Part shown: piece after piece, positions 1 to 64,000 of the stretch
How positions within the stretch are numbered: position 1 is the stretch's first letter
How the letters are laid out: each line of letters opens with the position of its first letter
Source: Candidatus Nomurabacteria bacterium
GTDB lineage: Bacteria > Patescibacteriota > Minisyncoccia > Phycocordibacterales > UBA9973
NCBI GenBank assembly: GCA_026395995.1
Contig: JAPLXQ010000010.1
Location: 146,400 to 210,399 of the forward strand
Reading direction: 5' to 3'
Length of the DNA stretch: 64,000 nucleotides
Position numbers and translations under genes: made by a program
Notes under the pieces: generated by a model
Database searches by the model: none
What the model was told of the DNA's origin: nothing
What the model saw: the letters and a program-made list of their open reading frames with translations, nothing else

Positions 1-24
1 ACTGTTGAAATAAGAGATAATAAA

Positions 25-645
25 GTGGTACGTAAATTCGCGTATTACTCTGTTGAAGAAATATTGAATGATTTGAAAAAGAAGGGACTAATCGGTATGA
101 CACCAACAGATATTCAAAAGTTTGATAGTTCTAAAACGTTTGGGAACATTACTACGTTTGCAAAACGAGGAAAGATTAAGATTGTTGATTTATGGGAACA
201 GCTTGGTATAAAGCCCATAGACAAATCTACATTAGTAAAGTCGCCTAAAATAGTTTTTAACTCAGTTGAAGAAATTAAAAAATCTTTGGAAAAGTTGAAA
301 ATGCCTGAAAAGAGTTTAAAAGCTTTCAGGGTTGCCGATAAAAAGATGTATAAGGCAATTTTAGATTATGCTAAAAAACAGAAGATGAAACGAGGAGAGA
401 TATGGAAAGAATTGGAAATGGACACATTGTTTGTAGCAAATTCGATTGAAGATATTATTGCTCTTTTAAAAGAAAACGACCTTTTAAAAGCTTCTGTCGC
501 TGAAATTCGTAAAAATGGACATGTGCATGATTCTGTATATTTATATGCCAAGAAGAATTTTTTAAAAATGAGTACTATTTGGAAAGTGCTTGGTATAAAA
601 AATGCGTTTCAATTAAAATCAGAAAAAAAGATAACTATCCTTTAA
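25..645 (+). CDS. hypothetical protein with three internal ~60-aa repeats (xSVEEI..L.K...KRG.I...L). GTG start; the frame is open back to the window start, so it may be 5'-partial
   Basis: ORF track; my reading of the repeated SVEEI/NSIEDI modules in the translation. No family recognised. Confidence 0.4.
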   Translation: MVRKFAYYSVEEILNDLKKKGLIGMTPTDIQKFDSSKTFGNITTFAKRGKIKIVDLWEQLGIKPIDKSTLVKSPKIVFNSVEEIKKSLEKLKMPEKSLKAFRVADKKMYKAILDYAKKQKMKRGEIWKELEMDTLFVANSIEDIIALLKENDLLKASVAEIRKNGHVHDSVYLYAKKNFLKMSTIWKVLGIKNAFQLKSEKKITIL

Positions 646-732
646 TTGGGTAGTTTTTTTATATTTTGTTTGACTTATAGATATTGAAAGTGTATTGTTT
701 CAGTAAATATAAACGAATCCAAATCATGGCAG

Positions 733-1269
733 TTGTCTGATGTAGGTTCATTAAAAATAAACAAAATGGGAAATCAAGTAATAGGTTTTTTAGAAGAATC
801 TACTTCTGTTTCACTAAGTGAAATTAGTAACTTTAAATTTGATGATTTCTTTAATCTTTTTCCTGCTGATAATGTGATTAAGCAGGAAAGCTTTTATAGA
901 CTTTGTGGTGATAATACTCATTCATCTGGAATAAATCTTTTTAATTATCGTTGCACTAAAGATGGTATGTCACCATATTTAGTTGGTCATGATTACAAAG
1001 AATCATATCAAAAAATTAGCTTAGCGCATGTCAGTCAGATATGTGAACTTCATTTTTCTAGCAAAAGAAATTTACTTCATGAAGGTTCTTTTATGAAAAA
1101 TATTTTTTGGTTAATAGATAGAAATGGAAAAGATTGTGTTGTTTTAGTAAATCGTATTTCGGGTTATGAAGGTTGGAAAGCAAAAATTATAGATTTTCAT
1201 CCTCATCAGGTTGTAAACAGAAACGACCAATTATTTCTAGAAGATGCATTTAAAAGGTATCGACATTAA
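733..1269 (+). CDS. hypothetical protein
   Basis: 178-aa ORF followed by a hairpin plus T-run. No recognisable motifs. Confidence 0.35.
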   Translation: MSDVGSLKINKMGNQVIGFLEESTSVSLSEISNFKFDDFFNLFPADNVIKQESFYRLCGDNTHSSGINLFNYRCTKDGMSPYLVGHDYKESYQKISLAHVSQICELHFSSKRNLLHEGSFMKNIFWLIDRNGKDCVVLVNRISGYEGWKAKIIDFHPHQVVNRNDQLFLEDAFKRYRH

Positions 1270-1287
1270 TTATTTAAAAATTCACTG

Positions 1288-1320
1288 AAAGCCTTGTAAA
1301 ATATTGCAGGGCTTTTTTTA
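1288..1320 (+). terminator. rho-independent terminator-like hairpin plus T7
   Basis: aagcc..ggctt stem followed by ttttttta directly after the ORF stop. Confidence 0.4.
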
Positions 1321-1347
1321 TTTGTCTTTTTAGCATATAGTAAAAGT

Positions 1348-2028
1348 ATGCGTTTTCATATAATTACAATTTTCCCAGAGGCGTTTGATTCTTATCTCAA
1401 AGAGTCTATTATTGGGCGGGCCCTTCGGCCTAGCTCAGGGCAAGCTAAAAGAAAAAAACCATTAATTGAGGTTTATTTCTATAATCCGCTCTCATATTGC
1501 AAACCAAAGGAAAGAGTAGACGGACGCCCATATGGTGGTGGTCCTGGAATGGTTTTAAGACCTGAGGTTTTTATTAAGTCTATTGAAAAGGCCTTGAAAG
1601 CTATTTCAAAAAATTCTAAAGCCAAAGTAAAGATTATAAATTTTTCTCCAAGTGGTAAAAAGTTTGATACAGCATACGCAAAAACTTCTGCGAAAAAATA
1701 TTCGGACATTATTTTAATTTCTGGACGATACGAAGGCATTGATGCGCGCGTGATGAAGATATTTAAAGCGGAAGATATTTCGATCGGGGATTATGTGCTC
1801 ACAGGTGGAGAATTACCAGCGATGGTATTACTTGATTCTATTTCTCGCCAAATTCCTGGCGTCCTCGGTACATATGAATCGCTCGAAGAAGAACGTGTGT
1901 CTTCAAGTGAAGTCTACACTCGGCCGGAAGTTTTGAAATACAAAAACAAGAATTATAAAGTACCAAAAGTATTGCTTTCAGGCAATCATAAACTCATTGA
2001 AGCATGGAAGAATGAAAGTAAAAAATAA
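1348..2028 (+). CDS. trmD: tRNA (guanine37-N1)-methyltransferase TrmD
   Basis: N-terminal MRFHIITIFPE, RPYGGGPGMV, GRYEGIDARV and GDYVLTGGELPAMVLLDSISR motifs typical of TrmD/SPOUT. The GRA-to-PYGGG segment is ~7 aa longer than the E. coli segment, with a GC-rich stretch at 1415-1430. Confidence 0.85.
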   Translation: MRFHIITIFPEAFDSYLKESIIGRALRPSSGQAKRKKPLIEVYFYNPLSYCKPKERVDGRPYGGGPGMVLRPEVFIKSIEKALKAISKNSKAKVKIINFSPSGKKFDTAYAKTSAKKYSDIILISGRYEGIDARVMKIFKAEDISIGDYVLTGGELPAMVLLDSISRQIPGVLGTYESLEEERVSSSEVYTRPEVLKYKNKNYKVPKVLLSGNHKLIEAWKNESKK

Positions 2029-2119
2029 AAGTGTGCAAAGTCGAACTTTGCACACTTGTTGCAAAATATATTTTTTGTGGTAATGTTTATTTAAATAAAT
2101 TTGTACTAAAAAATCATAT

Positions 2120-2530
2120 ATGAAAACAAAAGTAATTATCTACGTTTATGGAATTAAGGTTCTATATCCTAAATTTACAGATCAAATTGATTTAATTGAT
2201 AAAGAATTAAATAAGGTGTTTGGTAAAGATCATATAATAAAAATTATTGCTCTCGCATCATATATGCCTAAAGATGAATATCTTTTTCTGTCTAATGAAG
2301 ATGAAGATTTTTCTAAAAAAGAAGGTAGAAAAGAATATTTTTTAGCTAAAGAAAAAGTTAAAAAAATAATAATTGGAGCTTTTATTTTTTTAAAATTTGG
2401 AAAAATTACTTTCATTAATGGCGGAGAGTTTAAGGAAGTTTTTGAATATGAACTAATTTCTGAAAAACCAAAAGAAAAACCAAAAGAAAAAATTAAAAAA
2501 CAAAAGAAAGTAAAAGAAAAAACAGCATAA
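2120..2530 (+). CDS. hypothetical protein, lysine-rich C-terminus (KPKEKPKEK)
   Basis: ORF track only. Confidence 0.3.
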   Translation: MKTKVIIYVYGIKVLYPKFTDQIDLIDKELNKVFGKDHIIKIIALASYMPKDEYLFLSNEDEDFSKKEGRKEYFLAKEKVKKIIIGAFIFLKFGKITFINGGEFKEVFEYELISEKPKEKPKEKIKKQKKVKEKTA

Positions 2531-2531
2531 T

Positions 2532-2570
2532 ATTGCCCCCGACCATAGGTCTGGGGCAATTCTTTATTTT
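2532..2570 (+). terminator. rho-independent terminator (ATTGCCCC-N-GGGGCAAT hairpin plus T-run)
   Basis: attgcccccgaccataggtctggggcaat then tctttatttt; the same palindrome type recurs at 62889. Confidence 0.5.
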
Positions 2571-2572
2571 AG

Positions 2573-2600
2573 TTGACTTTTTGTTGTATATAAGTATACT
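2573..2600 (+). promoter_or_regulatory. sigma70-like promoter candidate upstream of rpoB (TTGACT, 16-nt spacer, TATACT)
   Basis: Hexamers read directly from the sequence. They are followed by a ~165-nt leader with a hairpin and U-tract before the rpoB ATG. Confidence 0.35.
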
Positions 2601-2768
2601 AGTAATTAGTAGATTGATCGATTGAGTTTCGGCTGAAAATCTCCATTTTTATTAATTTAAGCCTTATAAGCGTTAATTTAATTAATATCCGAAACAAATA
2701 ATAGCAAGAAATAAAAGCTTACATGGCTTTCGTTTCTCGTTTTGAGTTTTTTTTGATATTACAATAAT

Positions 2769-5700
2769 ATGCAAAAATCAGTTGCACGACCAAAGAAGTA
2801 TTTCTCAAGGTACAAGAAGCCCTTGATAGAGTTTCCAAACTTAATTGAAACTCAAGTAAAAAGTTTCAAGTGGTTAGTCGAAAATGGAATTGGAGAAGTG
2901 TTCAAAGAGTTCTCTCCGATCAATGATTACTCTGGAAAAAAATTCCAATTAGAGTTCACATCTTTTACTCTCGGTGAACCAAAGTGCGACGAATATACAG
3001 CAAAGTTAAACAAGCTCTCATATGAAGGGCTTTTAAAAGTGCGCGTAAAATTGACAAACAAAGTTCTCGGTACTATTAAAGAACAAGAAATTTTCATGTC
3101 TGAATTCCCATTGATGACTGCACATGGAAGTTTTATTATCAACGGAGTAGAACGTGTCATCGTTCCACAGCTTGCTAGAAGTTTCGGAGTTTTCTTTACT
3201 GAATCTGAAAGTAAAGGTAAGAGATTTTTTGGTGCAAAAATAATTCCAGCTCGTGGAGTTTGGATTGAGATAGAATCAGAAGCTGATGGTGCTATTTATG
3301 TACGTATCGATAAAAAGAGAAAATTCCCAGCTACAGCTCTATTACGTGTCATGGGTTATCATACAGACGAAGAAATAATAAAAGCTTTTGCTGGTAATGA
3401 AATACATGAAGCTTCTATTGTTGCCTCTTTAGCTAAAGACACTACTAAAGTATTAGGGGAAGCCTTTGTAGACATCTACAAGCGTTTACGTGATGGTGAT
3501 ATGGCGACTGCTGACAATGCGAAAGAATTTATTACTTCAATTTTTACAGCTGAGAGATATGATCTTTCTCCTGTTGGACGTTTTCGTTTCAATGATCGTT
3601 TCGGAAAAGATATGGGCGACGAAGAAATGAAAAGAAGAATAATTTCTAAAGAAGATTTAGTTGTAATATTAAAAAATATTATAGATTTAAATAATACCGC
3701 TGATGCAAAAGCTGATGATATTGACCACTTAGGTCAACGTCGTGTACGTTTCGTCGGAGAAATGCTCCAACAAAAAATCCGTACAGGTATCATGCAAATC
3801 AAGAGAAATATTCAAGATAGAATGTCTACTATTGATGTAGATATGGCTATGCCTATTCAAATCATCAATCAACGACCTCTCCAAGCTCGTATTAAAGAAT
3901 TCTTTACTACAAACCAGCTTTCACAATTCATGTCTCAAGAAAACGTCTTGGCTGAAATAGAGCACTTACGTTTGCTTTCTGCTCTTGGCCCCGGTGGTCT
4001 TACACGTGAAAGAGCAGGTCTCGAAGTTCGTGACGTGCATCCATCTCACTATGGACGTATTTGTCCTATTCATACACCTGAAGGTCCAAACATTGGATTG
4101 ATTGTTCACCTTTCAATTTATTCTAAAATAAATGATTTTGGTATTATTGAAACTCCTTACGTGAAAGTTAAAAAAGGAAAAATTACTGGTGAAATTCAAT
4201 ACTTGAATGCTTTAGAAGAAGAGAAATACAATATTGCTCACGGTGGTGTTCCTTATACTGAAGAAGGAATGATTTCAGTAGAACAAGTAGAAGCTCGTGT
4301 CAAAACTCAACCTGGTATTATTCACCGCGATGAAATTGATTTTATCGACGTGGCTACAAACCAAGGTTTTTCTATTGCGACATCTATGATTCCTTTCTTG
4401 GAACATAACGATGCGAACCGTGCACTCATGGGAAGTAATATGCAGAAGCAAGCAGTGCCTTGTGTTAATCCAGAAGTTCCATTGGTTGGAACAGGCATGG
4501 AAGAATATGCTTCTAGAGATTCAGGAAGACTTGTCATTGCTGAAAATGATGGAGTTGTAAAATATGCTGATGGTAAAAAAATAATCATTACTGAAAAAGG
4601 TGATAAAGATAAAGTTTATACTTTAGTTAATTTCTTACGTAACAACAACTTTTCTATTTTTCATCAACGTCCAAATGTAAACGTCGGAGATAAAATTAAA
4701 AAAGGCGATGTTCTTGCTGATACTACTAGTACAGTAGATGGACAAATTGCTATTGGTCAAAATATTTTAATGGCTTTCATGTCATGGAATGGACTCAACT
4801 ATGAAGATGCGATTATTATTTCTGAAAGATTGGTGAAAAATAGTGTTTTCACTTCTGTTTATTTGGAAGAATTCATCTGTACTGTTCGTGATACAAAGCT
4901 TGGTCCCGAAATCACAACTCGTGATATTCCAAACGTTGGAGAATTGAAATTGAAAGATCTTGATGAAGACGGTATTGTCCGTGTCGGAGCTGAAGTTCGT
5001 GAAAACGATATTTTGGTTGGTAAAATTACTCCAAAAGGAGAGACAGAGCTTACACCAGAAGAAAGATTACTTCGTTCTATTTTCGCTGAAAAAGCTCGTG
5101 ACGTAAAAGATACATCAATGCGTATGGAACACGGAAAGCGTGGACGTATTATCGGTGTGAAAATTTTCTCACGTGAAATGGGCCACTCATTAGAATCTGG
5201 AATCATTAAGAAAATTGTTATTGAAGTTGCTCAAATTAGAAATATTTCTGTCGGAGACAAGCTTTCAGGACGTCATGGAAACAAAGGTGTTATTTCTACT
5301 GTTCTTCCAGAAGAAGATATGCCATACATGGCAGATGGTACTCCAATCGATATTATTTTGACACCACTCGGTGTGCCTTCTCGTATGAACTTGGGACAGA
5401 TTTTGGAAATTCACCTTGGTATGGCGGCAAACACACTCGGCTATCAAGCTATTGTTCCACCATTCCTTGGTGCAAAAAATGAAGAAATCAAAGAAGAATT
5501 AGTCAAAGCTGGATTCAATGAAAATGGAAAAATGAAACTTTTCGATGGACGAACTGGAGAAGCTTTTGAACAAGATATCGCTGTCGGTTATATGTATATG
5601 TTGAAACTTCACCACATGGTAGAAGACAAGATCCATATGCGTTCAATTGGTCCCTACAGTCTCATTACACAGCAACCACTCGGAGGTAAAGCTCAAGGTG

Positions 5701-5960
5701 GAGGACAAAGATTCGGAGAAATGGAAGTGTGGGCTCTCGAAGGATACGGTGCTGCTCATGCACTACGAGAAATGCTCACTATCAAGTCTGACGATATCGT
5801 AGGACGTTCAGCTACATTCGATTCAATCATTAAAAATGAAGTAATCAAATCACCAAACTCACCAGCCTCATTTAACGTTATGTTAAATTACTTGAGAGGA
5901 CTAGCACTCAATGTGAACTTAAAAAAATGGTCGGACAAATCTGGAGAAGATAACATTTAG
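2769..5960 (+). CDS. rpoB: DNA-directed RNA polymerase subunit beta
   Basis: 1063 aa; unmistakable RpoB blocks (GPNIGLI, NMQKQAVP, GRHGNKGV, RFGEMEVWALE). Confidence 0.97.
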   Translation: MQKSVARPKKYFSRYKKPLIEFPNLIETQVKSFKWLVENGIGEVFKEFSPINDYSGKKFQLEFTSFTLGEPKCDEYTAKLNKLSYEGLLKVRVKLTNKVLGTIKEQEIFMSEFPLMTAHGSFIINGVERVIVPQLARSFGVFFTESESKGKRFFGAKIIPARGVWIEIESEADGAIYVRIDKKRKFPATALLRVMGYHTDEEIIKAFAGNEIHEASIVASLAKDTTKVLGEAFVDIYKRLRDGDMATADNAKEFITSIFTAERYDLSPVGRFRFNDRFGKDMGDEEMKRRIISKEDLVVILKNIIDLNNTADAKADDIDHLGQRRVRFVGEMLQQKIRTGIMQIKRNIQDRMSTIDVDMAMPIQIINQRPLQARIKEFFTTNQLSQFMSQENVLAEIEHLRLLSALGPGGLTRERAGLEVRDVHPSHYGRICPIHTPEGPNIGLIVHLSIYSKINDFGIIETPYVKVKKGKITGEIQYLNALEEEKYNIAHGGVPYTEEGMISVEQVEARVKTQPGIIHRDEIDFIDVATNQGFSIATSMIPFLEHNDANRALMGSNMQKQAVPCVNPEVPLVGTGMEEYASRDSGRLVIAENDGVVKYADGKKIIITEKGDKDKVYTLVNFLRNNNFSIFHQRPNVNVGDKIKKGDVLADTTSTVDGQIAIGQNILMAFMSWNGLNYEDAIIISERLVKNSVFTSVYLEEFICTVRDTKLGPEITTRDIPNVGELKLKDLDEDGIVRVGAEVRENDILVGKITPKGETELTPEERLLRSIFAEKARDVKDTSMRMEHGKRGRIIGVKIFSREMGHSLESGIIKKIVIEVAQIRNISVGDKLSGRHGNKGVISTVLPEEDMPYMADGTPIDIILTPLGVPSRMNLGQILEIHLGMAANTLGYQAIVPPFLGAKNEEIKEELVKAGFNENGKMKLFDGRTGEAFEQDIAVGYMYMLKLHHMVEDKIHMRSIGPYSLITQQPLGGKAQGGGQRFGEMEVWALEGYGAAHALREMLTIKSDDIVGRSATFDSIIKNEVIKSPNSPASFNVMLNYLRGLALNVNLKKWSDKSGEDNI

Positions 5961-5983
5961 TAATAAATTTTAAAAAATAAATT

Positions 5984-8900
5984 ATGAAAACATTAAACAC
6001 AACAGATTTCGATTACATTACATTAAGTTTAGCTTCTCCTGAACAAATCAAGGAGTGGTCATACGGAGAAGTCACAAAAGCAGAAACTATCAACTATCGT
6101 ACAGGTAGAAGTGAAAGATCTGGTCTTTTCGACGAAAGAATTTTCGGCCCAGAAAAAGATTATGAATGTTACTGTGGAAAATACAAGCGTATTCGTTATA
6201 AGGATATTATTTGTGAAAAGTGTGGAGTTGAAGTCACTCGCTCTATCGTTCGCCGTGAACGTATGGGTCATATCGAATTGGCTACACCAGTAGCACACAT
6301 TTGGTTCCTTCGTGGCGTACCATCTCGTATGAGTATTCTTTTAAACGTAACTGTCTCAGATCTTGAGAAGGTTGTTTATTTTGCTGGTTATATCGTCACA
6401 AAAGTCTACGAAGAAGAGAAAGAAAAAATTATTGAAAACTTAGACCGAGAATATAAAGCTAAAGTTAAAAATTCTGCTGATGAAGATACAAAAGAAAAAT
6501 TAAAGATTCTTCTTTCTTCTACTAAAAAAGAAATTGGTGAAATTTATGAAGGAAAGGTTTTGAATGAAATTTCTTTCCATCATTATTCTTTAAAATATGG
6601 AACATGTTTTGAAGCCAATATCGGAGCTGAAGCTATTTATTCTATTTTCAAGAATCTTGATTTAAATAAATTAAAAATTCATACAGAAAAAATAATAGAA
6701 AAGGCTAGTGTTATCGAAAAGGAGAAAATGCAAAAAAGACTTTCTCTTATTCGCGCAATGCTTTATTCAAAGATGCGTCCTGAATGGATGTTCTTATCTA
6801 TTATTCCAGTTATACCACCAGTTCTACGTCCGATGGTGGCTCTTGAAGGTGGAAGACATGCAACTTCAGACTTAAATGATTTGTATCGTCGCGTGATCAA
6901 TAGAAATAATCGTTTGAAGAAATTGAAAGAAATCAATGCTCCAGACGTCATTCTCCGAAATGAAAAAAGAATTATTCAAGAAGCAGTAGATGCTTTGATT
7001 GATAACTCTATAGCAAAACAAGGTGACTCTGCTGCGATGAGTCAATCACAAAAGAGAGCTTTGAAATCTCTTTCTGATAACTTGAAATCAAAACAAGGTC
7101 TCTTCCGTCAAAACCTTCTCGGTAAACGTGTGGACTATTCTGGACGTTCTGTTATCGTTGTCGGTCCTCAATTAAAACTCAATCAATGTGGTTTGCCAAA
7201 ACACATGGCACTTGAACTTTTCCGCCCATTCGTTATTTCAAAAATATTACAAGCAGAACTTGCTTTCAATATTCGTGGCGCTAACAAATTAATTGAAGAA
7301 GGTGTCCCAGAAGTTTGGGCAATGCTTGAAGAAGTTATTCAAGGTAAGTACGTTCTTTTAAACCGTGCTCCTACATTGCACCGTCTTGGTATTCAAGCTT
7401 TCAATCCTATTTTGATTGAAGGAAATGCTCTTCAAGTTCATCCACTTGTTTGTCAGGCTTTCAATGCTGACTTCGATGGAGACCAGATGGCTGTCTATGT
7501 TCCACTTTCTGAAGAAGCTCAATGGGAAGCAAAAGAATTGATGGCTGCTAATAAAAACTTATTAAAACCACAAAACGGAGATCCTATTGTGAACCCTCGT
7601 ATGGATATGGTTCTTGGTTCTTACTGGATGACAAAAGATGTCGATGGTGAAAAAGGTGAAGGTAAATATTTTGCTGGTCCAAATTCTGCTGTCATGGCTT
7701 ATGAACACGGAGTGCTTGCTCTTCGTGCAAAAATCAAAATCATGGGTACTGACACACAAAGATATTCAAAATTTGAAGGAAAAATATTCGAAACAACTGT
7801 CGGAAGAATACTTTTCAATAGTATTTTGCCAAGTGATTTTTCTTATTTAAACGAAGAAATGAACGTTAAAAGACTTTCATCTTTGGTTGATGAATTGATC
7901 ATGCACTATGGTATTGATGCTACTCCACCAATCTTGGATAAGATTAAAAATTTCGGTTACAAATATTCTACAATCTCTGGTACTACTTGGGGTATTGATA
8001 ACGTGAAGGTTCCAGAAGAGAAAAAAGGTATAGTAGCAGCTGGTAAAAAAGCTCAAGAAGAAGTGGTGGGTCAATGGAAAGATGGTCTTCTTTCAGAAGA
8101 TGAAAAATACCAAAAAGTTCAAGAAATCTGGACTCATGCTAAAAAAGAACTTGAAAAAGTTCTTCCTGGAACTCTAGATAAAAATGGTTCAACTTATGAC
8201 CTCTTTACTTCAGGAGCCCGCGGTACAATGACATCACTTTCACAGATGACAGGTATGAAGGGTCTTATTCAAAACAACCAAGGACGAACAATTGAATTTC
8301 CAGTCATTCCTTCTTATATTGAAGGTCTATCACCACTTGAATATTTCATTACTACTCATGGAGCTCGTAAAGGAGCCTCTGATACCGCTTTGAACACTGC
8401 TAAAGCTGGATACTTGACACGTCGTCTAGTAGATGTGTCTCAAGACGTTGTGATTACAGAAGAAGATTGTGGAACAAAAGAAGGAAAGACTGTCAGTAAA
8501 GAAAATATTTCTGGAATTGAAATTTCATTATCAAAAAATCTTCGTGGACGTGTTCTTGCTGGAGATATAAAAGATGAAGAAGGAAAAGTTCTTTATAAAA
8601 AAGGATTCTTAATTACAAAAGAAGAAGCTTTAGTGATTGAAAAAATTGGTGTCAAAGAAGCTTTTGTTCGTTCTCCACTTACTTGTAAAACAATTCATGG
8701 ATTATGTCAGCAATGTTACGGTCTCGACTTGGGTCGTAACCACTTAGTCGATCTTGGTGAAGCAGTAGGAATTATTGCTGCTCAAGCTATCGGTGAACCA
8801 GGAACACAGCTTACACTTCGTACATTCCACGCCGGAGGTGTCGCGGGTGTCGATATTACTGCTGGTCTTCCTCGTATCGAAGAAATTTTCGAAAGAAGAA

Positions 8901-9595
8901 TTCCAAAGAATGCAGCTATTGTTTCTCAGACAGATGGACAAATCATAGAAGTTAATGATAAATCTGGAAAAGATAAAACTATAAAAGTTTTGTCCGACAG
9001 TAAGGCTGATGGAAAATCAAATGAAATAGAATATGTCTTACCACCTTACCGATTACCATTAGTAAAAGTAGGTGAAAAGGTTACAAAAGGAAAAATCTTG
9101 ACTGATGGATCTGCTGATATTGCTGAAATATTCAAATATGGAAGTAAAGAACTTGCAGAAGAATATATTATTCGTGAAATTAATAAAGTTTACGAATTAC
9201 AAGGGGCTTCTATTTCACGTAAACATATTGAAATAATTATTCGTCAAATGTTCTCACGAAGAAGAATAAAAGAATCAGGTGATACAAACTTCTCTTCTGG
9301 TGATGTCGTAGAAAATACAGCTTTAATGGAAGAAAACATTCGTGTTGAAAGTACTGGTGGAACACCAGCAAAGGGTGAAATTATTGCTCTCGGTATTACT
9401 ACTGTTTCTCTTTGTACAAAGAGTTGGCTCTCAGCTGCTTCATTCCAAAACACAAACCGTGTTCTTATTGAAAATGCTATTAAGGGTGGAGTTGATTCAC
9501 TTAGAGGTCTAAAAGAAAATGTTATCATTGGTAGACTTATACCAGCTGGTACAGGTTTTCGAAAACACATTGTAAATCCTAGTACAGAAGAATAA
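5984..9595 (+). CDS. rpoC: DNA-directed RNA polymerase subunit beta'
   Basis: 1203 aa; zinc finger CYCGKYKRIRYKDIICEKCGVEV, catalytic NADFDGDQMAV, trigger-loop region. Confidence 0.97.
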   Translation: MKTLNTTDFDYITLSLASPEQIKEWSYGEVTKAETINYRTGRSERSGLFDERIFGPEKDYECYCGKYKRIRYKDIICEKCGVEVTRSIVRRERMGHIELATPVAHIWFLRGVPSRMSILLNVTVSDLEKVVYFAGYIVTKVYEEEKEKIIENLDREYKAKVKNSADEDTKEKLKILLSSTKKEIGEIYEGKVLNEISFHHYSLKYGTCFEANIGAEAIYSIFKNLDLNKLKIHTEKIIEKASVIEKEKMQKRLSLIRAMLYSKMRPEWMFLSIIPVIPPVLRPMVALEGGRHATSDLNDLYRRVINRNNRLKKLKEINAPDVILRNEKRIIQEAVDALIDNSIAKQGDSAAMSQSQKRALKSLSDNLKSKQGLFRQNLLGKRVDYSGRSVIVVGPQLKLNQCGLPKHMALELFRPFVISKILQAELAFNIRGANKLIEEGVPEVWAMLEEVIQGKYVLLNRAPTLHRLGIQAFNPILIEGNALQVHPLVCQAFNADFDGDQMAVYVPLSEEAQWEAKELMAANKNLLKPQNGDPIVNPRMDMVLGSYWMTKDVDGEKGEGKYFAGPNSAVMAYEHGVLALRAKIKIMGTDTQRYSKFEGKIFETTVGRILFNSILPSDFSYLNEEMNVKRLSSLVDELIMHYGIDATPPILDKIKNFGYKYSTISGTTWGIDNVKVPEEKKGIVAAGKKAQEEVVGQWKDGLLSEDEKYQKVQEIWTHAKKELEKVLPGTLDKNGSTYDLFTSGARGTMTSLSQMTGMKGLIQNNQGRTIEFPVIPSYIEGLSPLEYFITTHGARKGASDTALNTAKAGYLTRRLVDVSQDVVITEEDCGTKEGKTVSKENISGIEISLSKNLRGRVLAGDIKDEEGKVLYKKGFLITKEEALVIEKIGVKEAFVRSPLTCKTIHGLCQQCYGLDLGRNHLVDLGEAVGIIAAQAIGEPGTQLTLRTFHAGGVAGVDITAGLPRIEEIFERRIPKNAAIVSQTDGQIIEVNDKSGKDKTIKVLSDSKADGKSNEIEYVLPPYRLPLVKVGEKVTKGKILTDGSADIAEIFKYGSKELAEEYIIREINKVYELQGASISRKHIEIIIRQMFSRRRIKESGDTNFSSGDVVENTALMEENIRVESTGGTPAKGEIIALGITTVSLCTKSWLSAASFQNTNRVLIENAIKGGVDSLRGLKENVIIGRLIPAGTGFRKHIVNPSTEE

Positions 9596-9597
9596 AT

Positions 9598-11328
9598 ATG
9601 ATTAACTCTCCAGTACAACAAATCAAGGAGAGGCTTTCAATCGAAGACATAGTCTCTTCATATATAAAAATTGATAGAGTTGGCAATGCTTTAAAAGCAC
9701 GGTGTCCATTTCATAGTGAAAAATCTCCATCATTTTTTATTTCTCCCGAACGAGGAGGGTATTATTGTTTTGGTTGTGGTGCGAAAGGAGATATATTTAC
9801 TTTTGTTCAAGAATTTGAAGGACTTGATTTTCGTGGTGCGCTCAAGCTTTTAGCTGAGCGTGCCGGGGTCAAGCTCGGAACTTATAATCAAAAAGAAGAG
9901 AGCGAAAAAGAAAAACTCTATCGTGTAATGGATTTTGCTACACTCTTTTTTGAAAAGAATTTATTTACCAATAGAGATGCTATAGAGTATTTAAAGAATA
10001 GGGGACTTAAAGATGAAACCATAAAAGATTTTAGAATTGGTTATTCTTTGCTTGATTGGCGAACACTATATGATCATTTAAAATCTAAAAATTTCACAGA
10101 TAAAGAGATAGAACTTGCTGGTCTTGCAAAACATCCAGACGATGCCAATAAGGCTATGTATGATAGATTTCGTGGCCGGATAATGTTTCCAATTTCTGAT
10201 TCTAGTGGTAGAGTAATTGCTTTTTCAGGTAGAATTTTAGTCGATGATGGAAAATCTGCAAAATATTTAAATAGTCCTGAGACACCGATTTTCAATAAAT
10301 CCTCAGTACTTTTTGGTATCGACAAAGCTAAGGAATCAATAAGAAAAAATAATTTTTCTATTCTTGTCGAAGGGCAAATGGATTTGATTCTTTCTCATCA
10401 AGCTGGATTTAAAAATACAGTAGCTTCCTCTGGCACAGCCATGACTGACTCTGTTATTTCAAAAGAAAATATTATAAATAATTTAGGATTAATTCAAAGA
10501 TTATCAAAAAATATTGTTCTGGCTTATGATGCTGATAAAGCAGGAGTTAATGCTTCAAATCGTTTTGCAAAAATTGCTTTATCTCTCGGTATGGATGTAA
10601 AAGTAGCCCAAATGACAGAAGGAATGGATCCCGCAGATACTATATCAAAACTCGGTGTCGATGCTTGGCGTGAGGCAGTGAGAAACTCGAAACACTTTAT
10701 TGAATTTATGCTTATGCGCATCTTAAAAGATGCTGGAGGAGATAATAGAAAAGCAGGTAGAGATATAAAAGAGCGTTTACTGTCTTTTGTAAATGACCTT
10801 GATAGCTCAATAGAAAAATCTCATTTTATTACTCTCATTAGCAATAAATCAGGTATTGCTGAAAATGCTTTGCTAGAAGATTTAAAAAAAGTAGAGACTG
10901 AGTTAAAGAACGAAAAAGAAGAGACAAAAATTGCCAAAGAAAATGTCGAGAAAAAATTGAGAAAAGACCCAATAGAACGTAGGTTACTTGGTGTCGCTTT
11001 TTGGCAGGAAGGATTGGAAAAAAAGAAAATAGACCCAAATGTAATTTTTGAAAAATTAAATAAAGCTAAAGAAATTTACAAAGATATAAGAGAAGATTTA
11101 ATTTATGAAGCAGAGGAATTTTATTCAAATAATGAAGATTTAAATAAAGATGTAAATGAAATGCTGTGGGCTATAGAAGAAGAATATTTAAATGAAGAAC
11201 TTGCGAAAAATATGATTGAAATGCAAAGTTTAAAAGGAAAAGAGCAAGAAATAGAAATCTTAAAAAAGATTAATGAAATAAATAAAAGAAAAGAAGAAAT
11301 TAAAAATAAAAAAATGGTCGTTAAATAA
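9598..11328 (+). CDS. dnaG: DNA primase DnaG
   Basis: Zn-ribbon CPFHSEKSPSF...CFGCG; RNA-polymerase and TOPRIM region (EGQMDLI, AYDADKAG); coiled-coil Lys/Glu-rich C-terminus. Starts 2 bp after the rpoC stop. Confidence 0.9.
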   Translation: MINSPVQQIKERLSIEDIVSSYIKIDRVGNALKARCPFHSEKSPSFFISPERGGYYCFGCGAKGDIFTFVQEFEGLDFRGALKLLAERAGVKLGTYNQKEESEKEKLYRVMDFATLFFEKNLFTNRDAIEYLKNRGLKDETIKDFRIGYSLLDWRTLYDHLKSKNFTDKEIELAGLAKHPDDANKAMYDRFRGRIMFPISDSSGRVIAFSGRILVDDGKSAKYLNSPETPIFNKSSVLFGIDKAKESIRKNNFSILVEGQMDLILSHQAGFKNTVASSGTAMTDSVISKENIINNLGLIQRLSKNIVLAYDADKAGVNASNRFAKIALSLGMDVKVAQMTEGMDPADTISKLGVDAWREAVRNSKHFIEFMLMRILKDAGGDNRKAGRDIKERLLSFVNDLDSSIEKSHFITLISNKSGIAENALLEDLKKVETELKNEKEETKIAKENVEKKLRKDPIERRLLGVAFWQEGLEKKKIDPNVIFEKLNKAKEIYKDIREDLIYEAEEFYSNNEDLNKDVNEMLWAIEEEYLNEELAKNMIEMQSLKGKEQEIEILKKINEINKRKEEIKNKKMVVK

Positions 11329-11358
11329 TAAATTATCATTAAAGAAGTAAATAATTAT

Positions 11359-12606
11359 ATGAAAAAAACAAAAGTAAAAAAAGTAATAAAAAAACCAGCA
11401 AAAAAAGTTTCCAAACCTGTGAAAAAGGTGGTTAAAAAGGTTGCAAAAAAGATAGATAAAAAAACAAAAGTAGTTGTAAAAAAGGTTAAGAAAGAGGCTG
11501 TAAAAAAAGTTGCAGTCAAAAAATTAAATACAGGTGATAAAAAAGCTCAATTTTTAGATGCTAAAGCTACTGAGCTTATAGAAAAAGGACGCAAGCGTGG
11601 TTTTATTACTTATGATGAACTTTTGAAAACTTTTCCTGATATTGAAAATAACATTCTTTTCTTAGATGAGCTTTATGATAAATTTAATGTAGCCGGTATT
11701 GATGTTCTTGAAGGTGGAAATTTATTGGATCTTGATGCTTTAGAGAAAGATAAAGATTTGAATAAGTCTACAATGCATGATTCTATTCAAATGTATTTGA
11801 AAGAAATTGGTCAATACTCACTTATTTATGCTAGTGAAGAAAAAGATTTAGCGAAGAGAATTGAAAAGGGGGATGAAGAAGCAAAGAATTTACTGGCTCG
11901 TGCGAACCTTCGTCTTGTGGTTTCTATCGCTAAAAAATACGTAGGACGTAGTGCAGACCTTACTTTGCTTGATTTGATTCAAGAAGGAAATTTGGGTCTT
12001 TTTAAGGCTGTTGAAAAATTTGACTGGACTAAGGGTTATAAGTTTTCTACTTATGCGACTTGGTGGATTCGTCAATCTATCACTCGTGCTTTAGCTGATC
12101 AAAGTCGCACTATTCGTATTCCTGTGCACATGGTAGAAACAATTTCAAAATATAAACAAGTTCACCGTCGTCTTTCTCAAGACCTTGGACGTGAACCTCT
12201 TTCAGAAGAAATAGCTACAGAAATGGGGATTGATGTTGAAAAAGTTCATACAATTGAAAGTATTTCTCAAGAGACTATTTCCCTCGAGCAACCAGTCGGA
12301 GATGATGATGATAAATCAACACTCGAAAACTTCGTGGCTGATGATAAGATACTACGTCCTGATCAAGAATCTTCACGTCGTATCCTCGCTGATCAAATCA
12401 AAGAAGTTCTAGATGAACTTAATCCAAAGGAAAGAAAAATTCTTGAAATGCGTTATGGGCTGATGGATGGAATTCAGCATACTCTTGAGAGAGTAGGGGA
12501 AGAATTCGGTGTCACTCGTGAACGTATCCGTCAAATCGAAGCAAAAGTTCATGAAAAGCTACGACAGCATGAAAAAATCGCAAGACTTAAAAATTATTTT
12601 GATTAA
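11359..12606 (+). CDS. rpoD: RNA polymerase sigma-70 factor RpoD with a ~55-aa KK/AK/PV-rich, histone-H1-like N-terminal extension
   Basis: Regions 1.2-4 conserved ([35 protein letters not shown], region 4 [18 protein letters not shown]). Confidence 0.9.
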
Positions 12607-12612
12607 AACACA

Positions 12613-12691
12613 ACCCCTCCCGACCTCCCCTTATCAAGGGAGGAGGAAATGCTAAGCCTTTAATTCCCCCTGACAAGGGGGTTAGGGGGTT
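12613..12691. repeat. degenerate copy of the GC-rich compound palindromic element (intergenic, after rpoD)
   Basis: cccctcccgacctccccttatcaagggaggagg and ccccctgacaagggggttaggggg hairpins resemble the right arm of the uvrA/uvrB/uvrC copies. Confidence 0.5.
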
Positions 12692-12725
12692 GTATTATCC
12701 TTATTTTATAAGGGCTTTTTAGTGC

Positions 12726-12755
12726 TTGACAGAATGGTATTAAATATGCTATCAT
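12726..12755 (+). promoter_or_regulatory. sigma70-like promoter candidate (TTGACA, 18-nt spacer, TATCAT) upstream of the DGR target gene
   Basis: Hexamers read from the sequence, ~65 nt upstream of the ATG at 12820. Confidence 0.3.
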
Positions 12756-12819
12756 ATAAGTTGAAATAGTATAGTGCTATTTTATAACAGAATAATAAAC
12801 AAAAAAAAGATTACAGATC

Positions 12820-13536
12820 ATGAAAAATGAAACAAAATCTGACAGACTGAGCTTTGCACAGCTGGGTGTCCTTGCAGGAATCATTATGGAATTCCTTGCA
12901 GTAATGTTCAATGCTCCACAGCTAAAATATTGGCTTGAGCATAAAACGGAGTTAAAGAAAAGGCTTCGTGAAGTTTTTAAAATTGTAGATGAGTATGTCG
13001 ACATTCGTATAGAATGGGCTACTTTCTACAAAAAGAATTTTGACTGGGAAGTAGATTTCAGTCATGTAATAATTCCAACAATGCCGACTATTGGTAAATG
13101 GAGATTATTATTTATTCCGAAAGGAATGAGACCACAGCTTGCTTTTGAAGTTTGTACAAAGCTTTTTAAAACAAGTAAGTATTGTGATAACTTGGATGAT
13201 GCGATTGGTAAAAACATTCGTACAACAGGTGAACATTATGCTGTGTGGGTTCGTGACGAAGTTGAACCAGATTCAGAAACATTGGGCAAATCAACTCGCC
13301 AAGCGGATCCTGATATGAAAGTTGGAATCACATTGCTTGAAGGAATTATTTTTGAAATTAAGTATTTTACTGAAACCGGTAAACATCTTAATATTAAAGG
13401 AGTTACTTTTTGTAGCGGTTCTCGCATTTCTGGTGGCAATGTTCCGAGCGTGAGTTGGAGCGATGGCAAGTTCGAGGTGTACTGGAACGACTTGGACAAT
13501 TCGGTTTCGTATTATGGTATCCGTTCAGCAGTTTAA
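12820..13536 (+). CDS. DGR variable target protein (238 aa). The C-terminal ~40 aa is encoded by the VR; hydrophobic N-terminal segment; no other recognisable domain
   Basis: VR lies in-frame in the last 40 codons. C-terminus CSGSRISGGNVPSVSWSDGKFEVYWNDLDNSVSYYGIRSAV. Variable codons correspond to AAY/GAY/AAG codons in the TR. Confidence 0.8.
   Translation: MKNETKSDRLSFAQLGVLAGIIMEFLAVMFNAPQLKYWLEHKTELKKRLREVFKIVDEYVDIRIEWATFYKKNFDWEVDFSHVIIPTMPTIGKWRLLFIPKGMRPQLAFEVCTKLFKTSKYCDNLDDAIGKNIRTTGEHYAVWVRDEVEPDSETLGKSTRQADPDMKVGITLLEGIIFEIKYFTETGKHLNIKGVTFCSGSRISGGNVPSVSWSDGKFEVYWNDLDNSVSYYGIRSAV
13415..13534 (+). repeat. DGR variable repeat (VR), 120 bp
   Basis: Direct repeat of 13797-13916 with 13 mismatches, all at TR adenines. 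The 3' end (ggtatccgttcag) is conserved and may serve as the homing-initiation sequence. Confidence 0.85.
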
Positions 13537-13564
13537 TCTTTTATTTTTTTAACTTTTAACCTTA

Positions 13565-13600
13565 ATCAGTGTTTGCTATGCAAACACTGATTTTTTTATG
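13565..13600 (+). terminator. hairpin plus T7 30 nt downstream of VR (terminator and/or DGR target-recognition cruciform)
   Basis: atcagtgtttgc-tatg-caaacactgat then ttttttt. Confidence 0.5.
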
Positions 13601-13796
13601 CTAAAATATACTCGGCTGTTAAATTGATTTGGCTTCGGCTAGATAACAATTTGCCATATAAAGAAACTGCCTGCAATTAATAAAGCATAGATAATTCAGT
13701 TTTGTATTGATGCACCACATTGCTCGTTGTGAAGCGAGATAACTCAGAAAATTTGGAAACAGATTTTCGGTGAAATGGAATATTTATTGCGGTAGA

Positions 13797-13916
13797 GCGG
13801 TTCTCGCAATTCTGATGGCAATGTTCCGAACGTGAATTGGAACGATGACAAGTTCAAGGTGAACTGGAACAACTTGGACAATTCGAATTCGAATTATGGT
13901 ATCCGTTCAGAAGTTT
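13797..13916 (+). repeat. DGR template repeat (TR), 120 bp, same orientation as VR
   Basis: About 35 A residues, of which 13 differ in the VR (to G x8, T x4, C x1). In the VR reading frame the TR carries many AAC/AAT codons. Confidence 0.85.
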
Positions 13917-13917
13917 C

Positions 13918-14262
13918 TCATAACAATCCGCTCTGTTTGGGCGGATTTTGTGTTTGAGTATATTTGAGCCAGCCATTTATCATCTTTGAAATTTCTTGAA
14001 GTTTCAATTCTATTTGTAAATATATAGTTTCGGTAATTATTTTTAATTCATATTCTGTGCGGATAAGTTGTTTCAATGTTTCTGTTTGTAGCCTTGCTTG
14101 TTTAAGTAGAATAATTTTATCTACCTTTGATTCAAGTGATGCACTAATGAGCAACGAAAAACTTTTTAAAAATTCTTTTTCAATATAGTTATGTAGTCCA
14201 AGTTTGTCACGTTTCGGTAATTTATTTCCAATTAAATAAATATAAGCGTATAATTTACGCAT
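13918..14262 (-). CDS. avd: Avd-like accessory variability determinant (basic four-helix-bundle / 23S rRNA IVS protein family)
   Basis: YAYIYLIGNKLPKRDKLGLHNYIEKE fits the KFPKxxxYxL motif of this family; ~114 aa and basic. The ORF is also open back to an upstream ATG at 14322, which would overlap the RT start; the start at 14262 is preferred. Confidence 0.7.
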   Translation of the reverse strand: MRKLYAYIYLIGNKLPKRDKLGLHNYIEKEFLKSFSLLISASLESKVDKIILLKQARLQTETLKQLIRTEYELKIITETIYLQIELKLQEISKMINGWLKYTQTQNPPKQSGLL

Positions 14263-14265
14263 CTT

Positions 14266-15393
14266 ATGGACAACTGGAATATCAAAGTCGTTGGGGGGGG
14301 TGCTAATCAAAGTCTCCTTCATAATATCGTAAGTTTACCAAATTTACTGCAAGCATGGAAGGAATTTAAAAGGTGTAAAAATTCCAAAAAAGACATTGCT
14401 GAATTTGAATTTAATTTAGAAAATAATTTATTTTCCTTGTACAGTAATTTAATAAATAAAACATACATACCAGACCCATACCAAGCATTCTTTGTTTATG
14501 ATCCAAAACGACGACATATACACAAAGCTACAGTCAAAGATAGAGTTTTACATCAAGCTATTTTTAAGATTTTATATCCAATATTTGATAAGCATTTTAT
14601 TTATGATTCTTATTCATCACGCAAAGGAAAGGGAACTCATAAGGCGTCACAACAGCTTTTTATAGTATTAAGGAAAGAGAGCAAAAACTGGCGAGTGCCA
14701 GTTTTTGCTCTTAAGTGTGACATTAGAAAATTTTTTGATTCTGTAGATCACAACATTTTATTTGAGTTAATAAAAAAGAAAATAACAGATGAAGAAACTT
14801 TAACTTTAATTAAACAAATTTTAGATAGCTTTGAAGTTAAAAATAAAATGTTAACAAACTCAGCGATAGCAGAAAGTGTTAACATTTCAAGACGAGGTTT
14901 ACCTCTTGGTAATGTAACGAGCCAGCTTTTTGCAAATATCTACTTAAATGAATTAGATCAATTCGTGAAACATAACTTGAAAGTAAAAAGTTATTTTAGA
15001 TATGCAGATGATTTTGTGTTGCTTTCTAGAGATAGAAAAATTTTAGAAAACTACATATTAGAAATTCAGGATTTTTTAGATAAAAATTTAAAATTACAAT
15101 TACACCCAAATAAAATTTCAATAAGAAAAGTAACACAAGGGATTGATTTTGTGGGATATGTAATTTTACCTGATACAGTGGTATTAAGAACTAAAACAAA
15201 AAAGAGAATTTTTAAAAAGTTAAAAACTGTAAAAGACAAATTAGTTAACAAAAAATCAACTAAAGAAAACTTTAATCAAACTAAAACTTCCTATTTAGGA
15301 ATTCTTACTCATTGTAAAGATAAGGAAATTAAAAGAGGGATAAACAGAATTTTATTGCAATGCTTTATCAATTTTGCCAGTGACCATCAATAG
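14266..15393 (+). CDS. DGR reverse transcriptase
   Basis: RT motifs: PKRRHIHKATVKDRVLHQAI (1/2), ALKCDIRKFFDSVDH (3), motif 4 GLPLGNVTSQLFANIYL with the DGR-specific [ILV]GxxxSQ signature, YADDFVLL (5). The N-terminal region aligns with the Bordetella phage bRT pattern (...YDPKRR.I.KA...DRV.HQAI...IFD..FIYDSY..RKGKGTH.A). G8 homopolymer at 14293-14300. Confidence 0.9.
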   Translation: MDNWNIKVVGGGANQSLLHNIVSLPNLLQAWKEFKRCKNSKKDIAEFEFNLENNLFSLYSNLINKTYIPDPYQAFFVYDPKRRHIHKATVKDRVLHQAIFKILYPIFDKHFIYDSYSSRKGKGTHKASQQLFIVLRKESKNWRVPVFALKCDIRKFFDSVDHNILFELIKKKITDEETLTLIKQILDSFEVKNKMLTNSAIAESVNISRRGLPLGNVTSQLFANIYLNELDQFVKHNLKVKSYFRYADDFVLLSRDRKILENYILEIQDFLDKNLKLQLHPNKISIRKVTQGIDFVGYVILPDTVVLRTKTKKRIFKKLKTVKDKLVNKKSTKENFNQTKTSYLGILTHCKDKEIKRGINRILLQCFINFASDHQ

Positions 15394-16113
15394 TGGTTCA
15401 GCGCCGTCGATTGTGTCGAGGACTTTGCCGTCTTTGATGATGAACCCTTTTGGTGTGCCGTTTACTCCAGCCTTACCACCTTCTTCGGTAGAATCGACAA
15501 TGGCTTTTGAATATTTACCAGAATCTAAACATGTATTAAATATGGTTGTATCAAGACCTAAACCTTTAGCAAAAGATTTCAAGTTTTTATCTGCAAAGGC
15601 ACCTTTATTTTCACCTTGTTGATGAGTGAAGAGATAATCATGATATTCCCAGAATTTATTTTGATCACCAGCACAACGAGCTGCTTCAGCTGATTTGACT
15701 GATTCAGCTCCTAGGAAAGCAAAATCTCTTGAGATTAATGAGATTTTTCCATTCTTGATATAAGAATCATTTAAACCTTGCTCAGTCTCACTAAAGAATT
15801 TCCCACAAAATGGACACTGAAAGTCTGTGTACAAAATGACAGAAATAGGGGCATTTATGTTTCCTAGAATTCTATCAGTATTTGAGACAGGGGTGGGTGT
15901 GTCTGTCTTTTTAGCATTATTTTTTCCAGTATCTTCTACTTTAGCTACTTTGTCTGAGTTGTCACTATTACTACCACCTGTCAACCAATAAAAACCTATT
16001 AAAATAGAAGCTGAAATTAAAACTCCAGTTATGATAATAGCGACGGGTGTTGTCAATTCAAACTCTTTTTTATCACCGATTTGGACCACTTTTAAATCTT
16101 CATTATTTTCCAT
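15352..16113 (-). CDS. DsbA-family thiol:disulfide oxidoreductase, membrane-anchored
   Basis: N-terminal TM helix; thioredoxin CPFC active site (DFQCPFCGKF); DsbA-like length. The 3' end overlaps the RT 3' end by 42 bp, convergent. Confidence 0.75.
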   Translation of the reverse strand: MENNEDLKVVQIGDKKEFELTTPVAIIITGVLISASILIGFYWLTGGSNSDNSDKVAKVEDTGKNNAKKTDTPTPVSNTDRILGNINAPISVILYTDFQCPFCGKFFSETEQGLNDSYIKNGKISLISRDFAFLGAESVKSAEAARCAGDQNKFWEYHDYLFTHQQGENKGAFADKNLKSFAKGLGLDTTIFNTCLDSGKYSKAIVDSTEEGGKAGVNGTPKGFIIKDGKVLDTIDGAEPLLMVTGKIDKALQ

Positions 16114-16249
16114 AAATATTTATTTTATTACTAATATGTATGATATTGTATCATATTTTTTGCTTATGCTATAATTAAACTATTATTAATTAATTTGTAT
16201 TGCTTAAGAAAAATTAAGAAATAATTTTCTTTTGTGATTATAAAATAAA

Positions 16250-16519
16250 ATGTGTAAAGGAAAATGTGTCCCTGCAATGATTGCTAAAATATTAGTTATC
16301 GTAGGAGGTATAAACTGGGGATTAGTAGGATTAGGAATGTTTATGAGTGCAAACTGGAATCTTGTAAATATGATCTTTGGTACTATGCCAAAAATCGAAG
16401 CTGTAGTATACATATTAGTAGGTGTCTCAGCTGTTATGATGATTTTTGGTTGCAAATGTCAAAAGTGTGCTGAGGCTTGTGCTACATGTGGCACAGAAGC
16501 TAAAGCAGGAAATAACTAG
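16250..16519 (+). CDS. small membrane protein, DUF378-like (INWGLVGLG motif), with Cys-rich termini (CKGKC ... CKCQKCAEACATCG)
   Basis: The motif xGGxNWGLVG is typical of DUF378. The Cys clusters at both ends are unusual for that family. Confidence 0.5.
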   Translation: MCKGKCVPAMIAKILVIVGGINWGLVGLGMFMSANWNLVNMIFGTMPKIEAVVYILVGVSAVMMIFGCKCQKCAEACATCGTEAKAGNN

Positions 16520-16530
16520 TATAAAAATAG

Positions 16531-16580
16531 TTAAAATAGCAATTAACCCTGTCGCTCTCAAGCGACAGGATTTTGCTTTT
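16531..16580 (+). terminator. rho-independent terminator
   Basis: cctgtcgct-ctcaa-gcgacagg then attttgcttttt. Confidence 0.5.
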
Positions 16581-16591
16581 TAGGTCATAAT

Positions 16592-17893
16592 ATGTTAAAA
16601 TATAAAGGTCTTATGGCTTTATTTTTAAATATTATATTTTATATTCTAACCTTCTTGGCTATTTATGTGCAGGTCTTTTTCTTGGTAACTTTTTTTGAAA
16701 ATCGAAAAAAAATAGTAATTAGAACAAAAGATATTGAACTTGAACATTATCCATCTGTGACGATCATTGTTCCTTGTTATAATGAAGAAAATACTGTCGG
16801 TAATACTATAAATTCTCTTTCAGCCCTCAATTATCCAAAAGATAAATTAAATATTATTGTCGTCGATAATGCTTCTAAAGATGGTACTTGGGATGTTTTA
16901 CAAAATTATACAGATAATCCTCAAATTAAAATTTTTCAAGAAATAAAAGTAGGGAAGCACAATGCACTCAATAAAGGTCTTGAAAATATTACTACTGATT
17001 TTGTCGGTTGTCTTGATGCCGATTCCACTGTTCACCCAGAAGCTTTAAAAAGGATTATGACTTATTTTTCTAATCCTAAAACAATGGCTGTCGCTCCATC
17101 TATTGTGGTAAATAATCCTAAAAATCTTATTCAATATGCCCAGCGTGCTGAATATGACATGGCTCATTATAATAAAAAAATGTTAGCTTTTTTGGGTGGT
17201 ATTCATGTGACACCTGGACCTTTTTCTATTTTTCGTAAAGAAGTTTTTGAGCAAATTGGTATTTACAAAAAAGCACATCATACAGAAGATCAAGAAATTG
17301 CACTTCGTATGCAAAAAAATGGTTTACAAATAGATCATGCTCCAGATGCTTATGTCTACACCAATAGTCCTAGTAGTGTGCCAAAACTTTATCGTCAGCG
17401 TGTGCGTTGGATTTATGGTTTCATTAGAAATGCACTTGATTATCGAGAATTATTTTTTAAACCTAAATATGGGTCAATAGGAATTTTTACACTACCATCT
17501 GGTTTTATTTCTGTCATTGGAACAATATTCCTTTTACTTTTTTCTTTTGTTCAGTTGTATACCGTCATTGCTCGTAAAATTTTACAAACTCAAGCTGTCG
17601 GTTTTCATATTATAAATGGTAAAGTTTTTAGTTTTGATTTTTTTACACTAGATTCTAGGACTTTTGTTTTTGTTTCGATAATGTTGTATATTTTAGTAAT
17701 CATTGGCTTATTAAACGGCCGTAGAATGATTCATGGTAGAAAGAAATATATCTGGTGGGATATACCTGTTTTTATCATTATATACATGTTTATAGCCCCG
17801 ATATGGCTCCTCAAGGCTGTCTGGAATGCAGTGACCTCCAAAGAGGCTAGTTGGGCTAAAGAACGTGATTATTTGATTAAAAGTAATAATTAA
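16592..17893 (+). CDS. family-2 glycosyltransferase, processive (cellulose/chitin/PNAG-synthase-like), integral membrane
   Basis: VTIIVPCYNEE, DAD motif (GCLDADS), QRVRW (QxxRW) motif, flanking TM helices. Confidence 0.75.
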   Translation: MLKYKGLMALFLNIIFYILTFLAIYVQVFFLVTFFENRKKIVIRTKDIELEHYPSVTIIVPCYNEENTVGNTINSLSALNYPKDKLNIIVVDNASKDGTWDVLQNYTDNPQIKIFQEIKVGKHNALNKGLENITTDFVGCLDADSTVHPEALKRIMTYFSNPKTMAVAPSIVVNNPKNLIQYAQRAEYDMAHYNKKMLAFLGGIHVTPGPFSIFRKEVFEQIGIYKKAHHTEDQEIALRMQKNGLQIDHAPDAYVYTNSPSSVPKLYRQRVRWIYGFIRNALDYRELFFKPKYGSIGIFTLPSGFISVIGTIFLLLFSFVQLYTVIARKILQTQAVGFHIINGKVFSFDFFTLDSRTFVFVSIMLYILVIIGLLNGRRMIHGRKKYIWWDIPVFIIIYMFIAPIWLLKAVWNAVTSKEASWAKERDYLIKSNN

Positions 17894-17897
17894 AAAT

Positions 17898-18605
17898 ATG
17901 GAAATAGAAAATAATAATAAAAAAAATGATTGGATGAAATATGTCGTAGTATTAGTTATTACGCTTGGTCTTTTTGCTGTAGCTGGTGGGCTAAGTAATT
18001 TTTTTACAAATAAAAAAGTAGAGACAATGCAAGAAGTTCAAAATAAACTTGCTACTGATATTCTCTCTTCTGAGACACAATTTTCGTTACTCTCTGAGCT
18101 TTCTTGTGGGCAAGATGATGGATCTGAAAATCTTTCAGGTGAGCTTTCTGATATGGCTTCAAAGATTGATTATAGTGAAAATAATTTTAAAGATAATTCT
18201 GTGGCCACAGAATTAAAGAGATATTATACTATCCTTGAAATTAAAGATTTTATTTTAACAAAAAAGATTAATCAACGTTGTGGAAATAAGAGAGTACCAA
18301 TTTTGTATTTTTATACAACAGCCGAGAATTGTACTGAGTGTACAAAACAAGGTTTTGTACTTACAGAGCTTCGTAAAAAGTATCCTGATTTAAAGGTTTA
18401 TTCTTTTGATTATAGTACTGACGTTTCAGCTCTTACTGCACTTTTGAAAATATATAAAATAAGTGATAAAGAATTACCAGCTTTGGTGATTGATGAAAAT
18501 AAAGCTACAGGTTTCAAGAGTGTAGTAGATATAGAGAAATTATATCCGAATATTATAAAGCTTTTACCTAAAGATATGGCAAAAACAGAACCTATTAAAA
18601 AATAA
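17898..18605 (+). CDS. hypothetical membrane-anchored protein, possible thioredoxin-like CxxC (CTEC)
   Basis: N-terminal TM helix, ENCTECTKQG. Weak evidence. Confidence 0.3.
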   Translation: MEIENNNKKNDWMKYVVVLVITLGLFAVAGGLSNFFTNKKVETMQEVQNKLATDILSSETQFSLLSELSCGQDDGSENLSGELSDMASKIDYSENNFKDNSVATELKRYYTILEIKDFILTKKINQRCGNKRVPILYFYTTAENCTECTKQGFVLTELRKKYPDLKVYSFDYSTDVSALTALLKIYKISDKELPALVIDENKATGFKSVVDIEKLYPNIIKLLPKDMAKTEPIKK

Positions 18606-18629
18606 TAGCTTGTTGTACTTATATTTTAA

Positions 18630-20120
18630 TTAAATAATATTACTAATTTTTTCGTGTATTCCATCAAAAGATCCATTACTCATTACAACCACTATGTCTT
18701 TTTCTTTGATAGTTCCTTTTAATATTTTTACAGCCTCATCTGCTCCGTTTACACAAAAAGCTTGTTTTGTTTTTGAGATTTCATCAACAACCTTAGTAGT
18801 ATCCATTAGATCATCAGGTATATATCCTTCTTTATGTTTTGGTGTAGAGATTATAACAATATCAGCCGAAGAAAAGCTTTTTTTATATTCTTCTTCAAAT
18901 ATTTTTGATCGACTTGAATTTGATCTAGGTTCAAAGACTGCTATGATTCTATGACCAGAGTATTTATCTTTTATGCCATTTAATGTTTTTTCTACTGCTG
19001 TTGGATGGTGAGCAAAATCATCTATCAAAATTATGCCATTTTTATCAGCAAAAACTTCTTGTCTTCTTTTCATTCCAGAAAAAGAATAAATACCTTTTTT
19101 AATAGACTCTATTTCTAATCCGTACGTTAAAGAAGTTCCAATTACGGCTAAACAATTTAAAATATTATATTTACCAAAAAGGGGAGTTAAAAAGATACCA
19201 TAATCTTTTCCTTTAAAAAAAACCTTGAATTCTTGATAATCATCTTTGATATTTATGTCTTTAGCATAGAGATCAAAATTTTCTGAAAAACCGTATTGTA
19301 GTATTTTTTCATTATCTATATATTCTTCCTTTAAGCTATTTGCTCCAGAATCTTCACCACAAATAAATATATGTCCATCATCTGCTACTTCATCAATTAA
19401 AAATTTAAAAGCATTTCTATAGTCTTCAATATCATTGTAGATGTCTATATGGTCCAGTTCAACAGAAGTTATAATCGCAGTTTTTGGCATATAATGTAAA
19501 AATTTTGGAGACTTATCAAAGTATGAAGTGTCATATTCATCACCCTCTATTATAAAATGTTTAGATTCTTTATTGTAAAAAGCACTATCTTTAGAATCTT
19601 TTAAAACTCCACCTATGAGATAGGAGGGGTTTGTCTCACCTTCTTTGAAAACATGTACCATTATACCTGTAGTTGTCGTCTTACCATGAGTACCCGCTAT
19701 CACTATTGATTCTTTGCTATTTATAAAGAATTGTCTTATAGCTTCAGGCATTGATAACTCTGGTAAATTATTCTCTCTAGAATATTTAGCTTCTATATTA
19801 TCTGGACCAAACATATTGGCTATGATTATTAAATCTTTTTTATTAAGATTTTGCTCATTAAAATCACTAGATATATTTATACCTAGATTTGCTATTATCT
19901 GGTCCATAGGGGGGTAACATGTTTTATCTGATCCTGTAACTTCATAATTGGCATCTCTGAAAAGCTTAGCAAGTGAACCCATGGCTGTACCACATATACC
20001 GGTCAAGTGTATGTTCTTTATTTCATTTATATCTAAAATCGACTCTGTAACATTTCTTTGTTGATAGTCTGGTAGTTTCTTTTTCTTTTCTTCATAGTAT
20101 AATTTTGCCTTTTTTTGCAT
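18630..20120 (-). CDS. Mur ligase family protein (MurC / Mpl-like UDP-N-acetylmuramate-peptide ligase)
   Basis: IHLTGICGTAMGSLA N-terminal Rossmann motif, GTHGKTTTTG P-loop, Mur ligase middle and C-terminal domains. Confidence 0.7.
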   Translation of the reverse strand: MQKKAKLYYEEKKKKLPDYQQRNVTESILDINEIKNIHLTGICGTAMGSLAKLFRDANYEVTGSDKTCYPPMDQIIANLGINISSDFNEQNLNKKDLIIIANMFGPDNIEAKYSRENNLPELSMPEAIRQFFINSKESIVIAGTHGKTTTTGIMVHVFKEGETNPSYLIGGVLKDSKDSAFYNKESKHFIIEGDEYDTSYFDKSPKFLHYMPKTAIITSVELDHIDIYNDIEDYRNAFKFLIDEVADDGHIFICGEDSGANSLKEEYIDNEKILQYGFSENFDLYAKDINIKDDYQEFKVFFKGKDYGIFLTPLFGKYNILNCLAVIGTSLTYGLEIESIKKGIYSFSGMKRRQEVFADKNGIILIDDFAHHPTAVEKTLNGIKDKYSGHRIIAVFEPRSNSSRSKIFEEEYKKSFSSADIVIISTPKHKEGYIPDDLMDTTKVVDEISKTKQAFCVNGADEAVKILKGTIKEKDIVVVMSNGSFDGIHEKISNII

Positions 20121-20178
20121 GTTAGAATTCTAACATAAAAGATAAAATAAAAAAGCCGGAAAATATTCCGGCTTTAGA

Positions 20179-21249
20179 TTAATCAGCATTGAGTCCACAA
20201 TGCTTACAAACAATAATACTTTCTGCGACAGATTTACGGAAATTATACATAGACCCTGGTTTCCTGTGTGGATATACTGCATTAGACAAAATTACTATAC
20301 ATAAATTTTTCTCATAATCTAACATAATAGAACAGCCAGTAAAACCAGTTATAATTAGGGCTCTTTTTGAGAAACAGCTACAAGCACAGTAATCGAGTTT
20401 GAATTTATCCCAGCTTAATCCATAACGGTGATTTTTAATATCGTGAAGTTGATTACTAGTCATATTGTTAAATGTTTTTTCATCTAAAAATCCTTCACCT
20501 CTTTTTAAAATCATTTTTGAAAATTTCATCAAGTCTGGTAATGTTGAGAAAATTCCAGCAGAAGCAACGGTACGAGGTAAAAGCAATCTAGCTGTTTCAT
20601 CGTGCACTAAGCCTCTAAGAGGTTTTCCTGCAACTAATTCTGTCGGGACAATATTACTTTTGTCTTGTGTATCAGGATGAAAGGTTGTGTTGTTCATGTT
20701 TAACGGCAAGAAAAAATCTTTTTCAAGTATTTCCCATAAGCCAGTACCTTTTATTTTTTCAATAAAAAATCCAAGTAGTATTGATGTCGTATTACGATAA
20801 TCAAATTCAATTCCTGGTTGAACCTTTAGGCCAGAATTTAAAATTATTTTTTCAATTTCAGCAGCTTTTAATTTTTGTAAATCTTCCTCAGTGTCCAATG
20901 TTATTGTAAAAGAAAGTAAATGTTTTAATTTTAGCTCATTAACAAATCTTCCTTTAATAGGTAATACGTCTGCTATCTTTGTTTCCAAAGAAATAATGCC
21001 ATCACTTATCATAGAACAAGCATAAGTTCCTACTATTGCTTTAGTAATAGAACTTATGTCCCAAACTGAGCGATTAATATTTATTGCTGGTGAGTGTTCA
21101 TACATTTGATGGCCAAATGCCAATAAATGTTCTTCTTTTTGACTAATTATTCCTATGGTACAACCTGGAAAAATTTTGTCTTCTATGGCTTTTCTTGCCA
21201 AATCGGTTATTTTACCGATATATGCCGGTACTATAGTTTGTGTCTCCAT
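20179..21249 (-). CDS. serine hydrolase of the beta-lactamase / penicillin-binding fold
   Basis: SxxK motif (SISSITK). Cys-rich C-terminus CKHCGLNAD. Confidence 0.55.
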   Translation of the reverse strand: METQTIVPAYIGKITDLARKAIEDKIFPGCTIGIISQKEEHLLAFGHQMYEHSPAININRSVWDISSITKAIVGTYACSMISDGIISLETKIADVLPIKGRFVNELKLKHLLSFTITLDTEEDLQKLKAAEIEKIILNSGLKVQPGIEFDYRNTTSILLGFFIEKIKGTGLWEILEKDFFLPLNMNNTTFHPDTQDKSNIVPTELVAGKPLRGLVHDETARLLLPRTVASAGIFSTLPDLMKFSKMILKRGEGFLDEKTFNNMTSNQLHDIKNHRYGLSWDKFKLDYCACSCFSKRALIITGFTGCSIMLDYEKNLCIVILSNAVYPHRKPGSMYNFRKSVAESIIVCKHCGLNAD

Positions 21250-21314
21250 TTTTTTAAATTACAAGTTTGTTTAAATGTACTTTAACAGTTTTACAAAGAA
21301 AAGGGAAGTAAATA

Positions 21315-21350
21315 CAAAAAATCCCCTTGTAGGAGATTTTTTGTATTTTG
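21315..21350 (-). terminator. hairpin plus T-run downstream of the tRNA-Thr (minus strand)
   Basis: Reverse complement reads ...tcctacaaggggattttttgtattt. Confidence 0.4.
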
Positions 21351-21400
21351 GAGCCGCTTCTCAGATTTTAATTGAGAATCTTCGTTTTAGTTATGCGTTG
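21351..21400 (-). pseudogene. degenerate duplicate of the 3' ~50 nt of the adjacent tRNA-Thr (tRNA fragment, possible former integration-site repeat)
   Basis: gagccgcttctcagatt is identical to the tRNA 3' end; the following ~33 nt are ~70% identical. Confidence 0.5.
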
Positions 21401-21424
21401 AACAGAACCTATATTTTTACCTTG

Positions 21425-21497
21425 AGCCGCTTCTCAGATTCGAACTGAGGACCTTCGCTTTACAAAAGCGTTGCTCTACCAACTGAGCTAAAGCGGC
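21425..21497 (-). tRNA. tRNA-Thr (anticodon UGU)
   Basis: Cloverleaf folded manually from the reverse complement: acceptor GCCGCTT/AAGCGGC, D-arm GCTCAGTTGGTAGAGC, anticodon loop TTTGTAA, T-arm CTCAGTTCGAATCTGAG. Confidence 0.75.
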
Positions 21498-21668
21498 ACG
21501 TATGTTGTTGTTATCTACCAAAACAGCTAAAGCGTCAAATACAGTTTAATTAAAATATATATTTTAATTATCAACCAAAATCTCTCCTAATTTAGGAGAG
21601 ATGTCAGCTGTAGTCAGCTGACAGAGAGGTCTTTCAATATACTAGCAAATTTATTTAGCTTAATCAAG

Positions 21669-22073
21669 CTATGAATTAGTTTCTTCTTCGACGATTTGAT
21701 TCTTCAGTTTATTGATCTTTTTCTTGTATTCAGAGACTGTTCGCAGGAACGCTGAGACTTCTTTCTTTTCAGGAATTGCTTCAGGGTCGTGATCTTTTAC
21801 GAGTCTTCCTTTTACTTTATGATAAAGGTCCACACTTTTCTTTTTAATAACTATAGATGATCTCACATATGTTCGAAGAGTCATTTCAATTATAAAAAAC
21901 CCAAATTCTTTGGCGTGTTTTATTATTAGAATATGCACCTCTTTAGCATCAGGCAATAGAGGGGATTCATCTATTATCACCATATCATTTTCACGTATCA
22001 ACAAAACACGCTTATATAAAATAAAAATGATACTGATTAGTGAGACGAAAAATAAAATTAAAATAAAAGTCAT
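21669..22073 (-). CDS. hypothetical membrane-anchored protein
   Basis: ORF track; N-terminal TM helix. Confidence 0.3.
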   Translation of the reverse strand: MTFILILFFVSLISIIFILYKRVLLIRENDMVIIDESPLLPDAKEVHILIIKHAKEFGFFIIEMTLRTYVRSSIVIKKKSVDLYHKVKGRLVKDHDPEAIPEKKEVSAFLRTVSEYKKKINKLKNQIVEEETNS

Positions 22074-22128
22074 AGTGTAATTGTATCATATAAAAAACGA
22101 CAGAGAAATGTCGTTTTTTATATTGTTT

Positions 22129-22905
22129 TTATATTGAGTATCTTTTTACTTCTACTATTTTTGCACCGGCTTTTGAGAGTAGGGAAGCAATAGTTTCATC
22201 TGGATTTTTGATGAAGTTTTGTTCTACTAGAGTTTTTTCTTTAAAATAACCAGCTATTTTTCCTTCAAGCATTTTCTTCTTAATATCTTCTGGTTTATCA
22301 CTAGCCATGACTTCTTTTTCAAAAATTTCTGAAACAGTTTTTTTGTTTTCTTCTGAAATTTCATCTAGAGTTACATATTCTGGTTTCATAGCTGCTACGT
22401 GCATAGCGATATCTTTTGCCAATTCTGTACTTCCACCTTCAAGAGATACAATCACCGCAGATTTACCATTGTGTACATAACTTCCGATTATATTTCCTGT
22501 TACTTCTGCTGTTTCACCGAGCTGAATATTTTCACCAGTTTTTTGAATTATTTGGTCAATCATTTCTTTTGATCCAGCTTTCATTGTTTCTACACCGTCA
22601 GTTAATGCTTTGTTTGTAAGAGCAGAAAGTAAGTTTGTGAAATCTTCATTTTTAGCAACGAAATCAGTCTCACAGTTTAGTACTACAAGAACAGTCTTAT
22701 TAGAATCTGCTTTTATCATGATAGCTCCATCATTAGCTTCACGGCCAGCTTTTTTAATAGCAATATCAGAACTAGATTTTTTTAAGATAACAATAGCTTT
22801 TTCCATATCTCCACCTGCTTCTTCTAGAGCTTTTTTACATTGCATAACAGAGACACCAGTAGAGTCTCTTAATTGTTTTACTAATTCTGTAGTTATTTGT
22901 GACAT
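22129..22905 (-). CDS. tsf: elongation factor Ts
   Basis: N-terminal UBA-like LVKQLRDSTGVSVMQCKKALEEAGGDMEKAI; EF-Ts core. Confidence 0.92.
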   Translation of the reverse strand: MSQITTELVKQLRDSTGVSVMQCKKALEEAGGDMEKAIVILKKSSSDIAIKKAGREANDGAIMIKADSNKTVLVVLNCETDFVAKNEDFTNLLSALTNKALTDGVETMKAGSKEMIDQIIQKTGENIQLGETAEVTGNIIGSYVHNGKSAVIVSLEGGSTELAKDIAMHVAAMKPEYVTLDEISEENKKTVSEIFEKEVMASDKPEDIKKKMLEGKIAGYFKEKTLVEQNFIKNPDETIASLLSKAGAKIVEVKRYSI

Positions 22906-22928
22906 ATTTATTTTTTAATTAATATTAA

Positions 22929-23636
22929 TTACTTAACTTCAGGGATAGACATTTGTCCGTTTTTATAAGCAGTAGCAAAAGCTTTTGCAAATAGTGTGAT
23001 ACTTGCTCTTGAGGCATCATTGGCGATGATAGAGTAAGTTAATTCTTTTATGTTTGAGTCTGTATTTGTAAGAGCTACTACAGGTACATGAGATTTTCTA
23101 GCTTCTGTAGCTGCAATATGTTCTTTTTTAGCATCGATAATGATAAGAGCATCAGGGATTTTTTTCATTCCGATCATACCAGAGTAATATTTTGAAAGTT
23201 TCTCCATTTTCTTTGAAAGAACCAATCTTTCTTTTTTGGTATATTTATTGAGTTCACCTTTTTCACTGTCAATTTTGTAATTTTCTAATTCAGCGATTCT
23301 TTTTTTGATTTCTCCGAAATTACTGATTGATCCACCGATCCATCTTTCTATGACATATGGCATGTTTATAGATTCAGCAACAGATTTTATTGCTTCACGA
23401 GCTTCTGGCTTTGTGCCGACAAAAAGAACGACCTTATTTTTAGAACCAAGGTCTTTAATAAAATCACAAGCTTCTTTGAGCATTGTCTCTGTCTTTTCTA
23501 AGTCGATGATATCTGTCTTAGCTTTGGTCATAAAGATAGCAGAAGAAACAGAAGGGTGTCTTCGTGTCTTTGAGTATCCATAATGAGCTCCGGCCTCGAA
23601 CATTTTTTCTATTGTTACTATTTCGTTTTTTGACAT
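22929..23636 (-). CDS. rpsB: 30S ribosomal protein S2
   Basis: MFEAGAHYGYSKTRRHP..., VLFVGTK, conserved S2 blocks. rpsB-tsf operon order. Confidence 0.95.
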   Translation of the reverse strand: MSKNEIVTIEKMFEAGAHYGYSKTRRHPSVSSAIFMTKAKTDIIDLEKTETMLKEACDFIKDLGSKNKVVLFVGTKPEAREAIKSVAESINMPYVIERWIGGSISNFGEIKKRIAELENYKIDSEKGELNKYTKKERLVLSKKMEKLSKYYSGMIGMKKIPDALIIIDAKKEHIAATEARKSHVPVVALTNTDSNIKELTYSIIANDASRASITLFAKAFATAYKNGQMSIPEVK

Positions 23637-23820
23637 GTATTTATATCTGTTTAATTTATAATTAATAATTTACCTTACGACTTAAACAGGCTATTTTAAA
23701 AGCCTATTATTCATCTAGAAAAGAAAAACCCATCTCTAGACAGGTGTTTGTATATTAGCAGTAATTTTAATTTTTTGCAAATTTCCCGAGGTTTTGCAAA
23801 GCTTAAGTTTTTAGGGTAGT

Positions 23821-25080
23821 ATGAGAGATATGAGACAATCAAAACTTTTTTCAAAAACAAGAAAAGAAGCTCCAGCAGATGAGGTCGCTAAGAATGCTGA
23901 GCTCTTGATAAGAGGTGGATTTATATACAAAGAAATGGCTGGTGTTTATACATTGTTACCACTAGGCCTCCGAGTTATAAATAAAATAGAACAAATAGTC
24001 CGTGATGAAATGAATATGATTGGTGGTATGGAAATGCGTACTTCTATTATTCAAGCAAAAGAAGTTTGGGAAAAAACCAATAGATGGGATGATGAAATAG
24101 TAGATAATTGGTTTAAAACAAAATTAAAAAATGGTGGAGAAGTCGGCCTATCTTTTACAAATGAAGAAGCCCACTCAAATATTTTAAAACAATATGTAAA
24201 TTCTTATAAAGATTTACCTGTTTATGTTTATGATTTTAAAAATATTTTTAGAAATGAAACTCGCAGTAAATCAGGAATTTTACGAGGTAGAGAATTCTAT
24301 TGGAAAGCTCTATATTCTTTTTCTAAAAATGAGACAGAACACAATGAATTTTATGAAAAAGCTAAAATAGCTTATAAAAATGTTTTCCAAAAAGTTGGTA
24401 TTGGACATTTAACTTATATGACATTTGCTTCAGGTGGGACTTTTTCAAAGTTCTCTCATGAATTTCAAACTTTAACTTCTGCTGGAGAAGATACTATATA
24501 TGTAGATGAAGCAACTTCTGTAGCTGTGAACCAAGAAGTCTATACAGATGAAGTTTTAAAAGATTTAGGTTTAGAAAAAGAAAAACTAGTTGAGAGAAAA
24601 GCTATCGAAGTTGGTAATATTTTCTCATTGGGTACTAAATTCTCAACTCCTTTTGATTTAAAATTTAAAGACGAAAATAACGCAGAAAACCTTGTGGTTA
24701 TGGGTAGTTACGGTATTGGCCTTACTCGTCTTATGGGTACAGTCGTCGAAGTTTTGTCAGATGATAGAGGTATGATCTGGCCTGAAAGTATTGCTCCATT
24801 TAAAATTCAATTGCTTTCTTTGGGAGAAAGTGAGAATGTTACCAAAGAAGCTAACAAAGTCTATGATGCTTTATTAGAGGCTGGTATAGAAGTTATCTTT
24901 GATGATAGAAGTGGAATGTCTGTCGGAGAAAAATTTGCTGATTCAGATTTACTCGGTATGCCATATAGAGCAGTTGTATCAGAGAGAAGTATAAAAGAGG
25001 GTGGTATTGAATTAAAGAAAAGAACAGAAGAAAAAGGCAGTATTGTAAGTTTAGATGAATTGATAAAGACTCTTAAATAA
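23821..25080 (+). CDS. proS: prolyl-tRNA synthetase (short form without editing domain)
   Basis: N-terminus MRQSKLFSKTRKEAPADEVAKNAELLIRGGFI...GVYTLLPLGLRV matches ProRS; class II motifs; C-terminal anticodon-binding domain. Confidence 0.8.
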   Translation: MRDMRQSKLFSKTRKEAPADEVAKNAELLIRGGFIYKEMAGVYTLLPLGLRVINKIEQIVRDEMNMIGGMEMRTSIIQAKEVWEKTNRWDDEIVDNWFKTKLKNGGEVGLSFTNEEAHSNILKQYVNSYKDLPVYVYDFKNIFRNETRSKSGILRGREFYWKALYSFSKNETEHNEFYEKAKIAYKNVFQKVGIGHLTYMTFASGGTFSKFSHEFQTLTSAGEDTIYVDEATSVAVNQEVYTDEVLKDLGLEKEKLVERKAIEVGNIFSLGTKFSTPFDLKFKDENNAENLVVMGSYGIGLTRLMGTVVEVLSDDRGMIWPESIAPFKIQLLSLGESENVTKEANKVYDALLEAGIEVIFDDRSGMSVGEKFADSDLLGMPYRAVVSERSIKEGGIELKKRTEEKGSIVSLDELIKTLK

Positions 25081-25082
25081 AA

Positions 25083-26129
25083 ATGTTAAAAAAATTTTAC
25101 AAAATGTTTTCAAATGATATCGGTATCGACCTCGGCACAGCAAATACGCTCGTGTATTTAAAAGGGCAGGGTATCGTGATCAATGAACCTTCTGTCGTAG
25201 CTGTGAATGTGAAGACGAATCAAGTTCTCGCTGTCGGTGCGCAAGCAAAACAAATGCTTGGTAGAACACCAGGGCATATTCGCGCCGTGCGTCCACTCGT
25301 AGATGGAGTTATTTCTGATTTCGAAGTTACAGAAGAAATGCTTTCATATTTGATAAATAAAGCAGACAAAATGTCTAAAAAGTTTTTGCGTCCTCGTGTT
25401 GTCATCGGTGTTCCTTCTGGAACTACAAATGTCGAAACTCGTGCTGTCTATGATGCAGCGAAGTCTGCCGGAGCGAGAGAAGTATTTTTGGTAGAGGAGC
25501 CGATGGCTGCAGCTATCGGAATTCGTTTACCTATCAAGGACCCAGTAGGTTCTATGATTATCGATATCGGTGGAGGGACTACAGATGTCGCCGTTATATC
25601 GCTCGGTGGAATCGTGAAATCTAGAAATTTAAAAATCGCTGGAGATAAATTGAACAACGATATCATCTCATATATGCGTGATGAATTTAAACTTTTGATT
25701 GGTGAGAAAACAGCCGAAGGTGTCAAGATTGCTATTGCTTCTGCAATGCAAGGGGAATATATGGAAAGTTATGTTCGTGGACGAGATTTACTCACAGGGC
25801 TTCCTAGAGAAGTAGTCGTGACTGATTCAGATATTCGTGAAGCTATTGGATCTTCTGTAGCTGAGCTTGTCGATGGTGTAAAAGATATATTGGAAACTAC
25901 TCCACCAGAAATTCTTTCAGATATCATGCGTGGCGGTGTAGTGCTTTCTGGTGGTGGAGCATTACTACACGGTCTTGATAGTCTTTTGCAAAATGTTTTG
26001 AAAATACCAGTATATGTTGTCGATGATCCACTTTCAGCTGTGGCTCGTGGTACAGGAATTATTTTAGATGATATAGAAAATTATCGTGAAGTATTAATCG
26101 GCAATCAAGATGAGCTACCTCCTAGATAA
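25083..26129 (+). CDS. mreB: rod shape-determining protein MreB
   Basis: DIGIDLGTANTLVY, actin-fold motifs, GGGALL. Confidence 0.95.
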   Translation: MLKKFYKMFSNDIGIDLGTANTLVYLKGQGIVINEPSVVAVNVKTNQVLAVGAQAKQMLGRTPGHIRAVRPLVDGVISDFEVTEEMLSYLINKADKMSKKFLRPRVVIGVPSGTTNVETRAVYDAAKSAGAREVFLVEEPMAAAIGIRLPIKDPVGSMIIDIGGGTTDVAVISLGGIVKSRNLKIAGDKLNNDIISYMRDEFKLLIGEKTAEGVKIAIASAMQGEYMESYVRGRDLLTGLPREVVVTDSDIREAIGSSVAELVDGVKDILETTPPEILSDIMRGGVVLSGGGALLHGLDSLLQNVLKIPVYVVDDPLSAVARGTGIILDDIENYREVLIGNQDELPPR

Positions 26130-26901
26130 AAATAAAAAAACAAAAAAGTATAAAAAAATTGGAGCAATAGTTTTTCTAGCTATTGTTTTAGTTTATTTTC
26201 GTGCCCCAGTTTGGAAAGGTTTATCTGTCTCTACTCATACGATTTTTAAACCAGTAATAGTTTTTGGACAATTTATCGGTGGAGGCTTTTCAAATATTGG
26301 TGTAAATTTTCGTTCTAAAAAAGCTCTCGTCACAGAAAATGAAAATTTGAAAAATCAAATTACAGAAAGTGAGGCTGATAGAGCGAACTATGCATCTGTC
26401 GTCGATGAGAATAATAAAATGAAAGAAATTCTTGGTAGAAAAGCTGAAAATATGAAAGTCGTTTTGGTGGGAATTTTAGAAAAACCAAATCGTTCTTTGT
26501 ATGATACTTTAGTGATAGATGCAGGGAGTAATCAAGGAGTAAAAATCGCGGATAGAGTTTTTGCAATTGGGAATATTCCTATCGGGCGCGTGGCTGAAGT
26601 TTATTTAAATTCTTCAAACGTAATTTTATTTTCAAATCCAGAAGAAAAGACTGATGTCGTACTTTCAGGCAAAGATGGATTCTTGCAAGCTGTCGGCCGT
26701 GGGGGAGGAAATTTTGAAATAATTTTGCCTAAGGATTTAGTGATAGCTGTCGGTGCAGAAGTTGATTTACCGGGCATTACGCCTTATATATTAGGCACAG
26801 TCGCGACGCTTGTTTCCGATCCACGTGATTCTTTTCAGAAAGCGATTTTGGTGAGTCCTGTGAATATTCAGCAACTTAAATTTGTAGAAGTAGAAATTTA
26901 A
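26110..26901 (+). CDS. mreC: rod shape-determining protein MreC
   Basis: Position after mreB, N-terminal TM helix, coiled-coil, beta-rich C-terminal domain. Confidence 0.7.
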   Translation: MSYLLDKNKKTKKYKKIGAIVFLAIVLVYFRAPVWKGLSVSTHTIFKPVIVFGQFIGGGFSNIGVNFRSKKALVTENENLKNQITESEADRANYASVVDENNKMKEILGRKAENMKVVLVGILEKPNRSLYDTLVIDAGSNQGVKIADRVFAIGNIPIGRVAEVYLNSSNVILFSNPEEKTDVVLSGKDGFLQAVGRGGGNFEIILPKDLVIAVGAEVDLPGITPYILGTVATLVSDPRDSFQKAILVSPVNIQQLKFVEVEI

Positions 26902-28212
26902 ATGAATTTTAAAATAGAAAAAAAGTTAGCAAATACTTTAGGCAGAGTTGGAATTTTATCAACTCCACACGGAGATATTTTAACTCCTGCTTTTGTGACT
27001 GTCGGTACGAAGGCGACCGTGAAATCTCTCACACCAGAAGCGGTGAGTGGTGCTGGTGCGCAAGTCGTCCTCGCGAATACTTACCATTTATTTTTACAAC
27101 CAGGGGATGAGGTTGTGGCAAAAGCTGGAGGCCTAGGCAAGTTTATGAATTGGAGTGGTCCTACGATGACAGACTCAGGAGGATTCCAAGTTTTTTCTCT
27201 CGGTGCTGCGTATGGAAAAGATATTTCAAAAGTAGTAAAAATTACTGATCCGTCGCTCATGATTCCTGAGCGTTTCGATGATAGTGATGCACCGCGCCTC
27301 GCGAAGATCGGCAATGATGGAGTGTCTTTCAAGTCGCATCTCGATGGTTCGATTCATTACATCACTCCAGAGAAATCAATCCAGATTCAGCACAACCTCG
27401 GTGCGGATATTATTTTTGCATTTGATGAATGCACTTCTCCGGCAGAGGAGATCAAATACCAAGAAGAAGCTCTCTCTCGCACTCATGCTTGGGCGAAGAG
27501 GAGTTTGGAAGAGCATATAAAATTGGAAGAGGCGAAGAATTTTCTTCCTCCCCTTCGCCAAGGGGAGGACCGAGGTGGGGTGTTGAATCAGCACCCCCTC
27601 CCAACCTCCCCCTTAGCAAAGGGGGAGGAGAAATTCCCCCAAGCCCTCTTCGGCATCGTCCAAGGCGGTCGCGAAGAAGATCTAAGAAAAAAATCCGCGC
27701 AAATTATTTCTGAAATGGAAGTGGACGGCAAGAAATTCGACGGCTTCGGTATTGGGGGAAGTTTTGCAAAAGAAGATATGGCGACAGCGGTAAAATGGTG
27801 CAATGAAATTTTGCCAGAAGAAAAACCTCGCCACCTCCTCGGCATCGGCGAGCCGGAAGATTTATTTATGGGTATTGAAAATGGTGTAGATCTTTTTGAC
27901 TGTGTCATCCCGACCCGCCTCGGCAGAAACGGCACTATCTATACAAAGACAGGGAAGATAAGTATTACAAATACAAAATTCCGTGAAGACTTTACACCAA
28001 TAGAAGCCGACTGTGAATGTTATACTTGTAAAAATTATACCAAAGCCTACATCGCACACCTTTTCCATGGCAAAGAAATGCTCGCGGGTACTTTGGCTTC
28101 TACTCACAACCTCCACTTCATCGTCTCCCTTGTCGCCAACATCCGCCAAAGTATTTTAGATGATAAATTTGAAGAATTTAAGGATGAATTTTTAAATATG
28201 TATAAAGCTTAA
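26902..28212 (+). CDS. tgt: queuine tRNA-ribosyltransferase, carrying an in-frame ~32-aa insertion encoded by a palindromic element
   Basis: TPAFVTVGTKATVK, LFGIVQGG, zinc site CxCxxC...H at the C-terminus. Insert LPPLRQGEDRGGVLNQHPLPTSPLAKGEEK. Confidence 0.9.
   Translation: MNFKIEKKLANTLGRVGILSTPHGDILTPAFVTVGTKATVKSLTPEAVSGAGAQVVLANTYHLFLQPGDEVVAKAGGLGKFMNWSGPTMTDSGGFQVFSLGAAYGKDISKVVKITDPSLMIPERFDDSDAPRLAKIGNDGVSFKSHLDGSIHYITPEKSIQIQHNLGADIIFAFDECTSPAEEIKYQEEALSRTHAWAKRSLEEHIKLEEAKNFLPPLRQGEDRGGVLNQHPLPTSPLAKGEEKFPQALFGIVQGGREEDLRKKSAQIISEMEVDGKKFDGFGIGGSFAKEDMATAVKWCNEILPEEKPRHLLGIGEPEDLFMGIENGVDLFDCVIPTRLGRNGTIYTKTGKISITNTKFREDFTPIEADCECYTCKNYTKAYIAHLFHGKEMLAGTLASTHNLHFIVSLVANIRQSILDDKFEEFKDEFLNMYKA
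27546..27630. repeat. GC-rich compound palindromic element, in-frame inside tgt
   Basis: cctcccc-ttcgccaa-ggggagg / ggggtgttgaatcagcacccc / ctccccc-ttagcaaa-gggggag; same architecture as the uvr copies. Confidence 0.7.
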
Positions 28213-28224
28213 TATAATAAATAT

Positions 28225-28839
28225 ATGGAAATTTTTTTAATTAAAGGTCTAATAATTGGTTTTTCTATAGCAGCTCCTGTCGGGCCTATTGGTATTTTGT
28301 GTATTCAGAGAACCATTAATTATGGAAGAAAATCAGGATTATTCACCGGTTTTGGTGCAGCAACAGCTGACGGTCTATATGGTGCTGTGGCTGCTTTTGG
28401 TTTGACAATTATTTCAAATTTTTTAGTCGGACAACAGTTTTGGTTTAGGTTAATCGGAGGTTTATTTCTGCTTTATTTAGGTATCAGAACTTTTGTGTCT
28501 AAACCAAAAGAAAAAACAAAGAAAGATAACCATAAAAGTTTATTTTCAGATTATTTTTCTACAATTTTTCTTACACTTACAAACCCAATGACAATTTTAT
28601 CTTTTGTTGCTATTTTTGCAGGGCTAGGACTCGGTAGCATAAAAGGAGATACATCATCAGCACTTTTTATGACAATAGGAGTATTTATTGGTTCAGCTAT
28701 TTGGTGGTTAATTTTGAGTGGAGGAGTTAGTCTTTTAAAAACAAAATTTAATACTTCTTCATTAAAAATTGTAAACAAAATTTCTGGAATAATTTTAGTG
28801 ACTTTTGCAATTTTATCTTTTTTAAGTATTTTTAAATAA
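28225..28839 (+). CDS. LysE/RhtB-family amino-acid exporter
   Basis: ~200 aa, 6 TM helices, N-terminal GxxxGFxxAxPxGP motif. Confidence 0.7.
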   Translation: MEIFLIKGLIIGFSIAAPVGPIGILCIQRTINYGRKSGLFTGFGAATADGLYGAVAAFGLTIISNFLVGQQFWFRLIGGLFLLYLGIRTFVSKPKEKTKKDNHKSLFSDYFSTIFLTLTNPMTILSFVAIFAGLGLGSIKGDTSSALFMTIGVFIGSAIWWLILSGGVSLLKTKFNTSSLKIVNKISGIILVTFAILSFLSIFK

Positions 28840-28960
28840 TTTTGTTACGAAAAAATCCTCACTTAACTCTTAAAATTATAGATGAGATATTACCAATGAT
28901 ATTTGACACTAAGTTAGTCTTGTGCTAATTTAAAGATAAATTACAGTTCATCGTATTTAT

Positions 28961-29111
28961 TCCGGATTAGCTCAGCTGGTTAGAGCGCCTGACTGGATAA
29001 GTTTTGTAGATTTAGTAAGTTAGTTCGAAATAATTTATTAAACTCTTTCTTGGTTTACCAAGGCAACCTTATTTTATCAGGAGGTCATGGGTTCAAGTCC
29101 TTTATCTGGAG
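28961..29111 (+). tRNA. tRNA gene interrupted by a ~77-84-nt AT-rich insertion in the anticodon loop. D-arm, variable loop and T-arm resemble tRNA-Ile
   Basis: Acceptor TCCGGAT/ATCTGGA, D-arm GCTCAGCTGGTTAGAGC, anticodon stem CCTGA...TCAGG separated by 84 nt, variable loop AGGTC, T-loop TTCAAGT. The isotype cannot be fixed by eye. Confidence 0.5.
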
Positions 29112-29133
29112 CGGAATATCAAATTTTATTAAG

Positions 29134-29168
29134 AGCACTAAACTTTTTATGTTTAGTGCTTCTTTTTT
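29134..29168 (+). terminator. rho-independent terminator after the tRNA
   Basis: agcactaaac-ttttta-tgtttagtgct then tctttttt. Confidence 0.5.
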
Positions 29169-29200
29169 GTCTTTTTGAGTTAGGACTAATATATAAATAA

Positions 29201-29231
29201 AAAAGCGTTTCAGAAATTTCTGAAACGCTTT
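29201..29231. terminator. perfect 13-bp-stem palindrome, bidirectional terminator
   Basis: aaaagcgtttcag-aaatt-tctgaaacgctttt; it terminates the minus-strand ORF that ends at 29252. Confidence 0.5.
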
Positions 29232-29251
29232 TACAACAAAAATTTGTTGTT

Positions 29252-29551
29252 TTAATTTTGTGGCACAGGCATTGGTACTGCTGAAGTAATAAAACGGTCA
29301 CTAACTTCTCCATTTTCGTGCGCACGACCAGTTTTTGCCTCAAAAGAATCTTTTAATGCTTGACCTAATCTTTTGTACAACTCTAGCTCTGTTTCGTTGT
29401 CGTCACTAGAGATTTCAATACAGTGAACCTCACAATGATTAAGTAGGCCTTCTTGCCCATACAGATCTACTTTTTCTGTAATTGAATTTTTGTAAAAGTC
29501 ATTTAGTTTCACTGTGTAATAGCCACATACTAAAAAATAGAATTTTTTCAT
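29252..29551 (-). CDS. hypothetical protein
   Basis: ORF track only. Confidence 0.3.
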   Translation of the reverse strand: MKKFYFLVCGYYTVKLNDFYKNSITEKVDLYGQEGLLNHCEVHCIEISSDDNETELELYKRLGQALKDSFEAKTGRAHENGEVSDRFITSAVPMPVPQN

Positions 29552-29676
29552 TTTTATTATTGATTTGTGAAAGAGCCATTTCTGGATTTCCGATTAATAC
29601 TGAATTTCTGAATTAGAATTATATTATATACCTTTTATTTAACTTTGTCAATTCTAATTAATTTTGCTATAGTGTA

Positions 29677-31884
29677 TTGGTGTTTAATAATAAATTCAAA
29701 ATCAAATCAGATTTCAAACCAGCAGGCGACCAGCCGAAGGCTATAAAGGCGCTTGTGGAAGGGTTGAAGAAGGGAATGAACAAGCAGACATTGCTCGGGG
29801 TTACGGGTAGTGGCAAGACTTTTACTGTGGCGAATGTGATCCAAAGTATACAGAAGCCGACGCTCATTATTGCGCACAATAAAACCCTCGCAGCTCAGCT
29901 CGCGCAGGAGTTCAAAGAATTCTTTCCGGAAAATGCGGTGCATTATTTCGTCTCCTATTACGACTACTACCAGCCGGAAGCTTACATGCCGACGACGGAT
30001 ACCTATATCGAAAAAGACGCGCAGATCAACAAAGAGATTGATCGTCTTCGTCATGCGTCTACGCAAGCTTTGCTCACGAGAAGTGATGTGATTATCGTAG
30101 CATCGGTGTCTTGTATTTACGGTCTCGGAAGTCCTGAAGAATACAAGGAGGAAAATTTGCATTTAGATGTCGGGATGAAAATGGATAGAAAAGAACTCGT
30201 GGAGAAATTGGTGAAAGTGCATTTCGAGAGGACGAATGCGGATTTGGAGCCGGGGAATTTCCGCGCGATAGGGAACATCATCGAAGTCATGCCGATATCA
30301 GAAACTTTTGTATATCGAATTGAGATTGGAACCCCCTCTCTAAAATCTTCAAATTTTGGAGAGGGGGCGGGGGGTGAGGGGAATTGTATTTCTAGTATCA
30401 CAAAAATAGATCCAGTGTCTTCTAAAATTCTTGCCGAAGAGCAAATGATTTTTATTTTTCCAGCGAAGCATTTCATTACGACGACAAAAGGCAGAGACAG
30501 TGCAATAAAATCTATTAAAAAAGAACTCGCAGATCAGCTCAAGAAATTCGACAAAGAAGGCAAGCTCCTCGAAGCGGAAAGATTAAAGAGGCGCACGACA
30601 TATGACCTCGCGATGATTCGCGAAGTCGGGTATTGTTCTGGAATTGAAAATTATTCTCGCCATTTGTCTGGTAAGGCTGTCGGTGAAGCACCGGAAACAT
30701 TGCTTTCATATTTCCCAAAGGATGCAAAAGGTAATCCTGATTTTTTGACTATCATCGACGAATCCCATGTCTCTATTCCGCAAATCGGGGGAATGTTTGC
30801 AGGGGATCAATCTAGAAAAAATACACTTGTCGAGCACGGTTTTCGTTTACCGAGTGCAAAAGATAACAGGCCATTAAAATTTCCAGAATTTTTAGAACGC
30901 GTCGGACAAATGATTTACACTTCTGCGACCCCGGCAGATTATGAACGAAAAGAAAGTAATCAGATAGTCGAGCAGGTTATCCGTCCGACAGGTTTGCTTG
31001 ATCCTGAAGTAGAAATAAGGCCAATTTTAGCTTCGAGTTCCTTTCCCCCTTCGCTAAGGGGGAAAATGAAAGGGGGTGTTGAATCAGAGCACCCCACCCC
31101 AACCCTCCCCTTGGCGAAGGGGAGGGAGAAATCTTACCCCGGTCAAATTCAAGATTTCATTTCCGAGGCAAAAAAGGAAATCAAAAATGGTCGCCGAGCG
31201 ATTGCGACGACACTTACGAAGAAAATGGCAGAAGATTTATCTGAATATTTAAAGAAAGAGGGAATCAAGGCAGAATATTTACATAGTGATATAAAAACGA
31301 TTGAGAGAATAAAAATTCTGACAGAATTTCGTCGGGGTGCTTTTGATATTATTGTCGGGGTGAACTTACTTCGTGAAGGTTTGGATTTACCAGAAGTTGG
31401 TTTGATAGGAATACTCGATGCCGACAAAGAAGGATTTTTGCGAAGTGAGACGGCACTTATTCAAACTATTGGCCGTGCGGCGAGAAATTCTGCTGGACGA
31501 GTTATTTTATATGCGGACAATATGACAGGTTCGATGGAGCGAGCATTACGAGAGACAAATCGTCGTCGTGCATTACAAATTGCTTATAATAAAAAAAATG
31601 GCATTACTCCTAAAACTATTTTGAAAGCTATCAAAGATATCACACAGGGGATGGATACACTCCATGACAAAGCTGTGCGTTCCGAGCTCGAACTCGATAC
31701 GAAACTTTTTGCAAAGAATCCAAATAAATTAATTAAAATAAAAGAACAAGCAATGAATGAAGCAGTAAAAATGCTCGACTTTGAGACTGCAGCAATCCTT
31801 CGCGATGAGATTAAAATCTTGAAATCTCGACCAGTGCCGGTAGTAGAACCTAAAGGTATTCCTAGGGTAAAGAAGACAAAGTAG
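29677..31884 (+). CDS. uvrB: excinuclease ABC subunit B, with two in-frame palindromic-element insertions
   Basis: GVTGSGKTFT Walker A, DESHVSIPQ, helicase motifs, C-terminal UVR domain (AAILRDEIKILK). Inserts TPSLKSSNFGEGAGGEGNC and SSSFPPSLRGKMKGGVESEHPTPTLPLAKGREKSYP. Confidence 0.92.
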   Translation: MVFNNKFKIKSDFKPAGDQPKAIKALVEGLKKGMNKQTLLGVTGSGKTFTVANVIQSIQKPTLIIAHNKTLAAQLAQEFKEFFPENAVHYFVSYYDYYQPEAYMPTTDTYIEKDAQINKEIDRLRHASTQALLTRSDVIIVASVSCIYGLGSPEEYKEENLHLDVGMKMDRKELVEKLVKVHFERTNADLEPGNFRAIGNIIEVMPISETFVYRIEIGTPSLKSSNFGEGAGGEGNCISSITKIDPVSSKILAEEQMIFIFPAKHFITTTKGRDSAIKSIKKELADQLKKFDKEGKLLEAERLKRRTTYDLAMIREVGYCSGIENYSRHLSGKAVGEAPETLLSYFPKDAKGNPDFLTIIDESHVSIPQIGGMFAGDQSRKNTLVEHGFRLPSAKDNRPLKFPEFLERVGQMIYTSATPADYERKESNQIVEQVIRPTGLLDPEVEIRPILASSSFPPSLRGKMKGGVESEHPTPTLPLAKGREKSYPGQIQDFISEAKKEIKNGRRAIATTLTKKMAEDLSEYLKKEGIKAEYLHSDIKTIERIKILTEFRRGAFDIIVGVNLLREGLDLPEVGLIGILDADKEGFLRSETALIQTIGRAARNSAGRVILYADNMTGSMERALRETNRRRALQIAYNKKNGITPKTILKAIKDITQGMDTLHDKAVRSELELDTKLFAKNPNKLIKIKEQAMNEAVKMLDFETAAILRDEIKILKSRPVPVVEPKGIPRVKKTK
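30331..30381. repeat. GC-rich palindromic element (variant family) in-frame in uvrB
   Basis: ccccctctc-taaaatcttcaaattttg-gagaggggg followed by cggggggtgagggg. Confidence 0.55.
31039..31127. repeat. GC-rich compound palindromic element in-frame in uvrB
   Basis: tccccc-ttcgctaa-ggggga / gggggtgttgaatcagagcacccc / ctcccc-ttggcgaa-ggggag; near-identical to the 33506 and 37543 copies. Confidence 0.75.
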
Positions 31885-31963
31885 TTTCCTTGACTTTTTA
31901 TCTTATACATGCTATTCTTTAATTAGAAATTAATGTACAAATAAACTTAAATTAAAACAAAAT

Positions 31964-32257
31964 ATGAGTGCAGACAATAAAAGTAACATCTTGCAGACAA
32001 AATCTAAAGATGGTGGCTCTGAATTTAGAGTTGAGTGTATCCAAAATTCAGAAAGAATTACAGATAATCCGGATACCAAAGATGGTTTTAACAACGAAGC
32101 CGTTCTTAAAATTTTTGGTGAATCAAAAGTTTTCACTAAAGAATCTGACGCTTGGCGTGAAGCATTCAAAATTGAAGACGAAATGGGTGGTTCGGAGTAT
32201 GGAGCAGTGAGACTTGATTTCTCGCATCTTCCGTTTCCGGAAAAGGTTCTTGTCTAA
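31964..32257 (+). CDS. hypothetical protein
   Basis: ORF track; followed by a terminator. Confidence 0.3.
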   Translation: MSADNKSNILQTKSKDGGSEFRVECIQNSERITDNPDTKDGFNNEAVLKIFGESKVFTKESDAWREAFKIEDEMGGSEYGAVRLDFSHLPFPEKVLV

Positions 32258-32280
32258 AAGTATTGCTGTAAAAAGCAAAA

Positions 32281-32307
32281 GTCCTGTAGTAATACAGGAC
32301 TTTTTTA
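32281..32307 (+). terminator. rho-independent terminator
   Basis: gtcctgta-gtaa-tacaggac then ttttttat. Confidence 0.55.
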
Positions 32308-32390
32308 TTTACTAATATGTGCTATAGTATTCTCACAAATTAATATATAAACCCCAAGGGCAAACCAAGGGGTGTTTCGGAGTTTTGGGT

Positions 32391-32478
32391 TCCTCCTCCC
32401 ATTAGCTAAGGGGAGGAATGAGGTGGGTGTTGAATTTTGCACCCCCTCCCAACCTCCCCCTTGGCGAAGGGGGAGGAG
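32391..32478. repeat. GC-rich compound palindromic element in the uvrA 5' leader, ending 10 nt before the ATG
   Basis: tcctcctccc-attagctaa-ggggaggaa / gtgggtgttgaattttgcacccc / ctccccc-ttggcgaa-gggggag. Confidence 0.7.
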
Positions 32479-32488
32479 AATAAATACA

Positions 32489-35191
32489 ATGAAAAACAAT
32501 AAAGAAGAAAAAATAATAGTGCGTGGAGCTAGGACTCACAATTTGAAAAATATTACTGTGGAAATGCCACGTAATAAGATGATTTGTATTACCGGTATGT
32601 CTGGATCAGGAAAATCATCTCTCGCTTTTGATACTATTTTCGCCGAAGGGCAACGACGATATGTGGAATCTCTTTCTTCATATGCGCGACAATTTCTAAA
32701 ACAAATGGCAAAGCCCGATGTGGATGAAATCGAAGGTTTGAGTCCTGCTATTTCTATTGATCAAAAATCTCGCTCAAATAATCCACGTTCTACTGTCGCG
32801 ACTATTACGGAAGTGTATGATTACCTCCGTGTTTTATATTCTCGTATTGGTAAACCTCACTGTCTCGAATGTGGCACAGAAATAAAAAAACTTTCGAATG
32901 AAGAAATTATGAATTTCGTTAAAGAAAAAGCGGAAAGTTTTTTAGCAAGTGGCAAGAAAAAAGAAGTTATGGGTGTGAATTGGACAGAAGTAAATATTAA
33001 AATTTTTGCTCCTGTCGTGCGTGGAAGAAAAGGGGAATATTATCAATTACTCTATGACTTACTCGGTAAAGGTTATGCGAAAGTTCGCATTAATGGAGAA
33101 ATAAAAAATCTTCGCGATAGAATCGATCTCGCAAAAACAAAGAAGCATGACATTGATGTTTTAGTAGATGAAATAACTTTTCACAAAGTAAAAGACAAAA
33201 GTGAAGATGAAAATATGCGTTTGTTTGAAGCGGTTGAAAGAGCGTTACTTGAAAGTGATGGACTCGTAAGTATCACATACAACGATGTCGAATCAGTTTT
33301 TTATTCTGCGAAATTTTCTTGTCCAAATGATGGCTTTTCTTTCCCAGAGGTAGAACCTCGTCTTTTCTCTTGGAACAGTCCGTATGGAGCTTGTGAGACG
33401 TGTCACGGCCTCGGAACCAAGCATATGTTTGGTGATGACCCTTGTGATGCTTGTAAAGGTTTACGACTTCGCCCTGAAGCTTTACATGTTTATATTGAAG
33501 CGGATTCCTTTCCCCCTTCGCTAAGGGGGAAAATGAAAGGGGGTGTTGAATCAGAGCACCCCACCCCAACCCTCCCCTTAGCGAAGGAGAGGGGGAACTC
33601 AAAGACTTGTCGTATGAACATTATCGAAGCAATCTCACTTTCTGCCGAAGATGCTTTTGAATTTTTCGGTTCATTAAAACTTTCTAAAAAAGAAGAAGAA
33701 ATTTCTGGTGTCTTGATGAAAGAAATTTTGTCGCGTATTGAATTTTTGCTCAATGTCGGTCTCGAATATATTTCTCTCGATCGTCGTGCAAATACACTTT
33801 CAGGTGGAGAAGCACAACGCATCCGCCTCGCTTCACAGCTCGGCTCACGACTCGTGGGAACTTTGTATGTACTCGATGAGCCGACGATTGGTCTACATCA
33901 ACGCGACAATGAAAGACTTATAAAAACTCTCGAAGATTTGCGTGACCTTGGTAATACTATCATCGTTGTTGAACACGACGAAGACACTATTTATGCTTCC
34001 GATTATATTATTGACATCGGTCCAAAAGCCGGTGTGCATGGGGGCAATGTCATTGTCGCAGATGATTTAGAAAAACTTTTATCTGCACCAAAAAATACTT
34101 CAAAGTCTCGCACTCTCGGATACCTCCGTGGAGAAATAAAAATAGAAATTCCAGAGAAGAGACGAACTTCAGAAAAGGGTAGTATAAAAATAGTTGGTGG
34201 AAAAGTTTTTAATATAAAAAATTTGAATGCAGAAATTCCACTCGGCAAACTCGTATCTATCACTGGCGTTTCTGGTTCTGGTAAAAGTTCTTTTATGTAT
34301 GAAATTTTGCATAAAAATTTACAAGGCCGACTCGAGAGAAAATACCGCACGAATGAAGTCTACAACTGCGCGTCATTTTCAGGATCTGAATATATTAGTC
34401 GTGTTGTGCTAATTGACCAATCAGCTATCGGACGCACACCACGCTCGAATTTGGCGACTTATACAGGTGCTTTTACCTATATCCGAGAACTCTTTGCCGA
34501 GACCGAAGAAGCTCGTTTTCGTGGATGGAAATCAAATAGATTTTCTTTTAATGTATCTTCAAAGACTGGTGGGGGACGATGTGAAGCATGTGAAGGTAAT
34601 GGTGAAATAGCTGTTGAAATGCATTTCTTGCCGACTGTGTACGTGACTTGTGATGTGTGTATGGGCAAGCGTTTTGATAAAGAAACTCTAAAAGTAAAAT
34701 ATAAAGGAAAAAATATTTATGAAGTTTTGAAAATGACTGTCGAAGAAGCTTTTACATTTTTCGAAGATATTCCAAATGTGTTTGACCGTGTGAAAACTTT
34801 AATGGATGTCGGCCTCGGCTATGTCGAGCTCGGTCAAAGTGCGACGACGCTCTCGGGCGGAGAAGCACAGCGCGTAAAAATCTCGAGCGAACTCTTTCGT
34901 CCGTATCTAGAAAAAACAATCTACCTACTCGACGAGCCGACTGTTGGGCTTCATTATGATGATGTGCAAAATTTAATTAATGTATTAAATCGCCTCGTAG
35001 ACAAAGGCAACACCGTCGTCGTCATTGAACACAATATGGATCTTATAAAATCTGCGGATTATCTCCTCGACTTTGGTCCTGAAGGTGGTGCAAATGGGGG
35101 AACATTGATTGCAAAAGGAACTCCAGAAGAAGTTGCTAACACTCCGAAAAGTTATACTGGGAAATATCTTAAAAAAGTTTTGAGGAAATAA
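32489..35191 (+). CDS. uvrA: excinuclease ABC subunit A, with an in-frame palindromic-element insertion
   Basis: Start set at ATG 32489 (MKNNKEEKIIVRGARTHNLKN, canonical UvrA N-terminus). Two ABC modules (GMSGSGKSSL, GVSGSGKSS; LSGGEAQR x2), zinc fingers. The longer ORF from 32372 reads through the upstream repeat and is rejected. Insert FPPSLRGKMKGGVESEHPTPTLPLAKERGNS. Confidence 0.9.
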   Translation: MKNNKEEKIIVRGARTHNLKNITVEMPRNKMICITGMSGSGKSSLAFDTIFAEGQRRYVESLSSYARQFLKQMAKPDVDEIEGLSPAISIDQKSRSNNPRSTVATITEVYDYLRVLYSRIGKPHCLECGTEIKKLSNEEIMNFVKEKAESFLASGKKKEVMGVNWTEVNIKIFAPVVRGRKGEYYQLLYDLLGKGYAKVRINGEIKNLRDRIDLAKTKKHDIDVLVDEITFHKVKDKSEDENMRLFEAVERALLESDGLVSITYNDVESVFYSAKFSCPNDGFSFPEVEPRLFSWNSPYGACETCHGLGTKHMFGDDPCDACKGLRLRPEALHVYIEADSFPPSLRGKMKGGVESEHPTPTLPLAKERGNSKTCRMNIIEAISLSAEDAFEFFGSLKLSKKEEEISGVLMKEILSRIEFLLNVGLEYISLDRRANTLSGGEAQRIRLASQLGSRLVGTLYVLDEPTIGLHQRDNERLIKTLEDLRDLGNTIIVVEHDEDTIYASDYIIDIGPKAGVHGGNVIVADDLEKLLSAPKNTSKSRTLGYLRGEIKIEIPEKRRTSEKGSIKIVGGKVFNIKNLNAEIPLGKLVSITGVSGSGKSSFMYEILHKNLQGRLERKYRTNEVYNCASFSGSEYISRVVLIDQSAIGRTPRSNLATYTGAFTYIRELFAETEEARFRGWKSNRFSFNVSSKTGGGRCEACEGNGEIAVEMHFLPTVYVTCDVCMGKRFDKETLKVKYKGKNIYEVLKMTVEEAFTFFEDIPNVFDRVKTLMDVGLGYVELGQSATTLSGGEAQRVKISSELFRPYLEKTIYLLDEPTVGLHYDDVQNLINVLNRLVDKGNTVVVIEHNMDLIKSADYLLDFGPEGGANGGTLIAKGTPEEVANTPKSYTGKYLKKVLRK
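33506..33596. repeat. GC-rich compound palindromic element in-frame in uvrA
   Basis: Same three-hairpin sequence as 31039 and 37543. Confidence 0.75.
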
Positions 35192-35222
35192 AAAAGGAAA
35201 CAACATTGTTGTTTCCTTAATC
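35190..35222. terminator. bidirectional hairpin terminator between uvrA and a small minus-strand ORF
   Basis: ggaaacaacattgttgtttcc flanked by A-run and T-run. Confidence 0.45.
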
Positions 35223-35401
35223 TAAAATCTTGGTTTCCCAAATTCTTTCATTACCCAAGTAAGATGACTTGCTTCTTTATTGCACTTAATTTTACTGCCA
35301 GTAAAGACAGTTTTACCATCTGACCTTTTTACTTCGTGTTTGATAATTTTCTTACCAGAACGACTAAAAATTGGTTTTACTTCATAAGTTATATCTCCCA
35401 T
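35222..35401 (-). CDS. small basic hypothetical protein (59 aa), not in the ORF track
   Basis: My translation of the minus strand: MGDITYEVKPIFSRSGKKIIKHEVKRSDGKTVFTGSKIKCNKEASHLTWVMKEFGKPRF; sits between two terminator hairpins. Confidence 0.3.
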   Translation of the reverse strand: MGDITYEVKPIFSRSGKKIIKHEVKRSDGKTVFTGSKIKCNKEASHLTWVMKEFGKPRF

Positions 35402-35538
35402 TTTTTATTGTTATTAAATTAATACTATTATTTATTTCACTCAATATGATACTATCAAATCTATGCAAAGTCAAGAATTAAAAAAACTCAATATCCCAGA
35501 AAAGCCAGAGGTGTATTTATATAAAATAATAAGCCAGT

Positions 35539-36084
35539 TTGGTGATAGCATACATGGCTTTTGTTTGTTATAATAAAAACATGAAAAAAGAAATTAAAAA
35601 TGGAATTCGTGGCCAGATCTTTGAGCAACTTTCAAAATCACAATTTAAATATAAAGGTGTACCTGTAAATTTCTTTGGTTTACCAACTTTTTGTTCTTCA
35701 AAACCTCGCACACTTGTCTCTAATGAACTTTCAAGAATGAAAAGATTGGGTTTAATTGAGAAGAACGGGGAATTTTTACAAATTACAAATAAAGGCAAGG
35801 ATTACATAAAACGTCGCCAAGAAAGACTTTCTGTTTTTTATTTTACTTTTCAAAAATCTGCACCTAAAAATCTAATAGTCATGTTTGATATTCCAGAAGG
35901 TAAAAAAGCAGAAAGGGAATGGTTTAGATTTCATTTAAGAAGGTTTGACTATATTATGGTTCAAAGGTCGGTATGGGTCGGTCCATCACCTTTACCAAAA
36001 GATTTTCTAAAATATATAGAAGAAATTAATTTAAAGGATTGTATAAAAACTTTTAAACTAGCGAAAGGATATAAACCTCAATAG
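35539..36084 (+). CDS. PaaX-like regulator: winged-helix N-terminus plus Cas2-like (PaaX_C-like) C-terminal domain
   Basis: wHTH-like LSRMKRLGLIEKNGEFLQIT. C-terminus NLIVMFDIPEGKKAEREWFRFHLRRFDYIMVQRSVWVG has the Cas2/PaaX_C pattern. The true start may be the internal Met at 35581. Confidence 0.45.
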   Translation: MVIAYMAFVCYNKNMKKEIKNGIRGQIFEQLSKSQFKYKGVPVNFFGLPTFCSSKPRTLVSNELSRMKRLGLIEKNGEFLQITNKGKDYIKRRQERLSVFYFTFQKSAPKNLIVMFDIPEGKKAEREWFRFHLRRFDYIMVQRSVWVGPSPLPKDFLKYIEEINLKDCIKTFKLAKGYKPQ

Positions 36085-36185
36085 AAAATATACAAGCTTA
36101 CTTTGCTATCGCTATGTTAGCTTATTAGATTAAAATAGTTATTTTTCTAAAAGTTATACTAGAAAATATTTGAAAAAGGTTTTAA

Positions 36186-36216
36186 GGAAATAAAAAAAGG
36201 GAACTTGGTAGTTCCC
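36186..36216 (-). terminator. rho-independent terminator for the minus-strand ORF 36223-36633
   Basis: gggaactaccaagttccc then tttttttatttcc on the minus strand. Confidence 0.5.
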
Positions 36217-36222
36217 TTGAAT

Positions 36223-36633
36223 TTAGATTTTTGCAAAAGCTTTTTTTAGAATTTTCTTTTCATCTTCGTTTCCTTTTAAGGCAATGAATTCCTCGAGTTT
36301 TTTCATTATTTCTAATTCTCTTGTTTTGCATTGCTTGATTTTTTTTATAAAAAATCCTTTAAAACAAAAAATCAAGAAAAATAGTAAGAAAGTTCCCAAA
36401 AATATACTAAATTGTGTAAGTATATTAGGTATGCGTTGGGCGATTAAAAATGCGATTATTCCTGCCACCATAGAAGATGATAAAATACCGAACTTGCTCA
36501 TGATTTTTTCAAAGTTAATCTTTTCAGATTCTTTTATTAAATCAAAAAGTTCTGCACCAACTTTTGTTTTTTTAAGCTCTTCGAGCTCACGTTCTTTGTA
36601 GCCTTCTGCTCGGCCTGTGTCGTACTGATTCAT
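36223..36633 (-). CDS. hypothetical membrane protein
   Basis: Two TM helices in the middle. Confidence 0.3.
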   Translation of the reverse strand: MNQYDTGRAEGYKERELEELKKTKVGAELFDLIKESEKINFEKIMSKFGILSSSMVAGIIAFLIAQRIPNILTQFSIFLGTFLLFFLIFCFKGFFIKKIKQCKTRELEIMKKLEEFIALKGNEDEKKILKKAFAKI

Positions 36634-36738
36634 TTTTTTTGGTATTAAATTGTTTATGTGCAGAAGCTCTAGGACTTCTGCTTGAATTAGTGAAGCAGAC
36701 TAGATGCTTTTATTTAAAATTATGATACTATGTAGCGT

Positions 36739-38118
36739 ATGCAAAGTCAACCCCAAAAAATCGCTCTGCTCTCACGGGGCAGGGAATTAAAAAAAACTAT
36801 ATTACCAGATAAACCCGGTGTTTATTTTTTTATGCGTGGCAAGGATATTTTATATATCGGAAAGGCGACGAGTTTGAGGGATAGAACAAAGAGCTACTTC
36901 GGTAAAGATTTAATAAATACTCGCGGACCGTTGATATTGGATATGGTTTTTAAGGCGGATGGACTGAAGTGGCAGGAGACTGACACCGTTTTGGAAGCGC
37001 TTATTTTAGAAGCGAATCTGATAAAGAAACATCAGCCGTATTACAATACGAAAGAGAAGGATGACAAGAGTTTTAATTATGTTTGTATAACCCGCCCGCT
37101 AACGCCTGAGCGTAGCGATGGCGGGCGGGCTAAAGATGAACTTCCAAAAGTTTTAATTGTTCGTGGTAGAAATCTAAATATACGCCATGGCGTATATTCT
37201 AAAATTTATGGGCCTTTTCCAAATGGCGGGCAATTGAAAGAAGCTTTACGGTTGATAAGAAAAATATTTCCATTCTTGGATGAAAAATCTCGCATTCAGG
37301 GAACGTATGAATTCTATAAGCAGATCAAACTCATTCCAGAACAAAAGGAAATGCTTTTCCAAAATATAAAAAATATTAAACTTCTTTTTGAAGGTAAGAA
37401 AAAATCAATATTAAAAAATTTAGAAAAAGAAATGAAAATGTATGCGAAAGCACATTCGTTTGAAAAAGCAGGGGAAATAAAAAGACAGATTTTTGCCTTG
37501 CAACATATTCAAGATGTGTCGCTGATTAAAGAGGAATTTAATTCCTTTCCCCCTTCGCTAAGGGGGAAAATGAAAGGGGGTGTTGAATCAAAGCACCCCA
37601 CCTCAATCCTCCCCTTGGCGAAGGGGAGGAGGAACTCAAATGCATTTCGCATTGAAGCATACGACATCGCACATATGTCCGGCCAAAATATGGTGGGTGT
37701 GATGGTGGTACTCGAAGATGGTGAAATTGCGAAAAATGAATATAGAAAATTTATTATCAAAGGTTTTACTAATTCAAATGATGTGGGGGCATTGGCAGAA
37801 GTTCTTACTCGTCGATTCAAACACACTGAATGGAGGAATCCTGACTTGATAGTTGTCGACGGAAGTACAGCACAGCTAAATGTCGCAAAGAAAATTTTGA
37901 AAGAATACAAACTAGAAATTCCTATTTCTGCAGTAGTAAAAGACGATAGACATAAAGCCAAGATGATATTAATGCCAAATTCACCTCACCCCAACCCTCT
38001 CCTTGTAAAGGAGAGGGAGAAGTCTCTTAAAAAAGATATATTGCTCTCAAACAGTGAAGCACATCGATTCGCTATTACATACTATCGTCAAAAAAGTAGA
38101 AAAAATATGTTAAAATAA
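36739..38118 (+). CDS. uvrC: excinuclease ABC subunit C (short form), with in-frame palindromic-element insertions
   Basis: GIY-YIG N-terminus (KPGVYFFMRGKDILYIGKATSLRDR), UvrC homology region, RNase-H-like endonuclease domain (RIEAYDIAHMSGQNMVGVMVV). No C-terminal HhH seen. Insert FPPSLRGKMKGGVESKHPTSILPLAKGRRNS. Confidence 0.85.
   Translation: MQSQPQKIALLSRGRELKKTILPDKPGVYFFMRGKDILYIGKATSLRDRTKSYFGKDLINTRGPLILDMVFKADGLKWQETDTVLEALILEANLIKKHQPYYNTKEKDDKSFNYVCITRPLTPERSDGGRAKDELPKVLIVRGRNLNIRHGVYSKIYGPFPNGGQLKEALRLIRKIFPFLDEKSRIQGTYEFYKQIKLIPEQKEMLFQNIKNIKLLFEGKKKSILKNLEKEMKMYAKAHSFEKAGEIKRQIFALQHIQDVSLIKEEFNSFPPSLRGKMKGGVESKHPTSILPLAKGRRNSNAFRIEAYDIAHMSGQNMVGVMVVLEDGEIAKNEYRKFIIKGFTNSNDVGALAEVLTRRFKHTEWRNPDLIVVDGSTAQLNVAKKILKEYKLEIPISAVVKDDRHKAKMILMPNSPHPNPLLVKEREKSLKKDILLSNSEAHRFAITYYRQKSRKNMLK
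37091..37130. repeat. second, different GC-rich palindrome in-frame in uvrC
   Basis: cccgcccgc-taacgcctgagcgtagcgat-ggcgggcggg encodes PLTPERSDGGRAK in an otherwise AT-rich gene. Confidence 0.4.
37543..37632. repeat. GC-rich compound palindromic element in-frame in uvrC
   Basis: Near-identical to the 31039 and 33506 copies. Confidence 0.75.
37981..38020. repeat. half-copy (right arm) of the palindromic element in-frame near the uvrC C-terminus
   Basis: cacctcaccccaaccctctcc-ttgtaaa-ggagaggg resembles caccccaccccaaccctcccc-ttggcgaa-ggggaggg. Confidence 0.5.
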
Positions 38119-38122
38119 AAGT

Positions 38123-39064
38123 ATGATAAAAGTCGGCATATTGCGTGGTGGAATAGGAGAAGATTATTTTGAATCTCTAGAAAAAGGAGGAGAAATTATT
38201 TCTTATATTCAGGAAAATTTTCCTGATAAATTTCAACCTATAGATATTTTAGTAGACAGAGAAGGTGTTTGGCATTATCGTGGTCTACCTGTTTTACCAA
38301 TAGATTTAAAAAATAAAGTAGACATTGTTTGGCACACAGGATCATTTGATGGAAAAAATATTTTAGAAAATATTTCTATACCACATATTTCTGATGCTGG
38401 ATTTGGTTCTTCTGTAACAAAAGACAGATCTATTTTAGAGCGCCATATGGCAAATCTTGGAATTAAAATATCTAAGCACGTTGTTTTACCAGCTTATAAT
38501 TTTGAATTTGATGGGCCGGTAGATAAATATTTTATGAAGAAAGCAATGCAAATTTTTGAAAAATTCTCTTCACCTTGGACAGTGAAAAGTTTTACACCTG
38601 ATAGTTCGCTAGGAATACATATTGCAAAGACTTTTCCAGAACTTGTACAAGCTCTTACAGAAATTGCTCAAAGTGGAAAAAGTATTTTAGTCGAAGAATT
38701 AATAGCAGGGAAGAAGGCATCAGTACACTCACTCTCAAATTTTCGAGGAGAAAAAATCTACTCTTTTCCACCTATTGAACATCGAAATGGTGAAGTATTT
38801 GCTCCTGGTAATTTTTCTCAATCTGAAAAAGAAGAAATGCTTTCGTTGGTGAGAGATATTTTTTCACATATGAGTGCAGAGCATTATATGCAGTCAGACT
38901 TTGTGATTCAACCAAATAGAGGTATCATTCTAACCAATGTCACATTTATTCCTGATTTTAAAAGCAACTCACCTTTTTCACGGTCTACCGATGCTGTGGG
39001 TTCGACTACTGCATCTGTTTTTGAACAGATAATAAATAATACATTGAATAAAAGTTTGCAATAA
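38123..39064 (+). CDS. ddl: D-alanine--D-alanine ligase-like ATP-grasp enzyme
   Basis: N-terminus MIKVGILRGGIGEDYFESL resembles Ddl (KIGVLFGG.S.EHEVSL); ATP-grasp length. The substrate is uncertain. Confidence 0.6.
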   Translation: MIKVGILRGGIGEDYFESLEKGGEIISYIQENFPDKFQPIDILVDREGVWHYRGLPVLPIDLKNKVDIVWHTGSFDGKNILENISIPHISDAGFGSSVTKDRSILERHMANLGIKISKHVVLPAYNFEFDGPVDKYFMKKAMQIFEKFSSPWTVKSFTPDSSLGIHIAKTFPELVQALTEIAQSGKSILVEELIAGKKASVHSLSNFRGEKIYSFPPIEHRNGEVFAPGNFSQSEKEEMLSLVRDIFSHMSAEHYMQSDFVIQPNRGIILTNVTFIPDFKSNSPFSRSTDAVGSTTASVFEQIINNTLNKSLQ

Positions 39065-39099
39065 AATTTAAATGCGGTAGTATATATAAGTGTTTAGCT

Positions 39100-39176
39100 G
39101 GGCCCTTAGCTCATCTGGCTAGAGCGCCTCATTTGCAATGAGGAGGTGGCAGGTTCGAGTCCTGTAGGGTCCACCA
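39100..39176 (+). tRNA. tRNA-Ala (anticodon UGC), CCA encoded
   Basis: Manual fold: acceptor GGGCCCT/AGGGTCC with a G3:U70 identity pair, anticodon loop TTTGCAA, T-loop TTCGAGT, 3' ACCA. Confidence 0.9.
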
Positions 39177-39180
39177 CAAT

Positions 39181-39215
39181 ATAAAAACCTACCTCCTGGT
39201 AGGTTTTTATATTGT
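39181..39215 (+). terminator. rho-independent terminator
   Basis: aaaaacctacc-tcctg-gtaggttttt. Confidence 0.5.
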
Positions 39216-39306
39216 GGACCCTTTGAACTATATTTAAACAGTATACAAAAGGTTGTTTTTTCTTTAAATTCTGCTAAAATAGTCTTGTTATTGGTAATAA
39301 CCGTAT

Positions 39307-39378
39307 TCGGGAGTAGCTCAGCGGTAGAGCGGTCGCCTGTTAAGCGATTGGTCGTAGGTTCGATCCCTACCTCCCGAG
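39307..39378 (+). tRNA. tRNA-Asn (anticodon GUU)
   Basis: Manual fold: acceptor TCGGGAG/CTCCCGA, D-arm GCTCAGCGGTAGAGC, anticodon loop CTGTTAA, T-loop TTCGATC. Confidence 0.9.
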
Positions 39379-39392
39379 CCTGTTAAAATCTT

Positions 39393-39424
39393 GAGCGCCC
39401 TTCGGGGCGCTTTTGATTTTTTAT
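39393..39424 (+). terminator. rho-independent terminator
   Basis: gagcgccc-ttcg-gggcgc then ttttgatttttt. Confidence 0.6.
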
Positions 39425-39449
39425 AATATTATTGATAATATAACTTGTA

Positions 39450-40109
39450 ATGACAAATACAAACATAGATTTCTGGATGAGAATAATTGAGAACCCTTCA
39501 CCTATTTATAAAGAGCTTTTTAAGCAAGAAAAGATATATCTTACATCTAAAATTTTACCAAATGTAAATGTTTTAGATGTTGGATGTGGTGATGGAAGAA
39601 TAATAAAAATTATTACAGAAAATACAAAAAATATTGTTGGTATAGACAATGACCCCATTGCTATTAAAAATGCAAGAAATCAATTAATAGAATTTCCTTC
39701 TACTAAACTAGTAGAAGGAGATGGTCTTAATATGCCTTTTGTAAATGAATCATTTGATATTATTGTATTTATGATGACTCTTGTTAATTTTGGAAACAAT
39801 AAGATTTCTGTTTTAAAAGAAATAAATAGGGTTCTAAAAAGAGATGGAATATTATTATTAAGTGTATATTCGGAAGATGCTTATGAAACTCGGCTTAAAA
39901 TGTATACTGAGATTGGGCTACCAATTAAAAATTATGAAAATGGAAAATTTGTTTTTAATGCAATGGCAAGTGCTGAAACTTCACAACAATTTTCAATAGA
40001 AGAGTTATCTTCTTTAGTAAAAGAAGGTGGTTTTAAAATTACTGATACTTATAAAATCGATAAAATTGCTTATATATGTACTCTTCAAAAAATAAGTAAT
40101 ATGATATAA
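39450..40109 (+). CDS. class I SAM-dependent methyltransferase
   Basis: Motif I VLDVGCGDGR, motif II/III spacing. Confidence 0.7.
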   Translation: MTNTNIDFWMRIIENPSPIYKELFKQEKIYLTSKILPNVNVLDVGCGDGRIIKIITENTKNIVGIDNDPIAIKNARNQLIEFPSTKLVEGDGLNMPFVNESFDIIVFMMTLVNFGNNKISVLKEINRVLKRDGILLLSVYSEDAYETRLKMYTEIGLPIKNYENGKFVFNAMASAETSQQFSIEELSSLVKEGGFKITDTYKIDKIAYICTLQKISNMI

Positions 40110-40116
40110 TTTCGAC

Positions 40117-40647
40117 ATGATATATCTTATTGGAGGAACTCCACGAGTTGGAAAAAGCACTCTTTCTTCTCTTATTTTAGAACGAAATAATATTTCTGTA
40201 CTTTCAACTGATGTTATAAGAAATCTTATTGATTTTGCACCCACAAAAGTAGGAATTAAAGATTTACCGGTCAAAGAAAAATCTGAAGCATTTTTCCCTT
40301 ATTTTTTGCAATTGTTAAAAATACTTCAAAACAAATACACTGACTATGTTATTGAGGGGGATTTATTTACTCCAGAACAACTTTCAACCATACAAGAACA
40401 AATACAGTTTAAATGTTGTTTCCTTGGTACAAGTAACATAACTCTTGATGATCTTAAAAATGTAAAAACAGAACATGATTGGGTAAGTAAATTCCCAGAA
40501 AAAGTACAACAGAAATTACCACAACAATTTATGGAAAGAAGTGCTATCACTAAGGTTGAAGCTGAAAAATGTAATTTCCCTTATTTTGATATTTATCCTG
40601 ATAGAGACAAGTCAATTGAAGCAGCTTACGATTCGTTATTTAAATAA
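40117..40647 (+). CDS. P-loop NTPase, small-molecule/nucleotide kinase-like
   Basis: Walker A GGTPRVGKST at the N-terminus, ~175 aa. Confidence 0.5.
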   Translation: MIYLIGGTPRVGKSTLSSLILERNNISVLSTDVIRNLIDFAPTKVGIKDLPVKEKSEAFFPYFLQLLKILQNKYTDYVIEGDLFTPEQLSTIQEQIQFKCCFLGTSNITLDDLKNVKTEHDWVSKFPEKVQQKLPQQFMERSAITKVEAEKCNFPYFDIYPDRDKSIEAAYDSLFK

Positions 40648-40739
40648 TTTTTAATAGCCTTCCAAGTTTGGATTATTGACTTTTTGTTTGTATATGATAA
40701 TGTAAAGAAAAATATTCTTTAACTTTTTAATTTATAAAA

Positions 40740-41138
40740 ATGAAAATATACACAATTCTTTTAATCACTTCTGACAAGTCAGGAAGTGTAATGGCAATGT
40801 TACAATCAAGTCATTCTCCTCAAATACCAAGAATAATAATAGCTGGTGGTCCTGATGCATTAAAAGATGCTTGGAAACAGCAACAAGATGGTTTCTATTT
40901 CTATGATCGTGTTTGTACTTTTTTACCACATGACAAAGAGCTTCTTGATGCAAAAAAAATACTAGGTATTGAAGATGGTTTTTTTAGTAACAAGAAGGAA
41001 TCACCTAGAACATGTCCAAGGTGTAAGGGAAGAAAGGTTGACCCATACCATTTTCAAGATGATTGTCAGAGATGTGGTGGAATAGGAGAAGTTTGTGGCG
41101 ATGAAAGCAAATGGTCTCCGCCTCAATTTGTTGATTAA
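40740..41138 (+). CDS. hypothetical protein with a C-terminal zinc-ribbon-like Cys cluster (CPRC...CQRCGG..C)
   Basis: ORF track. Confidence 0.3.
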   Translation: MKIYTILLITSDKSGSVMAMLQSSHSPQIPRIIIAGGPDALKDAWKQQQDGFYFYDRVCTFLPHDKELLDAKKILGIEDGFFSNKKESPRTCPRCKGRKVDPYHFQDDCQRCGGIGEVCGDESKWSPPQFVD

Positions 41139-41320
41139 AAGTCATTTGTTGATTTTAATAAAGAACTCGTCAATTTTGATGGGTTCTTTTTTTTTGTTTC
41201 TCACTCAAAATTTCTACTTAAAACATTGTATACAACAAAAATACCCCACCTCGCCCCAATAGGAGAGTACAAATTGACTTTTCAAACTATATATGCTATA
41301 CTATATCTAGTATAGATTCT

Positions 41321-41692
41321 TTGAAAATACCCTTTTGTTTGTTATTGGCTTGGGTACTCTGTGCATTTTGTGCTCAGAGCACCCAAGCCAAAAGCTCAAA
41401 AACGGGGATAAAAATGAAAAATATATGTATTTTATTATTGAGTATTATCTTAGGAGTACTCACAAGTTGTGATGGTATTCCACAAAATGGTGCACAAATT
41501 ATTTCAGGTAAAGGATCTGACACTCTTAAGATCCCAACCCAGGAGGGAAGTATTATAGAAAGTATTAATAATGTAGGTAATAGTGTTTCTATTAAATACA
41601 AAAATATTACTTCAAATTCTTCCTTTACCAAGGAATATTTTAAAACTGCTTTCATGAGTAAATCAGGAGATCAGTATGTAATTAAATTTTAA
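41321..41692 (+). CDS. small secreted protein / probable lipoprotein (lipobox LTSC if started at the internal Met at 41411)
   Basis: Two in-frame hydrophobic leaders; MKNICILLLSIILGVLTSC fits a lipoprotein signal. Confidence 0.4.
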   Translation: MKIPFCLLLAWVLCAFCAQSTQAKSSKTGIKMKNICILLLSIILGVLTSCDGIPQNGAQIISGKGSDTLKIPTQEGSIIESINNVGNSVSIKYKNITSNSSFTKEYFKTAFMSKSGDQYVIKF

Positions 41693-41796
41693 ATTTAAAA
41701 TATAAAGTAAGGGATTAGAGTCTTTTAAAAAATGACTCATTAATTAACAAAAAAATAAAAAAAGGAACTTATAAAGTTCCTTTTTTTATTTTAATA

Positions 41797-42309
41797 TTGG
41801 TTTTAATTTGTAGTATAATTCATATTATGAAAAAAGTTTTAACTTTATGTATGGTTTTGAAAGACAATCAGATTCTTTTGGGTATGAAGAAGAGAGGTTT
41901 CGGTGCTGGTAGATGGAATGGTTTTGGTGGAAAATTGGAAGAGTCAGAAATAGTAGAAGATGGAGCTCTTCGCGAATTAGAAGAAGAAGTGGGAATTAAA
42001 GCTTCGGCCATGAAAAAAGTTGGTATTTTAGATTTTTCATTTGAAAATGATCCAAAAATTCTTGAAGTTCATATTTTTAAAGTTTTAGATTATACTGGAG
42101 AGCCGACAGAGAGTGAAGAGATGAGACCTCAATGGTTTTCTTTTGAAAATATTCCATTTGATCAAATGTGGTCTGATGATATATTTTGGCTGCCTTTATT
42201 ATTAAAAAATAAACTTTTTAAAGGAAATTTTTTGTTTGACAGACCTTCTGATGCTGAATATTCAGCAAAAATAATTAATCAAAATTTAGAAGAAGTGCTT
42301 AGTCTTTAA
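41797..42309 (+). CDS. NUDIX hydrolase
   Basis: Nudix box GGKLEESEIVEDGALRELEEEVGI. Confidence 0.8.
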   Translation: MVLICSIIHIMKKVLTLCMVLKDNQILLGMKKRGFGAGRWNGFGGKLEESEIVEDGALRELEEEVGIKASAMKKVGILDFSFENDPKILEVHIFKVLDYTGEPTESEEMRPQWFSFENIPFDQMWSDDIFWLPLLLKNKLFKGNFLFDRPSDAEYSAKIINQNLEEVLSL

Positions 42310-42335
42310 TTTATTTAGTATGATATACTAAATTT

Positions 42336-42923
42336 ATGAATATAAAACTAATTTTCAGTACAATTTCGATTGCTGTCGCAGCAGCTAGTTATATTCCATA
42401 TTTTAGGGATATATTTAAAAATAAAACTAAGCCACACCTATTTTCTTGGTTTATTTTCTCTATTACAACAGGTATAATCTTTGCACTTCAGATGCAGGGT
42501 GGTGCTGGTGTCGGTGGTTGGATTACACTTATTTTAGCTTTTATTTTCTTTGCGATTTTCATTTTGAGTATTAAATATGGAACAAAAGATATTAAGTTTA
42601 TTGATATTATTTTTTTGGTATTAGCATTATTGGCTATACCTATCTGGCTTATTGCAAAACAACCAATTATTTCTGTTTTGCTTTTAACTACTATTGATAT
42701 GTTAGGATTTGCACCAACCATACGTAAGTCATGGAATAATCCGTATTCTGAGACCTTATCTATGTATGCAATAACTATTGCAAGATATGTTTTAGTTTTT
42801 CCTTCACTTGAAGCTTACAATATTCTTACATTAATCTTTCCTATTGTTTGGTTTTTTGCAAATGTTTTATTAGTTATTGTGTTAGTACATAGACGTAAAA
42901 TTGTACCTCAAGTAAATATTTAA
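42336..42923 (+). CDS. hypothetical integral membrane protein (about 6 TM helices)
   Basis: Hydrophobicity pattern. Confidence 0.35.
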   Translation: MNIKLIFSTISIAVAAASYIPYFRDIFKNKTKPHLFSWFIFSITTGIIFALQMQGGAGVGGWITLILAFIFFAIFILSIKYGTKDIKFIDIIFLVLALLAIPIWLIAKQPIISVLLLTTIDMLGFAPTIRKSWNNPYSETLSMYAITIARYVLVFPSLEAYNILTLIFPIVWFFANVLLVIVLVHRRKIVPQVNI

Positions 42924-42949
42924 ATTTGAACCTGTGATATAATCATTTT

Positions 42950-43513
42950 ATGATAAATATAAATAATTTAGTACCTGATTTTGAATTAGATGCATACCAA
43001 AATAGTGAAATAAAAAAAATAAAGATTTCTGATTACAAGGGAAAGTGGGTGGTTTTAATTTTTTACCCTGCTGATTTTACATTTGTTTGTCCCACAGAGC
43101 TTGAAGATGCCCAGAAGTATTATGAAGATGTAAAAAAGCTTGGAGGAGAAATAATGAGTATTAGCACAGACACTGCTTTTGCTCATAAGGCTTGGCATGA
43201 TAGCTCACCCGCGATAAGTAAAATACAATATCCAATGTTAGCTGATCCAACTGGGAATATTGCGAGAACATTTGGAACATATATCGAAAATGAAGGACTT
43301 TCTTTACGTGGTACTTTTATTGTTGATCCAGATGGTGTGTTGAAAACAATAGAAATTCATGATAATAATATCGGCCGAAGTGCAAAAGAGATGCTACGCA
43401 AGCTTGAAGCAGCAAAATTTACAAGAGAACATAGTGGAAATGTCTGTCCTGCTAGTTGGGAGCCAGGAGAAGAGACATTAAAGCCGGGTGTAGATTTGAT
43501 TGGTAAAATCTAA
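42950..43513 (+). CDS. ahpC: 2-Cys peroxiredoxin (AhpC/Prx1 family)
   Basis: FTFVCPTEL peroxidatic Cys motif; resolving Cys in GNVCPASW. Confidence 0.9.
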   Translation: MININNLVPDFELDAYQNSEIKKIKISDYKGKWVVLIFYPADFTFVCPTELEDAQKYYEDVKKLGGEIMSISTDTAFAHKAWHDSSPAISKIQYPMLADPTGNIARTFGTYIENEGLSLRGTFIVDPDGVLKTIEIHDNNIGRSAKEMLRKLEAAKFTREHSGNVCPASWEPGEETLKPGVDLIGKI

Positions 43514-43536
43514 TATAGTTAATATGTAATACATAT

Positions 43537-43938
43537 ATGAATAATCTAATTGAACAAGTGGCAAGCCTAATACATGAAAGCTGGAGAAAGGGGAGATATA
43601 ACTCAGAAACGAATTCATATGCTCCGAGAATTAAAATAGTACAAGATCAAGAGTGGATAAATAAACATGATGGTATAAATGAATTAGATATAGCCAATTC
43701 ACCATTTTCTGAGTTACCAGCTGATTGGCAACAAGAAAATATACTTTCAGCAACAGTGGCAATTGAAAAGATAAAAGATGCATTATTTTTAATTCATGAC
43801 AATTGGCTTGATCGTAATGATACATATGCCGATCCTGATCAAAAAGTGCAATATTCTCGTTTATCAAAAGATGAAAAAAATAAAGATATAGAAGTACTCG
43901 AAGATACTCTCAAAGTGATGCGAGCAATGGAAAAATAG
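43537..43938 (+). CDS. RyR-domain-like hypothetical protein
   Basis: LIHESWRKGRY...PFSELPADWQQEN resembles the bacterial ryanodine-receptor-domain pattern (IHE.W...GW.YG....P.L.P.eLPe). Confidence 0.4.
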   Translation: MNNLIEQVASLIHESWRKGRYNSETNSYAPRIKIVQDQEWINKHDGINELDIANSPFSELPADWQQENILSATVAIEKIKDALFLIHDNWLDRNDTYADPDQKVQYSRLSKDEKNKDIEVLEDTLKVMRAMEK

Positions 43939-44011
43939 TACGGTATCATTTTTTAATTTGACAAAATATGTAATAAAAAGTAAAGTTATTAAAAATCTTT
44001 AACTTTTTAAT

Positions 44012-45007
44012 ATGAAACAAACTATTATTAACACCCTTAAGGGTGTAGCTATTGGTGATGCTTTTGGTGTTGGTCTTGAGTTTAAAAGTCGTTTTTGGAT
44101 TAAAGAAAATGTCCATTTTGATAAATTTTTAAATACATGGATTGAGTGGAATGGAAAGAAAAATAATATTATGCCAGGTGCGTATTCAGATGATACTGAA
44201 CATACTTTTGGGGTGATTGAAGCATTACTTTCTCGTGAGCTATTTTTTGAGGAATTATTATTGTCAAAATTTAAACATGAATATGAGTACGATAAAGAAA
44301 AGAAAGGATTTTCACGGGATGGTCATGGATCTATTGAAAAATGGTACAAAGGAGAACAGGCTATTGATGAAGTTCGCAAAGAACAAGCAGTGCGTGCAGA
44401 TCCCGGGAATGGTCCGATTATGAGGTGTGTACCGTTAATATTTATTCCATTAGAAAAACGTTGGGATTACTGCTATATCAATGCTCATTCGACACATCCG
44501 GGTCCTGTAGCATACAATTCAACATTACTGGCAGTAGTGACCGGTTGGCATTTCTTGCGAAATAATGGAAATGCAGATAATTTGCTTGAGTATCTAATTG
44601 GTTTTTTTAATGAATATTTTCAAATAAAAAAGCAGTTGCAAATACTCGATAAACTTCCTGCACCAGATAAATTATCTGAAAAAGATTTTTTAATTCTTCA
44701 TGGAGAACAGCCAATACCTTATATTAAATTTGATACCAATGTATATGGATGCCCTGGGACAGCAATGAAGACCGCCCTTAATGTAGTTTATATTTTAAAG
44801 CATAGTAGTAGTGCCTTTGATGCTTTGAAAAATAGTATAAATATGGGAGGCGATGTAGATTCTCTTGCAGCGGTGTCTGTAGGTATAGCGGCAGGTAAAT
44901 ATGGCCTAGATTCTCTTCCTCAGTTTTTATTGGAGCAGACAGAAGGGCTTGAAAGAATGGAAATACTGGCTGGAAAATTATATGAAAAGTTTAAAGCAGA
45001 ATATTAA
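44012..45007 (+). CDS. ADP-ribosylglycohydrolase family protein
   Basis: N-terminus LKGVAIGDAFGVGLEF matches the family (GDALG.P.EF); C-terminal GGDVDSLAAVSVGIAAG matches the metal-binding motif. Confidence 0.7.
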   Translation: MKQTIINTLKGVAIGDAFGVGLEFKSRFWIKENVHFDKFLNTWIEWNGKKNNIMPGAYSDDTEHTFGVIEALLSRELFFEELLLSKFKHEYEYDKEKKGFSRDGHGSIEKWYKGEQAIDEVRKEQAVRADPGNGPIMRCVPLIFIPLEKRWDYCYINAHSTHPGPVAYNSTLLAVVTGWHFLRNNGNADNLLEYLIGFFNEYFQIKKQLQILDKLPAPDKLSEKDFLILHGEQPIPYIKFDTNVYGCPGTAMKTALNVVYILKHSSSAFDALKNSINMGGDVDSLAAVSVGIAAGKYGLDSLPQFLLEQTEGLERMEILAGKLYEKFKAEY

Positions 45008-45068
45008 ATATTTAAAAACCTGTTATTGTGACAGGTTTTTTATTTGACAAAACACAAAATAAGAAGTA

Positions 45069-45425
45069 ATGTTAAGAAAAAAATGTATTTTAAAAATAGG
45101 TGAAGAGATGAGTAAAAAGCGGTTATTTACAACATTTAGGATTGAAAAACAATTTTTAAATTCTGAAGTTTCTGAAGAAAAATGGAACGAAATTAATAAT
45201 TATTATAAAGCAGGTATTCTGGTTGAGGGTATAGTTATTAGTAAAAAACGTAAAGGTTTTATGGTTTATGTTTGCCGAGATGTAAAAGCTTATTTACCGT
45301 TTTATTCAACCGGAAAGAAAAATTTTAAACAACATATTTCTCAAAAATTTGAGTTTAAAATTGTAAATATTTTTGAAAATAAAAACAAAGAAAAAGGTAT
45401 ACTTCTTTCTTTGAGAGATATTTAA
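45069..45425 (+). CDS. hypothetical protein
   Basis: ORF track. Confidence 0.3.
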   Translation: MLRKKCILKIGEEMSKKRLFTTFRIEKQFLNSEVSEEKWNEINNYYKAGILVEGIVISKKRKGFMVYVCRDVKAYLPFYSTGKKNFKQHISQKFEFKIVNIFENKNKEKGILLSLRDI

Positions 45426-45467
45426 TTCACAAAAACGCACCAACTAAATGGTGCGTTTTTTTTATTT

Positions 45468-46538
45468 TTAATTCCCAGTATCGTACTTTTCTAGATATGT
45501 AGTGAGTTGGCGATTTACTTTTATGAATGTTGCTCTTTTTGGAAATTCTTTTAGTTGTCTGGCACCGATATATGTAGCAGTACTACGAAGTGCACCCATA
45601 AGTTCTGAAATAAAATCATTCAAATCTCCTTTGTGTGGGATCAATGCATATCTTCCTTCACTAGCTCGATAAGTATCTTTTTTGCCGTAGAAATCCTTCA
45701 TAGCCTTGTTTGAAGATGAACCGAAATATTCTTTGAATTTTTTACCGTCTTTTTCTATGGTCTCACCACCACTTTGCTCAAATCCAGAAAATAGGGAACC
45801 ACACATATTGAAATCTGCTCCACCGCAAAATGCTTTGGCAATGTCTGAAGTATATTGTTGTCCTCCATCAGCAATAATTCTACCTACACCTTTTTCATTG
45901 GAAACTCCATGAGCAGAGTCAGCGCATTCTATGACAGCAGAGAGCTGCGGATATCCGACACCTGTCATTTTTCTAGTAGTACATGCAGCACCAGGGCCGA
46001 TACCAATTTTTACAATATCTGCACCTGCTAGGATTATCTCCTCAGTTATTTCATTGGTGACGACATTACCAGCAATGATGATGTGTTTAGGGCACATTTT
46101 GCGAACATCTTTTATTACTTCGAGAAAATTTTGTAAATATCCATTTGGAACATCGAGACAAATAAAAGAAAATTTCTCTAATAAACCTTTTTGTTTCATT
46201 GATTTCATCTGTTTAATATCTTGTTCACGAATACCAGAAGTGTAACAGATATAGTCTGGATTTTTAAAAGTTTTGAAAAAGTTTTCATAATCTTTTACAG
46301 AATAGTATTTATGAAAAGTCGTAATCATTTTATACTTTGAAAGTATTTTAGCTATTTCAAAAGTACCACAGGTGGCCATATTGGCAGTCATTATCGGTAT
46401 GCCAGTCCATTCCTTGGGTGAGTGGTAGAAAGTAAAGGTTCTTTCTAGTATAACGTCTTTTCGGGACTCAATAGTACTTCTTTTGGGTCTTAATAATACA
46501 TCCTGATAATCTAATTTTATTTCATCTAATATTCTCAT
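45468..46538 (-). CDS. guaC: GMP reductase
   Basis: N-terminus MRILDEIKLDYQDVLLRPKRST compares with E. coli GuaC [31 protein letters not shown] TIM-barrel motifs (GIGPGAACTTR, catalytic Cys). Confidence 0.85.
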   Translation of the reverse strand: MRILDEIKLDYQDVLLRPKRSTIESRKDVILERTFTFYHSPKEWTGIPIMTANMATCGTFEIAKILSKYKMITTFHKYYSVKDYENFFKTFKNPDYICYTSGIREQDIKQMKSMKQKGLLEKFSFICLDVPNGYLQNFLEVIKDVRKMCPKHIIIAGNVVTNEITEEIILAGADIVKIGIGPGAACTTRKMTGVGYPQLSAVIECADSAHGVSNEKGVGRIIADGGQQYTSDIAKAFCGGADFNMCGSLFSGFEQSGGETIEKDGKKFKEYFGSSSNKAMKDFYGKKDTYRASEGRYALIPHKGDLNDFISELMGALRSTATYIGARQLKEFPKRATFIKVNRQLTTYLEKYDTGN

Positions 46539-46611
46539 ATATTGTAAGTATACATTAATTTTTTACTTTTAAAAATAGGCTATATTTAGTATTTATTTAC
46601 TTTATTTATTT

Positions 46612-46884
46612 TTGATATATAATATAAATATGAAAAATGAAGTACCCAAAGACCCAAATCAGCTTGATGCTTTTAAAGATTTCGGCCCACAAAAAGACAA
46701 AGAAGGGCGAACCCTTGAGGATATTAAAAATGCAACTAAAAGCCTAAAACCAGAGGTTTTAAATTCTATTGTCTTTAAAGATGGTAAATATTTAATAGAA
46801 GGAATTGATGCTGACGAGTGGATTGCAACTGACCGAAGATTAAATGGTGAAGACCCATCAGCTCCTTGGTATAAAAATATATAA
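46612..46884 (+). CDS. hypothetical small protein
   Basis: ORF track. Confidence 0.3.
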   Translation: MIYNINMKNEVPKDPNQLDAFKDFGPQKDKEGRTLEDIKNATKSLKPEVLNSIVFKDGKYLIEGIDADEWIATDRRLNGEDPSAPWYKNI

Positions 46885-48408
46885 TTAAGCGAAACCAGGG
46901 AAGAAGTCTATTTTAATATTACTACTAGGTACTCCCATAGATTTGAGAGTATTTTCAAATGCATCCACCATGCTATGTGGTCCAGAAATATAATAAATTT
47001 TATTTAAATAATTTGGAATTTCTTTGGCTATTACTTGGGCATTAATAAATCCAGCTTGCATATTTTCAGTCAATATTTCACCTTTATCTGTAATGGAATA
47101 AACTGTCTTTATTCCAAGTTCTTTTTGGGCTCGATCAAAAACATCCTTATAGGCAATATCTGAAACTTTTTTATTTGAATAGAGTACTGTAATATTTCTC
47201 TTTTCTTTTTTATCTATTAAATATTGAACCATACTTCTAAATGGTGTGACGCCAATACCTCCTGCAATAAATACTAAACCAAAACCTTTTTCTTTTGGTA
47301 AAACGAAGTCACCTGATTTTTGGGCGACAATGATTTCTCCGCCGACAGGCAAGGCTAATAAATGATTTTTAAAACTACTTGGTTCTGGGTAAAATTTTAC
47401 TCCTAAATGAATATCTTGTTCGGTAGGAGAGGAAGCTAGTGTAAAATATCTTCGGTTGCCACGAGAGTCTGGATCACGATGTTTGAGAGTCCATTCCATA
47501 TATTGTCCTGGTTTAAAAGAGAAATCTTGGTCTTTGGTAAAAATAAAATCAAAAGTATCGGTGGCTACTTGGACTCGGTCTTTTAATTTTAAGAATAGTT
47601 TTTCTTTTGGACTAACCAAATAAGCAAAAATATTTCCTATCACCAATGCAAGCTCTGGAGAAGAATAAATTCCACCTATATGTAATGATGGTGTAAATAA
47701 GGCTCCGACTATTATTCCAAAAACAACACGAAGCCATCTTGTAGTAGGTGCGGTGAGTGGCTCGGTAAGCATAATAAAAGCAAAGAAAAAGAAAGCGGAA
47801 TTTGCCATTGTTTTGAATAAAGCTGTCGGAATATTTGAACCTTTTAGCACTGTCAGTATTGTTACTGTTATTAATGCTGAAACAATAAAGCTAAAAAATA
47901 AATCAGCTCGACGAATTTTTCTTATTACCAAAAATCCACCAATCAATACTATTGGTAACATTGTCGGTGTTCCTATCCACCAAGAGGCAAATTGATTGAT
48001 TGTAAAAGCTGTCAGTACGACAGCAAAAGCTGCAGGGTTAAAAAGATGTTTTCGTCCAATTGCAAATATATATTTTGAAGCCATTGCCCAGATAGATGCC
48101 CAAATAGCAAATGGTAAAAATTCTGTATATACACCTCCTTGTGCTGGTGTGATTATAAAAAATAAAATTAAGGCTGTAATGTAGACAGATTCGACATTGG
48201 TCGGTGCGTCATAAGCATAAGAAAAAACCAGATTGGATATCCATGAGATAAATAAAATGATAAGTAATGAAGAAATAAGGTCGAGTGGGGTATAAGGTAA
48301 AAATTTAAATACAGATAATAAAAGAGCAAAAATAAAAAAAGACATAAGAATATAAAGAACTATTCTGTACATTGTTATTTTATTTAAAAAGTTGTCTATG
48401 TGGTTCAT
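46885..48408 (-). CDS. membrane oxidoreductase: polytopic N-terminal domain fused to an FNR-like FAD/NAD(P)-binding module
   Basis: ~8 TM helices, then RRYFTLASSP (RxYS FAD motif) and GGIGVTPFRSM (NAD-binding). NqrF/ferric-reductase-like. Confidence 0.6.
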   Translation of the reverse strand: MNHIDNFLNKITMYRIVLYILMSFFIFALLLSVFKFLPYTPLDLISSLLIILFISWISNLVFSYAYDAPTNVESVYITALILFFIITPAQGGVYTEFLPFAIWASIWAMASKYIFAIGRKHLFNPAAFAVVLTAFTINQFASWWIGTPTMLPIVLIGGFLVIRKIRRADLFFSFIVSALITVTILTVLKGSNIPTALFKTMANSAFFFFAFIMLTEPLTAPTTRWLRVVFGIIVGALFTPSLHIGGIYSSPELALVIGNIFAYLVSPKEKLFLKLKDRVQVATDTFDFIFTKDQDFSFKPGQYMEWTLKHRDPDSRGNRRYFTLASSPTEQDIHLGVKFYPEPSSFKNHLLALPVGGEIIVAQKSGDFVLPKEKGFGLVFIAGGIGVTPFRSMVQYLIDKKEKRNITVLYSNKKVSDIAYKDVFDRAQKELGIKTVYSITDKGEILTENMQAGFINAQVIAKEIPNYLNKIYYISGPHSMVDAFENTLKSMGVPSSNIKIDFFPGFA

Positions 48409-48409
48409 A

Positions 48410-49174
48410 TTATTGTTTTGTATAATTGTTAAAATTTGTTGTCATTGTGGCTATACCATTTTTATCTATCATATATGCTTCGAAACCATTGAGTTTTTCT
48501 ATAAAATAGATCCCTTGTTTTCCCATCGCATATGCCGCTGTAGCAAATCTGTCTGCTTCAAAAATATTTGGTCCAATGACAGTGATACTCGATATATCTT
48601 CTATTGTATCATTTTTATCTTTTGGATTATAAATATGATTACCTCGAACATAGTTTCCAGAAGTCGCTATACCTTCACCACTGACATATATTTTTTTTAT
48701 AATTTCTCTTTTTTTACTGAAAGGATTTTGAATACCTATACACCACGTATCACCATTTTCATTTTTACCAGAAGTCTGAATATCACCACCTGCTTCGACT
48801 GTAAAATTTTTTACACCGTGATTTTTTAATATTTCACTAGCATTAAAAATAGACCAACCTTTTACTAGTCCAGATGGGTCATAAGTTCCATCTGGAGTCA
48901 CTATATCAAAATATCCATCTGTTAATTTCTTTGTTTCTTCTGAAAGCTCAAAAACTTTTTTCATATCTTCACTCATTCCTGCCTGCGCAGGCAGGTTAGC
49001 TTCTTTAATTTTATTATTTATTGCTGTAATTTCACTAGTGTCTTTATAAGTGCTAAATTTACTATCAACATATTTAAAGTAATCAAAAGCTTCATTAAAA
49101 AGTTCTTGCCTAGCTTCTTGATTATTAATTTCAATAATAATGGGAGTTCCCATGATAATTTGTTCCTGTTTCAT
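48410..49174 (-). CDS. apbE: FAD:protein FMN transferase (ApbE family)
   Basis: N-terminal IMGTPIII, ApbE-like length and C-terminal Mg/FAD-binding region. Confidence 0.65.
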   Translation of the reverse strand: MKQEQIIMGTPIIIEINNQEARQELFNEAFDYFKYVDSKFSTYKDTSEITAINNKIKEANLPAQAGMSEDMKKVFELSEETKKLTDGYFDIVTPDGTYDPSGLVKGWSIFNASEILKNHGVKNFTVEAGGDIQTSGKNENGDTWCIGIQNPFSKKREIIKKIYVSGEGIATSGNYVRGNHIYNPKDKNDTIEDISSITVIGPNIFEADRFATAAYAMGKQGIYFIEKLNGFEAYMIDKNGIATMTTNFNNYTKQ

Positions 49175-49181
49175 TTTATAT

Positions 49182-49718
49182 TTAAGCTTGAGCTAAAGCT
49201 GATGCTAAAGATTGACGATAGGCTTCACTAGTGTATGAGGCACCAGAAACAGTGTCGACGTTTGAGTCTTGTAAAGCAATAGCTTCACTGATTAAGTAGG
49301 GCATAGCATAGTTGTTTATTCTAGTTGAGTTTCCACCTCGTGGATGGTCTAGGAATTGAACATCAGCTATTTTGCCACCAGAAATAACAACCTTAACTTG
49401 AACATAGCCATATGATGCATCAACAGAGTCACCAGTGTAGGTGCCATTTCTGTATTTACCAGTATTTATTACTGGTGGAGGTGGAGTAGGAGTTGGTTTT
49501 GGAGTGGGTGTTGGGGTGGTTTTTACTTCAGGTTTAATAATAGCTGGAACAACTGGTTCTATTACAATTTGGTTGTATTGTGGAAGATTTAAAGCAACTG
49601 GCGGTTTGTTTGGTCTTGGTTTTAAGGCGACAGGGGCTTCAGCTCCCAAAATACGCACATGCAATATGTATGCGCCGAAGCTAAATATTAATAATGATGA
49701 TAAAATTATTTTTTTCAT
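49182..49718 (-). CDS. secreted FMN-binding-domain protein (ApbE substrate) with a Pro/Thr-rich linker
   Basis: Signal peptide/TM, PTPTPKPTPTPPPP linker, flavinylation motif DTVSGASYTS (Dxx[ST]GA[ST]). Confidence 0.65.
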   Translation of the reverse strand: MKKIILSSLLIFSFGAYILHVRILGAEAPVALKPRPNKPPVALNLPQYNQIVIEPVVPAIIKPEVKTTPTPTPKPTPTPPPPVINTGKYRNGTYTGDSVDASYGYVQVKVVISGGKIADVQFLDHPRGGNSTRINNYAMPYLISEAIALQDSNVDTVSGASYTSEAYRQSLASALAQA

Positions 49719-49770
49719 AAAACTTTTTATATTCTATAGATTGAAAATGAATTCTTCATGAAGTTGTTTT

Positions 49771-50679
49771 TTAATCATCATTTTCTGATCTATTAAAATC
49801 TTCATTTTCAATATCGTTACCATGTTTTTCAAAGTTGTTATCATCTTCAATACCACGTTTTATTGTGTTTGAAAGCATTAATAATTTTGCTGAATTCGTA
49901 GTATTTATAGATGTTTGAAATTTTTCTATAGAATTTGTGTAGTCTATGCTTGTGATTAATATTTTACCTTCTTCTATTGAAGTTTCAGCTGAAGATAATT
50001 TGCTGCTTATTTGATTTTGTATATTTGTAGATAAATTTATTTTTTCTTTTTGATAACTAAGTTTTGCAGAATTTAATAAATTTTCTGCAGCCCTTTGCTT
50101 GTCGAGCGCTAAAACAGAATTGTCTATGGTTTGTGCGGGGATAGATGTATCTAATGGTATTACTCCGACATTTGTCTCTAGGTTTTGATTATCAGTATTG
50201 ATTTTTTTAGTAGCTTCATCTATGTTTGAAATAAGTTTTTGGTTTTCTATTTTAGTATTTTCATTAAGAACTACCTCTGTCGAAAGATTCTCTAAAACAC
50301 TTTTATAAGCGTTGAGGGATGCTTGAAGTCTGATATTTAAATCAGATGAATTTACCGATTGGTTTTTTTGTAAAGAGAGTGCATTTACATTTGTATTAAA
50401 TTCTGTAATTTGACTTGATATTTGATTTTGGAGGTCTAGTCTAGTGGCCTCGTCTAGATTGTTATTGGAAATTAATTTTTGAGCTTCATCTAGTCGTCTC
50501 TCGACTATACGTTCTTGCCATTCAGTTTTTTCTTCTTTCGTAAACGCAAAAACTCCAGCGACCGGCTCATTGATATGAACTTTTACCCCATACAAAAAAT
50601 CTCCGGGAATAGACTTTTCGGCTATAGTCGCCGTACCTCCTGTGATAGCTATCACTAATGCAATAATAAATGGTATCAT
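49771..50679 (-). CDS. hypothetical membrane-anchored coiled-coil protein
   Basis: N-terminal TM helix, long Q/N/S-rich coiled coil. Confidence 0.3.
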   Translation of the reverse strand: MIPFIIALVIAITGGTATIAEKSIPGDFLYGVKVHINEPVAGVFAFTKEEKTEWQERIVERRLDEAQKLISNNNLDEATRLDLQNQISSQITEFNTNVNALSLQKNQSVNSSDLNIRLQASLNAYKSVLENLSTEVVLNENTKIENQKLISNIDEATKKINTDNQNLETNVGVIPLDTSIPAQTIDNSVLALDKQRAAENLLNSAKLSYQKEKINLSTNIQNQISSKLSSAETSIEEGKILITSIDYTNSIEKFQTSINTTNSAKLLMLSNTIKRGIEDDNNFEKHGNDIENEDFNRSENDD

Positions 50680-50719
50680 ATCTAAATTATAGCATTAAAA
50701 GCTATTTTATTACAAAATT

Positions 50720-52984
50720 ATGAATACAAAAAATTACAAAGTAAAAGGAATGCATTGTGCGAGTTGTGCCAGTATTATCGAGCGCACTATGAAAAAAATT
50801 GATGGTGTATCAGAAGTTTCCGTAAACCCCGGTACTGAGAGTGCTAAAATTTCTTATGATGAAAGTAAGACTAATCCAGAAAGTTTAAACACAAAACTCG
50901 AAATACTTGGATATTCTTTAGGTTTAGAAAAACCACTAACTAGGACTGTCCTAGTTAGTGCTAAAGATGAAAAGTTGACTGAACTTAAATCAATGAAGTT
51001 AAAAATTATTTCAGCAATTCCTCTTGCAGTGATAAGTATTTTTGTAATGGCTTGGGATATTTTAGCTCAGTTTAAAACACAGTATAGTATGCCGTTGGTT
51101 TGGTCAGAATTTTTTCATCATCTTTTGCCTTTAATGGCGACATATATGCTCTTTGTTGTAGGTAAGCCTTATCTACAAGGTTTTTATCGTTTCCTTAAAA
51201 CAGGCAAAGCAAATATGGATACATTGATCGGGCTCGGCACGAGTGTCGCTTATATTTACAGCTTCATTGTCGGAGCTTTTGAAGAAACATTACTTAAAGA
51301 TTTTCCTAATGTTGGCGTGACGTATTTTGATGTGACGATTATTGTCATCACTTTTATCGCCCTTGGAAAATATTTGGAAACTCGTTCAAAGTTAAAAACA
51401 GGTGATGCAATAGAAAAACTTTTAAACTTACAAGCAAAAACTGCGCTCGTCGTTCGTGCGGGAAAAGAAATAGAAATTTCTGTGAATGAAGTTGTTCATG
51501 GAGATATTATTATTATCAAACCGGGAGCAAAAATTCCCGTGGACGGAACCATAGTAGAAGGGAATTCTTTTGTCGATGAATCAATGGTGACAGGTGAACC
51601 AATGCCAGTGAAAAAAAATATTGGAGATGTCGTAGTCGCAGGGACGATAAATACGACAGGCACTTTTAATTTCAAAGCCACAAAAGTCGGTAATGAAACA
51701 CTTCTAGCACAAATTATAAAAATGGTTGAAGAAGCGCAGAGTAGTAAAGCACCGATTCAAGCCATCGCTGATAAAATTTCGGCAATCTTTGTACCAATTG
51801 TTTTAGTAATTGCATTTATCACGCTCGGAGCTTGGCTTTTCTTTGCTTCAGGTCCGCTTGGTTTTTCACAAGCACTTTCTTTTGGGCTTATGTCATTTGT
51901 GGGCGTGCTGGTAATTGCTTGCCCTTGCGCGCTTGGCCTCGCTACACCGACGGCGATCATCGTCGGCGTTGGTAAAGGTGCCAAAGAAGGAATTTTAATT
52001 AAAGACGCAGCGACACTCGAGAAGCTCCATAAAGTAGATACTGTTATCGTCGACAAGACAGGTACGATAACAATCGGCAAGCCAACGCTCGTTGATATAG
52101 AAATTTTGTCGGCTGTAAAAGAGCCAGAATTTATTTCAATCATTGCATCATTAGAAAAAAAGTCAGAACATCCTATTGCTCACGCAATCCTTGAATTTGT
52201 GAAGGAAGGTCCTTCACAAATTTATGAAGTTTCAAATTTTGAAAACATAGAAGGTAAGGGAATCAAAGGAACAGTAAATGGAATTGAATATTTTGTCGGT
52301 AATGTGAAAATGATAAAAGATTTAGGAATTAATTTTGATGCGACAAAAATAGAACAATATACAATGCAGGGTAAAACTCCAGTCATTCTCGCGACAAAAG
52401 ATTCAGTCATTGGTTTTTTGACTGTCGCTGATGAAGTTAAAATTGAATCAAAACAAGCCATTACAGATTTGCACAAACTCGGCATCAAAGTAATTATGCT
52501 CACCGGCGATGATGAGAAAGCTGGAAAATATATGGCGTCACTCGTCGGCATCGATGAAGTCGTGGCGCATGTGATGCCAGTGGACAAGCTCGCGAAGATA
52601 AAAGAATTGCAAAATAGCGGGCGCGTCGTCGCTATGGCCGGAGACGGCGTGAACGACGCGCCCGCCCTAGCCCAAGCCGATGTCGGCATTGCTATGGGCA
52701 CAGGCACCGATGTGGCTATCGAGTCGGCAGGAATCACACTTCTCAATGGAGATATTTCCAAGCTCGTAAAAGCGATCAAACTTTCAAAAATCACCATGCG
52801 CGGAATTAAACAAAATCTTTTCTGGGCTTTCATATATAATATAGTAGGCATCCCGCTCGCCGCCGGCCTTTTCTACCCAATCTTCGGCTGGCTCCTGAAC
52901 CCCGTCTTCGCCGGCCTCGCAATGGCATTCTCCAGCGTTTCCGTCGTGTCGAATTCACTTAGAATTAAAATTAAAAAAATATAA
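50720..52984 (+). CDS. copA: copper-translocating P1B-type ATPase
   Basis: HMA domain [15 protein letters not shown] motif ([11 protein letters not shown]), DKTGT phosphorylation site, [10 protein letters not shown]. Confidence 0.92.
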
Positions 52985-52986
52985 TT

Positions 52987-54036
52987 ATGAAAAAATACAC
53001 ATTACATGTTTCGGGGACACATTGCGCATCGTGCAAGATATTGATTGAAGATATTTTGATGGATTCGACAAGCTCACCACAAGCCGAGCAAATTTTAGTT
53101 AAAAGTGCAAAAGTAGATTTAAAAAAAGAAATAGTTGAAATTGAAACTGATAGTGAAAAACCAGTTGAGGAATTAGTAAATATTTTAAATGAAAAAGTTA
53201 AAGGGAATAAATATACTCTTTCACTAGAAGAAATCGTTAGGCAAGACCTAACGATTTCTGACGATGTGATTTGGAAAGCGATACCTATTGGTTTAGTTTT
53301 TTTAGTATTATTTTTTCTTCTACAAAAATCAGGACTGCTCAATCTCGGCATTGGTGGCAAGACGACACCGACGACGAGTTTTATTATCGGAATTATCGCT
53401 TCGCTTTCGAGCTGTCTCGCAATCGTCGGCGGGCTGGTCCTTTCTTTATCTGCCAAAGTCGCGCAGGATGACCAAGGCAATCCAAAGTCTACAAAGAAAC
53501 CTTTCATCCTTTTCCACGCAGGGCGATTGCTCGGCTTCGCGGTACTCGGCGGAGTGCTCGGCCTCGTCGGCAAAGCAATTGGAATAAATTTTATTTTCTC
53601 AGCAATTCTCGGAATTATTGCATCTGTCGTGATGATCTTGCTCGGCATAAATTTGCTCGGCATTATCAAGAAAAATAAAATTACCTTGCCAAGCGGAATT
53701 TTTTCCTTTTTTCGAAAAGCTGAACACACGACTTTAGCACCGCTTCTCATTGGTATCGGCACCTTTTTCTTGCCTTGCGGTTTCACTCAATCAATGCAAG
53801 TCTCGGCACTTTCTAGTGGATCTTTTACATCTGGATTTTTAATTATGTTAGCTTTTGCTCTCGGCACATTGCCAGTGCTCGCACTTCTTTCTTTCGGTTC
53901 TGTATCATTCGCACATTCCAAGAATGCACCACTCTTTTTTAAATCTGCGGGAGTGATAGTCCTAGGTCTCGGAATCTTCGCACTCTTGGCAGGGCTGGCA
54001 GGCCTCGGTATTATCAATCCATTATTTAATATATAA
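52987..54036 (+). CDS. heavy-metal-associated (HMA) domain fused to a CcdA/DsbD-type transmembrane domain
   Basis: GTHCASCKILIE HMA motif; 6-8 TM helices with paired Cys (SSCLA..., FLPCGFTQ). Confidence 0.65.
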   Translation: MKKYTLHVSGTHCASCKILIEDILMDSTSSPQAEQILVKSAKVDLKKEIVEIETDSEKPVEELVNILNEKVKGNKYTLSLEEIVRQDLTISDDVIWKAIPIGLVFLVLFFLLQKSGLLNLGIGGKTTPTTSFIIGIIASLSSCLAIVGGLVLSLSAKVAQDDQGNPKSTKKPFILFHAGRLLGFAVLGGVLGLVGKAIGINFIFSAILGIIASVVMILLGINLLGIIKKNKITLPSGIFSFFRKAEHTTLAPLLIGIGTFFLPCGFTQSMQVSALSSGSFTSGFLIMLAFALGTLPVLALLSFGSVSFAHSKNAPLFFKSAGVIVLGLGIFALLAGLAGLGIINPLFNI

Positions 54037-54039
54037 AAT

Positions 54040-54453
54040 ATGAATACAAATAAAATTATTTCAATAGTTGTCACAGTCGCACTCTTGGCCGGCATTATTT
54101 TTATCATTACTAAAAGTCCAAAATCTAAAAATGAAGAAGGTGGAATATATGGTCAATCAGTTGTTTCAAACGTAACAATGAAAGACGGAGTGCAATATAT
54201 AACTATTGATGCGACAAATGGTTACAATCCAAAAATTACAAATGCCAAAGCTGGTATACCAACAAAATTAATTATGAAAACCAATGGAGCTTTTAGTTGT
54301 TCTTCTGCTCTTGTAATTCATTCATTAAATTATCAAAAAATGTTGCCCCAAACAGGGGAGACAGAAATAGATATCGGCATACCAAAAGCCGGCGAGCCAT
54401 TACAAGGCATTTGCGGAATGGGAATGTATAATTTTTCTGTGAATTTTAATTAA
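54040..54453 (+). CDS. small secreted protein, possible metal-binding (Cys/His/Met-containing, cupredoxin-like?)
   Basis: Signal anchor; FSCSSALVIHS and GICGMGMY motifs. Speculative. Confidence 0.3.
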   Translation: MNTNKIISIVVTVALLAGIIFIITKSPKSKNEEGGIYGQSVVSNVTMKDGVQYITIDATNGYNPKITNAKAGIPTKLIMKTNGAFSCSSALVIHSLNYQKMLPQTGETEIDIGIPKAGEPLQGICGMGMYNFSVNFN

Positions 54454-54497
54454 TAAGCCTTCATGAAAATTTCATAAAAAGGTGGTATCATTAAAGA

Positions 54498-55169
54498 ATG
54501 AAGATTCTTTTGGTGGAAGACAATCAAAAATTGGCTGAAAATATTAAACAAGGGCTCGTGCAAGAGAGCTATTCTGTCGATATTATTGAAGATGGAGCTG
54601 TAGCGGAAAAGCGGATTTTAATGAGCGTGACTGATTATGATTTAGTTATTTTAGATCGAATGCTTCCAAATAAAGACGGCGTTTCTATTTGTAAAGAATG
54701 GCGTGAAAAGGGAATTATTATTCCTGTGATAATGCTCACAGCGCTCGATACAGTCGAAGACAAAGTCGATGGTCTCGAAGCTGGTGCAGACGATTATTTA
54801 GCCAAACCTTTCGCCTTCAAAGAATTGTTGGCTCGAATTCACGCATTGCTTCGCCGACCACAATTAATTTTTCCAGAAATGCTTACTTTTGGAAAATTGA
54901 ATTTAAATACAAAATCCAGAGTGGCATATTTCAAAGAAAAACCATTGTCGCTGACATTGAAAGAATTCATGGTCCTAGAATATTTAATGCGTAATCCAAA
55001 TAAAGTAATTACTCGAGATACATTGTATTCACATGCTTGGGATTTTGCCGATTCATCATTTAGTAATACGGTCGACGTACATATTAAAAATTTAAGAAGA
55101 AAAATTAACGACAATGGAAAAATTATCCAAACAGTTCGAGGGGTGGGTTACAAAATGGAAGACAGATAG
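54498..55169 (+). CDS. OmpR-family response regulator
   Basis: Receiver domain (D at LDRMLP), winged-helix C-terminus (RVAYFKEKPLSLTLKEF, GVGYKM). Confidence 0.9.
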   Translation: MKILLVEDNQKLAENIKQGLVQESYSVDIIEDGAVAEKRILMSVTDYDLVILDRMLPNKDGVSICKEWREKGIIIPVIMLTALDTVEDKVDGLEAGADDYLAKPFAFKELLARIHALLRRPQLIFPEMLTFGKLNLNTKSRVAYFKEKPLSLTLKEFMVLEYLMRNPNKVITRDTLYSHAWDFADSSFSNTVDVHIKNLRRKINDNGKIIQTVRGVGYKMEDR

Positions 55170-56124
55170 TTTTTTGATTGCCAGAATTAAACTAACCTTT
55201 TTTTATTTTCTGACGGCTTCTGTAATTTTAATTGTGGCTAGTTCTATTTTATATCGAACTTTTCTTTTTAATATTACTGAATCAGTTAATTTGAATGTCG
55301 ACGATGAAGATGTCGCTCAAGTTTTAGTCGATAGAACACAAGATATTTTATTGAATAAATTTATTACGACAGATAGTTCTATTTTGATTGTAATTATTGT
55401 TTGCGGATTTTTATTAACCAAGAAATCTCTAGACCCAATTCGAGAAAATATGAAAAGACAAAAGAGGTTTATTGCTGATGCTTCTCACGAATTGCGTACA
55501 CCTATTGCTATCGCCATTTCAGGGCTGGAAGTGGCTATGAGTAATAAAAATTTTAATATAGATATTGCCAAAAAAACACTTTCAAATACATTAGAAGAAA
55601 TGCAAGATCTTTCTAAGTTAACCAATAATTTACTAGATGTGACTAAATATAATGTTAGTAGTTCATCTGTGTACGAACCTTTGCAAATCAATGAAGTCAT
55701 TTCACAAGCAGTAGAAAAAATGAAAGCTTTAGCTAAAGCAAAAGAAATAGAAATAAAAAATGAAATTAAAGAACAAGTAAATGTTTTAGGAAATAAAACA
55801 GAAATTGAGCGAATTGTTTATAATATTATAAACAATTCACTCGCACATACTCCTAATGAGGGGATTGTTACTATTTCTGATTTTATCAATAAAAAAGAGT
55901 ATATTATTTCAATTACTGACAATGGTTCTGGTATTTCAAAAGAAAATTTAGATAAAATTTTCGATCCATTTTTTCAAGGCGATACATCAAGGAATAATGG
56001 TGGGGCAGGGCTCGGTTTAACTCTTGCTAAAAAAATAATTGAAAATCACAAAGGAAAAATAACCATAAAAAGTGAATTAAATAAAGGTACAAACGTAATA
56101 ATCAAACTCCCTATTTCTTCATAA
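55114..56124 (+). CDS. sensor histidine kinase
   Basis: 2 TM helices, H-box ASHELRTPIA, N/G1/G2 boxes (NNSLAHTP, DNGSGI, GGAGLGL). The annotated start overlaps the regulator by 56 bp; the true start may be downstream. Confidence 0.85.
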   Translation: MEKLSKQFEGWVTKWKTDSFLIARIKLTFFYFLTASVILIVASSILYRTFLFNITESVNLNVDDEDVAQVLVDRTQDILLNKFITTDSSILIVIIVCGFLLTKKSLDPIRENMKRQKRFIADASHELRTPIAIAISGLEVAMSNKNFNIDIAKKTLSNTLEEMQDLSKLTNNLLDVTKYNVSSSSVYEPLQINEVISQAVEKMKALAKAKEIEIKNEIKEQVNVLGNKTEIERIVYNIINNSLAHTPNEGIVTISDFINKKEYIISITDNGSGISKENLDKIFDPFFQGDTSRNNGGAGLGLTLAKKIIENHKGKITIKSELNKGTNVIIKLPISS

Positions 56125-56270
56125 AGACTTCATTTTGTGTATATATAATTTAAACATTGCTTCAATAGTCGTTTTTTAAGCAATAATAATTATTAATTTA
56201 AAAAATTTATTAAAAGTTAAAATAATTATCCGCCTACGCAAAAAAGCTATGGCGAGACAAAGAAAAATAT

Positions 56271-56726
56271 ATGAAATATAAAAAACAAATTACAACTAGT
56301 GTCCTCGCATTGTCTTTATTGATGGTCAGTTCTTCAGCTTTTGCTGCTACAAATGTAGTACCACAAGGAGCTACAGTTAATCACGTAGAAACTAAAGCAA
56401 AAGAAACAACACACGCTAAAACAAAAGTAACTGGAGTGGTTAGTGTTGTTAGTGCCGATGGTGCAAGTTTTACTGTGACTGTAAAAAATCGAAAAACAAA
56501 TACAACAACTTCATTTGACGTACAAACAACAGCAGCAACAAAATTTACTAAAGATGGTAAATTAGCCACCATGGCTGATGTCGCATTAAATACAAAAGTT
56601 ATTGTTTCTGGAAAAGTAGATTCTACTGCAAATACTATTTCTGCAAATAAGGTAAGATTGGTTACAAAGAAAGTGGCCATGAATCCTTCTAAAGAAAGCA
56701 AAATAGATAAAACAAAAACTAATTAA
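56271..56726 (+). CDS. secreted Thr/Lys-rich hypothetical protein
   Basis: Signal peptide ...SSAFAATNV; low-complexity T-rich body. Confidence 0.4.
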   Translation: MKYKKQITTSVLALSLLMVSSSAFAATNVVPQGATVNHVETKAKETTHAKTKVTGVVSVVSADGASFTVTVKNRKTNTTTSFDVQTTAATKFTKDGKLATMADVALNTKVIVSGKVDSTANTISANKVRLVTKKVAMNPSKESKIDKTKTN

Positions 56727-56740
56727 CTAAACAAATAAAA

Positions 56741-56768
56741 AAACACCTATAATTAGGTGTTTTTTTAT
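56741..56768 (+). terminator. rho-independent terminator
   Basis: aaacaccta-taat-taggtgttt then ttttatt. Confidence 0.55.
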
Positions 56769-56810
56769 TTGTTTAGTTTTTATTATGTTATAATTACTAT
56801 AAACATATAT

Positions 56811-58382
56811 ATGGAAAAACTTCCACCAAAAAAATTTAAAGCAAAAGTTGATTCTATCGAGACCATTGCAAAAGGTGTAAAAAAAATAACATTTAAAATA
56901 AATGATAATTTTAATTTTTTAGTCGGCCAATATGTTTGGGCTGAAATTCCAGAATTAAAAATCAAAGACCCAAAAGGTAATCGTCGCGCATTTTCTATTT
57001 TTAATTTACCGAATAATGATAACAAGATTTCAATTGTTGCCAGGACCAGTGAAAGTGGATATAAACAAGAATTATTTGCTTTAAATGTTGGAGATGAAAT
57101 ATATGGTCATGGACCATTTGGTAGTGCTTTTGTTGCTGATTATCATAAAGATACAAATCTTATTTTTATTGCTGGTGGTGTGGGTATTGCTCCTTTTATT
57201 CCAATAATTCAAAATATAAAATCTCAGTCTTTACCAATAAAGACTTTCTTGGTTTATTTAAATAAAGATAAAGAAAACACACCATTTGTGTCTGAATTAA
57301 AGTCTTTGAAAAATGACAATTTTAATTACGAGATTGTTTATGGTGATTTTTCTTGGGACCTTGTTAAAAATTCTTGTGTTAACTTGGGAAAGGAAATTAA
57401 ATGGTTAATTGCTGGTCCACAAGGTCTGGTGGATCAGGTCTATTTAGAATTAGAAAAGAGTGGAATTTCTAAATTAAATATGGTCTTTGAAAATTATTAC
57501 CCAACATTAAAAAATAATTTAACAAAAAAAATAATAGAAGATCAGCTTTTTGTTGAAAATGTTTTTGCTAAAGCAATTCAAAATTCTACAAACCATACTG
57601 TCATTACCGATGTTAATGGTATTGTTTTATATGCTAATAAGGCTGCTCAAGATATTACAGGCTATTCTCTTGAAGAAATTTTAGGCAATACACCACGTCT
57701 TTGGGGAGGGATGATGAGTCATGAATATTATGTTGATTTCTGGAAGAAGAAAATGTCAGGAGAACCATTTCAGGGTGAAATAATGAATCGTAGGAAGAAT
57801 GGTGAGATTTATTATACAGTAGCGCATATTGCTCCGATTTTATCATCAGACAAGACTATTATAGGATTTGTCGGTACAGAAGAAGATATTTCGATTCTTA
57901 AGAAAAAAGAACAAGAAATTATTGATAAATCAGTAGAATTGGATACATTTTTTAGTACAGCAAACGACCTCATGTGTATTGCTGGTATTGATGGATATTT
58001 TAAAAGAATTAATCCAAAATTTAAAGAAATCTTATCTTATGAAGAAAAAGATTTATTAGGATCTGTTTTTATTAGTTTTGTACACCCAGAAGATGTCGAA
58101 TATACAAATAATATTATAAAAAAATTATCACAAGGTGAAAAGATTGTTAGTTTTAAAAATAGATTTCATAAAAAAGATGGTTCATATGTCTGGCTTGAAT
58201 GGAATGCTGCACCTAACGGTGAATACTTATATGCTATTGCTCGTGATATTACAGAAGATATTAAAAATAAAGAAATTATGGAAGAAAAAAATGCTGAGCT
58301 TGAAAAAATGAATAAATTTATGATTGGAAGAGAGTTAAAAATGATAGAATTAAAAGAAGAAATTAATAAATTAAAAAATTAA
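56811..58382 (+). CDS. cytoplasmic sensor: FNR-like flavin/NAD-binding reductase domain, two PAS domains and a C-terminal coiled-coil peptide; no output domain
   Basis: RRAFSIFNLP and GGVGIAPFIPI (FNR-like); two PAS folds (ITGYSLEEILG..., ...MCIAGIDGYF...). Start moved to the Met at 56811 because 56757-56810 overlaps the upstream terminator. Confidence 0.6.
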   Translation: MEKLPPKKFKAKVDSIETIAKGVKKITFKINDNFNFLVGQYVWAEIPELKIKDPKGNRRAFSIFNLPNNDNKISIVARTSESGYKQELFALNVGDEIYGHGPFGSAFVADYHKDTNLIFIAGGVGIAPFIPIIQNIKSQSLPIKTFLVYLNKDKENTPFVSELKSLKNDNFNYEIVYGDFSWDLVKNSCVNLGKEIKWLIAGPQGLVDQVYLELEKSGISKLNMVFENYYPTLKNNLTKKIIEDQLFVENVFAKAIQNSTNHTVITDVNGIVLYANKAAQDITGYSLEEILGNTPRLWGGMMSHEYYVDFWKKKMSGEPFQGEIMNRRKNGEIYYTVAHIAPILSSDKTIIGFVGTEEDISILKKKEQEIIDKSVELDTFFSTANDLMCIAGIDGYFKRINPKFKEILSYEEKDLLGSVFISFVHPEDVEYTNNIIKKLSQGEKIVSFKNRFHKKDGSYVWLEWNAAPNGEYLYAIARDITEDIKNKEIMEEKNAELEKMNKFMIGRELKMIELKEEINKLKN

Positions 58383-58399
58383 CTAGAATAATTATTCTT

Positions 58400-60475
58400 A
58401 TGGAAGAACATAAAATAATAAATAAAAAAATACTATTTCTCAGTAAATCTAATATTTTAATATTTAGTATTATTTTGTTTAGTATTATTTGGATTTTTTT
58501 TCTAGCTCCACAAATTTTAAAAATTCCAAAAGATTTTTCTTATAAAGCTGATGTTATATCTGTCGATAATCTATATGATAAAAGTAGTAATGAATTTAGT
58601 GGGGAGAGTTACTCAAAGACCAAATTCTCATACGAAACCATTTCGAGTAGTGATAATAACTTAATGATAAAGAATAGTTTTGATGTAAAAACTATTGATG
58701 GAAAGCAAATTTTTAAAACAGATAGATTGTACGGTATCAACTCTTTGACAGGCGAACATGTAAAAGGGTTAGGGGATAAAGATAGAGAAGGTTATTTATT
58801 TGCTCCTCGTGGAATAAAAAAGGGTCAATCTTATACATATTGGCATGTTGATGTTAATACCCCAGCAACGATGAATTTTGTTGGTGAGGAGAATTTGTAT
58901 GGTTTAAATGTCTATAAATATGAGACTAATTACGGGGGAGCTATAGATCAAACTGCTAATTTTGTTTTTTTGCCGGAAGTCGGTAAGACTCTTGGTGTAA
59001 AACTTTTATCTAAAAATTATTTATGGATTGAACCAGTTTCCGGTTATCTAGTTAAACAGCAAGATATGTCTACTGATTATTATTTTTATGATCTTAAAAC
59101 TGGTGAGAAGTTGTACCCATATAATCAATTTTCAAATATTTTTTCAGAAAAAAGTACAGAAGAGCATACCTTAATTGCTAAAAAGTTAAAGACTGAGATT
59201 ATTGTTGCGAATTACCTTATCCCAATAATTTTATTTATTTTGGCTATTATAATGTTAGCATTAAAACTTAGCTATTTTGATAGAATTCTTACTTTCGTTA
59301 AGAGTAATTTTATATTAATTTTTGTTACAATTGTAATGTTTTTGGGTAGTTTCACTGGTTATTATTTTTTAGTTAATGGTTTTGATAAAGAAAAACAAGT
59401 TTCTTTAGAAACTCAATCAATAGATATAACTGAAAAAATATTAAATAAAACATCTAATTATTTACGTTTACCATTAAATGGACGCGCCTTGTTTAATGCT
59501 AGTGTAAGTGTGGAGAGAAATGAATGGTCTGCTTTTGTAAAGTCTTTAGATTTATTACAAAACTATCCAGGAGTTCAAGGTTTAGGTTTTCTAAAAATAG
59601 TGTTACCTAATGAAAAGAATCTTTTTGTTCAATCTGTAAAAAAAGAAGGTTTTTCTGATTTTAATATTATCCCAGTAGGAGATAGAAATATATACACACC
59701 TGTAATTTATTTGGAACCATGGACACCTAGAAATATCAGAGACTTAGGGTTTGATATGTTTTCAAATAAAATTACAAGAAACTCTATAATTAAAGCCAGA
59801 GATTCTGGAGAAATTTCAGTTTCTTCAAAGGTAGCGCTTCTTCAAGATAATGGAACTGGTTCACAATTTGGTTTTTTTGCTTTTTCACCAGTCTATAAAA
59901 ATAATTCCAAGGTAGGCACTGTAGAAGAAAGAAGAAAAGAAATAATTGGCTATACTTATTATTCATCTATGATAAAAGATTTTTTAACAAGTATTTTTAA
60001 TAATCAGAAATATGATTTAGATTTTAAAATTTATGATGGCCTAAAGATTAGCAATGAATCACTTATTTATGATTCTGGTAATGGATCTATTTCTAATAAT
60101 GTTTTTTTTCACAAAGTAGAAACAATCTATTTAAAAGATCATCCTTGGACGATTGAATATGTAAATTCTTCAAATTACCAAAAACCTTTAATAGATAAGG
60201 TTATTCAATATTCAGTTCTTTTTGGAAGTTTACTTGTTACTTTTTTAGTTTTTAGTTTAATTTTATCTATTTCTAAATCAAAAGAAAGTTCTGTTTTATA
60301 TGCAGCTTCTTTGACCAAAGATTTAGAAGCAAAACAGGATGAGTTAAAGAAAAATAATCAAACCTTAAAAGAAAAATTAAATGAAGTTGATAAAATGAAT
60401 AAATTGATGATAGGTAGAGAGCTCACAATGTTAGATCTTAAAAAGGAAATTGATAAATTAAAGAGAAAAATATGA
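58400..60475 (+). CDS. membrane sensor with a periplasmic domain and a CHASE-like domain, ending in the same C-terminal coiled-coil peptide; no output domain
   Basis: TM segments at ~20-40, ~265-330 and ~610-630. CHASE-like pattern (NEWSAFVKSLDLLQNYPGVQGLGFLKIV ... GFFAFSPVY). C-terminus DKMNKLMIGRELTMLDLKKEIDKLK. Confidence 0.55.
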   Translation: MEEHKIINKKILFLSKSNILIFSIILFSIIWIFFLAPQILKIPKDFSYKADVISVDNLYDKSSNEFSGESYSKTKFSYETISSSDNNLMIKNSFDVKTIDGKQIFKTDRLYGINSLTGEHVKGLGDKDREGYLFAPRGIKKGQSYTYWHVDVNTPATMNFVGEENLYGLNVYKYETNYGGAIDQTANFVFLPEVGKTLGVKLLSKNYLWIEPVSGYLVKQQDMSTDYYFYDLKTGEKLYPYNQFSNIFSEKSTEEHTLIAKKLKTEIIVANYLIPIILFILAIIMLALKLSYFDRILTFVKSNFILIFVTIVMFLGSFTGYYFLVNGFDKEKQVSLETQSIDITEKILNKTSNYLRLPLNGRALFNASVSVERNEWSAFVKSLDLLQNYPGVQGLGFLKIVLPNEKNLFVQSVKKEGFSDFNIIPVGDRNIYTPVIYLEPWTPRNIRDLGFDMFSNKITRNSIIKARDSGEISVSSKVALLQDNGTGSQFGFFAFSPVYKNNSKVGTVEERRKEIIGYTYYSSMIKDFLTSIFNNQKYDLDFKIYDGLKISNESLIYDSGNGSISNNVFFHKVETIYLKDHPWTIEYVNSSNYQKPLIDKVIQYSVLFGSLLVTFLVFSLILSISKSKESSVLYAASLTKDLEAKQDELKKNNQTLKEKLNEVDKMNKLMIGRELTMLDLKKEIDKLKRKI

Positions 60476-62274
60476 GTTTTTTAAATAAAAAAGATAATAC
60501 TTTCTTAAGTACCCCGATTACATCTATGCGATGTAGGCTTTTAAAAGTTCTTTCTTATATAGCAATCGTAGTCTTATTCGTTTTTGGTTTTTTGAATATA
60601 TTTCCACAAAATAATTTTTTTGTTGGTTTTGTACAGTTGGTTATTGGTGTATTTTTAATGTTAAATGTACTTTTTTTAAAAAAGTTTAATAATTTTAAAT
60701 TAGCCTCTTTAGTTTTTATCTTTACTTTGTTTTTTATAATGATTTTTCTATTTTGTACTGGAGGATATCAAGACACTGGTATTTATTGGTTTTGTTTATT
60801 TCCGTTAATTGTTTACTTTTTACGTGGTAGAAAATACGGTTTATATTTTAGTATACTTTTTATATTAACTATTTTGTTTATCTATATATTTAAGGGGTCA
60901 TTTGTGCCGTATAATTTTATTCAAATTAGACAGGTATTATCTAGTTTTATTACAATATCTTTGATTACACATTTTTATTTATCAATAGAAGAAAAAGACT
61001 CAGAGTCTTTAGAAGAAAACGAAAATAAATTAAAATCTATAAATCAAAAGTTGCAAGATGAAATACAGAATAGTGATTTAATTAAAAAAGAGTTATCGGA
61101 AAACATTTTAGATTCTGAAAATACCAAAAAAGCAGTTTTAAATATTCTAGAAGATGTTCAGGACGAAAAGATAAAAGTAGAGAAAATTTCTCAAAAATTA
61201 ACTTTGGCTACAAAGTCTGCAAAGATTGGTGTGTGGGAATGGGATATTGTAAAAAATAAATTAAGCTGGGACAATATAATGTGTGTTCTTTATGGTATAA
61301 AACCTGAAGATTTTAGGGGTATTTATGAGACTTGGTTAGAAAAATTACACCCAGATGATAAAAAGCATGCTAACGAAGAAATGCAAACTACTTTAAGTGG
61401 CGGTAAAGATTTTGATACAGTTTTTCGTGTTATTTGGCCAAATCAAGAAATTCATTACATTAAAGCTTATGCATCCTTAGAATCTGACATTAATGGTAAA
61501 CCAATAAAAATGGTTGGAATCAATTTTGATGTTAGTCATGATAAAGAAGTAGATATTGAAAAAACAGAATTCGTTTCTTTGGCTTCGCATCAATTAAAAA
61601 CACCGGTCGGTGCTTTAAATTGGAATTTAGAATTATTACTTGGAGGTGATTATGGAAAAATCACAGAAAAACAAAGAGAAATTATTTCTGATATGTATAA
61701 AATGAACCAAAGGATGAATGATTTAATAAATAGTCTTTTGAATGTTTCTCGTATTGATCTTGGTGTTTTTATTATTGAACCAGTGCCGACTAATTGGGTT
61801 GATATGTGCGATGAAGTTCTTGCTGAATTGGATTCTAAAATAAAAATCAAAAATCATATTATTACTAAAAAATATATTGGTGATTTGGCTACTATTCCAG
61901 CTGACCCAAAGCTCTTGAGAATAATTTTTCAAAACTATATTTCTAATGCAGTCAAATACACCCATGGTAGTGGTGTAATAAATATTATTGTTGAAAACAA
62001 AAATGATGAAGTTTTAATTAGTGTTTCCAATAATGGTGATTCTATTCCAGAAAAAGAAAAAAGTAGAATTTTCAGTAAATTATTCAGAGCTAGTAATGCT
62101 CAAGAACAAGACCCAGATGGAAATGGTCTTGGTCTTTATATTGTTAAAAAGATTGCTGAAAATGGCGGTGGTAGAGTTTGGTTTGAGTCTAGAGAGGGCA
62201 AAGATACAGTCTTTTATGCTTCTTTTCCTGTTTCTGGTATGATTAAAAGAGAGGGTGAAAAGGTATTAGTTTAG
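60472..62274 (+). CDS. sensor histidine kinase (5-6 TM N-terminal domain, PAS, HisKA, HATPase)
   Basis: PAS (IGVWEWDIVKNKLSWDN), H-box LASHQLKTPV, N/G boxes (NAVKYTHGSG, DPDGNGLGLYIVKKI). Confidence 0.85.
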   Translation: MSFLNKKDNTFLSTPITSMRCRLLKVLSYIAIVVLFVFGFLNIFPQNNFFVGFVQLVIGVFLMLNVLFLKKFNNFKLASLVFIFTLFFIMIFLFCTGGYQDTGIYWFCLFPLIVYFLRGRKYGLYFSILFILTILFIYIFKGSFVPYNFIQIRQVLSSFITISLITHFYLSIEEKDSESLEENENKLKSINQKLQDEIQNSDLIKKELSENILDSENTKKAVLNILEDVQDEKIKVEKISQKLTLATKSAKIGVWEWDIVKNKLSWDNIMCVLYGIKPEDFRGIYETWLEKLHPDDKKHANEEMQTTLSGGKDFDTVFRVIWPNQEIHYIKAYASLESDINGKPIKMVGINFDVSHDKEVDIEKTEFVSLASHQLKTPVGALNWNLELLLGGDYGKITEKQREIISDMYKMNQRMNDLINSLLNVSRIDLGVFIIEPVPTNWVDMCDEVLAELDSKIKIKNHIITKKYIGDLATIPADPKLLRIIFQNYISNAVKYTHGSGVINIIVENKNDEVLISVSNNGDSIPEKEKSRIFSKLFRASNAQEQDPDGNGLGLYIVKKIAENGGGRVWFESREGKDTVFYASFPVSGMIKREGEKVLV

Positions 62275-62293
62275 ATTATATAAAAATAATTAT

Positions 62294-62671
62294 ATGGAAG
62301 ATAAAAAAACAATCTTAATTGTAGAAGATGAAAAATCTATTAGTGGTGCTTTGAGTGATAAATTAAACAATGAAGGATATACGATCCTTCAAGCTAAAAA
62401 CGGTGAGGAGGGTCTAAAAATAGCCTTAAAGGAACATCCAGATTTGATGCTAGTTGATATTTTAATGCCTAAGATGGATGGTATTAAAATGGCGAAAGAG
62501 TTGAGAAAAGATATTTGGGGTAAGACTGCAAAGATAATTATTCTAACTAATGTTACAGATTTGAATCAAGTTCAAGAGGTTATGGATAGTGAGGTTTTTG
62601 AATATTTAACAAAGAGTAATGTCACTTTAGAATATCTTACAAATAAAGTTAAAGATTTTTTAAATAGATAA
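62294..62671 (+). CDS. single-domain response regulator (CheY-like receiver)
   Basis: ILIVEDE, phospho-acceptor D in LMLVDILMP, KIIILT..., K in YLTKS. Confidence 0.85.
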   Translation: MEDKKTILIVEDEKSISGALSDKLNNEGYTILQAKNGEEGLKIALKEHPDLMLVDILMPKMDGIKMAKELRKDIWGKTAKIIILTNVTDLNQVQEVMDSEVFEYLTKSNVTLEYLTNKVKDFLNR

Positions 62672-62748
62672 TTATTTTCAATATTGATATTATTTACTTT
62701 TTAGAGTATAATGAATCTAACTTATTAATAATCAATTAAATTTATTTT

Positions 62749-62874
62749 ATGGCAAAAAGAGGAACAACATTAAGTATACGCCCAGTATCAAGACGTTCAC
62801 ATAAGACAAAGAAGCGTGTCGCTGCAAAAAAGGTAATGCTTGCAAAAAAGGCAAGTAAAAAGAAAGCTAAATAA
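62749..62874 (+). CDS. small highly basic protein (41 aa), not in the ORF track
   Basis: My translation MAKRGTTLSIRPVSRRSHKTKKRVAAKKVMLAKKASKKKAK; followed by a strong terminator. Ribosomal-protein-like composition but no family recognised. Confidence 0.3.
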   Translation: MAKRGTTLSIRPVSRRSHKTKKRVAAKKVMLAKKASKKKAK

Positions 62875-62888
62875 ACTTAGAAAATAAA

Positions 62889-62929
62889 ATTGCCCCGTTG
62901 CTTATAGCAACGGGGCAATTGGTTTTTTT
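62889..62929 (+). terminator. rho-independent terminator (ATTGCCCC-N-GGGGCAAT type)
   Basis: attgccccgttgc-ttatag-caacggggcaat then tggttttttt. Confidence 0.55.
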
Positions 62930-62943
62930 GGAGTCGGTAAACA

Positions 62944-63927
62944 CTATTTGATTAAATGACAGGTTTTTTCCCTGATCATATTTATCATTTTTTCTGTATC
63001 CCTCTCAGCTTTTTTGGGTACTATTTTTATATAGTTCAAAGCGTATTTTCGAACTTCATTAAAAAATTCTGATTGTTCAGGATTTACCTTTTCAAATGAT
63101 GCAGCCATGGCAAAGATAATTCCGATTGGATTTAAAAAGTTATCTCCAATCATTTCACCTGTCGTCATTTTGTCTGCTGTGCCTCCGGGAAGTTCTTCAT
63201 AAATAAATTGAGAACCATCAGGATTTTCGCAGTACACTCTTGATCCCATGACACGATTACCATGTTGCCAGTCAATAATATCAGTACTTATATCACCAAC
63301 TTCATTGTCTGCAACATGTAAGAATTTTCCATTAGCAAAAGGTGTACCATCCGCTGTAACGATTGGAAGTCCAGCAAGTAATACATCACTTAATTCATGA
63401 TGAAAGTTTCCGGTCCAAATTTCTCCTTTTTTATTGTAGGCTTCACCCCTGGTTAAACCAAATTCTTCCCACACTTTTTCTATTTCTGTGCGAAATAAAC
63501 GTTGAGTCTCAGCAATAGTGCTTTTTGAAGAAAGTATGATATGTAAATTTTGACGTTTTGCTATTTCGTTTGCAAGAATTGCAAACGGGCGTAATCCATC
63601 GAGGTCCATGTGTTGAGTACTGACTGCAACTCTTCTTCCTTTAATAATTTGGATATCACAGGATTTCTCATCATAGAACCCACCATATGCGTAACGAAGC
63701 ACTCCGCAAATATCCTTATACCTTCCAGGTCCTTGCAGAATACGAAGTATTCCAAAAGCACCGACTTCAGGACGCATCAATATATTTGCACTTTTCCAAC
63801 CCAACTCTTTTATTTTTGGATGATCACTCGCAGTACTGTTTTTGAATCCAGTACCACATTTACGAAGTGCTTCTACAGCTTCTTTGATGCAGTTATCATT
63901 TGTTCTGATTCTTTCCTCTACTGTCAT
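62944..63927 (-). CDS. hypothetical protein (327 aa); may continue past the window edge
   Basis: ORF track; no family recognised by eye. Confidence 0.3.
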   Translation of the reverse strand: MTVEERIRTNDNCIKEAVEALRKCGTGFKNSTASDHPKIKELGWKSANILMRPEVGAFGILRILQGPGRYKDICGVLRYAYGGFYDEKSCDIQIIKGRRVAVSTQHMDLDGLRPFAILANEIAKRQNLHIILSSKSTIAETQRLFRTEIEKVWEEFGLTRGEAYNKKGEIWTGNFHHELSDVLLAGLPIVTADGTPFANGKFLHVADNEVGDISTDIIDWQHGNRVMGSRVYCENPDGSQFIYEELPGGTADKMTTGEMIGDNFLNPIGIIFAMAASFEKVNPEQSEFFNEVRKYALNYIKIVPKKAERDTEKMINMIREKTCHLIK

Positions 63928-64000
63928 TGGTATATCTACAGTAGGGAATTCTTCAAAAATAGTTTCTCGTACAATTTTGGCTGCACGACCAGTACCGCCA

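Follow-up and report, generated by a model that had tools for sequence, protein, structure and literature searches.

A chromosomal diversity-generating retroelement of Candidatus Nomurabacteria and the predicted RNA structure beside its template repeat

Components of the cassette

The window, by which we mean the whole 64-kb stretch of DNA that was analysed, contains genes and repeats laid out as a diversity-generating retroelement (DGR): a target gene that ends in a variable repeat (VR), a non-coding template repeat (TR), an avd gene (accessory variability determinant) and a reverse transcriptase (RT) gene. The parts are as follows.

12726..12755, + strand: promoter-like site preceding the target gene, with TTGACA and TATCAT 18 nt apart and a TG ahead of the -10 hexamer
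12820..13536, + strand: DGR target gene, 238 aa, with a helical N-terminal part (residues ~12-74) and a predicted C-type-lectin/FGE-fold C-terminal domain (~94-238)
13414..13534, + strand: VR, the last 40 codons of the target gene
13537..13563, + strand: pyrimidine-rich tract from the stop codon to the hairpin; nearly every locus of the family has a TCTTTTTTCTTTTTATCTTT-like tract after its stop codon
13564..13592, no strand assigned: 13-bp perfect hairpin with a T run, 28 nt after the target stop codon
13796..13916, + strand: TR, non-coding, 36 adenines
13918..14322, - strand: avd, 134 aa counted from the first ATG, 114 aa with Met21 (14262) as the start
14225-14254: promoter-like site before the RT gene, ending 12 nt before its ATG
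14266..15393, + strand: DGR RT, 375 aa; motif 4 contains LGNVTSQ and motif 5 YADD

The VR and TR align without gaps over 121 nt and differ at 13 of these positions in a base-by-base comparison; the same pair was recovered independently by a repeat search, at 89% identity. A preliminary description of this DNA had given the repeat as 120 bp (13415-13534 and 13797-13916), so that the pair stands while its length does not. The description had also counted 13 mismatches, each with A in the TR and G (8), T (4) or C (1) in the VR, all other bases being identical, and our re-alignment agrees. The mismatches, at VR positions 13427, 13433, 13448, 13454, 13460, 13466, 13474, 13480, 13489, 13504, 13505, 13510 and 13529, fall only on TR adenines (13/13; P = 2.4e-8, hypergeometric, for a TR with 36 A in 121 bases). 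When the TR is read in the VR frame, its variable codons are AAT, GAT, AAC, GAC and AAG. No second VR and no further copy of the TR was found in the window on either strand, even with A positions ignored.

DGR variable repeats sit at the 3′ end of a coding gene, in a variation-tolerant fold of the C-type-lectin or Ig kind; the VR here is placed in the same way, within a predicted fold of the first kind. In the structural model of the target (pLDDT 89.7), the C-terminal domain models as a C-type-lectin/FGE fold, which is the fold that the preliminary description had proposed to look for, and it matches FGE, TvpA, Mtd, TaqVP and C-type lectins. TvpA (2y3c), Mtd (1yu0) and TaqVP (5vf4) are solved DGR variable proteins of the C-type-lectin fold, with 11-13% identity to the target; compared with them, the domain here is compact (~145 residues), and the helical N-terminal part of the target has no match. 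The N-terminal hydrophobic helix gives a borderline membrane-anchor score by hydropathy. The promoter-like site upstream of the gene is the top site of its region, with 11 of 12 consensus matches; this site and the one before the RT gene are defined by consensus match only.

The target belongs to a family of at least 148 small lectin-fold members of ~240 aa, which has no Pfam or other database model and whose VR consensus is CSGSRxSDGxVPxAxWxxDGxFxVxWxxLDxSxSxxGIRSAV. Variability in the family is limited to discrete C-terminal positions, namely the codons with A in the TR, and in two clusters of homologues at 90% identity (12 and 27 members) the differences are almost confined to the VR. In some genomes, one cassette serves two targets. 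A hairpin of 10-20 bp and varying sequence occupies the position of 13564..13592 in 28 of 28 homologous loci with sufficient downstream sequence, among them loci without an adjoining cassette. We take it as the terminator of the target gene and as a candidate for the counterpart of the post-VR stem-loop of other DGRs. The position of the pyrimidine-rich tract before it is conserved across the target family.

Avd is present in most DGRs. The avd product here passes the cut-off of the Pfam bAvd model (PF22296, 47.3 bits against 40) and stays under that of the stricter NCBIfam equivalog (NF033474, 51.6 bits against 80). The preliminary description had recognized an Avd-family ORF beside the TR; its identity is upheld, but the description did not mention the minus-strand orientation of the gene, which converges on the TR and is head to head with the RT gene, whose start it overlaps. 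The strand and position of avd are identical in 10 related loci. Gene callers picked the 114-aa form in the contigs of a sister lineage.

The translation of 14266-15393 contains LGNVTSQ and YADD, as had been reported, and these agree with the DGR signature of [ILV]GxxxSQ and YxDD. The RT matches PF00078 at 89.5 bits and has at least 554 relatives in metagenomes. Its transcription could start from the promoter-like site at 14225-14254 or could result from read-through of a hairpin.

Predicted RNA structure around the template repeat

Several further features, all on the + strand, lie between the hairpin and the TR or directly after the TR.

13597..13602: -10-like hexamer TATGCT (TATACT in relatives), directly after the hairpin, in a conserved block TTTTTTATAC(T)
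13612..13795: predicted structured 5′ domain of the DGR RNA, 185 nt, six helices, directly upstream of the TR
13663..13670: 8-nt segment GAAACUGC, single-stranded in the predicted structure and nearly invariant
13671..13682: 5′ strand of a 12-bp long-range helix, immediately adjoining the 3′ end of the putative priming segment
13781..13792: 3′ strand of that helix; 3 nt separate its end from the TR
13925..13947: 9-bp stem-loop with a T run, 8 nt after the TR and inside the last avd codons of the other strand

As predicted from aligned relatives, a conserved structured RNA that is absent from Rfam occupies the 185 nt that separate the VR hairpin from the TR. Compensatory changes occur in 27 of 41 pairs of the domain according to RNAalifold, and both-sided changes in 46 of 52 pairs across 24 sequences; 92.8% of cells are paired, compared with 35-47% in a control with slid partners. 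An RNA model of the domain (R1) places it upstream of an RT in 21 further full-length loci. Neither the VR-TR spacer nor the region after the TR matches an Rfam family, whether at gathering thresholds or at E values up to 10. The RT-10 RNA motif (Weinberg et al. 2017, PMC5737381) is likewise a structured RNA beside a DGR TR, with a proposed role in priming; unlike RT-10 and the other RT-associated motifs of that study, the RNA described here lies upstream of the TR and has no match to an Rfam family.

The long-range helix has both-sided changes in 11 of its 12 pairs and is 95.5% paired. Among 18 loci with a clear TR/VR pair, the TR/VR homology begins ~0-9 nt past this helix, and its 3′ strand is a candidate for a stop of cDNA synthesis, by analogy to the Stop duplex of the BPP-1 cPRT (Handa et al.).

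Each of the 18 metagenome loci examined that have a clear TR/VR pair carries a hairpin, of differing sequence, just after the TR. In other DGRs the Avd-binding stem-loop also lies just after the TR and is most often of 9 bp (Handa et al.), and by analogy the stem-loop at 13925..13947 may be an Avd-binding stem-loop, the terminator of the DGR RNA, or both. We also considered that the region after the TR could be a long spacer antisense to avd. Every locus examined, however, has a terminator-like hairpin immediately past the TR, so that a short RNA is more likely. The hexamer TATGCT is a candidate promoter for this RNA, whose two ends we infer from the -10-like box and the terminator-like hairpin.

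The 8-nt segment and the repeat boundaries

Two octamers at the 3′ boundaries of the repeats, both on the + strand, are related to the 8-nt segment by complementarity.

13528..13535: octamer GCAGTTTA at the 3′ boundary of the VR, IMH-like; 7 of its 8 bases are complementary to the RNA segment 13663-13670
13910..13917: TR 3′ octamer GAAGUUUC, IMH*-like, pairing with 13663-13670 except at position 2

The discriminating base is position 2, at which C13529 of the VR pairs with the RNA segment and A13911 of the TR does not. Random 34-nt windows reached at least 7 pairs in 1.75% of trials. In DGRs, an IMH at the end of the VR differs from the IMH* beside the TR and precedes an inverted repeat; here, an inverted repeat (13564-13592) and a fixed VR/TR difference at the boundary (13529 versus 13911) were observed, and a GC-rich 14-bp IMH like that of BPP-1 is absent from the VR. 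TR/VR alignments often slip by one base precisely at the boundary junction.

From complementarity, covariation in five loci and analogy, we consider GAAACUGC (13663-13670) a candidate for a cis-priming segment that would also pair with the VR boundary. On this reading, the thirteenth mismatch (13529 C versus TR 13911 A) probably reflects an IMH/IMH*-type difference that is fixed at the boundary. The preliminary description had ascribed all 13 mismatches to adenine mutagenesis; it was right that all of them lie at TR adenines, but for 13529 the attribution probably does not hold.

A comparison with the DGR of Bordetella phage BPP-1 (mtd-avd-TR-brt) is instructive for this point. The two systems have homologous RTs (E 1.5e-36) and Avd proteins, a C-type-lectin-fold target with a C-terminal VR, AAY-rich TR codons and a hairpin after the VR. 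In both, the complement of an RNA segment fits the VR boundary better than the TR, and the strand after this segment pairs with bases shortly before the TR. For BPP-1, the priming segment Sp50-56 has a reverse complement that equals VR 118-124 and differs from TR 118-124, and the pairing of the strand after the primer is described by Handa et al. The complementarity of the 8-mer to the VR had been entertained as a new kind of RNA-guided target recognition, an idea that was abandoned because the same relation exists in BPP-1 and was noted there by Naorem et al. (PMC5703328). The systems differ in that avd is inverted here and follows the TR, that the putative priming RNA is 5′ of the TR whereas the BPP-1 spacer is 3′, and that there is no (GC)14 element. 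The host here is a cell rather than a phage, and the target a 238-aa protein rather than a tail fibre.

With little more than even confidence, we lean towards the view that CPR-type (B3) DGRs use a circularly permuted RNA, in which the GAAACUGC primer, the stop helix and protein-binding stem-loops are 5′ of the TR, and in which the primer, rather than the TR, sets the last bases of the VR. Our account of the element as a whole, which we hold far more firmly, begins with a short non-coding RNA that is transcribed from just after the terminator hairpin of the target gene and consists of the 185-nt structured 5′ domain, the 121-nt TR and the 9-bp stem-loop. RT and Avd copy the TR into cDNA with misincorporation opposite TR adenines, whereby about a dozen surface positions of the target are re-randomised and the scaffold is kept constant. 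The further steps are proposed. The 8-nt segment would fold onto the 3′ end of the TR (13910-13917) and prime cDNA synthesis in cis, and the long-range helix (13671-13682 with 13781-13792) would end synthesis at the 5′ edge of the TR. The RNA segment, still linked to the cDNA, would then pair with the VR boundary GCAGTTT and not fully with the TR; such preferential pairing would steer the cDNA towards the VR and leave the TR protected. The RNA would have the same functional elements as the Bordetella phage DGR RNA, in circularly permuted order.

The principal alternative is that the complementarity is incidental. The 8-mer might be kept for another reason such as protein binding, the boundary bases (GCA/GTA-GTT-TC) might be under selection for Ala/Val-Val-Ser, and priming might occur elsewhere, for example by RNA downstream of the TR and antisense to avd. 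The family consensus ends in GIRSAV-SL, so that the boundary bases are coding, and because they encode Ala or Val (GCA, GTA), selection on the protein could explain part of the pattern at position 2. In addition, the BPP-1 primer sits 3′ of the TR, and since most loci share one 8-mer and one boundary, independent covariation events number only five. In all five of these, however, the variant segment (L039, L045, L085, L103 and L064) is matched by compensating VR bases, and in two of them the covarying base is at the discriminating position 2 (A with T in L039, C with G in L085). The TR stays mismatched at position 2 whatever its base: at least 23 of 28 loci retain the mismatch, the remaining rows being mis-anchored, and in L085 the TR base is C rather than A. 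Of the six loci whose 8-mer begins with A, five have a TR that ends in T. The helix that directly follows the 8-mer closes just before the TR, as in BPP-1, and the presence of a terminator-like hairpin after the TR in every locus examined is also unfavourable to priming from downstream. We therefore regard incidental complementarity as rather unlikely, though as a serious competitor to the priming reading.

Naorem et al. (PMC5703328) proposed that a cDNA-linked RNA primer pairs with the IMH and sets the direction of retrohoming. If the priming reading is true, this proposal would receive its first phylogenetic evidence from the covariation of 8-mer and VR at five independent loci whose TR keeps its mismatch. 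An explanation by RNA pairing for how the cDNA finds the VR and spares the TR would thereby gain phylogenetic support. It would also follow that engineered DGRs could in principle be retargeted at their 3′ boundary by altering the segment, provided that the 8 nt act as both primer and guide.

Type, recent activity and chromosomal setting

In CPR/Patescibacteria, this exact layout is the usual one for DGRs (Wu et al. 2018, PMC5758913; Roux et al. 2021, PMC8144416); it corresponds to architecture B3 of Wu et al., TR-(avd)-RT, to which 90% of CPR DGRs belong. The element described here has the B3 order of TR, avd on the reverse strand and RT, and its host is in the CPR; it is therefore a further example of a type already known. 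With the CPR B3 DGRs of Wu et al. (2018), or DGR clade 2 of Roux et al. (2021), it shares the order and orientation of parts, including an avd on the opposite strand between TR and RT, as well as host group, chromosomal location and adenine-specific TR/VR differences. The targets of those DGRs are likewise small and lack a recognisable domain or a clear membrane anchor, and we see no essential difference between them and this element. The same layout is present in ten related loci, in nine of which the mismatches are overwhelmingly at TR adenines.

Evidence for recent activity comes from contigs of the sister lineage (L113-L116), which come from other samples, namely ERZ28613035, ERZ27263687, ERR12084922 and ERR3761195. 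In a shared block of 1.7 kb, ~99.5% identical outside the VR, the TR has no differences (0/121), the 5′ RNA domain has none, and the target outside the VR has three (3/594). The VR, in contrast, differs at 19 of 121 positions, all of them TR adenines (P = 1.2e-12). The combination of an identical TR with VR differences at TR adenines only implies mutagenic homing after the lineages last shared the block; it is the retrohoming signature of a variable VR and a constant TR, seen here in a comparison between lineages. The preliminary description had named comparison with related genomes as a check, and had claimed a complete DGR that diversifies the C-terminus of its target; all parts are present, and the adenine-only changes of the VR recur in the sister lineage. 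We conclude that the locus is almost certainly a complete and recently active chromosomal DGR of the kind known from CPR/Patescibacteria, with target, TR, an opposite-strand avd and RT in this order.

The flanking genes bear on whether the DGR is carried by a prophage or other mobile element, in which case the diversified protein would be a phage receptor-binding protein and not a cellular one. Upstream are rpoB, rpoC, dnaG and rpoD, and downstream a DsbA-like gene, DUF378, a GT2 glycosyltransferase and a Mur ligase. These are housekeeping flanks on both sides, and no integrase, phage structural gene or tRNA adjoins the cassette, which substantiates the earlier placement directly after rpoB-rpoC-dnaG-rpoD and outside any obvious prophage. 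Moreover, the sister lineage has its cassette in the same place, and the CPR DGR clade is almost wholly encoded by cells (Roux et al. 2021, PMC8144416). Mobile carriage is thus very improbable, even though the context of the target gene differs among genomes, no flanking gene of the window recurs among 31 genome loci, and the divergence profile against the sister lineage is mosaic. The varied contexts and mosaic divergence suggest horizontal exchange of the cassette; given the lack of recurrence in the 31 loci, context is uninformative on target function. An identical protein (MCX6755407.1) is found in a Candidatus Nomurabacteria MAG.

It is even less probable that the repeat pair and ORFs are leftovers of a once-active DGR whose diversification has ended. 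Degraded relatives do exist (L010, L021 and L023), and the CPR clade showed lower apparent activity in the survey of Roux et al. 2021 (PMC8144416), but here all ORFs are intact, the RT retains its catalytic motifs, and the sister VR differs at TR adenines alone beside an identical TR.

A further alternative would assign the RT to a different prokaryotic class, be it that of group II introns, of retrons or of defence systems (DRT/UG), and would treat the repeat as a duplication that has nothing to do with it. We consider this the least probable of the alternatives: although the top NCBIfam match of the RT is the group II intron RT/maturase model and weak matches to Drt3a and retron RTs occur, all fall far below cut-off (168 bits against 300 for group II, 73 against 200 for Drt3a, 60 against 235 for retron St85), its best solved relative is the BPP-1 DGR RT, its motif 4 reads LGNVTSQ, and an Avd gene and an adenine-specific TR/VR pair lie alongside. 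The Drt2 model scores 47 bits against a cut-off of 390, and the NCBIfam matches of the RT include no DGR RT model. The match to the BPP-1 bRT (8ub7) has an E value of 1.5e-36 over residues 13-319, compared with 2.4e-23 for the best group II intron RT and weaker values for the others; this similarity search and the SQ of the motif speak for DGRs in the placement that the preliminary description had left to be checked. No group II intron or retron RNA was matched in Rfam, and neither class is indicated.

The element is one more well-documented, recently active DGR of a class already abundant in Patescibacteria, and leaves knowledge of DGRs unchanged. In our view the comparative data are worth more than the element itself: a target family without a model, cassettes with two targets, and a covarying RNA domain absent from Rfam.

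Finally, some minor observations are recorded. A 15-bp perfect palindrome within the RT gene (14678-14711) looked non-random and was considered as a part of the system, but rejected because eight related RTs lack it at the corresponding place; the codon choice for SKNW...PVFA accounts for it. Among the related loci, L010 retains avd and RT as fragments only, L021 has kept the first 110 nt of the RNA with TR and RT missing, and L023 carries an indel within its VR.

Architecture and adenine-specific repeat

The element in the window is a complete, chromosomal diversity-generating retroelement (DGR), as the preliminary description had proposed, and was recently active; the repeat pair, the reverse transcriptase (RT), the Avd protein and the changes found in the variable repeat of a sister lineage all bear this out. 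Its parts and neighbours are as follows.

Upstream flank: rpoB, rpoC, dnaG, rpoD
12820-13536, + strand: target ORF, whose last 40 codons form the variable repeat (VR)
13414-13534, + strand: VR, the upstream copy of the direct repeat
13796-13916, + strand: template repeat (TR), the downstream copy
13918-14322, - strand: accessory gene avd (Pfam bAvd, 47.3 bits against a cut-off of 40)
14266-15393, + strand: RT (Pfam RVT_1 match; YADD present)
Downstream flank: DsbA-like protein, DUF378, GT2 glycosyltransferase, Mur ligase

The sequence was read over 12600-15700, and base-by-base comparison gives an ungapped direct repeat of 121 nt, which an independent repeat search also returned. The two copies differ at 13 positions, all of them A in the downstream copy (13/13) and G (8), T (4) or C (1) in the upstream copy. 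Because 36 of the 121 bases in the downstream copy are A, the probability that all 13 mismatches fall on A is 2.4e-8, and the adenine specificity claimed earlier thus survives realignment. Read in the VR frame, the TR has AAT, GAT, AAC, GAC and AAG at the variable codons. Adenine mutagenesis accounts for 12 of the mismatches, but probably not for the thirteenth (13529 C versus 13911 A), which lies in the boundary octamer. That difference is unchanged between the window and the sister lineage, and the VR base at the equivalent position is C or T in nearly all loci; it is best read as a difference of the IMH/IMH* type, that is, between the 3′ boundary elements of VR and TR. A scan of both strands of the 64-kb window with TR adenines ignored found no further TR copy.

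The closest solved relative of the RT is that of the Bordetella phage BPP-1 DGR (8ub7, E 1.5e-36, residues 13-319 aligned), and the alignment places GLPLGNVTSQLFANIY opposite GIPIGSLTSQLFANVY. Group II intron RTs rank next (E 2.4e-23 and weaker), and the NCBIfam models for group II intron, retron and defence RTs all score far under their cut-offs. The avd stop codon lies one base past the TR. If avd begins at its first ATG, it overlaps the RT start head to head by 57 nt (14262-14322 region); gene calls of related contigs begin it at Met21, leaving a 3-nt gap. Either way, there is no intergenic room for divergent promoters. A promoter-like consensus match at 14225-14254 ends 12 nt upstream of the RT ATG, and transcription from it would give a nearly leaderless RT mRNA.

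A perfect palindrome with 15-bp arms and a loop of 4 nt also lies in the RT coding region (14678-14711) and encodes ESKNWRVPVFAL. Eight related RTs lack it at the corresponding position. The encoded residues SKNW...PVFA are kept in the three closest RTs, except that TFV replaces PVFA in one locus (L003), and the palindrome seems to arise from codon choice, AGC AAA AAC TGG being mirrored by CCA GTT TTT GCT.

The rpoB-rpoC-dnaG-rpoD flank and the lack of an obvious prophage were confirmed, in that no phage or integrase gene adjoins the cassette in the window. The layout is architecture B3, TR-(avd)-RT with avd on the reverse strand (Wu et al., PMC5758913). Roux et al. (PMC8144416) described a DGR clade restricted to Patescibacteria and encoded by cells, with targets that have no recognisable membrane or other domains. 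Given this layout and clade, and at least 554 relatives in a metagenome scan with the window RT, the element is typical of a known and common class.

Target family and recent variation

Neither Pfam nor NCBIfam gives a match to the target protein, which is identical to MCX6755407.1 from a Candidatus Nomurabacteria MAG. We found 148 homologues of about 240 aa, and every source-named one is assigned to Patescibacteria. In an alignment of 52 homologues, roughly the first 195 residues are well conserved and the last 40 follow the pattern CSGSRxSDGxVPxAxWxxDGxFxVxWxxLDxSxSxxGIRSAV, in which the x positions vary freely and correspond to A-containing TR codons. The N-terminal part is helical, and a hydrophobic helix at residues 12-30 has a borderline membrane-anchor score (19-residue hydropathy averaging 1.6 in the family). 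Roux et al. (PMC8144416) left open where CPR targets as a whole sit in the cell.

Recent activity is evident from a second member of the target's 90%-identity cluster, P0121, which has 16 substituted residues, of which 14 fall within the VR. Its contigs come from four other samples and have the same locus in the same context. Over 12700-14400, the window and this sister lineage differ at 27 positions, of which 19 lie within the 121-nt VR, all at TR-adenine positions (19/19, P 1.2e-12). The TR and the upstream RNA domain (184 nt) show no differences, and the 594 non-VR bases of the target show three. Variation in other homologue clusters (12 and 27 members) is likewise almost confined to the VR. 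The expectation that VR variation is restricted to TR adenines therefore holds, as a comparison between lineages rather than of reads from a single population.

Divergence from L113, a sister-lineage contig, is a mosaic over 12100-16100. The rpoD 3′ end differs by about 10% and the rpoD-target spacer by 26%; outside the VR, 12700-14400 differs by about 0.5%, the RT body (14400-15500) differs by about 9%, and divergence is near zero past 15500. This pattern suggests that a recent recombination moved the promoter-target-RNA-TR-avd block as one unit. The most divergent part (54 differences/100 nt) is 12614-12690, just past rpoD, where terminator-like G/C-rich inverted repeats (CCCCTCCCGACCTCCCC...GGGAGGAGG and CCCCCTGACAAGGGGGTTAGGGGG) stand in surroundings of 33% GC.

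A scan of one genome per species gave 31 homologous loci, every one from a Patescibacteria MAG; the genes that flank the cassette in the window reappear in none of them. Ten have the same cassette with order and orientation kept (target +, TR +, avd -, RT +), and in nine of these the VR/TR differences fall overwhelmingly at TR adenines. In the tenth, L023, a 1-nt indel in the cassette-adjacent VR upset the ungapped comparison, and gapped realignment places 12 of 15 differences at adenines. About 20 loci have a target but neither avd nor RT within 6 kb of it. One of them, L020, is a second target copy about 10 kb from the L023 cassette (contig CAVSGX010000007.1); because its differences from the L023 TR are mostly at TR adenines (16/21), one cassette apparently serves two targets. 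At least some cassette-less targets are probably second targets of this kind, served in trans. Two others, without TR, avd or RT, look like remnants of deleted cassettes: L021 (6808-6900) retains the first 110 nt of the DGR RNA 5′ domain after the hairpin, and L017 (~6015-6040) about 30 nt of it.

A structured RNA and its candidate priming segment

What goes beyond the known class is a structured RNA domain without an Rfam match and, within it, covariation that points to a putative priming and targeting segment. Between the target stop codon and a hairpin, nearly all loci, whether they have a cassette or not, show a pyrimidine-rich tract (TCTTTTTTCTTTTTATCTTT-like; window 13537-13563). The hairpin, a perfect 10-20 bp stem of locus-specific sequence with a T run, follows in every homologous locus with enough downstream sequence (window 13564-13592). 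Cassette loci then have a TATAC(T) box and a conserved region of ~185 nt up to the TR, where 27 of 41 pairs show compensatory changes (RNAalifold, 12 sequences). With a covariance model built from 11 sequences, the domain was recognised at full length in another 21 metagenome loci, each time upstream of the RT and on its strand. In the resulting alignment, window included, the paired fraction of cells is 92.8%, compared with 35-47% once partners are shifted by 1-3 columns, and 46 of 52 pairs have changes on both sides; all six helices of the 5′ domain are supported. A second hairpin with a T run directly follows the TR in each of the 18 metagenome loci whose TR/VR pair is clear (window 13925-13947, 9 bp).

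The RNA around the TR had no Rfam match even at E up to 10. Elsewhere in the window, Rfam matches a tRNA at 28961-29111 (+, 151 nt, 45.8 bits) that is absent from the ARAGORN calls. This may be a tRNA gene interrupted by a long insertion or an intron, such as are reported for CPR genomes.

The candidate priming segment, GAAACUGC (13663-13670), is single-stranded, nearly invariant and located between the first stem-loop and a long-range helix. It is complementary at 7 of 8 positions both to the TR 3′ end, GAAGUUUC (13910-13917), and to the VR end, GCAGTTTA (13528-13535); at least seven pairs arose by chance in 1.75% of trials with random 34-nt windows. The TR mismatch at position 2 is kept across 28 loci (at least 23/28), and the VR base there, C or T opposite G, pairs with the 8-mer. 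Five loci have variant 8-mers, and all five have the compensating VR base.

Variant 8-mers and the VR bases opposite them
L039: 8-mer GAAACUAC, VR GTAGTT
L045: 8-mer GAAAUUGC, VR GCAAT
L085: 8-mer GAAACUCC, VR GGAGTT
L103: 8-mer GAUACUGC, VR GCAGTA
L064: 8-mer GGAACUGC, VR GCAGTTCC

In L085 position 2 of the TR is C, so the VR/TR difference there is not adenine mutagenesis. Of the six loci whose 8-mer begins with A, five have a TR ending in T, and one-base VR/TR offsets cluster at the junction complementary to the 8-mer. Directly 3′ of the 8-mer, the strand 13671-13682 pairs with 13781-13792, three bases short of the TR; TR/VR homology starts ~0-9 nt past this long-range helix in the 18 loci whose TR/VR pair is clear.

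Parallels with the BPP-1 RNA

We extracted the TR, VR and spacer (Sp) of BPP-1 from the phage genome. Sp50-56, GUGGUCA, ends in the priming adenosine A56, and its reverse complement, TGACCAC, is VR 118-124, whereas TR 118-124 is TGCCCAT. Handa et al. reported seven TR:Sp base pairs adjoining the initiation site (PMC6182149). Naorem et al. noted more extensive pairing of the RNA primer with IMH than with IMH*, which in their proposal accounts for the direction of homing (PMC5703328). The VR boundary of BPP-1 thus matches the complement of the RNA segment better than the TR does, as in the window, where position 2 of the 8-mer's complement agrees with the VR and not with the TR.

Two further likenesses concern the cryo-EM preprint of Handa et al. 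(bioRxiv 10.1101/2023.10.23.563531). Two nucleotides past the BPP-1 primer, a strand pairs just upstream of the TR in a duplex named cPRT Stop, and the window 8-mer likewise adjoins such a strand. An Avd-binding stem-loop, most often of 9 bp, directly follows the TR, where the window has its own 9-bp stem-loop. The BPP-1 primer lies in the spacer, whereas in the window the 8-mer would be the primer and 13671-13682 the stop strand, both 5′ of the TR. Judging from sequence and by analogy, we lean towards the view that the CPR-type RNA would contain the functional elements of the BPP-1 RNA in permuted order, the primer and the stop strand preceding the TR. In a 2026 study the integration step is still called unknown (PMC12875486), so the covariation between 8-mer and VR has some interest as evidence that independently backs the idea of RNA pairing.

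What the first reader, a model, noticed from the sequence alone, without database searches (positions are those of the whole stretch)
12820..13536. DGR target is a small (238 aa) protein with no recognisable N-terminal domain
DGR targets are usually large surface or receptor proteins (phage Mtd, Legionella LdtA, Treponema TvpA) or DUF1566/FGE-domain proteins. This target is short. It has a hydrophobic stretch near the N-terminus (LGVLAGIIMEFLAVMF) and a diversified C-terminus (...GGNVPSVSWSDGKFEVYWNDLDNSVSYYGIRSAV) in which Asn/Ser/Gly/Tyr/Val positions correspond to TR AAY codons. A promoter-like TTGACA-18-TATCAT lies upstream. Its function is open, for example an adhesin for host-cell attachment in an episymbiont.
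Basis: inference. Interest (0 to 1): 0.5.

Follow-up and report, generated by a model that had tools for sequence, protein, structure and literature searches.

The report
Small lectin-fold DGR target protein
This 238-residue protein of a Nomurabacteria (CPR) bacterium is a real, actively hypermutated target of a diversity-generating retroelement. It is essentially one C-type-lectin-fold binding domain behind a short helical leader, and it belongs to a class of CPR targets that is already catalogued but whose ligand is still unknown.

Summary
ORF 12820-13536 (238 aa) ends in a 121-nt variable region (VR, 13414-13534). It differs from the template repeat (TR, 13796-13916) at 13 positions, and all 13 are TR adenines. 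Avd and a reverse transcriptase follow.

A strain from another metagenome has an identical TR. Its target differs at 3 of 594 scaffold bases but at 19 of 121 VR bases, all at TR adenines. The element is therefore active.

The protein is not an oddity. Its family has about 2,000 50%-identity clusters and includes the "UVR3" CPR target class of Wu et al. 2018. Roux et al. 2021 already noted that CPR targets lack transmembrane or known domains.

There is no signal peptide, and the hydrophobic stretch is most likely not a membrane anchor. The surface-adhesin idea is therefore unsupported, though not excluded. Verdict: a new member of a known kind, ligand and location unresolved. Interest 0.3.

The parts
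12726..12755 (+). Promoter-like site TTGACA-18-TATCAT with a TG extension, about 65 nt upstream of the target ATG
   Evidence: 11 of 12 consensus matches. This is a consensus match only, not evidence of function.
12820..13536 (+). DGR target (variable protein) gene, 238 aa. It is identical to MCX6755407.1, a hypothetical protein of a Candidatus Nomurabacteria MAG.
12820..12993 (+). N-terminal helical leader, residues 1-58 (predicted helices 12-29, 32-40 and 42-52). It contains the hydrophobic stretch at residues 15-30 (12862-12909). It is a family-specific module that is replaceable or absent in relatives.
12994..13533 (+). C-type-lectin/FGE-like fold domain, residues ~59-238. This is the conserved core of the family.
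13414..13534 (+). Variable region (VR), encoding residues 199-238
13564..13592 (+). Hairpin with a 13-bp stem followed by a T-run. It is the intrinsic terminator of the target gene and may also act as a DGR target-site hairpin. A pyrimidine-rich spacer (13537-13563) precedes it.
   Evidence: A hairpin sits at the same place after every homologue, with different stem sequences.
13593..13795 (+). Conserved non-coding leader upstream of the TR. It probably includes the TR-RNA promoter (TATGCTAAAAT at 13596-13606) and a structured 5' part of the DGR RNA.
13796..13916 (+). Template repeat (TR): 36 adenines, 11 AAY codons
   Evidence: It is 121/121 identical in L022-L024.
13925..13947 (+). Hairpin immediately 3' of the TR, with covarying stems in related DGRs. 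It overlaps the 3' end of avd on the other strand.
13918..14322 (-). avd accessory gene (four-helix-bundle bAvd), antisense to the target, TR and RT. Its likely true start is M21 (14262).
   Evidence: Pfam bAvd E 3.3e-12. NCBIfam DivGenRetAVD E 9.5e-14, below the curated cutoff. Gene calls in L022.
14266..15393 (+). DGR reverse transcriptase. The translation contains LGNVTSQ and YADD. The true start may lie about 18 codons downstream.
   Evidence: RVT_1 E 3.1e-25. Translation..

Best explanation
The gene encodes a stand-alone variable protein of a CPR-type (Patescibacteria) diversity-generating retroelement.

Architecture. Residues ~59-238 fold as one C-type-lectin/FGE-like domain. The last 40 residues are encoded by the VR. 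They form a beta-hairpin (208-214 and 217-223) plus flanking strands. Positions 210, 212, 214, 217, 219, 221 and 223 point to one face and are freely rewritten. V211, W213, F218, V220 and W222 point to the other face and never change.

Mechanism. The RT and Avd copy a TR-containing RNA into cDNA, misincorporating opposite adenines. This cDNA replaces the VR. About 10^20 binding-surface variants can be made on a constant scaffold. The protein therefore acts as a reprogrammable ligand-binding module, like TvpA, Mtd or AvpA.

Inferred: the protein is not Sec-exported. The N-terminal hydrophobic helix is a conserved packing or oligomerisation helix, not a membrane anchor. The binding domain would then work in the cytoplasm, or at most at the inner face of the membrane. 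I put this at about 0.55, against about 0.3 for surface display. The ligand is unknown.
For: DGR anatomy:
- The VR/TR pair has 13 of 13 mismatches at TR adenines.
- Avd and RT lie next to it.
- The same layout, target-TR-avd(minus)-RT, occurs in L008, L010 and L019. Their own VR/TR pairs are adenine-biased: 17/0, 12/0, 20/2 and 17/4.

Activity:
- L022-L024 come from other samples and are 95.8% identical across the region. Their TR is identical (121/121).
- Their target has 3 of 594 scaffold mismatches but 19 of 121 VR mismatches, all at TR adenines. Fisher p = 6e-13.
- In three other 90%-identity clusters, the alleles differ almost only in the VR.

Fold:
- The AF2 model has pLDDT 90.1 and pTM 0.77, with the VR region at 88-97.

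Domain limits:
- A profile search found 1,988 clusters. Many are ~185-200 aa proteins that match only profile positions 56-240.

Known class:
- All nine UVR3 reference targets match the family profile at E 1e-20 to 1e-54. UVR4 and unclassified controls do not.

Localisation:
- There is no signal peptide. The best 19-residue segment scores +2.2 kcal/mol, against a family median of +7.3. Only 3 of 265 score below 0.
- L18, G20 and I22 of the helix are at least 90% conserved, and a mid-helix acidic residue is usual.
- Distant relatives have hydrophilic, charged leaders or none.
- Roux 2021 groups the CPR clade-2 target clusters as 'Cell_other' and reports no transmembrane or other conserved domain.
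Against: - I had no coordinates, so exposure of the variable residues is inferred from strand periodicity and from the residues tolerated in natural alleles. It was not measured.
- The window protein's helix is among the most hydrophobic in the family (Kyte-Doolittle 19-residue mean 2.03). It could insert into a membrane.
- At least six relatives carry a signal peptide or a membrane helix where this leader sits: a signal peptide in P0100, lipoprotein signals in P0115 and P0157 (and a weaker one in P0140), and transmembrane helices in P0265, P0198 and P0072. This core domain can therefore work outside the cell.
- No partner gene or effector domain suggests an intracellular pathway.
Confidence: 0.85

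Rival explanations
1. Surface adhesin. The N-terminal hydrophobic helix would be an uncleaved signal-anchor. The variable lectin-fold domain would be displayed outside the cell, where it binds host-cell or environmental ligands of an episymbiont.
For: - The window helix has a Kyte-Doolittle 19-residue mean of 2.03, above the classical 1.6 threshold.
- Some divergent members lose the mid-helix acid and gain an unbroken hydrophobic run of 12-17 residues.
- P0100 has a classic signal peptide. P0115, P0157 and (more weakly) P0140 have lipoprotein-type signals. P0265 has a signal-anchor. All sit at the equivalent position, as in the lipoproteins TvpA and LdtA.
- Reviews attribute host attachment to CPR DGR targets (PMC10221324).
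Against: - There is no cleavable signal peptide.
- The insertion estimate is +2.2 kcal/mol here and +7.3 at the family median.
- The flank after the helix is more positive (+4) than the N-terminal flank (+1). If the helix did insert, the domain would face the cytoplasm.
- The helix is as conserved as the core, which is unusual for a plain anchor.
- The UVR3 references and other distant members have hydrophilic leaders.
- Exported forms make up only about 3% of the 265 sampled members.
Confidence: 0.3
2. Intracellular variable sensor used in conflict with phages or with the host. It would resemble the DGR-diversified lectin-fold sensors of STAND NTPase systems, but here the sensor is a separate small protein that signals to a partner encoded elsewhere.
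For: - Most family members lack export signals.
- Intracellular DGR targets are known in cyanobacteria and multicellular bacteria (PMC7517822, PMC10907252; listed).
- Wu 2018 records P-loop NTPase-fused targets in CPR DGRs.
Against: - No effector or NTPase domain occurs in any of the 267 members examined.
- The 16 loci share no neighbour other than RT/Avd and one housekeeping synteny block, prfB-ftsEX.
- I did not scan this protein against the PADLOC defence library.
Confidence: 0.15
3. An FGE/EgtB-like enzyme whose active-site surroundings happen to be diversified. In this reading the conserved loop VEPDxExLGKSTRQADPDM and the invariant D151, E174, H189 and C198 form a catalytic or metal site.
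For: - Invariant His, Cys, Asp and Glu residues exist in the family.
Against: - No sequence match to the FGE-sulfatase Pfam family was found in any of 48 members.
- Sequence identity to those enzymes is 7-15%.
- Known DGR variable proteins share this fold without catalysis (TvpA, Mtd, AvpA; PMC5006420).
- Hypermutation of about 21 codons fits a binding surface better than an active site.
Confidence: 0.03

Closest known systems
UVR3 class of CPR DGR target proteins (Wu et al. 2018, NAR, PMC5758913; sequences reused in Roux et al. 2021, Supplementary Data 8)
   Same: - It is the same protein family. All nine UVR3 references match the family profile at E 1e-20 to 1e-54, and BLASTP identity to the window protein is 26-43%.
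- The size is the same (225-251 aa).
- The motifs are shared: EWxxFY, YAVWVRD, LCSGSR and a C-terminal G-[IL]-R.
- The VR is C-terminal, and the hosts are CPR bacteria.
   Different: - The window protein carries the LGxLAGFIVEFLA hydrophobic helix leader, whereas most UVR3 references have hydrophilic leaders.
TvpA (Treponema denticola) and Mtd (Bordetella phage BPP-1), FGE-subclass C-type-lectin DGR variable proteins
   Same: - The VR is at the extreme C-terminus, starts near strand beta3 and ends in an invariant G-x-R strand.
- AAY-rich TR codons specify the binding face.
   Different: - There is no detectable sequence similarity (13% and 12% identity; no Pfam FGE-sulfatase hit).
- TvpA is a lipoprotein and Mtd a trimeric phage tail-fibre tip. 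This protein has no signal peptide and no extra domain.
AvpA (Nanoarchaeota DGR variable protein; Handa et al. 2016, PMC5006420)
   Same: - It is small (256 aa) and is a single globular C-type-lectin-fold protein.
- It has no other domain and comes from an ultra-small uncultivated organism.
- Some of its homologues are not part of a DGR. This parallels the copies here that have no cassette nearby.
   Different: - The AvpA VR is internal, followed by 46 residues, and is about half as long.
- AvpA is not of the FGE subclass.
- No direct comparison with AvpA was made here.
LdtA (Legionella) and DUF1566/Fib_succ_major lipoprotein targets
   Different: The window protein has no lipobox or signal peptide, and no member matches the DUF1566 Pfam family.

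Membership tests
DGR variable (target) protein | A VR in the ORF is paired with a nearby TR, and differences are confined to TR adenines | tested here: met
   A 121-nt repeat with 13 of 13 mismatches at adenines and 0 of 85 at other bases.
DGR variable (target) protein | A cognate DGR reverse transcriptase and an accessory protein (Avd) are encoded nearby | tested here: met
   RVT_1 E 3.1e-25 and bAvd E 3.3e-12. DivGenRetAVD E 9.5e-14, below the curated cutoff. The RT translation contains LGNVTSQ and YADD. That [LIV]GxxxSQ marks DGR RTs comes from my own knowledge and was not checked here.
DGR variable (target) protein | Evidence that the VR is actually rewritten (population or strain variation restricted to TR-adenine positions) | tested here: met
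   L022-L024: identical TR, 3/594 scaffold against 19/121 VR mismatches, all at TR adenines, p = 6e-13. VR-only alleles occur in three other clusters.
DGR variable (target) protein | Target-site elements at the 3' end of the VR (IMH and a downstream hairpin) | tested here: inconclusive
   VR/TR homology ends at the stop codon. A 13-bp hairpin lies 28 nt downstream in this locus, and a hairpin follows every homologue. It carries a T-run and also follows copies with no DGR nearby, so it may be only a terminator. No GC-rich IMH like that of BPP-1 is evident.
C-type-lectin fold, FGE subclass (structural class of TvpA and Mtd) | Three-dimensional fold similarity to solved members | tested here: met
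   [not shown]
Pfam FGE-sulfatase, DUF1566 and Lectin_C sequence families | A profile match above or near the gathering threshold | tested here: not met
   None of these families matched the window protein or any of the 48 aligned members at E <= 1.
UVR3 class of CPR DGR targets (Wu 2018) | Alignable sequence similarity to the UVR3 reference targets, including the VR | tested here: met
   Nine of nine UVR3 references match the family profile (E 1e-20 to 1e-54). UVR4 and unclassified controls do not.
Surface lipoprotein or secreted DGR targets (TvpA/LdtA type) | An N-terminal Sec or lipoprotein signal peptide, or a transmembrane anchor | tested here: not met
   There is no lipobox or cleavable signal. 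The longest uncharged hydrophobic run is 9 residues. The insertion estimate is +2.2 kcal/mol. These are home-made heuristics; SignalP, TMHMM and DeepTMHMM were not available. The feature is present in about 3% of relatives.
Type IV pilin-like proteins (class III signal peptide) | A G|F-x-x-x-E prepilin cleavage/methylation motif followed by a ~20-residue hydrophobic helix | tested here: not met
   LAG-FIVEF resembles the motif, but Glu is at +4. Only about 10 hydrophobic residues follow. No member matches the Pfam N_methyl family.

The most novel reading that the evidence does not exclude
The family of about 2,000 clusters, centred on Patescibacteria, would be a mostly cytoplasmic, effector-less, free-standing hypervariable binder: an intracellular 'antibody-like' protein. 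A DGR would rewrite it, sometimes from a distance. L011's VR matches this window's TR at all 84 non-adenine positions, although no cassette lies within its 14.6-kb contig. Copies would often be frozen after DGR loss, as in the series L019 (intact), L013 (decayed), L017 and L018 (none). This would answer the question left open by Roux et al. 2021, whether CPR targets are truly not membrane-bound. It would also point to a role other than host adhesion, such as neutralising or sensing phage or host proteins inside the cell.
Probability: 0.25. Interest if true: 0.65.

Novelty: new member of a known kind. Interest (0 to 1): 0.3.

Why it matters
DGRs are enriched in CPR bacteria, yet the function of their targets is unknown. 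The literature explicitly leaves open whether these targets are membrane-bound (Roux 2021).

This locus is a clean, demonstrably active example of the UVR3 class. It has a confident lectin-fold model, defined domain limits, natural allele series and an identical TR in a second sample. That makes it a good candidate for expression, structure determination, localisation and ligand screening.

It does not change the current picture of DGR biology. The size and the lack of recognisable domains are typical of CPR targets.

Tried and rejected
- Sequence search of the family profile against PDB chains found only a chance hit at E = 1.1.
- The AFDB50 library was not available.
- A homologue search with the N-terminal 63 residues alone found no candidates. 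I could not test whether the leader occurs on other proteins.
- Weak Pfam hits (DUF7516, DUF7486, and DASH_Dad1 in 17 of 48 members at E >= 0.0013) lie far below threshold. I treat them as chance matches to short helices.
- I considered a type IV pilin-like signal (LAG|FIVEF) and rejected it. The Glu is at the wrong position, the hydrophobic helix is too short, and there is no N_methyl match.
- I looked for a conserved partner gene in 16 loci. Only RT/Avd and one housekeeping synteny block recur.
- Rfam has no family for the TR leader. Only sub-threshold chance hits appeared.
- The key CPR DGR paper (Paul et al. 2017, Nat Microbiol) is not held in the library. Its content is cited only through Roux 2021 and Wu 2018.
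- I could not map UVR3 to a specific Roux protein cluster from the truncated supplements.
- I rejected the idea that the VR is a dead relic.

Full report
**1. What is at the coordinates**

It is identical to MCX6755407.1, a hypothetical protein from a Candidatus Nomurabacteria MAG.

Its last 121 nt (VR, 13414-13534) repeat 382 nt downstream (TR, 13796-13916). The 13 mismatches all sit at TR adenines. None sit at the 85 other bases.

A bAvd-type accessory gene follows on the minus strand (13918-14322; Pfam bAvd E 3.3e-12; NCBIfam DivGenRetAVD E 9.5e-14, below cutoff). A reverse transcriptase follows on the plus strand (14266-15393; RVT_1 E 3.1e-25; LGNVTSQ and YADD in the translation). This is a complete DGR.

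The promoter-like TTGACA-18-TATCAT is at 12726-12755. A hairpin with a 13-bp stem and a T-run follows the gene at 13564-13592.

**2. Is the element active?**

The 90%-identity cluster of this protein holds a second allele, P0268. Its contigs (L022-L024) come from other samples and are 95.8% identical across the region. They carry a TR identical to the window's (121/121).

Their target gene differs at 3 of 594 scaffold bases but at 19 of 121 VR bases. All 19 are at TR adenines (Fisher p = 6e-13).

Three other clusters in the family (P0008, P0052, P0060) contain 10-15 alleles each. These differ almost only in the VR. The VR is therefore being rewritten in nature.

The TR has 36 adenines and 21 recodable codons, 11 of them AAY. 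That allows roughly 10^20 protein variants. Two AAG codons can mutate to TAG.

**3. What the protein is**

No Pfam or NCBIfam model matches it or 47 relatives. No PDB sequence matches either.

An AlphaFold2 model built on a 48-sequence alignment is confident: pLDDT 90.1, pTM 0.77. Helices lie at 12-29, 32-40, 42-52 and 60-74, followed by an alpha/beta domain. The VR region scores 88-97.

A profile search of 1.84 billion representatives found 1,988 clusters at E <= 1e-3. Many are ~185-200 aa proteins that match only profile positions 56-240. Residues ~59-238 are therefore one domain. The "unrecognisable N-terminal 190 aa" are mostly the invariant scaffold of the same lectin fold that carries the VR. 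Only residues 1-58 are a separate leader.

**4. Position of the variable residues**

In the predicted hairpin 208-214/217-223, the recodable positions are 210, 212, 214, 217, 219, 221 and 223. They alternate with invariant V211, W213, F218, V220 and W222.

The variable side chains must therefore share one face of the sheet, and the invariant hydrophobic ones must share the other.

Natural alleles place D, G, S, Y, F, N, R, C, L and W at the variable positions. That tolerance is incompatible with burial.

However, I had no coordinates, so exposure is inferred and not measured.

**5. The N-terminal hydrophobic stretch and localisation**

There is no cleavable signal peptide or lipobox.

The best 19-residue segment has a Kyte-Doolittle mean of 2.03. 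On a position-independent Hessa-type insertion scale it scores +2.2 kcal/mol. The family median is +7.3, and only 3 of 265 members score below 0.

The helix carries a mid-helix Glu or Asp in most members. It has a G16xxxG20 pattern, and L18, G20 and I22 are at least 90% conserved. That looks more like a packing or oligomerisation helix than a plain anchor.

The flank after the helix is more basic (+4) than the N-terminal flank (+1).

The 267 sampled members divide as follows:
- about 240 have an N-terminal extension that is not strongly hydrophobic, mostly this helical leader;
- 18 have no leader;
- distant members, including the UVR3 references, have hydrophilic or charged leaders;
- about 3% have a real signal peptide (P0100), lipoprotein signals (P0115, P0157, and more weakly P0140) or transmembrane helices (P0265, P0198, P0072).

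My reading is that the window protein is probably not exported (about 0.55). Surface display is not excluded (about 0.3), because the core domain clearly works outside the cell in some relatives.

These are heuristics. Dedicated predictors were not available.

**6. Comparison with what is known**

Supplementary Data 8 of Roux et al. 2021 contains the reference targets of Wu et al. 2018, labelled by VR class. All nine "UVR3" targets (225-251 aa, from CPR groundwater genomes) match the family profile at E 1e-20 to 1e-54. BLASTP identity to the window protein is 26-43%. UVR4 and unclassified controls do not match.

Wu et al. stated that for UVR1-6 it could not be concluded whether the VR lies in a lectin, Ig or other domain. 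They also said little is known about CPR target functions.

Roux et al. stated that targets of CPR clade-2 DGRs typically lack any recognisable transmembrane or conserved domain. They left open whether these are genuinely non-membrane targets, and they predicted that such VR domains would prove to be new lectin-fold variants.

AvpA, the Nanoarchaeota target, is a solved precedent for a ~250-residue single-domain lectin-fold target.

The finding is therefore a new, well-behaved member of a catalogued class. Its smallness is typical of the class. The fold assignment made here is the expected one.

**7. Context in relatives**

Among 16 genome loci, the cassette lies next to the target in L008, L009, L010 and L019, with the same order (target, TR, avd on the minus strand, RT). 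A decayed remnant is present in L013. Eight other non-redundant loci show no RT, Avd or TR within the available 4-10 kb.

One synteny block (prfB-target-ftsE-ftsX) captures a loss series. L019 is intact. L013 keeps the TR plus gene fragments, with 15 adenine and 9 non-adenine mismatches. L017 and L018 have only 139 and 108 nt between the target and ftsE. L018 also has a TAG stop in its VR where the window's TR has AAG.

No other neighbour is conserved.

**8. Verdict**

The protein is a reprogrammable lectin-fold binding module of the UVR3 class. It is actively diversified, and its ligand and cellular location are unresolved.

It is a new member of a known kind. Interest is 0.3.

Noticed in passing
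window 13593-13795 and 13925-13947; alignment A3 with L008, L009, L010, L013, L019: The ~200-nt non-coding leader between the target's terminator and the TR is conserved across related DGRs, as is a hairpin just 3' of the TR. RNAalifold predicts 98 pairs, 39 of them with compensatory changes. No Rfam family matches. This is probably the structured 5' and 3' context of the DGR template RNA. A conserved -10-like TATGCTAAAAT/TATACTAAA sits right after the target terminator.
   Followed up: partly
window 13918-14322 (-) versus 14266-15393 (+); same layout in L008, L010, L019, L022: avd lies antisense between the TR and the RT, so the TR's 3' flank is the antisense of the avd 3' end. The avd and RT starts are back-to-back. 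They overlap by 57 nt with the longest ORFs, or are ~28 nt apart with the gene calls in L022. The layout is conserved in this clade and differs from the BPP-1 order. I did not check whether it has been described.
   Followed up: partly
L011 5130-5870 (protein P0072), VR 5742-5861: This homologue comes from another Nomurabacteria MAG. Its DNA is only ~78% identical over the core, and its leader is replaced by two strongly hydrophobic helices. Yet its VR differs from this window's TR at 19 positions, all adenines, with 0 of 84 non-adenine mismatches. No TR, Avd or RT lies in its 14.6-kb contig. This suggests retrohoming in trans from a near-identical TR elsewhere, or very recent loss or transfer of the cassette.
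   Followed up: partly
L019, L013, L017, L018 (prfB-target-ftsE-ftsX block): A DGR loss series within one synteny block: intact cassette (L019), TR plus gene fragments (L013), and no cassette (L017, L018). The L018 copy has an in-frame TAG in its VR at the position of the TR's AAG codon 219.
   Followed up: yes
window 13529 (TR 13911), codon 237; also L006, L008-L011, L013, L022: The TR encodes Glu (GAA) at codon 237. Every VR examined has GCA (Ala) or GTA (Val) there, never the templated A. Either the templated residue is always selected against, or this is a fixed VR/TR (IMH-type) difference.
   Followed up: no
window 13537-13563 and the equivalent position in all homologue loci: A pyrimidine-rich tract of about 20-30 nt lies between the target stop codon and the terminator hairpin. 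It recurs even in homologues with ~45% protein identity and in copies with no DGR nearby. Its role is unknown. It could be part of the DGR target site, or simply T-rich terminator context.
   Followed up: no
window 12606-12700: GC-rich nested hairpins (CCCCTCC...GGAGGAGG and CCCCCTGACAAGGGGG) lie between rpoD (11359-12606) and the target promoter, in otherwise AT-rich DNA. They are probably the rpoD terminator. They give only sub-threshold Rfam hits (PhotoRC-II 27.5 bits, RsaF 24.8 bits).
   Followed up: no
window 15352-16113 (-): A membrane-anchored DsbA/thioredoxin-like gene converges on the RT, and the two ORFs overlap by 42 nt. It is not conserved next to other family members, so the proximity is probably coincidental.
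   Followed up: partly

Follow-up and report, generated by a model that had tools for sequence, protein, structure and literature searches.

Our analysis indicates that the locus described here is a normal diversity-generating retroelement (DGR) of the Candidate Phyla Radiation (CPR) type in which a run of eight guanines (G8), located where the 5' ends of avd and of the reverse transcriptase (RT) gene overlap, probably serves as a slippage-prone phase-variation switch for Avd and RT together, a reading to which we give a probability of roughly 0.6 based on comparative sequence data. The locus is a complete, chromosomal DGR in a genome annotated at its source as Candidatus Nomurabacteria and is carried by a 287-kb contig; "the window" below denotes the whole 64-kb stretch of DNA that was analysed. 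All sequence features stated in an earlier, sequence-only reading of this DNA are present in the window, and the features relevant to our argument are the following.

12820..13536, plus strand: DGR target gene, an ORF of 238 aa with the VR at its C-terminus
13414..13534, plus strand: variable repeat (VR), 121 nt, with 89% identity to the TR
13564..13592, plus strand: terminator-like hairpin 3' of the target gene and VR, with a 13-bp stem and a T run
13796..13916, plus strand: template repeat (TR), oriented like the VR and the RT, ending 1 nt before the avd stop codon
13918..14322, minus strand: avd (accessory variability determinant), long form, 134 aa, with its ATG at 14322, reading through the C8 tract
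13925..13957, plus strand: terminator-like hairpin with a U-rich tail, directly 3' of the TR and inside the avd 3' end
14225..14254, plus strand: promoter-like TTTCCA-18-TATAAT (10/12 match), inside the avd coding sequence and ending 11 nt before the RT ATG
14260..14262, minus strand: internal avd ATG (Met21), giving a 114-aa short form, 3 nt from the RT ATG
14266..14322, both strands: overlap of the RT and long-form avd, 57 nt, head to head, in the same codon phase
14266..15393, plus strand: DGR RT, 375 aa, RVT_1 at 89.5 bits
14291..14293, plus strand: TTG that uses the first G of the tract, in the RT frame at G6, G9 and G12, a possible alternative RT start
14293..14300, both strands: G8 tract, read as C8 on the avd strand; conserved, a simple-sequence repeat (SSR) and putative switch

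The identification of the locus as a DGR is well founded, given that all 13 of the 13 mismatches between VR and TR fall at TR adenines, the minus-strand ORF belongs to the bAvd family, and the RT carries the DGR motif. DGR-clade RTs were recognized by an RVT_1 fold combined with the motif [I/L]GxxxSQ, which is found here within LPLGNVTSQ; the LGNVTSQ part is invariant in an alignment of 12 clade members, and CPR genomes and metagenomes contain relatives of the RT at 45-68% identity. NCBIfam holds no DGR-specific RT HMM, and the top match there was a group II RT, below its cut-off. The VR occupies the final 41 codons of the target ORF, whose protein product matched nothing in Pfam or NCBIfam, and homologous targets lie upstream of the TR in three related loci (L005, L009 and L011). 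How DGRs work in general is established, i.e., RT and the accessory protein Avd, a four-helix bundle, copy the template, adenines are mutagenized and the VR is replaced. At this locus, the TR would be transcribed from the plus strand, RT and Avd would copy the TR RNA into cDNA with misincorporation opposite adenines, and the cDNA would then take the place of the VR in the 3'-terminal part of the target gene. The VR/TR differences in the consensus may be taken as evidence of past retrohoming activity only.

Whether the minus-strand ORF is indeed Avd-like had been named beforehand as a point on which the sequence-only reading could fail, and the HMM comparison came out in its favor: the ORF scored 47.3 bits against Pfam bAvd PF22296 (cut-off 40; residues 18-121) and E=9.5e-14 against NCBIfam DivGenRetAVD (51.6 bits, under the equivalog cut-off of 80), with residues 16-120 aligned to profile positions 2-104. 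GenBank annotates the 114-aa short form in the window. The long form is likelier since both profiles begin at residues 16-18 and the Avd of SSR-less relatives starts just before a conserved D-I-P motif that the short form lacks, so that the upstream ATG at 14322, to which the earlier reading had noted the frame to be open, is the likelier true start. The N-terminal D-I-P-V-V-H motif is kept in relatives, and Met21 is replaced by I or V in the more distant ones.

The gene order had been described as unusual, and its particulars hold: avd lies on the minus strand between a TR and an RT on the plus strand, the ATG of its short form is 3 bp away from the RT ATG in head-to-head orientation, and its long form overlaps the RT 5' end (14266-14322). 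The arrangement is, however, a named one. According to the accessible part of Wu et al. 2018 (PMC5758913), Architecture B3, TR-(avd)-RT, accounts for 90% of CPR DGRs, and avd is likewise reversed directly upstream of the RT in 81 of the 94 related loci that we collected; the window, with its order of target/VR, TR, reversed avd and RT, is a member of this architecture. Roux et al. 2021 (PMC8144416), in the portion accessible to us, further describe DGR clade 2 as restricted to Patescibacteria. Where a repeat pair could be detected in relatives, the TR has the sense of the RT and mostly lies no more than ~30 nt from the avd stop. Within the overlap of the window, Met1 of the RT and Met1 of long Avd are each antisense to the other's His19 codon, and L005, L007 and L020 likewise carry the head-to-head overlap in frame.

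The sequence-only reading had also placed a hairpin immediately after the TR, which is present with a start 2 nt away from the position 13923 given there: it spans 13925-13947, with a 9-bp stem (AATCCGCTC...GGGCGGATT) followed by TTGTGTTTGA. An equivalent hairpin with a T tract was found in 38 of 51 related loci as opposed to 14 of 255 random windows, the stem sequences varying among loci, and it is probable that the hairpin forms the 3' end of the TR RNA. Were the promoter-like site at 14225..14254 to be used, the RT mRNA would be near-leaderless, but a scan of the region gave 6 promoter-like sites against 5.7 expected by shuffling, i.e., chance level, and promoter assignments are therefore weak. 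The conserved hairpin after the TR, together with the promoter-like site before the RT, suggests that TR and RT are separate transcripts, the TR RNA ending at the hairpin; consequently, the plus-strand TR-RT transcript carrying antisense avd that had been proposed earlier is probably unnecessary. A template RNA in the form of a short, independent transcript, as the hairpin suggests, matters for reconstituting or engineering compact DGRs. An Rfam search of 13300-14500 returned nothing meaningful (top match E=0.39, a Plasmodium sRNA).

The G8 tract itself, as noted before, encodes GGG in the RT (codons 10-12) and PP in Avd (codons 8-10 of the long form) within the avd/RT overlap. It is the sole G/C run of at least 7 nt in the 64-kb window, whose GC content is 33%, and away from the avd/RT junction only 3 such runs occur in 433 kb of related loci; its presence is far beyond chance. 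An interrupted, synonymous version of the run, GGAGGTGG, encodes the same amino acids. The earlier suspicion of a sequencing error or mis-assembled G run was not borne out, because an independent, run-level Logan assembly (SRR20698644) is 100% identical over 12354-14874, G8 included. Exact-protein look-ups with long Avd and the 375-aa RT found no other assemblies of the window's lineage; a look-up via the neighboring DsbA-like gene gave two short contigs that both stop inside the RT, and one via short Avd gave a single contig, identical to the window, the lineage being known from one project only.

At its length in the window, the tract leaves both RT and avd in frame. Simulated tracts of G5, G8 or G11 keep both genes ON, G7 and G10 truncate both, and G6, G9 and G12 truncate Avd while leaving the RT reachable only from the TTG at 14291. 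The proposed switch would build on this geometry: avd and RT are divergent with zero intergenic space, and each has its start codon across G8 from the bulk of its coding sequence, so that both N-terminal leaders, as frames and homology show, are translated across the tract. The gain or loss of one G would then shift both frames together and truncate the RT and full-length Avd after 12-30 codons, such that the tract could turn the whole mutagenesis machinery ON and OFF in a heritable and reversible manner. Under this model, G8 in the window would represent the ON state for both genes. It should be added that the TTG/GTG codons at the edge of the tract and, in the window's subclade, the Met21 short Avd blur ON/OFF calls, which weighs against the switch.

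The idea that G8 is a slippage or phase-variation site, first raised in the sequence-only reading, draws strong support from the comparison with relatives, in which the tract is conserved, its length varies and the frames vary with it. Of the 81 loci with reversed avd, 56 carry poly-G of 6-12 nt (modes 9-10) at the same junction position and 9 carry another simple repeat there, i.e., (GT)n, (GA)n, (CT)n or a 5-nt unit, (CGGAC)x9, with the remaining 16 having no repeat. It thus appears from these sequences that the property under selection is repeat-ness rather than sequence. The 56 poly-G lineages are distinct, in that no two share at least 85% identity over 300 nt, and near-identical pairs sought in the poly-G class among the 94 loci were not found. 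Based on stop-to-stop ORF mapping, both ATGs are in frame at 14 of 16 SSR-less loci vs. 13 of 56 poly-G loci (Fisher p=5e-6), the latter share being compatible with a random one-third. The strict criterion of conserved ATGs yields 7 loci ON/ON and 39 OFF/OFF, and in most OFF/OFF loci the same single-step change of the tract would restore both genes; when any canonical start is permitted, both genes have one in 22 of the 56 poly-G loci, and a TTG or GTG stands at the 5' edge of the tract in ~20 of the 56 (by-eye tally of flanks). A particularly close comparison pairs the tract-less, in-frame L007 with L008, a close relative that has G10: read as G9, L008 has the same N-terminal region, with only two residues differing (I/V, and S/GG at the tract). 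Past the tract, ORFs are uninterrupted (RT complete in 53/53, avd in 52/52), and adenine-specific VR/TR differences persist in loci with out-of-frame tracts.

Length polymorphism between otherwise identical contigs was seen in one lineage, P0017, in which contigs obtained from different samples and by different assemblers (SRR12676973, SRR7053532, ERZ27300010 and ERZ27300137) align over 2.1-3.3 kb with no mismatches and differ solely by G9 vs. G6. This sole polymorphism counts against the switch in that it is a 3-nt, in-frame change and not one of +/-1. In seven other lineages sampled 2-4 times, tract length, out-of-frame lengths included, was constant across contigs, which indicates that switching would be too slow for frequent change of the consensus. 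Taken as a whole, the tract has several attributes of a contingency locus, being uninterrupted, of a length that permits slippage and within the 5' coding region, with a conserved position, variable length, both frame states represented and ORFs otherwise intact.

Several of these observations have to be weighed under other explanations as well. A share of in-frame loci near one-third, which is an argument against the switch, is equally expected from transcriptional slippage or from no frame constraint at all. Under the former, RNA polymerase stuttering, or ribosome frameshifting, on the G/C run would provide a fixed, small in-frame fraction of product and hence act as a dosage throttle. If the DNA frame were unselected in this way, the 13/56 to 22/56 in-frame poly-G loci would be as expected; the clustering of tract lengths at 9-10, enough for polymerase slippage, would fit too, as would the out-of-frame lengths that are stable across samples in several lineages with intact ORFs, and a single site would serve both avd and RT given that these overlap. 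Nonetheless, we consider this explanation, the main rival to the switch, unlikely. The di- and pentanucleotide repeats found at the same site are classic substrates of DNA slippage and poor sites for transcriptional slippage, known cases of which favor A/T runs. Further, the G6/G9 polymorphism keeps the frame, suggesting selection on the DNA frame in the P0017 lineage at least, and a single programmed frameshift is at odds with the mixed shifts that would be needed, i.e., -1 in ~19 loci, +1 in ~14 and 0 in 7 (by-eye tally). Less probable still is that the tract is a regulatory or structural element, such as a Shine-Dalgarno (SD)-like site, a promoter spacer or a strong G:C clamp in a duplex of the two complementary mRNA 5' ends, with the true starts elsewhere and the frame across the tract of no consequence. 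The G run is conserved in position and strand, there is no intergenic room for regulatory sequences, and the flanking ATGs each lie opposite a conserved His codon, which alone might account for their conservation. Against this stand the replacement of the tract by unrelated repeats in 9 loci; the ~16-20 poly-G loci (by eye) in which neither side of the tract offers the RT a canonical in-frame start ahead of its conserved motif, and the many loci without an in-frame avd start; the use of these exact ATGs, in frame, by SSR-less relatives (14/16); and the Avd profiles, which begin upstream of Met21. Two specific roles were tried and rejected: for an SD function, an SD-like tetramer was seen at 1 of 39 long ORFs and other repeat types replace the run, while a promoter spacer containing the tract would, as read from the sequence, be 20-24 nt and too long for sigma-70 spacing.

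It could also be argued that G8 arose as an artefact of assembly or sequencing, or that such tracts are weak points of DGRs decaying to pseudogenes, since homopolymers are error-prone, three contigs (L037, L042 and L053) break at the tract, one G10 lineage (L116-L118) has an internally deleted RT, and most consensus sequences are out of frame. This explanation we regard as largely refuted and very improbable: G8 recurs identically in the independent assembly, the tract occupies the same position in 56 distinct lineages, the RT and avd ORFs are all uninterrupted beyond it, and the G6 and G9 alleles were each recovered by the same assembler type from different samples. In addition, at 33% GC, purifying selection would be expected to break a harmful run by means of synonymous GGA or GGT codons.

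We therefore favor the phase-variation switch in the window, and we rate at about even odds the broader proposal that most CPR DGRs carry a contingency switch of this kind, i.e., a hypermutable SSR (poly-G, or a GT, GA, CT or pentanucleotide repeat) in the overlapping 5' ends of avd and RT, through which replication slippage would set subpopulations ON or OFF, one tract gating two divergent genes. The regulation of DGRs is, to our knowledge, poorly understood. Adenine mutagenesis that goes unchecked comes at a cost to a functional protein, and a large number of DGRs in nature seem to be inactive at any one time. A tract that gates Avd and RT would offer a simple and testable answer for CPR/Patescibacteria, the largest natural reservoir of cellular DGRs: in the switch model, stochastic but heritable ON/OFF states would lead to diversification of the target protein in only a fraction of cells. 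If true, this would amount to second-order control of mutability in a mutagenic retroelement and would be the first mechanism described that regulates DGR activity genetically. We found no description of such a tract, or of phase variation, in connection with DGRs in the searchable literature, with an earlier mention, e.g., in Paul et al. 2017, not fully excluded; the accessible parts of Wu et al. (PMC5758913) and Roux et al. (PMC8144416) mention neither a repeat tract nor a post-TR hairpin. On the practical side, the N-termini of RT and Avd at such loci will be annotated wrongly by gene callers and DGR finders, or the genes taken for pseudogenes.

Compared to known systems, the window shows no architectural difference from CPR DGRs of Architecture B3, with which it has in common component order and orientation, host group, chromosomal site, a short C-terminal VR and adenine-specific VR/TR differences. 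The prototype, the DGR of Bordetella phage BPP-1 (mtd-avd-TR-brt), has the same parts, namely a target with a C-terminal VR, Avd, TR and RT, and presumably the same mutagenic retrohoming chemistry. However, avd, TR and brt are co-directional in BPP-1, whereas in the window avd is antisense, with its stop abutting the TR, and the starts of avd and RT overlap head to head across a repeat, unlike in BPP-1. Similarly, the DGR RNA of BPP-1 includes the spacer into brt, as opposed to the terminator-like hairpin after the TR here, and its TR-side IMH* is reported, in the accessible part of PMC5758913, to have no inverted repeat following it. With regard to the tract, the closest parallels are the poly-G/C SSR contingency loci of Campylobacter jejuni and Neisseria (e.g., PMC6321876, PMC5084427), where, as in the window, an uninterrupted G/C tract of at least 8 nt lies in the 5' coding part of a gene in an AT-rich genome. 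In those loci, too, tract length varies from one relative to the next, with some alleles in frame and others out of frame while the rest of the ORF is intact, but they mostly concern surface structures or restriction-modification, with one gene per tract. The window has instead one tract in two divergent, overlapping genes, and that tract would gate targeted hypermutation. In Haemophilus influenzae, the divergent fimbrial genes hifA and hifB are both controlled by one (TA)n repeat. That is, a single tract between divergent genes acts on both, as proposed here, with the difference that the hifA/hifB repeat changes the -35/-10 spacing of the overlapping promoters in which it lies and so works at the level of transcription, whereas the tract of the window is inside both coding leaders and would act on the translational frame. 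Finally, programmed transcriptional slippage sites such as those of IS elements and dnaX (Baranov et al. 2005, PMC1088944) share with the window a homopolymer in coding sequence and a change of frame, but they consist of A/T runs with a defined shift and a second product, as opposed to the G/C run, the mixed shifts across loci and the substitution by other repeats that characterize the DGRs studied here.

Positions 12820-15393 of the window hold a compact DGR with a full set of parts:

12820-13536, + strand: target gene (ORF, 238 aa), its 3' end being the VR
13414-13534, + strand: VR, 89% identical to the TR
13564-13592, + strand: terminator-like hairpin after the target gene (13-bp stem and T7, 28 nt past the VR)
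13796-13916, + strand: TR, with 13 differences from the VR
13918-14322, - strand: avd, Pfam bAvd 47.3 bits (cut-off 40)
13925-13947, + strand: terminator-like hairpin after the TR (9-bp stem including 5 G-C pairs; tail TTGTGTTTGA)
14266-15393, + strand: RT, RVT_1 with the motif LGNVTSQ

The sequence-only reading had called this locus a DGR with an Avd-like minus-strand ORF, and both calls stand, as do its coordinates (all right to within 2 nt): the VR/TR mismatches fall at TR adenines in 13 of 13 cases, the LGNVTSQ motif of the RT is invariant in the RT clade alignment, and the ORF, besides exceeding the bAvd cut-off, matches NCBIfam DivGenRetAVD (E=9.5e-14, 51.6 bits, under the equivalog cut-off of 80). 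GenBank labels the identical short Avd a four-helix-bundle protein, from a Candidatus Nomurabacteria MAG (287-kb contig). Since the surrounding ORFs are rpoC, dnaG and rpoD-like, the DGR is chromosomal. The Logan run-level assemblies of SRR20698644 and SRR20698641 are both broken within the RT gene, at 14858-14874 (contigs L014 and L015 begin at 14858 and L016 stops at 14874, all three 100% identical to the window); this break may reflect strain variation or a repeated k-mer.

We compared 94 loci: the window, 80 related loci from metagenomes and 13 from reference genomes, every one of these 13 belonging to CPR/Patescibacteria. avd lies on the strand opposite the RT and immediately upstream of it in 81 of them, the window included; of the remaining 13, ten are on contigs that stop before this can be judged, two lack avd and one, from Gracilibacteria, has avd co-directional with RT. 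Where a repeat pair is detectable in the relatives, the TR shares the sense of the RT and is mostly no farther than ~30 nt from the avd stop, with the VR some 400 nt upstream and the mismatches nearly all at TR adenines.

The G8 run at 14293-14300, in the avd/RT junction, is the sole G/C run of at least 7 in the 64-kb window (33% GC), and 56 of the 81 loci have a poly-G at the matching place, the Gs being on the RT-sense strand (one locus with 6 Gs, 4 with 7, 7 with 8, 17 with 9, 17 with 10, 8 with 11 and 2 with 12). Across 433 kb of related loci, 54 G/C runs of at least 7 lie at the junction, 5 further ones at the RT start in loci without detected avd, and only 3 elsewhere; no pair among the poly-G loci compared shares ≥85% identity over 300 nt. 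Nine loci without poly-G have another repeat type at the same spot: (GT)n in L038, L051, L055 and L057 ((GT)14 at 1657-1684 of L055), (GA)n in L088, L093 and L095 ((GA)12 at 2157-2180 of L095), (CT)12 in L010 (3900-3923), and nine copies of the 5-nt unit CGGAC in L002 (2263-2307). Where the repeat is of the GT type, the starts of both genes together make CATATG and the repeat is confined to the 5' coding part of avd, so that Avd alone would be gated there. Three metagenome contigs begin at or beside the poly-G (L037, 1-10; L042, 6-17; L053, 29-38), suggesting that assembly breaks are favoured at the tract, through heterogeneity or low read quality.

The RT and the long avd (134 aa, from ATG 14322) overlap symmetrically by 57 nt in the same codon phase, the RT Met1 codon (14266-14268) being antisense to that of Avd His19 and the long-Avd Met1 codon (14320-14322) antisense to that of RT His19. 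The upstream avd ATG, noted previously as an open alternative, is favoured by several features that indicate the long form to be the real Avd: both Avd HMMs start at long-form residues 16-18; the D-I-P-V-V-H motif, upstream of the Met21 that begins the 114-aa short form, is kept across relatives without Met21 being conserved (I or V in L001, L003, L004, L005 and L009); and the Avd of the repeat-less loci L070-L072 begins M-(N/D)-(D/E)-F-D-I-P. Repeat-less relatives, as read from their sequences, have head-to-head ATGs (3-6 nt apart in L070-L072, a 15-nt overlap in L056), and hence an intergenic promoter region is never present in this clade.

Window tract lengths of G5-G12 were simulated in silico, with the following outcome.

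Predicted reading frames by tract length in the window
G5, G8, G11: RT open from ATG 14266; long Avd open
G7, G10: RT stop after 21-22 codons; long Avd stop after 29-30 codons
G6, G9, G12: RT from its ATG stops after 12-14 codons, TTG 14291 in frame; long Avd stops after 12-14 codons

TTG 14291 includes the first G of the tract, and a TTG or GTG stands at the tract edge in ~20 of the 56 poly-G loci (by-eye tally); speculatively, therefore, two of the three phases may allow RT expression and a single phase that of full-length Avd. Of 39 long ORFs in the whole window, just 1 is preceded by an SD-like tetramer (within 20 nt of the first ATG); host translation initiation thus seems to proceed largely without SD, and a role of the tract in ribosome binding is improbable.

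Both ATGs are in frame in 14 of 16 repeat-less loci vs. 13 of 56 poly-G loci (Fisher p=5e-6), or, with any canonical start allowed, both genes in 14 of 16 vs. 22 of 56 (p=0.001), and the poly-G in-frame fraction does not depart significantly from one-third. Counted strictly, with the conserved ATGs on either side of the tract as the only starts, the 56 poly-G loci comprise 7 ON/ON, 39 OFF/OFF and 10 mixed, and one shared single-step length change rescues both genes in most OFF/OFF loci. L007 is in frame without any tract (TCTGGGAGTCGTGC) and reads MQDHNISIASGSRAQSVFHEV; L008, closely related to it and with G10, reads MQDHNVSIASGGGRAQSVFHEV when that run is taken as G9, the two differing only by I/V and by S vs. 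GG at the tract. Past the tract, all 53 complete RT ORFs (at least 314 codons) and all 52 avd ORFs (at least 107 codons) are open, and out-of-frame loci keep adenine-specific VR/TR differences; the out-of-frame loci are therefore not in decay. L116-L118 share avd and the G10 junction with L105-L107 and have an internally deleted RT, in which N-terminal FHNIVSLSNL runs straight into the C-terminal tail; here a decayed copy of the DGR occurs alongside the intact one, both from the same groundwater project.

Length variation between samples was seen for one Avd protein, P0017, found on 8 contigs from different samples and assemblers (NCBI, JGI, ENA with k141 contig names, and Logan). L097 and L099 (both G9) are identical across 3,327 nt, and L097 aligned with L098, L101 and L103 over 2.1-3.3 kb shows no substitution and a single 3-nt gap, G9 vs. 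G6; both lengths occur among the ENA k141 assemblies. Seven other lineages, sampled 2-4 times each, showed no length polymorphism among contigs, out-of-frame lengths included (G9 in four and in two contigs, G10 in three contigs in each of three lineages, G11 in two and in four), and consensus tract lengths are thus fairly stable. The P0017 contigs (L097-L104) are substitution-free over 2.1-3.3 kb across several samples, VR included, despite RT and Avd being in frame; the consensus sequences thus show no diversification of this DGR from sample to sample.

We favor, with a probability of about 0.6 for the whole statement, the hypothesis that this is a CPR-type B3 DGR (a part that is near certain) in which a slippage-prone repeat within the avd/RT overlap would switch both genes ON or OFF heritably. 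The sequence-only reading had proposed G8 as a plausible slippage or phase-variation site, and the conserved position, the substituting repeats, the mixed frames and the G9/G6 difference in P0017 all strengthen that proposal. Its other suggestion, sequencing error or mis-assembly, fails for G8, since the separate Logan assembly of SRR20698644 also gives G8, which rules out an assembly slip; with RT and avd ORFs unbroken past the tract (53/53 and 52/52), we regard artefact or DGR decay as highly improbable explanations of the tract. A sequence-specific regulatory element, with start codons elsewhere, is doubtful because unrelated repeats occupy the position in nine loci; their replacing one another at one position argues that selection acts on the instability of the repeat rather than on a binding motif or a Gly/Pro peptide. 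Expression of RT and Avd through transcriptional or ribosomal slippage at the tract is unlikely, and would be the alternative to the heritable switch that we take most seriously.

As to transcription, the stable hairpin previously placed right after the TR is present, 2 nt from its proposed start. A scan found 3 terminator-like sites vs. 0.7 expected, and 38 of 51 loci have a GC-rich hairpin with a T-rich tail at -10 to +80 nt relative to the end of the TR, vs. 14 of 255 random windows, with stem sequences varying from locus to locus. Read most simply, the TR RNA would be a short independent transcript ending at this hairpin, in which case RT would be expressed from a promoter of its own. A TTTCCA-18-TATAAT site stops 11 nt short of the RT ATG, although promoter-like sites in the region are no more frequent than by chance. 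Hence, the TR-RT co-transcript with antisense avd envisaged earlier is not required. The TR promoter and the 5' portion of the template RNA presumably lie in the ~200 nt non-coding spacer from target-gene terminator to TR (13593-13795), the VR-TR spacing of relatives being similar at 250-400 nt; a promoter scan of it returned no promoter-like site at the threshold used. The hairpin after the TR might in addition have a part in cDNA priming, a function of the spacer in the BPP-1 DGR, or in terminating avd. Some DGRs need a hairpin/cruciform element downstream of the VR, and the hairpin at 13564-13592 could double as such an element.

Neither the text considered of Wu et al. 2018 and of Roux et al. 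2021 nor the DGR literature searched for homopolymers, phase variation, SSRs, contingency or poly-G mentions a repeat tract conserved where avd and RT meet, the detailed CPR DGR literature being represented in part. The architecture, which had been headlined as unusual, is not, since the relatives show the same layout and TR-(avd)-RT is Architecture B3 of Wu et al. 2018 (PMC5758913), which accounts for 90% of CPR DGRs; Roux et al. 2021 (PMC8144416) describe one DGR clade confined to Patescibacteria. The avd orientation is thus already known, and the interest of this locus is in the tract, not in the direction of avd.
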